DNA from: a virus | Lineage: Duplodnaviria; Heunggongvirae; Uroviricota; Caudoviricetes | Length of the DNA stretch: 6,645 nt | Virus record (IMG/VR): IMGVR_UViG_2740892269_000011 | Direction: 5' to 3' (one strand) | Shown: in pieces, positions 1-6,645 of the stretch | Position numbering within the stretch: position 1 is the first letter of the stretch | Layout: each line of letters begins with the position of its first letter | Program-made: the position numbers and the translations under genes | The notes under the pieces: generated by a model | The model's input: only the letters and a program-made list of their open reading frames with translations | Database searches by the model: none | Told to the model about the DNA's origin: nothing

Positions 1-13
1 GTCCAATGTGCAT

Positions 14-51
14 AAAAAAATCCGGAAACAAGTGAGCGTTTCCGGATTCTT
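14..51. terminator. Bidirectional rho-independent terminator hairpin downstream of ratB
   Basis: Perfect 10-bp inverted repeat ATCCGGAAAC (20-29) / GTTTCCGGAT (38-47) with 8-nt loop, flanked by A7 (14-20) upstream and TTCTT downstream. On the minus strand the stem is followed by U7, immediately 3' of the ratB stop at 125. Confidence 0.6.
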
Positions 52-124
52 ACACAGCCACTGGATCGGTCAACTGATCCTTAACTGATCGGCATTAGCT
101 CAATGAGCACCTTTTTTCTGTCTG

Positions 125-415
125 TTATTTATTCGCTGATTTTTCTGCTCGTTGCCTGCGAAGCTCTTTCGGATCGGCAATGAGAGGGCGATAAATCTCC
201 ACCCGATCGCCATCATGCACACTATCGCTTAGTTTTGCCGGACGGCTGTAAATGCCGACTTTGTTTTTAGTTAAATCGATATCGGTACGCAATTCCAGCA
301 AGCCACTGGCGCGAATAGCTTCTTCAACCGTCGCGCCCTCCTGCAGCGTCACGCGCTGCAGGTACTGCTTCTCAGGTAGCGCATAAGCCACCTCAACGGC
401 AATTTTACCTAGCAC
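125..415 (-). CDS. ratB: RatB / YfjF (UPF0125, RnfH-like) protein, 96 aa
   Basis: The ORF-track frame 125..499 contains ...[96 protein letters not shown], which I recognise as E. coli YfjF. Start taken as GTG at 415..413, giving 96 aa and an 11-bp overlap with ratA. Conserved position next to ratA-smpB-ssrA. Confidence 0.88.
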
Positions 416-881
416 TGTAAACCTCTTTCGCACGAACCGTAAAAGCCTGGACCATATTAGACGCCAGCTCTTTAAACACGCGACCAAAGGCGAGTTCAAT
501 CAACTTATTGGTAAACTCAAAGTCGAGATGAAACTCGATACGACACGCCTCCTGGCTCAGCGGCGTAAACTTCCATCCACCAATCAATTTCTTGAACGGC
601 CCATCCACCAGATTCATAAGAATACTTTGGTTACTGGTCAACTGGTTGCGGGTAGTAAACGTTTTGCTGATCCCAGCCTTAGAGACATCTACCGCCGCAG
701 TCATCTGCCCAGGAGTGGACTCCAGAATCCGACTTCCGGTACAACCCGGCAAAAACTGAGGATAAGACTGAACGTCATTCACTAACTGATACATTTGCTC
801 CGCGCTGTAGGGTACCAGTGCGGTCCGGCTAATCTGAGGCATAACTATTTCCATCAACAAAAATCCAACAAATAATATCAT
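405..881 (-). CDS. ratA: Ribosome association toxin RatA (YfjG, SRPBCC/polyketide-cyclase-like), 158 aa
   Basis: 158-aa [50 protein letters not shown]... matches my memory of E. coli RatA. ATG at 881..879. Divergent from smpB, as in E. coli. An internal ATG (MPQIS...) is an alternative start. Confidence 0.9.
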
Positions 882-1012
882 TTATCCTGCTGTAAAAAAA
901 ACGCTATCCCGGCGCTGGGTAACATCGGGTTCATGCTAAGATAGAGCCTTGTCCCCCGCAGGATTGATATGGGGTGTTTTCGATTTCAGATTACCGATGA
1001 TTCACGACGCTT
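882..1012. promoter_or_regulatory. Divergent intergenic region expected to carry the ratA-ratB and smpB promoters
   Basis: 131-bp AT-rich spacer between divergently oriented ratA (start 881) and smpB (start 1013). Candidate -10-like hexamers TAAGAT (937-942) and TGATAT (965-970) are visible, but I could not assign confident -35/-10 pairs by eye. Confidence 0.3.
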
Positions 1013-1495
1013 ATGACGAAGAAAAAAGCACATAAACCTGGTTCAGCGACCATCGCGCTTAACAAGCGCGCCCGTCACGAATACTTTATCGAAGAAGAGT
1101 TCGAAGCGGGACTTGCCCTGCAAGGCTGGGAAGTTAAATCCCTGCGCGCAGGAAAAGCCAATATCAGCGACAGCTACGTCCTTCTGCGTGACGGAGAGGC
1201 ATTTCTGTTTGGCGCTAACATCACGCCAATGGCCGTGGCCTCCACGCATGTGGTGTGCGATCCTACCCGTACCCGCAAGTTACTTCTCAACCAGCGCGAA
1301 CTGGACTCATTGTACGGTCGCGTCAATCGAGAAGGCTATACCGTAGTGGCGCTCTCCCTGTACTGGAAAAATGCCTGGTGCAAAGTGAAAATCGGCGTCG
1401 CCAAAGGTAAAAAACAGCACGATAAACGTTCAGATATCAAAGAACGCGAATGGCAGGTGGATAAAGCACGTATCATGAAAAACGCCCACCGTTAA
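1013..1495 (+). CDS. smpB: SsrA-binding protein SmpB (trans-translation cofactor), 160 aa
   Basis: [163 protein letters not shown] is the canonical E. coli SmpB. It sits immediately upstream of ssrA as expected. Confidence 0.97.
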
Positions 1496-1659
1496 ACCTG
1501 CACTCCAATTATTGACCAGTTCCTCACCGCGCCTCCCTCTCCGGCGGCGCGAATGAACATCTTATTGGCTATCACATCCGACACAAATGTTGCCATCCCA
1601 TTGCTTAATCGAATAAAAATCAGGCTACATGGGTGCTAAATCTTTAACGATAACGCCAT

Positions 1660-1709
1660 TGAGGCTGGTCATGGCGCTCATAAATCTGGTATACTTACCT
1701 TTACACATT
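1660..1709 (+). promoter_or_regulatory. Putative ssrA promoter and short 5' leader of the tmRNA precursor
   Basis: TATACT (1690-1695) lies about 14 nt upstream of the mature tmRNA 5' end (GGGGCUG at 1710). tmRNA is known to be made as a precursor with a short leader removed by RNase P. A -35-like TGGTCA sits at 1667-1672 (17-bp spacing). Hexamers were assigned by eye only. Confidence 0.4.
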
Positions 1710-2072
1710 GGGGCTGATTCTGGATTCGACGGGATTTGCGAAACCCAAGGTGCATGCCGAGGGGCGGTTGGCCTCGTAAAAAGCCGCAAAAAATAGTCGC
1801 AAACGACGAAAACTACGCTTTAGCAGCTTAATAACCTGCTTAGAGCCCTCTCTCCCTAGCCTCCGCTCTTAGGACGGGGATCAAGAGAGGTCAAACCCAA
1901 AAGAGATCGCGTGGAAGCCCTGCCTGGGGTTGAAGCGTTAAAACTTAATCAGGCTAGTTTGTTAGTGGCGTGTCCGTCCGCAGCTGGCAAGCGAATGTAA
2001 AGACTGACTAAGCATGTAGTACCGAGGATGTAGGAATTTCGGACGCGGGTTCAACTCCCGCCAGCTCCACCA
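1710..2072 (+). ncRNA. ssrA: tmRNA (SsrA, 10Sa RNA), 363 nt
   Basis: Starts GGGGCTGATTCTGGATTCGACGGGATTTGCGAAACCC and ends GGGTTCAACTCCCGCCAGCTCCACCA (tRNA-like T-arm and CCA). Contains the tag frame GCA AAC GAC GAA AAC TAC GCT TTA GCA GCT TAA TAA (ANDENYALAA). Matches the E. coli ssrA sequence from memory over the whole length. Confidence 0.97.
1799..1831 (+). other. ssrA: tmRNA mRNA-like domain: tag-peptide reading frame ANDENYALAA (resume codon GCA at 1799, tandem stops TAA TAA)
   Basis: Direct translation of 1799..1828 gives A-N-D-E-N-Y-A-L-A-A, followed by TAA at 1829-1831 and a second TAA at 1832-1834. This is the canonical enterobacterial degradation tag. Confidence 0.92.
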
Positions 2073-2173
2073 CTTTTGACAGGACTGCAACCGGACAGAG
2101 ACTATAAAAACAGTCACTTACGGACACTGACCAGACAGTAAGCGGACCAGAAAAAGACAAAAATATACACGCA

Positions 2174-2189
2174 AAATGCACGTGCATTT
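2174..2189. repeat. Perfect 16-bp palindrome AAATGCACGTGCATTT (CACGTG core)
   Basis: Read directly from the sequence: positions 2174-2189 are identical to their own reverse complement. Located in the ssrA/prophage junction, 7 bp upstream of the terminator stem. Confidence 0.6.
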
Positions 2190-2190
2190 C

Positions 2191-2226
2191 AAAAAAGCCT
2201 CTGATTATGAAGTCAGAGGCTTTTCT
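2191..2226. terminator. Bidirectional rho-independent terminator between convergent ssrA and the prophage tail operon
   Basis: Stem GCCTCTGATT (2197-2206) / AGTCAGAGGC (2211-2220), 10 bp with one G-U pair, loop ATGA. Flanked by A6 (2191-2196, giving U6 after the stem on the minus strand) and TTTTCT (2221-2226) on the plus strand. Lies 45 bp 3' of the terminal minus-strand ORF stop (2271). Confidence 0.65.
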
Positions 2227-2270
2227 AGTTGTAAATAAGGGTAACAATTTAACACGATGCAGCTTACCAA

Positions 2271-2834
2271 TTACGTAACATCAAACGCTCTAATTGTTCC
2301 CAAATCCTCCAGACCACTCAGCTCCTCTTTCATTTCACGCTGACGGCGATAAATCTCATCGTTGCGATCGACCTGCGCCTGCACCATTGCTGCCGCCAGT
2401 TCTTCCAGTTCCGGCATCGACAGTTTCACCTGCTGATTATCGGCATCACCCCACGCCATATGCGTTTGTGCTGTGACAGATTTTGCCAGCATGACTACCG
2501 GGGACAGGCGGCCCAGTGAGTCGGGGCCAGCATTCCAGATACGACCATTCCATTCAAACGTGAACGGCTTCGCCTCCTGTTCTGTGCGCCATGCTTCAAT
2601 TTCCTGACGTCTGGCCTCTCTGGCCGCTTCCAGCATTTCTGGTGTCACAGTGAATGGGGCTATCTCACCCCATTTGCCACTTTGCAGTTCCTGCCAGATT
2701 CGCTGACCCGTCGGTGCGACATCATCAGCGGTGGCTGTGTAGGGGACTGCCTGGTCCCTGTCGTCAAAAAAAACGTCACAGTCTACTGCGCCACTTTCGG
2801 TATAACGGGGATTAATGATTTTTTTAATTTCCAC
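2271..2834 (-). CDS. Hypothetical prophage protein in the tail-fibre-chaperone position; family not recognised (187 aa from GTG 2834; longest frame 207 aa from ATG 2894)
   Basis: Long open frame ending at TAA 2273..2271. GTG at 2834..2832 is preceded by GAGGA at 7-nt spacing and lies 10 nt after the upstream fibre stop (TGA 2847..2845); the alternative ATG at 2894 would overlap that fibre frame by 50 bp. The translation (…KPFTFEWNGRIWNAGPDSLGRL…ELEELAAAMVQAQVDRNDEIYRRQREMKEEL…) lacks the lambda Tfa / P2 gpG C-terminal signature, so a chaperone role is inferred from position only. Confidence 0.6.
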   Translation of the reverse strand: MEIKKIINPRYTESGAVDCDVFFDDRDQAVPYTATADDVAPTGQRIWQELQSGKWGEIAPFTVTPEMLEAAREARRQEIEAWRTEQEAKPFTFEWNGRIWNAGPDSLGRLSPVVMLAKSVTAQTHMAWGDADNQQVKLSMPELEELAAAMVQAQVDRNDEIYRRQREMKEELSGLEDLGTIRAFDVT

Positions 2835-2844
2835 GGTGCATTCC

Positions 2845-3342
2845 TCACGATGTGCGAATAAAAAGCCCGGGCATTGCGCCAGAGACATGAGCATCCGGCA
2901 CCCCGGACAGGGCGCTATATGACCCCGGTAATGAATGCTCTGAACATCCCGTAATGAAAAATTGTGGGGATGCTATATACGTTCCGGTGGGAGTACTGGG
3001 CACTGAAATCCCCACCGGTCCCAGTCGTGAGCCTCTGTATGACTGCCCCCTGACAAGTCTGATGACTTTATCACCGTCAGCTTCTCCCTGGTACGCAGCA
3101 ATAATCAGCCCGCCAATGTCAGGGTCTCCCCATCTGTTGCAGACAGAGCTCGCCACGATTCTGTAAATAATATCTTCTGTGGTTATATTTATTTTCACCC
3201 AGCCAGTCAGTCTGGATATGGGCCAGTAGCAGTAGCGGGTGTGATAAATGGGGCCGTTAATGCCGTAAAAAGTAAGGGATTTGGCTCTGTACCTCGGTTC
3301 TGTTGTCTCAGGGCGTGCATCAGTCCACCGGATGCTGAGCAC
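2845..3342 (-). CDS. C-terminal fragment of a disrupted second tail-fibre gene; unrecognised distal domain (frame open without a start codon up to 3549)
   Basis: ORF-track ORF of 165 aa starting at GTG 3342. My translation shows the same frame is open upstream to 3549 (…RKRTAFGFGCAFLPEDVIRFDTKSDFLAWVRNALPGEYSVAGPYDIIIPDTRFEGVLSIRW…) with no ATG/GTG/TTG, and the GTG at 3342 has no properly spaced SD. Best explained as the downstream part of the gene begun at 3869, in a different frame. Confidence 0.5.
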   Translation of the reverse strand: MLSIRWTDARPETTEPRYRAKSLTFYGINGPIYHTRYCYWPISRLTGWVKINITTEDIIYRIVASSVCNRWGDPDIGGLIIAAYQGEADGDKVIRLVRGQSYRGSRLGPVGISVPSTPTGTYIASPQFFITGCSEHSLPGSYSALSGVPDAHVSGAMPGLFIRTS

Positions 3343-3416
3343 CCCTTCAAACCGTGTGTCGGGTATGATGATGTCGTAGGGGCCAGCAACGGAATATTCA
3401 CCTGGCAGCGCATTCC

Positions 3417-3869
3417 TTACCCAGGCCAGGAAATCACTCTTAGTGTCAAAACGGATAACATCTTCAGGCAGAAAAGCACACCCAAAGCCGAATGCTGTGC
3501 GTTTCCGGCTGCGGCCCCGGCGCTCTGCTGCGCCTGCGCCACCATTTCCTCAAAGCGTTTGACGACATCCGGTTTCAGGTCGCCCTCATCAGGAGCAATC
3601 AGAAAGTCATTCAGCGTGCCGGGCTTTGAGTCGTCGTATACAGCAATGTCGCCAACACAGTACTCGTCGCGCCAGTCCCGTTTCAGATACACGCAATATT
3701 TTCCGACCTGTGCCTCAAACGAATATTCACCGTTATTTCCGGTCACTACATCAGCCCTGGTACGCATCACCACTTCTGAGGTGTTTACACGGGATTTCAG
3801 AATAATCTGGCATCCGGACATGGGGATGCCTGCGCCATCAGTCAGCGCACCTGATATCACTACAGACAT
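3417..3869 (-). CDS. N-terminal fragment of a side tail fibre (lambda Stf-like prophage tail-fibre N-terminal domain), truncated by a frame change
   Basis: MSVVISGALTDGAGIPMSGCQIILKSRVNTSEVV…GEYSFEAQVGKYCVYL…GDIAVYDDSKPGTLNDFLIAPDEGDLKPDVVKRFEEMVAQAQQSAGAAAG aligns motif-by-motif with the lambda Stf N-terminus as I recall it (MAVKISGVLKDGTGKPVQNCTIQLKARRNST…GTITVYEDSQPGTLNDFLCAMTEDDARPEVLRRLELMV). After the Ala-rich linker the frame decays into non-protein-like sequence (…LGVLFCLKMLSVLTLRVISWPG*). ATG at 3869 follows the upstream Tfa stop by 23 nt. Confidence 0.75.
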   Translation of the reverse strand: MSVVISGALTDGAGIPMSGCQIILKSRVNTSEVVMRTRADVVTGNNGEYSFEAQVGKYCVYLKRDWRDEYCVGDIAVYDDSKPGTLNDFLIAPDEGDLKPDVVKRFEEMVAQAQQSAGAAAGNAQHSALGVLFCLKMLSVLTLRVISWPG

Positions 3870-3892
3870 AGTTTTTCTCGCGATAAATTAAA

Positions 3893-4438
3893 TCAGGAAG
3901 AACCTTCCGGAGAGACGGACCATTCAATGGCGTTATATGAGGATTTATCAGTGATGGTGCTGAAATCCATCGCCTGCAGCGATTTCGCGTAAATACGGTA
4001 CGCTTTCAGTTTTTCCCGGTCTTCGTCGCTGATTAGCCCCAGCAGCAGGTCTTCTTCCCATTCCCCTGTCCGGGCACTGACCTGAGCCAGAAGGGCATCA
4101 CGCTCATCTTCCGCTTTGAGTCTGTAGTCAAAGACAAATTCATCATTGCGGTAAAACCAGTAACCCGGCGCGGTAATGCGGCGGTTGGCGGTAATATCAG
4201 GAACTTCAATAACACTGGCGTTACGGGGTTCAATGCCTGTCACATCCTTACCGACCCACACCACGCGCCCGTCTCCGGTGTAAACCATTTTTATGGTGTC
4301 ACTGGCAAAGTTCTTCTGTTCTTCATACCAGTTTTTGCCGTCTTCCGAAAAAAGCCAGGTGACATCATACTGTTTTGTCAGCTGATATTATTCCGCGGTT
4401 TTCGGATTACCTGCCGTAATATTTTTTAAATGCAACAT
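3893..4438 (-). pseudogene. Tail fibre assembly protein (P2 gpG / Caudo_TAP-like) interrupted by an in-frame TAA at codon 17 (4390..4388)
   Basis: From ATG 4438..4436 the frame reads [56 protein letters not shown]…SVIEVPDITANRR…EKLKAYRIYAKSLQAMDFSTITDKSSYNAIEWSVSPEGSS. It is continuous and gpG-like on both sides of the stop, with a Tfa-type C-terminus. The ATG lies 2 nt after the fibre stop (TAA 4443..4441). The track ORF 3893..4288 is the part downstream of the stop; its ATG has no SD. Confidence 0.8.
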
Positions 4439-4440
4439 TG

Positions 4441-5493
4441 TTAAATACTCGCTACGTTATACCAGGTGCCATTAATCAGTTTTTGCAGCGGTCGGTAATA
4501 CACGCCGTTGACGTTATCCGCTGAGTTACGGCCGGTATCCGATATCGATATCCCTGACAGCCCGTGTCCCGAAGGTGAGCGAAATGTCCACGAAACGGTG
4601 TTACTGCCGGGGGGGTAATACATTTCATAACCATACCGCACATCCTGCACGCCACCATTTCGCTGCTGGTAACGGGCATCAAAGTTTCCGTAGTCTGACG
4701 GTGTTACCCGTCCTGTAACGTTTACAGCTTTATTACTCTGGATACTGCCACTCTGAAAACGCAACACATGCACGCTATTGGCATAAACATCCAGCAGGCC
4801 ATCACCATTCTGTTTGAATCCGGTGTCATTATCACCAAGAACAATTGAATTCCCCCCCAGGGCGTTCTGAACGCCGATACCCAGCGCACCATTGACCTGC
4901 GAACCACCGCCAACAGACACTTTATGCGACATGGATATTTCACCCGTCCGCAGATTAATGGTGAACGGGCGCAGGGGACCAATATCGCCATTTTCCCCCT
5001 GACCTTCACTGGTGGGAATAAGGTGCAGGCACTCTTCCGAACGACGAAAAATCAGGCCAAAAGCTTCGTTGAAAATCCTCAGCGCATTAACACCACGGAT
5101 TTTCAGCTCTCCGGTCATGGTGTCGCCATCACGCTGAACGGCATTTTTTGCCTTATCCACCGTGGGTTTTAATCCGAGGTTTTCAACAGCCTCATCCCTG
5201 TCTTCCACATCCGAAAGGTTATTTTTTATCAGCAATGCCTCTTCGTTAATTGCACCGCCCACCAGCAATAATATAGCCTTATATAGCTGGTCGTGTTCTT
5301 CTTTATTCAGTTCTATCCCGGCCTTCTCAATGACACCACAGATTTCCTCCTGAATGGCATTCCACATGGCACTGTTCAGCCAGGTAGCAAGACGTCCTGT
5401 GCGAAGATTTCCGTCAGTAAATCCGTTCTTACCCGGACCAAACTTATCTTTTACCGCAGTCAGCGTATCAATCCTGTGCATCTTCATCCTCAT
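4441..5493 (-). CDS. Tail fibre protein with a P2 gpH-like C-terminal receptor-binding region, about 347-350 aa
   Basis: C-terminal half contains NALGGNSIVLGDNDTGFKQNGDGLLDVYANS…SDYGNFDARY…LINGTWYNVASI, matching the conserved distal part of P2 gpH-type fibres from memory. Three in-frame ATGs at 5493, 5487 and 5481; the last has the best SD (AGGA, 5-nt spacer). Followed 2 nt later by the Tfa start. Confidence 0.85.
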   Translation of the reverse strand: MRMKMHRIDTLTAVKDKFGPGKNGFTDGNLRTGRLATWLNSAMWNAIQEEICGVIEKAGIELNKEEHDQLYKAILLLVGGAINEEALLIKNNLSDVEDRDEAVENLGLKPTVDKAKNAVQRDGDTMTGELKIRGVNALRIFNEAFGLIFRRSEECLHLIPTSEGQGENGDIGPLRPFTINLRTGEISMSHKVSVGGGSQVNGALGIGVQNALGGNSIVLGDNDTGFKQNGDGLLDVYANSVHVLRFQSGSIQSNKAVNVTGRVTPSDYGNFDARYQQRNGGVQDVRYGYEMYYPPGSNTVSWTFRSPSGHGLSGISISDTGRNSADNVNGVYYRPLQKLINGTWYNVASI

Positions 5494-6058
5494 CTGGATA
5501 GGAAAATAAAACGACGGTGTGTGACGGACATAATTTATTAATCACGCACTCCGCAACCGTATCCCCCCACGTCCGGATCGGTGTGTTGCAGGCGTCCGTG
5601 CATGTCTGCCACTGAGCACCGGCATCCATCGGCAACGTCACACGCCAGAAATAACGCCAGCGATCTCCCCATTCCGGATCGGGGCTTGCATCCAAGTGCT
5701 GGAACTGTTCGATCGTTACGCCGGTATATCCCAGCGCCTCAAGCTGATCCAGGAAGAACTGCTCATTTATGCCACCAGCCACATTGGCTTTTGCTTCAAG
5801 ACGTTGCTGACGCTGGCGTAATGTCTGGGTTCCGACAGGGGAACAGGAATCAGGTAAACCATACAATTCTTCATAACGTTCAATCAGCTCTGTGGACTGA
5901 CCGGGATCGATTTCAATCACCAGTTCATCAGCCCGCTGGTGAACACGCACAAGCGATGGTGCCAGACCGTCAAGTACACCGTCGGTATCTGACCATGCAG
6001 GCCCCGGCGGCATCAGTCCGTACAGCAGCTTTGTATAATCATCCTGTAACGAATCCAT
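5468..6058 (-). CDS. Phage tail/baseplate protein, YmfQ / Mu gp48-like (DUF2313-type), 196 aa
   Basis: MDSLQDDYTKLLYGLMPPGPAWSDTDGVLDGLAPSLVRVHQRADELVIEIDPGQSTELIERYEELYGLPDSCSP…TLRQRQQRLEAKANVAGG… resembles e14 YmfQ-type proteins as I recall them. The start ATG overlaps the upstream stop as TAATG (6060..6056). Sits between baseplate J-like and fibre genes as in e14 and Mu. Confidence 0.7.
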   Translation of the reverse strand: MDSLQDDYTKLLYGLMPPGPAWSDTDGVLDGLAPSLVRVHQRADELVIEIDPGQSTELIERYEELYGLPDSCSPVGTQTLRQRQQRLEAKANVAGGINEQFFLDQLEALGYTGVTIEQFQHLDASPDPEWGDRWRYFWRVTLPMDAGAQWQTCTDACNTPIRTWGDTVAECVINKLCPSHTVVLFSYPDEDEDAQD

Positions 6059-6645
6059 TATTTACTCCTTGCCGGGTCATAAGCCTGCCAGGTGATCTCG
6101 CCGAGCACCGGAAGCTCGGTCTCCCCCAGGTCAATATCCGATGAAGGGACGATTAACCGGTGGGCCACTTCACCAGCAGACAAACTGATGGCCTCACTGA
6201 TTCTGGACAGATACATACGCCCCTCTGGCACACCATCCCGTAACATCAGTGCATTCAGCTCTGCTTTTATTGCAGTCCTGATCTGCGGTGTGTCTTTCGA
6301 TAATGCAATCGTCATCGGGATGACTTTTTCTGTGGCACCGAATACATACAATCCGCTTCCGGCAACAGGTGCCAGAGGAAGGATGTGGTCCCTGACTGCG
6401 TTAATCACGCTTTCATCCGGGGCCGGGCGTTCCGGATCGTTTGTCGCCACCATCACGCCAACCGTTCCAGTGCCTTTCCAGTGTCTGAAAGTCCATGCAC
6501 GGTTAATACCCTGAACTTCTTTCGCCCAGATAACATAATCAGGGTCTGCGCCCCCGGTGATGCTGCCAACTTACTGATTTAGTGTATGATGGTGTTTTTG
6601 AGGTGCTCCAGTGGCTTCTGTTTCTATCAGCTGTCCCTCCTGTTC
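6058..6645 (-). CDS. Baseplate J-like protein (Mu gp47 / P2 gpJ family), C-terminal portion; 5' end beyond the window; in-frame TAA at 6573..6571
   Basis: C-terminal sequence …GGADPDYVIWAKEVQGINRAWTFRHWKGTGTVGVMVATNDPERPAPDESVINAVRDHILPLAPVAGSGLYVFGATEKVIPMTIALSKDT…LGEITWQAYDPARSK fits baseplate J C-termini. My manual translation shows the same frame open from the window edge (EQEGQLIETEATGAPQKHHHTLNQ) to a single TAA at 6573..6571, then the J-like sequence. Alternatively the gene is a truncated remnant starting at GTG 6570 or GTG 6456. Confidence 0.6.

Follow-up and report, generated by a model that had tools for sequence, protein, structure and literature searches.

In phages lambda (Stf/Tfa), Mu (S/U) and P2 (H/G), a small assembly gene is located right after the fibre gene. 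A similar arrangement occurs in the Alteromonas phages V22 and A5, in which the fibre genes for gp26 and gp8 are directly followed by genes for the DUF4376 (PF14301) proteins gp27 and gp9, respectively. V22 gp26 binds its host only if gp27 is co-expressed (PMC7289586). Both gp27 and A5 gp9 are recovered together with their fibres on purification and have been modelled as trimeric caps (PMC10579305). [quoted passage not shown] In Campylobacter CJIE1, the H-fibre requires the DUF4376 gene directly downstream of it for a functional receptor-binding protein, and DUF4376 has been equated in the same study with the conserved C-terminus of Mu Tfa (PMC7882524).

The gene order of the locus analysed here is that of phiP27, which comprises baseplate J, a Mu gp48-like protein, a fibre, its Tfa, a second fibre with an Stf-type N-terminus, a DUF4376 protein and the prophage end. 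The second fibre of phiP27 (L56) and its DUF4376 protein (L57) are encoded by the last tail genes before attR. L56 is intact (490 aa) and has an N-terminal domain matching PF08400; its tip is of the same family as the tip described below, although the two tips are just 37% identical. L57, for which the only annotation is 'tail fiber protein; unknown', shares 75% identity with the corresponding ORF of the present locus.

The window, i.e. the whole 6,645-bp stretch of DNA analysed here, is a Shigella sonnei contig on which yfjF/ratA, smpB and ssrA are followed by the right end of a phiP27-like prophage carried on the minus strand. The features relevant to the analysis are as follows.

1710..2072, plus strand: ssrA (tmRNA, tag ANDENYALAA), the host gene bounding the prophage end, identified by ARAGORN
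2190..2227, no strand assigned: strong hairpin with an A-run on one side and a T-run on the other, in the gap that separates the DUF4376 stop codon from ssrA
2271..2834, minus strand: intact gene for a DUF4376 protein of 187 aa, a predicted intermolecular tail-fibre chaperone
2842..2846, minus strand: GAGGA ribosome-binding motif of the DUF4376 gene, read from the sequence
2845..3495, minus strand: distal (tip) coding part of the second fibre, out of frame with the N-terminal part
3493..3496, minus strand: deletion junction (100 bp lost, GCA microhomology) at which the fibre gene is frameshifted
3496..3869, minus strand: N-terminal part of the second fibre, an Stf-type baseplate-attachment domain (PF08400)
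3893..4438, minus strand: Caudo_TAP-type Tfa gene of the first fibre (PF02413, E 7e-21)
4441..5493, minus strand: tail fibre of 350 aa, the first in the phiP27-like tail (PHROG 6859, E 6e-209; synteny with phiP27 L54)

A previous inspection of the same DNA, made without database searches and hereafter called the sequence-only reading, had described an unrecognised module of two ORFs at the prophage end next to ssrA. The position is borne out, as the tail genes on the minus strand extend up to ssrA on the plus strand; its view of the module as partly P2-like is not, since profile matches and the synteny with phiP27 identify the tail module as phiP27/Mu-like. The region is probably the final cassette of structural genes in a phiP27-like prophage that has a Mu-type baseplate and is integrated at ssrA. 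This cassette would comprise an Stf-type second fibre and its cognate DUF4376 chaperone and, unlike its phiP27 counterpart, has decayed.

The terminal ORF exists as read earlier, with 187 codons from a GTG start (2834-2832) to a TAA stop (2273-2271), and is a real, intact gene and not a chance reading frame, because it has 1800 database homologues and a dN/dS of 0.21 against the SE11 allele. Its start lies 10 nt past the stop codon of the fibre (TGA, 2847-2845), which is overlapped by the GAGGA motif (2846-2842) 7 nt ahead of the GTG; in the intact relatives, the fibre stop is found 0-24 nt ahead of the start of the DUF4376 match. PGAP-style annotation begins at an upstream ATG (2894) and gives a 207-aa form, found identical on 502 contigs, but PHROG 1141 and the 187-aa homologues agree with the GTG start. 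The 187-aa protein comprises an N-terminal beta domain (residues 1-52) and a DUF4376 domain (approximately 65-182). Its AF2 model (pLDDT 91.2) has three N-terminal strands and a helical body with beta-hairpins, in apparent agreement with the architecture published for gp27 and gp9.

The sequence-only reading had found no known signature in either ORF. In profile searches, however, the terminal ORF matches PF14301 with 61.6 bits (E 1.1e-16, residues 70-174, against a cut-off of 25) and PHROG 1141 with an E-value of 8e-88, and the C-terminal 214 residues of the fibre correspond to PHROG 2636 (E 9e-88). The same type of search retrieves V22 gp27 as a member of PF14301 (76.2 bits, E 3e-21). An hhalign comparison of the family profile with V22 gp27 is collinear over 148 columns, with a probability of 78%, an E-value of 1.9e-5 and an identity of about 19%. 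The V22 and A5 chaperones also resemble the window protein in length (195 against 187 aa), in domain order and in their position directly downstream of the fibre. Homology of the terminal ORF to the validated V22 gp27, as judged from the alignments, is a remote link, weak but consistent; chaperone activity has been demonstrated for the Alteromonas proteins, whereas that of the window protein is predicted.

The absence of the lambda Tfa / P2 G motif from the terminal ORF, already remarked upon in the sequence-only reading, is confirmed by the lack of a match to Caudo_TAP (PF02413), for which the neighbouring ORF 3893-4288 scores 75 bits. The hhalign comparison of the DUF4376 profile with the window's own Tfa gave no similarity (probability 0.15%), and on this result the kinship of DUF4376 with Caudo_TAP-type Tfa proteins stated in PMC7882524 was rejected. 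A true Caudo_TAP gene is present one cassette upstream (3893-4438), and the terminal ORF represents a different chaperone class. Sequence searches of solved structures with both proteins and the DUF4376 profile yielded nothing similar to the terminal ORF or to the tip, and a literature search for PF14301 returned nothing.

The gene of the second fibre begins at ATG 3869 and encodes a side fibre of the lambda Stf type. Residues 1-127 match PF08400 (209 bits, E 2.3e-62), and the N-terminus matches the solved Stf-like N-terminal domain 9e7m (E 4e-17), the sole match to a solved structure. This N-terminal domain is common to the window fibre and lambda Stf, whereas the V22 fibre is devoid of it and the CJIE1 fibre carries a P2 H-like N-terminus (DUF3751). 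The predicted fold of the tip most resembles phage receptor-binding proteins. A relationship between the tip family and V22 gp26 was rejected, the hhalign probability being 21% and the match limited to a neck motif, 'LGLxSAAT...GAFGxG'.

The reading frame of the fibre is not continuous from the attachment domain to the tip. Residues 1-124 are native, the frame is shifted after codon 124 at 3496|3495 and the N-terminal frame stops at 3417. The lesion is a 100-bp deletion when defined against the intact 374-aa S. sonnei allele (P0122, L087:2770-3894), and a 244-bp deletion plus 3 bp relative to the intact 421-aa allele (L001) of E. coli FDAARGOS_944. Because the deletion shifts the frame, an odd open frame (3549..2845) arises, which had been taken for the distal part of the fibre. 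This frame does exist, but only 3495..2845 is fibre sequence, the codons 3549-3496 being the N-terminal part read out of frame, and the gene itself starts at ATG 3869. The inactivation of the fibre gene by the deletion had escaped the earlier inspection.

The upstream Tfa gene is also inactivated, by a CAA-to-TAA nonsense codon (4390-4388) called by alignment with FDAARGOS_944 and phiP27, and a residual ORF of 131 aa (3893-4288) remains, which is found identical in the finished genome of S. sonnei Ss046. On the evidence of its sequence, the fibre cannot be made from the window's copy of the cassette. Since the fibre gene is frameshifted and the upstream Tfa carries a nonsense codon, the chaperone gene appears to have remained intact while the Shigella prophage around it decays.

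Whether homologues of the pair always lie beside tail genes, a comparison suggested in the sequence-only reading, was examined in related loci. The tip-family domain is encoded directly upstream of the DUF4376 gene and on the same strand in 81 of the 85 loci (51 with an intact fibre and 30 with a fibre split by frameshifts). In all ten further loci, which come from species-representative genomes, Salmonella included, the tip is immediately followed by the DUF4376 gene; the scan of genome contigs with the narrow tip alignment extended no further than E. coli, Shigella and one Salmonella. The pair is also present in phiP27, in a lambdoid prophage of SE11 and in the lytic phage Av-05, where the DUF4376 gene sits within the fibre gene cluster. 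Between alleles, the tip, which is the fast-diverging receptor-binding part, shows 30-42% identity and the chaperone 65-80%. Tip identity tracks that of the chaperone N-domain (Spearman 0.80) more than that of the C-domain (0.59), although the sequence pairs are not independent and the tracking by the N-domain could come only from the closeness of its codons to the tip on the DNA.

Both ORFs thus fall into curated phage tail families, that of the terminal ORF including distant members shown by experiment to be fibre chaperones. This is essentially as expected of a routine fibre-chaperone pair, here one whose chaperone is not of the Tfa class, and the divergent receptor-binding tip with its own chaperone that had been offered only as a fallback is the description that fits. 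By homology with phages V22 and A5, the 187-aa protein would oligomerise via its helical DUF4376 domain, while the three-stranded N-terminal beta domain would dock onto the C-terminal tip of the nascent fibre. The protein may nucleate or hold the trimerisation of the fibre, starting at the distal end, and would afterwards dissociate or remain as a weak cap. A more specific proposal, which at present appears doubtful, is that the DUF4376 domain is a phage-encoded prefoldin-like holdase, with an antiparallel helical hairpin core, basal beta-hairpins and a cap oligomer, and that a separable N-terminal beta domain sets tip specificity and recombines along with the tip. If this were true, the enterobacterial Stf-tip and the DUF4376 N-domain would form a self-contained, portable host-range cassette, and the family would constitute a third major class of coliphage fibre chaperones beside Tfa and gp38/gp57A.

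The DUF4376 protein might instead form a permanent part of the distal fibre, serving as an adhesin or as a cap that, like T2 gp38 or Mu Tfa, is retained in the virion, and aid receptor binding. PHROGs 1141, 11571 and 1807 carry the label 'tail fiber protein' and homologues occur in phage records annotated likewise, but such database labels are automatic. The persistence of A5 gp9 on its fibre in high salt would agree with a retained cap, whereas V22 gp27 separates completely from the functional fibre. The co-variation of the N-domain with the tip would also be compatible with a role in receptor binding; an exposed adhesin should, however, vary fastest, and the DUF4376 protein is far more conserved than the tip. 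A stable fibre component is therefore considered rather unlikely. Far less probable still is a role as accessory cargo unrelated to fibre assembly, in which the terminal ORF would be a moron, a defence gene or a gene for lysogenic conversion in a variable slot at the prophage end, as the sequence-only reading had entertained by analogy with the P2 Z/fun hotspot. The ORF is indeed the final gene before the attachment site, homologues of it (ORF-191) appear in the two short P-EibD/P-EibE records, and the same prophage end carries cargo in relatives, namely ipaH in the loci L091 and L001, the latter of which also has a SAM methyltransferase. This cargo, however, lies past the DUF4376 gene (ipaH by 180 bp) and does not replace it, PADLOC returned no defence-system match, the slot directly after the tip is fixed in the loci counted above, and the ribosome-binding motif overlaps the fibre stop codon. 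In addition, the gene is found inside the fibre gene cluster of a lytic phage and the family has demonstrated chaperone members, so that the cargo reading is largely refuted by these context data.

The decay of the cassette can likewise be questioned, as the frameshift might be an assembly artefact of a short draft contig, with the strain itself carrying the intact 374-aa fibre and a working cassette. The exact truncated product of 150 aa is on record on one contig only, which has a length of 6,645 bp, intact S. sonnei alleles with a 100% identical tip exist, and the module is present in Shigella genomes in as many as five near-identical copies whose shafts differ in length, which carries a risk of mis-assembly. 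The microhomology at the junction is, however, just 3 bp, too short for a k-mer mis-join, and the loss is a clean one of 100 bp; moreover, the frameshifts in 30 of the 85 related loci indicate that decay of the fibre gene is common, and the adjacent Tfa gene independently carries a nonsense codon that the finished Ss046 genome also has. An artefact is thus unlikely, and a genuine deletion in the Stf-type fibre gene is the preferred explanation.

The analysis provides a functional reading for a protein which RefSeq names 'DUF4376 domain-containing protein' and which is encoded on hundreds of contigs from E. coli and Shigella, and indicates that enterobacterial fibres of the lambda Stf type come with two unrelated chaperone classes. 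This is of practical use where phages or pyocins are retargeted by exchanging Stf tips, since the tip must be moved together with its matching DUF4376 gene; a literature search for Stf chimeras with chaperones gave nothing specific. The dead cassette at this locus fits the general decay of Shigella prophages, and the pair raises no new biological question.

The hairpin at 2190..2227, with an RNA fold of -20.6 kcal/mol (z -7.05; none of 200 shuffles equally stable), looks like a bidirectional intrinsic terminator. It is not listed by a scan for consensus terminators, probably because the A- and T-runs extend the stem. The arrangement of the prophage end adjoining ssrA is also found in E. coli C311.

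The two genes at the ssrA end of the tail module are probably an ordinary pairing of a tail fibre with a DUF4376-class chaperone, a cassette of known kind that is disabled in this contig. Every real gene between 2271 and the window's end lies on the minus strand and is a phage tail gene. The features are as follows:

upstream of ssrA: yfjF/ratA and smpB
1710-2072, plus strand: ssrA (tmRNA, tag ANDENYALAA), predicted by ARAGORN
2190-2227: hairpin between the DUF4376 stop codon and ssrA, 15-bp stem with A-run and T-run flanks (-20.6 kcal/mol, z -7)
2271-2834, minus strand: terminal ORF
from 3869, minus strand: fibre with the lambda Stf N-terminal domain (PF08400)
3893-4288, minus strand: Caudo_TAP assembly protein (Tfa)
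4441-5493, minus strand: first fibre, 350 aa
5468-6058, minus strand: Mu gp48/YmfQ protein
minus strand: baseplate J protein, C-terminus only

Gene by gene, the right end of phiP27 (L52 to L57, followed by attR) is arranged in the same way; thus, the tail is phiP27/Mu-like and not P2-like, as the sequence-only reading had in part supposed. A related prophage of E. coli C311, also located at ssrA, has a fibre of 759 aa together with a DUF4376 gene. The exact first-fibre sequence was absent from a collection of 15 billion proteins; its relatives have 346 aa (S. sonnei locus L087), 402 aa (E. coli FDAARGOS_944) and 332 aa (phiP27), and this fibre therefore also varies in length between copies.

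The terminal ORF was confirmed as first delineated: it spans 187 codons from a GTG at 2834-2832, and its GAGGA motif (2846-2842) overlaps the fibre stop codon. PGAP-style annotation places an ATG start at 2894 (207 aa); the GTG start agrees with PHROG 1141 and the 187-aa homologues. Comparison with the allele of E. coli SE11 (dN 0.167, dS 0.81, ratio 0.21) identifies it as a gene under purifying selection, and 1800 homologues are found in the databases. Both ORFs had been thought to lack any known signature, which is not the case: the terminal ORF matches Pfam DUF4376 (PF14301; 61.6 bits, cut-off 25) and PHROG 1141 (E 8e-88), and the C-terminal part of the Stf-type fibre (the tip) matches PHROG 2636 (C-terminal 220 positions, E 9e-88). 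The view that the terminal ORF is not of the lambda Tfa / P2 gpG type was upheld, as profile searches of this ORF found no Caudo_TAP match; comparison of the DUF4376 family profile with the Tfa of the window itself gave a probability of 0.15%. A single profile of 223 positions, PHROG 11571, is hit both by the Tfa protein (profile positions 44-104) and by the DUF4376 protein (84-218), a hint of naturally occurring chimeras that are Tfa-like at the front and DUF4376 at the back.

The association of the tip with the DUF4376 gene was examined in 85 loci (80 IMG/VR relatives, three E. coli genomes, phiP27 and the lytic phage Av-05). In 81 of these, the DUF4376 gene is immediately preceded, on its own strand, by a tip-family domain, and 4 have none; 51 of the upstream tips are intact and end within 24 nt of the start of the DUF4376 match, and 30 are split by frameshifts. 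When species-representative genomes were searched starting with the tip, 10 further loci emerged, all with DUF4376 directly downstream, one of them a Salmonella allele with a tip only 41% identical. The pair follows a Mu-type baseplate in phiP27 and the window, and lambda J/Lom in a lambdoid SE11 prophage; it is also found in Av-05 (Vequintavirinae), whose fibre lacks the Stf N-terminal domain. The cassette is therefore mobile, and what it goes with is the tip and not the tail type.

Between alleles, tip identity falls to 30-42%, whereas the chaperone holds 65-80%. Tip identity correlates more strongly with the N-domain of the chaperone (Spearman 0.80) than with its C-domain (0.59) over 1081 pairs of distinct cassettes, which are not independent of one another, and several cassettes have near-identical tips and N-domains with C-domains only 81-84% identical. 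This pattern of covariation fits recognition of the tip by the N-domain, although it could equally be a product of plain physical linkage. The AlphaFold2 model of the 187-aa protein (74 homologues, mean pLDDT 91.2) has N-terminal strands at 3-11, 17-23 and 30-34 and a helix at 41-52, followed by a helix at 65-88, a hairpin, a helix at 104-119, a second hairpin and a helix at 140-173.

DUF4376 chaperones have been validated in other phages. [quoted passage not shown] V22 gp27 matches PF14301 with 76 bits and aligns with the profile of the window's DUF4376 family in 148 collinear columns at 19% identity (hhalign probability 78%, E 1.9e-5). The DUF4376 protein may act as a transient chaperone or as a retained cap, which is the least certain point of this reading. 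Gp27 of V22 parts from its fibre on size exclusion (PMC7289586); V22 gp27 and gp9 of Alteromonas phage A5 co-purify with their fibres, were modelled as trimeric caps in which three beta strands extend a sheet of the fibre head, and were judged similar to domains of K1F and T5 that serve as intramolecular chaperones (PMC10579305). It appears improbable that the DUF4376 protein is a prefoldin-like holdase whose specificity domain is portable. A neck motif, 'LGL(K/G)SAAT ... G(A/N) ... GAFG(F/V)G', precedes the tip in enterobacterial Stf-type fibres and in V22 gp26; the alignment of gp26 residues 119-177 (L086:8251-9357) with these fibres has an hhalign probability of only 21%.

The fibre gene starts at 3869 and its frame is shifted by a 100-bp deletion after codon 124, the N-terminal frame stopping at 3417. 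The open frame 3549..2845 noted in the sequence-only reading exists but is misleading, since only 3495..2845 codes for fibre; its product is 100% identical to the tip of intact S. sonnei proteins. By comparison with the intact S. sonnei allele of 374 aa (P0122, L087:2770-3894), the loss is clean and shows a GCA microhomology of 3 bp; relative to the 421-aa allele of FDAARGOS_944, 244 bp are deleted plus 3 bp. The frameshift could in principle still be an assembly error, as an exact-sequence look-up of the 150-aa product of 3417-3869 gives one contig only, from Shigella sonnei; however, a 3-bp microhomology is unlike what a k-mer mis-join would leave, and 30 of the 85 related loci are frameshifted too. 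The Tfa gene of the first fibre (3893-4438, minus strand) also carries a CAA-to-TAA nonsense change at codon 17 (4390-4388) as compared with FDAARGOS_944 and phiP27, leaving the 131-aa ORF as a restart remnant, which S. sonnei Ss046 shares. The prophage survives as a decaying remnant whose DUF4376 gene is intact but without a working client here. Among the relatives of the 3417-3869 product, several NCBI records name fragments of the Stf N-terminal domain 'shikimate transporter, partial', seemingly a misannotation that has been propagated.

The tip belongs to a small but genuine family, with 81 representative clusters (50% identity) among 1.84 billion proteins; nearly all of them lie at the C-terminus of longer proteins. 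Among species-representative genomes, the narrow subtype of the window was found only in E. coli, Shigella and one Salmonella, with five copies in one Shigella flexneri genome. S. flexneri SFBU1023 and E. coli ECMA0423 carry four or five tip and DUF4376 cassettes each; in such multi-copy genomes most cassettes are frameshifted at one tip position (profile position 94), which suggests either duplication after inactivation or a recurrent hotspot.

The slot after the fibre-assembly gene had been proposed as a hotspot for accessory cargo, which is correct for the location but not for the terminal ORF itself; the latter was rejected as cargo because PADLOC gave no match for the three proteins tested (terminal ORF, tip and adjacent Tfa) and the cargo of relatives lies beyond the DUF4376 gene. 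In S. flexneri (L091), an IpaH E3 ligase (LRR plus NEL; L091:4895-6658, minus strand) is encoded convergently 180 bp downstream of the DUF4376 gene, and FDAARGOS_944 has ipaHe (L001:4193-5834) and a SAM methyltransferase beyond it. The ipaH product is a type III secretion effector E3 ligase. Since its gene comes right after the DUF4376 gene where the prophage ends, chromosomal ipaH copies ride on these same phiP27-like prophage ends. The corresponding slot in the window holds no cargo, only the hairpin and then ssrA. The hairpin is probably a bidirectional terminator for both the DUF4376 gene and ssrA; it may belong to the attachment region, because homology to other prophage copies stops about 10-25 nt past the DUF4376 stop codon. 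A 40% identical DUF4376 homologue, ORF-191, is present at positions 30-593, near the start, of the P-EibD and P-EibE records (H46, H47), which are short (about 3.5 kb) and derive from prophages of E. coli ECOR-9. To judge from the names of these records, the eib genes for immunoglobulin binding are probably located downstream of ORF-191, which, if so, would be another case of cargo just after a DUF4376 chaperone gene.

Follow-up and report, generated by a model that had tools for sequence, protein, structure and literature searches.

The side tail fibre of phage lambda, Stf, is a long protein of 774 aa that ends in a gp37-like tip, and it is much longer than the fibre considered here. The fibre loci of Mu (S/S', Gin), P1 (Cin) and e14 (Pin) are composed of a constant N-terminal fibre part and exchangeable distal parts, and the fibre considered here is built likewise. 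Another described system is phiP27, a functional Stx2e phage (NC_003356.1), in which the region L49-L58 comprises, in this order, genes for baseplate, a gp48-like protein, a fibre, Tfa, an Stf-N fibre and a DUF4376-like protein, followed by att. The Stf-N fibre of phiP27, L56, is intact and has 490 aa. The collar domain of the Ur-lambda Stf protein has been described, and in laboratory lambda a frameshift mutation in stf blocks the synthesis and the assembly of the side fibres (PMC12617516). Here, we analysed a broken tail-fibre gene of the Stf type in a prophage remnant of Shigella sonnei (S. sonnei), in which the N-terminal domain and the distal part lie in different reading frames. Based on a comparison with the intact gene at the same locus, the break was assigned to an internal deletion, which is probably a real mutation of this copy of the gene.

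Results

The window, by which we mean the whole 6,645-nt stretch of DNA that was analysed, corresponds to the entire contig CWTS01000190.1 of the S. sonnei draft GCA_001258935.1, which is a short-read assembly. Its features are collected in Table 1. The tmRNA gene ssrA serves as a chromosomal landmark and marks the fibre gene of the window as the ssrA-adjacent copy, copy A. Judging from their sequences, the minus-strand genes form the tail end of a phiP27-like prophage remnant with a Mu-type baseplate, which adjoins ssrA in S. sonnei. The exact product of the first tail-fibre gene was found in 1486 blocks of the searched collection. The DUF4376 gene lies directly downstream of the second, broken fibre gene and overlaps its 3' end by 50 nt; from its place in the gene order, it appears to sit in the position of the accessory or assembly partner of the fibre.

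Table 1 Features of the window and of the paralogous copies of the fibre gene in S. sonnei.
Feature	Position	Strand	Basis or remark
IS4 end	1..97		contig terminus
yfjF, ratA, smpB	between IS4 end and ssrA		
ssrA (tmRNA)	1710..2072	+	ARAGORN
DUF4376 gene, 207 aa	2271..2894	-	PF14301 E=1.5e-16; phrog_1141 E=3.4e-88
Stf-type side-tail-fibre gene, broken	2845..3869	-	second tail-fibre gene of the module
Native 5' part of the fibre gene, codons 1-125, Stf-type N-terminal collar/attachment domain	3495..3869	-	100% identical to Ss046 gene nt 1-377
Deletion junction, GCA triplet	3493..3495	-	alignment to the intact gene
Out-of-frame read-through, 25 missense codons (HSALGV...WPG) and TAA at 3419..3417	3417..3492 plus CA of the junction GCA	-	
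Stranded 3' part, codons 208-422 and stop of the intact fibre	2845..3492	-	exact translation F208..S422, then stop
Tail-fibre assembly gene (Caudo_TAP, Tfa)	3893..4438	-	PF02413 E=7e-25; upstream of the broken fibre gene
First tail-fibre gene, 346 aa, intact	4441..5481	-	phrog_6859 E=5.5e-209
Mu gp48-like baseplate wedge gene, 196 aa	5468..6058	-	PF10076 E=2.3e-25
Baseplate J/gp47 C-terminal fragment, cut by IS1	6058..6555	-	complete-genome gene tables
IS1 end	6556..6645		IS1 terminal sequence starts at 6556
Paralogue B	near ipaH gene and bio locus		IS-fused at gene nt 64; identical to ssrA copy nt 238-1566
Paralogue C	near mlrA		IS-truncated at gene nt 569; identical to ssrA copy nt 569-1566

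In a three-frame translation of the minus strand, the frame that begins with the ATG at 3869 is open for 150 codons, up to the TAA at 3419..3417, and a second frame is free of stops from about 3540 to the TGA at 2847..2845. A preliminary description, made from the DNA letters and their open reading frames, had called the N-terminal domain Stf-like, and three comparisons bear this out. The profile PF08400 (phage_tail_N) matches residues 1-127 with E=2.3e-62 and a score of 209 bits (Pfam gathering threshold 26.6); residues 1-92 match the collar of the Ur-lambda side fibre (PDB 9E7M, chain 9e7m_Ta, E=4.6e-17), which is the domain described in PMC12617516; and lambda-family Stf proteins have 46% identity to the N-terminal part over residues 1-110. 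The stranded 3' part would be the C-terminal, presumed receptor-binding module, in a frame that differs from that of the start codon. The N-domain and the distal part are joined in a single ORF in the 422-aa orthologues and not in the window. With its ORF interrupted at 3495..3493, the window copy reads as a pseudogene of the Stf-type side-tail-fibre (PF08400) family.

With the 346-aa fibre and the DUF4376 protein as neighbouring markers, the orthologous locus was located in complete S. sonnei chromosomes. There, next to ssrA, the gene is intact and forms a continuous ORF of 422 aa; in Ss046 (CP000038.1, about 2899369..2900637) it is annotated as 'prophage tail fiber N-terminal domain-containing protein'. 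The intact protein matches the phrog_2636 tail fiber with E=7.8e-205. Over all its 6645 nt, the window is 100.000% identical to the chromosome of Ss046 and to four other S. sonnei chromosomes, except for a gap of 244 nt. BLAST aligned it in two blocks, 1-3153 and 3151-6645 in reverse-complement numbering, which have 3 nt in common and between which the chromosomes contain extra sequence. The missing segment corresponds to gene nt 378-621, that is 81 codons and 1 nt, so that nt 1-377 abut nt 622-1269 and the window copy is frameshifted relative to the Ss046 orthologue. Both flanks of the junction are 100% nucleotide-identical to that orthologue in the same prophage-remnant locus, and this internal loss is the sole difference, the rest of the locus being otherwise unchanged when compared with the orthologues. 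Three features identify the copy as a pseudogene formed by deletion: the orthologue at this locus is intact, the flanks are identical to it, and the loss is not divisible by 3. The triplet GCA stands at both ends of the missing segment, at nt 375-377 and 619-621 of the intact gene, and across the junction the window reads ...GGAAACGCACAGCA on the 5' side and TTCGGCTTTGG... on the 3' side. The lost segment comprises an Ala-rich linker and the beginning of the conserved C-terminal module, and neither of its ends coincides with a module boundary.

The preliminary description had located the frame switch within 3480-3550, where the alignment to intact relatives, with gene nt 378-621 deleted, now places it at 3495..3493. 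Its estimate of about 340 aa for the whole locus agrees with 125 plus 215 native codons, and its remark that no homopolymer run is visible where the frames meet is correct for 3495..3493. It had further proposed that the fibre is far shorter than typical Stf proteins and that a deletion in the shaft fused the two halves out of frame. The gene is indeed short and has an internal 244-nt deletion that is not a multiple of 3. However, the shortness is mostly native, as the intact fibre itself has only 422 aa, and 81 codons were lost and no long shaft.

The intact form is widespread. The exact 422-aa protein is present on 674 contigs, and both intact boundaries were found in all 17 ssrA-adjacent S. 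sonnei loci fetched, which represent 15 distinct assemblies; the junction was found in none of the 17. In ten close relatives from E. coli, the gene is a single ORF of 421-422 aa, each with the extra 244 nt (a span of 475 nt vs 231 nt in the query). Sequence searches for the junction gave no hit in 5,426 complete E. coli genomes, nor in collections of species-representative genomes, metagenomes or viral contigs. An exact-protein look-up returned the 150-aa product from this contig only. Thus, the lesion is confined to a single short-read assembly. The intact state, which is shared by the E. coli relatives, the paralogues of S. sonnei and L56 of phiP27, is ancestral, and the deletion is derived.

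The tail module was already defective before the deletion in the fibre gene, because an in-frame TAA at codon 17 of the Tfa gene (window 4390..4388), at which E. coli relatives have CAA (Gln), is common to all S. sonnei loci fetched. Furthermore, all S. sonnei chromosomes examined have the baseplate gene J interrupted by IS1. As the prophage was no longer functional, another lesion in its fibre gene would be selectively neutral.

S. sonnei has at least two further decayed copies of the fibre gene, B and C, which were read at the fetched loci L004 (6798..8085), L031 (3987..5802) and L028 (5049..5349). In one complete S. sonnei genome, a run of Ns lies exactly at the locus of paralogue B (L028). 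The fibre gene of another draft contig, CXBF01000182.1, is intact and has a paralogue-type base at nt 1592 and an A-type base at nt 1567; the gene-relative sites concerned are nt 1592, 1651, 1664 and 1666, and this base pattern suggests a mixing of paralogues in that assembly. Indels of 1 nt are found in the fibre gene of several 'complete' S. sonnei chromosomes (L009, L011, L013, L020 and L025), three times at nt 1068, as insertion and as deletion; they look like homopolymer errors of long reads and not like biology. Gene nt 376/377, the base at the left edge of the deletion, is also where eight other draft contigs of S. sonnei terminate. The last difference between A and B is at nt 237, from which a k of about 141 would give this end (237+140=377), while B-specific ends at 362-364 fit k=127. 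The contig ends at nt 376/377 are probably a k-mer effect, and their agreement with the deletion edge a coincidence; they may also represent an IS insertion or a recurrent break.

These copies bear on the question of whether the deletion is real. The gap of 244 nt could have been made by the short-read pipeline as it bridged a multi-copy gene, or a real deletion of paralogue B or C could have been threaded into the contig, the ssrA copy itself being intact. We consider this possible but rather unlikely. Around the junction, the copies A, B and C do not differ at any base over 1.0-1.3 kb, so that short reads without pairs cannot assign the junction to one of them, and the assembler had to thread an exact repeat of 1,329 nt to bridge the fibre gene. 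Paralogue bases are mixed in a sibling draft of the same series (CXBF01000182.1), and other S. sonnei drafts have N-gapped chimeric scaffolds in which the upstream side of A is joined to the downstream side of B (fetched loci L031 and L032). Every other S. sonnei locus examined is intact, the junction being unique to one draft, and the contig ends of the eight drafts that coincide with the deletion edge also count against a real deletion. However, every k-mer of a de Bruijn contig comes from a read, and with no more than 3 nt in common between the two ends, a mis-join in the graph is unlikely. The contig CWTS01000190.1 contains no Ns, and it is of the A type at every base that is diagnostic for A versus B/C, on both sides of the junction. 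Moreover, the known paralogues do not carry the deletion, and the intact 417-aa product of B is present on 9 contigs. The more specific proposal that the deletion allele is that of the known paralogue B, threaded into the contig, is not supported, as B is intact across the segment and the products of a hypothetical B copy with the deletion were absent from the protein collection in an exact look-up. A spontaneous microhomology-mediated deletion, real and located in this ssrA-adjacent copy, is the reading that we hold to be likely.

Two further readings would make the two frames a working arrangement, and both are so improbable as to be negligible. Programmed or leaky -1 frameshifting at T TTG GGT (3486..3480) would rejoin the frames into a shaft-less fibre of 340 aa. 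This heptamer has the formal X XXY YYZ pattern, it lies in the zero frame 6 nt past the junction, and a -1 slip on it enters the native C-terminal frame. In the intact gene, however, T TTG GGT is ordinary F-G-F-G coding in another frame and it comes into the zero frame only through the deletion, which also takes part of the conserved C-terminal module. UUG and GGU are poor shift codons in E. coli. The two-frame layout is found in one contig only and every homologue is a single ORF; since neither this architecture nor the slippery site is conserved among homologues, programmed frameshifting, which the preliminary description had already thought unlikely, is rejected. The second reading takes the locus as two native genes, an N-domain adaptor and a distal fibre, or as a fibre with a variable end that is switched by an invertase of the type of Mu Gin, P1 Cin or e14 Pin. 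It could account for the two-ORF appearance of the locus and agrees with the mosaic structure of Stf-N-domain fibres near residues 117-125 in the E. coli relatives. A native two-gene layout, which the preliminary description had set against its deletion reading, is ruled out by the same-locus orthologues, which consist of one 422-aa ORF; L56 of phiP27 is one ORF as well. As for an invertible segment, the C-terminal part of the fibre is co-oriented and not inverted, no invertase domain was found among the genes called on contig CWTS01000190.1, and around the fibre gene there are no strong inverted repeats, the best being 16 nt at 81%; this possibility is likewise rejected.

We infer a real mutation in the ssrA-adjacent copy, with slippage as its mechanism. 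Most likely, the 244 nt were lost in this isolate between the two GCA triplets by replication slippage or by illegitimate recombination, as a deletion between 3-nt direct repeats is the signature of slipped mispairing or of illegitimate recombination. The intact allele has perfect 8-nt inverted repeats at gene nt 347-354/613-620 and 376-383/599-606 (fetched Ss046 locus 7959..7995 and 8211..8232). These repeats bracket the deleted segment, and they pair in the MFE and centroid folds of the single-stranded DNA, which brings both copies of GCA to the foot of the stem. In stability, the predicted hairpin does not exceed shuffled sequence (z=-0.4), and the modelled fold, which would be compatible with hairpin-assisted slippage, is suggestive only. 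In the deleted allele, translation would leave the native frame after residue 125 and stop 25 codons on. The predicted product is a 150-aa stub, made of the attachment/collar domain and 25 missense residues and devoid of the distal module, and the C-terminal 215 codons would be untranslated. That the deletion is real and that this orphan collar is made and acts as a decoy by binding the tails of incoming related phages, or that low-level -1 slippage provides a shaft-less mini-fibre, has a very small chance of being true; the upstream genes of the module are broken.

Discussion

The deletion carries little biological weight: it adds one lesion to a prophage remnant in a pathogen whose genome is known to be decaying, and annotations of the intact gene already exist for hundreds of S. 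sonnei genomes. A caution can be drawn from it: frame breaks seen in short-read assemblies of a multi-copy fibre gene with a 1.3-kb repeat need support at the level of reads before they are given a biological reading. If real, the deletion is a clean one, flanked by a microhomology of 3 nt, and could serve as a strain marker.

The order of the phiP27 genes L49-L58 matches that of the window. L57 holds the same position as the DUF4376 gene of the window, and L56 aligns over 100% of the intact S. sonnei fibre at 40% identity. In contrast with the intact L56 of a functional phage, the window has a remnant whose J gene is interrupted by IS1, whose Tfa gene has a nonsense codon and whose fibre gene has the deletion. 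Unlike the loci of Mu, P1 and e14, the window lacks an invertase, inverted repeats for crossover and an alternative C-terminus in inverted orientation. The broken fibre gene is either a dead gene of an ordinary kind, in a prophage remnant undergoing decay, or the product of an assembly slip, and it involves no new mechanism and nothing new in kind. With lambda Stf, the fibre of the window shares a homologous N-terminal collar domain (PF08400; 9E7M residues 1-92). The stf gene of laboratory lambda is the closest textbook parallel, since there, as in the window, the gene is divided into two ORFs by a lesion that breaks the frame; the lesion of lambda is described as a frameshift mutation, whereas that of the window is a 244-nt deletion, in a remnant of the myovirus type with a Mu-like baseplate.

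Follow-up and report, generated by a model that had tools for sequence, protein, structure and literature searches.

Is the single stop codon found near the beginning of a tail-fibre assembly gene (tfa) of Shigella sonnei a real allele and, if so, which codon has it replaced, can a chaperone still be made from the gene, and was the gene lost before or after the prophage that carries it? These questions are raised by one locus of the window, i.e., the whole stretch of 6,645 nucleotides that was analysed, which is the complete contig CWTS01000190.1 of the S. sonnei draft assembly GCA_001258935.1. With the exception of one deletion, it is 100% identical to a chromosome-sized S. sonnei contig (L027). 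The window contains ratA-smpB-ssrA and then the tail remnant of a Mu/SfV-type myovirus prophage, organized as follows:

1-97: end of an IS4, at the contig boundary
Between the IS4 end and ssrA: rnfH/yfjF, ratA, and smpB
1710..2072, plus strand: ssrA (tmRNA), flanking the prophage remnant (ARAGORN; Rfam RF00023, 295.8 bits)
2271..2894, minus strand: DUF4376 gene, the final gene of the prophage remnant (PF14301, E 1.5e-16)
2845..3869, minus strand: second fibre gene (prophage tail fibre N-terminal, PF08400), broken by a 244-nt deletion
3893..4438, minus strand: tfa pseudogene, a 181-codon Caudo_TAP frame from ATG 4438..4436 to TGA 3895..3893
4441..5481, minus strand: tail-fibre gene (fibre 1), 346 aa as called, with a weak gp37_trimer match
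5468..6058, minus strand: baseplate gene of the Mu gp48/YmfQ family (PF10076, E 2e-25)
6058..6555, minus strand: 3' fragment of the baseplate J/gp47 gene, cut by an IS1 (Baseplate_J_C gene calls; the J homology ends at 6555)
6556..6645: end of an IS1, at the contig boundary (the IS1 InsA/DDE genes adjoin it in L027)

Both contig ends are IS ends, the IS4 lying beyond rnfH and the IS1 cutting the baseplate J/gp47 gene; the IS1 end has a median of 10 matching places per E. coli genome. In the chromosome-sized S. sonnei contigs, the remnant extends further in the upstream direction and comprises GP46, Mu Gp45, a gpP-like gene, a DNA-circulation protein, a second IS1, and the tape-measure gene. 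The tmRNA is the sole Rfam family found in the window. Between ssrA and the last prophage gene, a strong hairpin with a T run behind it (aaaaaagcctctgattatgaagtcagaggcttttct) is located at 2197-2226 and is likely a bidirectional terminator at the edge of the element.

The frame of tfa is opened by ATG 4438..4436 on the minus strand (translation 4438..3890), and its codon 17 is TAA (4390..4388), the only stop within the 181 codons; the regular stop is TGA 3895..3893, and the C-terminal end reads PEGSS. The family sequence is unbroken on either side of codon 17. The initial annotation, which had described a single ochre codon inside an otherwise intact gene, was therefore right, coordinates included, as the minus-strand translation reveals. 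Once Gln17 is restored, the product matches the Pfam family Caudo_TAP (PF02413) with 87.7 bits (cut-off 22.1, E 9.4e-25) over residues 40-178 and the Mu U protein (PDB 5YVQ chain B) with an E of 8e-39, with residues 1-158 aligned; these matches and the 44-50% identity to Mu U, Mu U', and P2-like gpG bear out the proposed membership in the Tfa/gpG/gpU chaperone family. A gene of this family in working order is an uninterrupted full-length CDS, which the tfa of the window, with TAA at codon 17, is not; it is by descent a member of the Tfa/Caudo_TAP family that has become a pseudogene. As in other nonsense pseudogenes, a stop codon stands where relatives have a sense codon, the homology extends to both sides of it, and the lesion is reproduced in independent sequencing.

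The tfa gene is located directly downstream of the 346-aa fibre gene on the same strand, the stop of the latter (TAA 4443..4441) ending 2 nt ahead of the tfa ATG, and this arrangement is kept in all the related loci. The 346-aa fibre is presumed to be the client of the Tfa chaperone. A fibre gene of 346 aa has also been called in the intact prophage L039, while an exact look-up of the 350-aa fibre ORF gave no match, because gene callers choose a later start (346 aa). Only a weak GAG precedes the tfa ATG 4438, about 10 nt upstream; this and the 2-nt gap, which recall Mu, where U follows S by 2 nt with a short annotated RBS, suggest that the translation of tfa would normally be coupled to that of the fibre gene.

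The comparison with known systems points to Mu rather than to P2. The tfa product shares with Mu U and U' (TfaMu; 5YVQ_B) 44% and 50% identity, respectively, over about 160 residues, as well as the N-terminal motif M-x-HLKNI...NPKT-x-EQYQLTK; as in Mu, tfa is placed straight behind a fibre gene with a 2-nt gap and has Mu-type gp45-gp48 baseplate neighbours. Unlike Mu, the locus is without an invertible G segment or a Gin-type invertase, and tfa is followed, on the same strand, by another fibre gene and by a DUF4376 gene; furthermore, the C-terminal roughly 25 residues differ from those of Mu U/U', and the gene of the window has the nonsense codon. P2 gpG belongs to the same Tfa family and conserves Gln17 (44-47% identity); however, the neighbours of tfa match Mu Gp45, GP46, Baseplate_J/gp47, and Mu Gp48/YmfQ, and the gpV/W/J/I/H neighbours of a P2-like (Peduovirus) tail module are absent. 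Thus, the label "P2 gpG-like" that had been given to this gene holds as far as the family is concerned, but the module is Mu-like by its neighbours, and Mu U' resembles the protein slightly more than P2 G does.

The intact E. coli prophages with a Mu-type tail L039 and L040 share 98.8% nucleotide identity with the window from J through tfa and encode the same 181-aa Tfa, except for the stop. Unlike the window, they harbor complete tail modules (sheath, tube, tape measure, and uninterrupted J) and CAA at codon 17, and their integration site is near potAB-phoPQ instead of at ssrA. An identical 181-aa Tfa (gene 10001-10546 in each case) is encoded by L039, L042, and L041, in three different fibre/baseplate backgrounds, i.e., a Mu/SfV-like one with a 346-aa fibre, another Mu-like one with a 366-aa fibre, and one with an E217-like baseplate and a Gp34_trimer fibre, which indicates that the fibre tip, tfa, and the second fibre have been exchanged as a cassette. 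A further Tfa, 86.7% identical to the window protein, is encoded at 42831-43373 of PP818812.1, by its label the Actinobacillus phage vB_Apl-pPE4; the Escherichia and Shigella phages of the collection all have a far less similar Tfa, and the labelled host is a strange one.

As for the codon that was lost, position 4390 was scored directly in the loci fetched by exact protein look-ups. Besides the window, T is present in 18 loci of the S. sonnei type, and C in the 24 other loci, which comprise the S. boydii-type copies beside ipaH, the ssrA-linked copies in two other chromosomes, and the intact prophages. Among the complete genomes labelled as E. coli that were searched, the closest match (NZ_CP065613.1) differs at 4 of 581 nt, one of them being CAA versus TAA. 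Gln17 is also found in all the close homologues that span the site (117/117, from the best 120 protein homologues; full length 181 aa), and it is invariant in the alignment of the tfa product with Mu U, Mu U', and P2-like gpG. The lesion can thus be read as one C-to-T change that turned CAA (Gln17) into TAA, as had been supposed initially; of the two codons that had been considered possible in sister strains, CAA or GAA, the former is the one carried by all 24 loci outside the S. sonnei type.

Taken together, these data lead us to consider the tfa of the window, with a probability of about 0.93, as a plain nonsense pseudogene in a cryptic S. sonnei prophage. No observation contradicts this reading, even though RefSeq-style annotation shows an intact CDS of 162 aa. 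According to it, a C-to-T transition would have occurred at codon 17 on the S. sonnei branch, and the ribosomes entering tfa by coupling from the fibre gene would stop after 16 residues, at UAA-U.

The reading has to account for the shorter products annotated at this locus, which begin at three internal starts:

4379..4381, minus strand: CTG (codon 20), 6 nt past the stop; the start of PGAP-style annotation, giving a 162-aa "tail fiber assembly protein" (P0170)
4286..4288, minus strand: ATG (codon 51), the first in-frame ATG past the stop, with no Shine-Dalgarno (SD) sequence; it opens the 131-aa ORF of strain Ss046
4262..4276, minus strand: GGAG (4276..4273), 8 nt, and then GTG 4264..4262 (codon 59), the sole SD-like internal start, giving a 123-aa fragment

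The products starting from CTG 4381, ATG 4288, and GTG 4264 are devoid of the first 19, 50, and 58 residues, respectively. The 162-aa product has been called on at least 1000 contigs, the 131-aa one (P0122/AAZ89357.1, Ss046) on 16, and the 123-aa one on 773 contigs (890 blocks) of the collection. In S. boydii, the CTG at codon 20 is annotated as the start although the upstream ATG and CAA are intact; a 162-aa call alone is therefore no marker of the TAA allele. For the same reason, the 162-aa proteins of S. boydii were rejected as a second, independent disruption, since they reflect an annotation choice only.

The initial annotation had stated that ATG 4288 lacks a Shine-Dalgarno sequence, which is seen in the sequence, and that the chaperone is probably not made. 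The latter statement can be maintained for the full-length chaperone, which would not be produced from the TAA allele of S. sonnei; the SD-preceded GTG 4264, however, had been missed, and a 123-aa fragment might be made from it.

It might then be asked whether a shortened Tfa, translated from GTG 4264 or by re-initiation at CTG 4381, keeps chaperone or other activity. The GGAG placed 8 nt ahead of GTG 4264 would speak for this, as would the span of the Pfam match (residues 40-178) and the retention of the C-terminal helical half. In the AlphaFold2 model of P0001, a 98%-identical homologue, this half has a pLDDT of 85-94, versus 40-60 for the N-terminal domain (mean 68); the model was built from a shallow alignment (43 sequences at >= 85% identity), and a helix occupies residues 15-24 within the low-confidence N-terminal domain. 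On the other side, in the alignment of the tfa product with Mu U, Mu U', and P2-like G, 28 of the 52 family-invariant columns fall in residues 1-50, that is, within the part affected by the loss of the first 19 to 58 residues. CTG is a very poor start codon, and no promoter-like site was found ahead of the internal starts. It has been reported that helix alpha1 of the N-terminal domain of TfaMu contributes to fibre binding (PMC9608196, secondary source), and it is on the conservation and on this literature that the structural cost of the truncation is assessed. Since no part of the family is better conserved than the absent residues, N-terminally shortened Tfa proteins are probably inactive; moreover, a functional fragment would be moot, because the prophage is unable to build a baseplate regardless. 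Retained activity of a fragment is, on balance, improbable. Somewhat less probable still is a domestication scenario, in which the stop would have been a step towards a shortened Tfa (the 123-aa product from GTG or the 162-aa one from CTG) retained for a host-side or fibre-related function, and in favour of which there is no observation.

A different objection would be that the true gene starts past the stop and that the 16 codons upstream of it are not part of the gene. This would agree with the 162-, 131-, and 123-aa products annotated by gene callers and PGAP, and with the choice of codon 20 by PGAP, which is made in S. boydii too despite the open upstream frame. Nevertheless, in 113 of the 120 best homologues the sequence starts with MLHLKNI, from the upstream ATG; the tfa product, Mu U, Mu U', and P2-like G hardly vary over residues 1-19; and 2 nt separate the upstream ATG from the fibre stop, matching the position of Mu U after S with its short annotated RBS. 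The N-termini of the 120 homologues and the Mu/P2 alignment rule out a downstream true start, which we regard as very unlikely; with it falls the possibility, foreseen at the outset as one that would undo the pseudogene interpretation, that all the homologues start at the downstream ATG.

As regards the reality of the stop itself, a sequencing or assembly error might be suspected, the window being part of a short-read draft assembly with one private structural difference (the 244-nt deletion). The TAA stop, however, recurs with the identical sequence in 10 independent Logan assemblies, which represent at least four run series, as well as in 8 long S. sonnei contigs; the latter include chromosome-sized ones (4.8-5.0 Mb), a closed 5.04-Mb chromosome among them, and the 53G draft (ADUU01). 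In addition, over 770 contigs carry truncated products. The presence of this T in 18 further assemblies rules out the error at 4390 that had been named as a possible refutation, leaving it a negligible probability. TAA can thus be regarded as a real allele and as neither a base-calling error nor a chance ORF. A 60-mer bearing it was found in none of 5,426 complete genomes labelled as E. coli, the best matches sharing 59 of 60 positions and carrying CAA. In the loci compared, TAA appears to be confined to the S. sonnei type and to be near-fixed in S. sonnei.

UAA-U is the strongest E. coli termination signal. Equally negligible is a readthrough of the stop, through programmed recoding or ochre suppression, that would yield the full-length protein: no support for it was found, and against it stand the UAA-U context, the absence of tRNA genes within the window, and the restriction of the stop to S. 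sonnei-type loci, with Gln17 in every diverged homologue (117/117 plus the Mu and P2 relatives), whereas a recoding site would be conserved across them.

The plain nonsense pseudogene being the preferred reading, its age has to be considered in relation to the decay of the prophage. In all the eight long S. sonnei contigs (8/8), one IS1 is inserted inside baseplate J, 1.7 kb upstream of tfa, and another lies beside the tape-measure gene. On the other hand, two loci, L044 and L046 (from the assemblies GCA_900159285.1 and GCA_900158265.1), share the same IS1::J junction as the window and still carry CAA at codon 17. Over 3.1 kb, 3-4 substitutions separate them from the window, one being the C at 4390, and about 2-3 separate them from further S. 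sonnei copies (e.g., L030); the remaining differences are private. On the basis of parsimony, since two loci with the shared junction retain CAA, the prophage was probably already dead (IS1 in J) when tfa gained the stop, even if a gene conversion with a second prophage copy as donor could in principle have restored CAA in L044 and L046. The IS1 insertions would thus have disabled the element first, a neutral decay of tfa would have come after, and the stop would then have risen to near-fixation in S. sonnei. The loss of tfa would have been without consequence at the phage level, because the element is already IS1-disabled in the eight long contigs.

The S. sonnei Tfa in its exact Gln17 form is still encoded on 18-21 contigs, one of which has S. 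sonnei as its source label. The inactivation of tfa itself appears to be young, given that the gene has one disabling lesion and that the repaired protein is identical to a protein that is intact elsewhere. The proposal of a recent inactivation rather than a long decay is consequently acceptable for tfa, with its single lesion and its live identical allele, but not for the prophage, which is an IS1-broken, long-dead remnant.

The lesion of tfa is an ordinary pseudogene, already visible in public annotation: its truncated ORF had been annotated in Ss046 (AAZ89357.1). Unlike the IS-driven decay of prophages in S. sonnei, it consists of a point nonsense mutation. Its biological weight is very small, as it adds one more neutral lesion to a prophage of a pathogen with hundreds of pseudogenes (about 660-710 in S. 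sonnei genomes; PMC12795559). Two practical aspects can be mentioned. First, automated annotation hides the pseudogene, RefSeq-style annotation by placing it behind a CTG-start CDS of 162 aa, and the three truncated "tail fiber assembly proteins" of 162, 131, and 123 aa from three starts, one of them CTG, inflate the diversity of the protein family in databases. Second, the CAA/TAA polymorphism and the common IS1::J junction together offer a small marker that can be dated and that records in which order the ssrA-linked S. sonnei prophage decayed.

Further variation was observed around tfa. In the window, the second fibre gene is interrupted by a frameshifting deletion of 244 nt with its junction at about 3493..3495 (window 3417-3869 and 2845-3342; L027 10396-11664), whereas in L027 and other S. 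sonnei it is intact and encodes 422 aa. The 150-aa product of the resulting ORF (3417..3869) is found on one contig only in the collection, CWTS01000190.1 itself, and the deletion is either private to the strain or an assembly artefact; a repeat collapse was discarded as its cause, the flanks sharing only a 3-nt GCA microhomology. In the fibre gene, position 4614 of the window is polymorphic in S. sonnei, with C in the window, L027, L002, L003, and L006, and A in the remaining S. sonnei loci and every outgroup locus; the C is therefore derived.

Lineage-specific inversions of S. sonnei have been described that comprise ratA-smpB-ssrA and the phage block linked to ssrA, with the flanking IS4 as the boundary (PMC12795559). 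In the S. sonnei chromosome CP044191.1 (L033 12547-20372), a further integrase-bearing prophage is located between the last ORF of the remnant and ssrA, from which it follows that the ssrA site has been reused after the decay of the first element.
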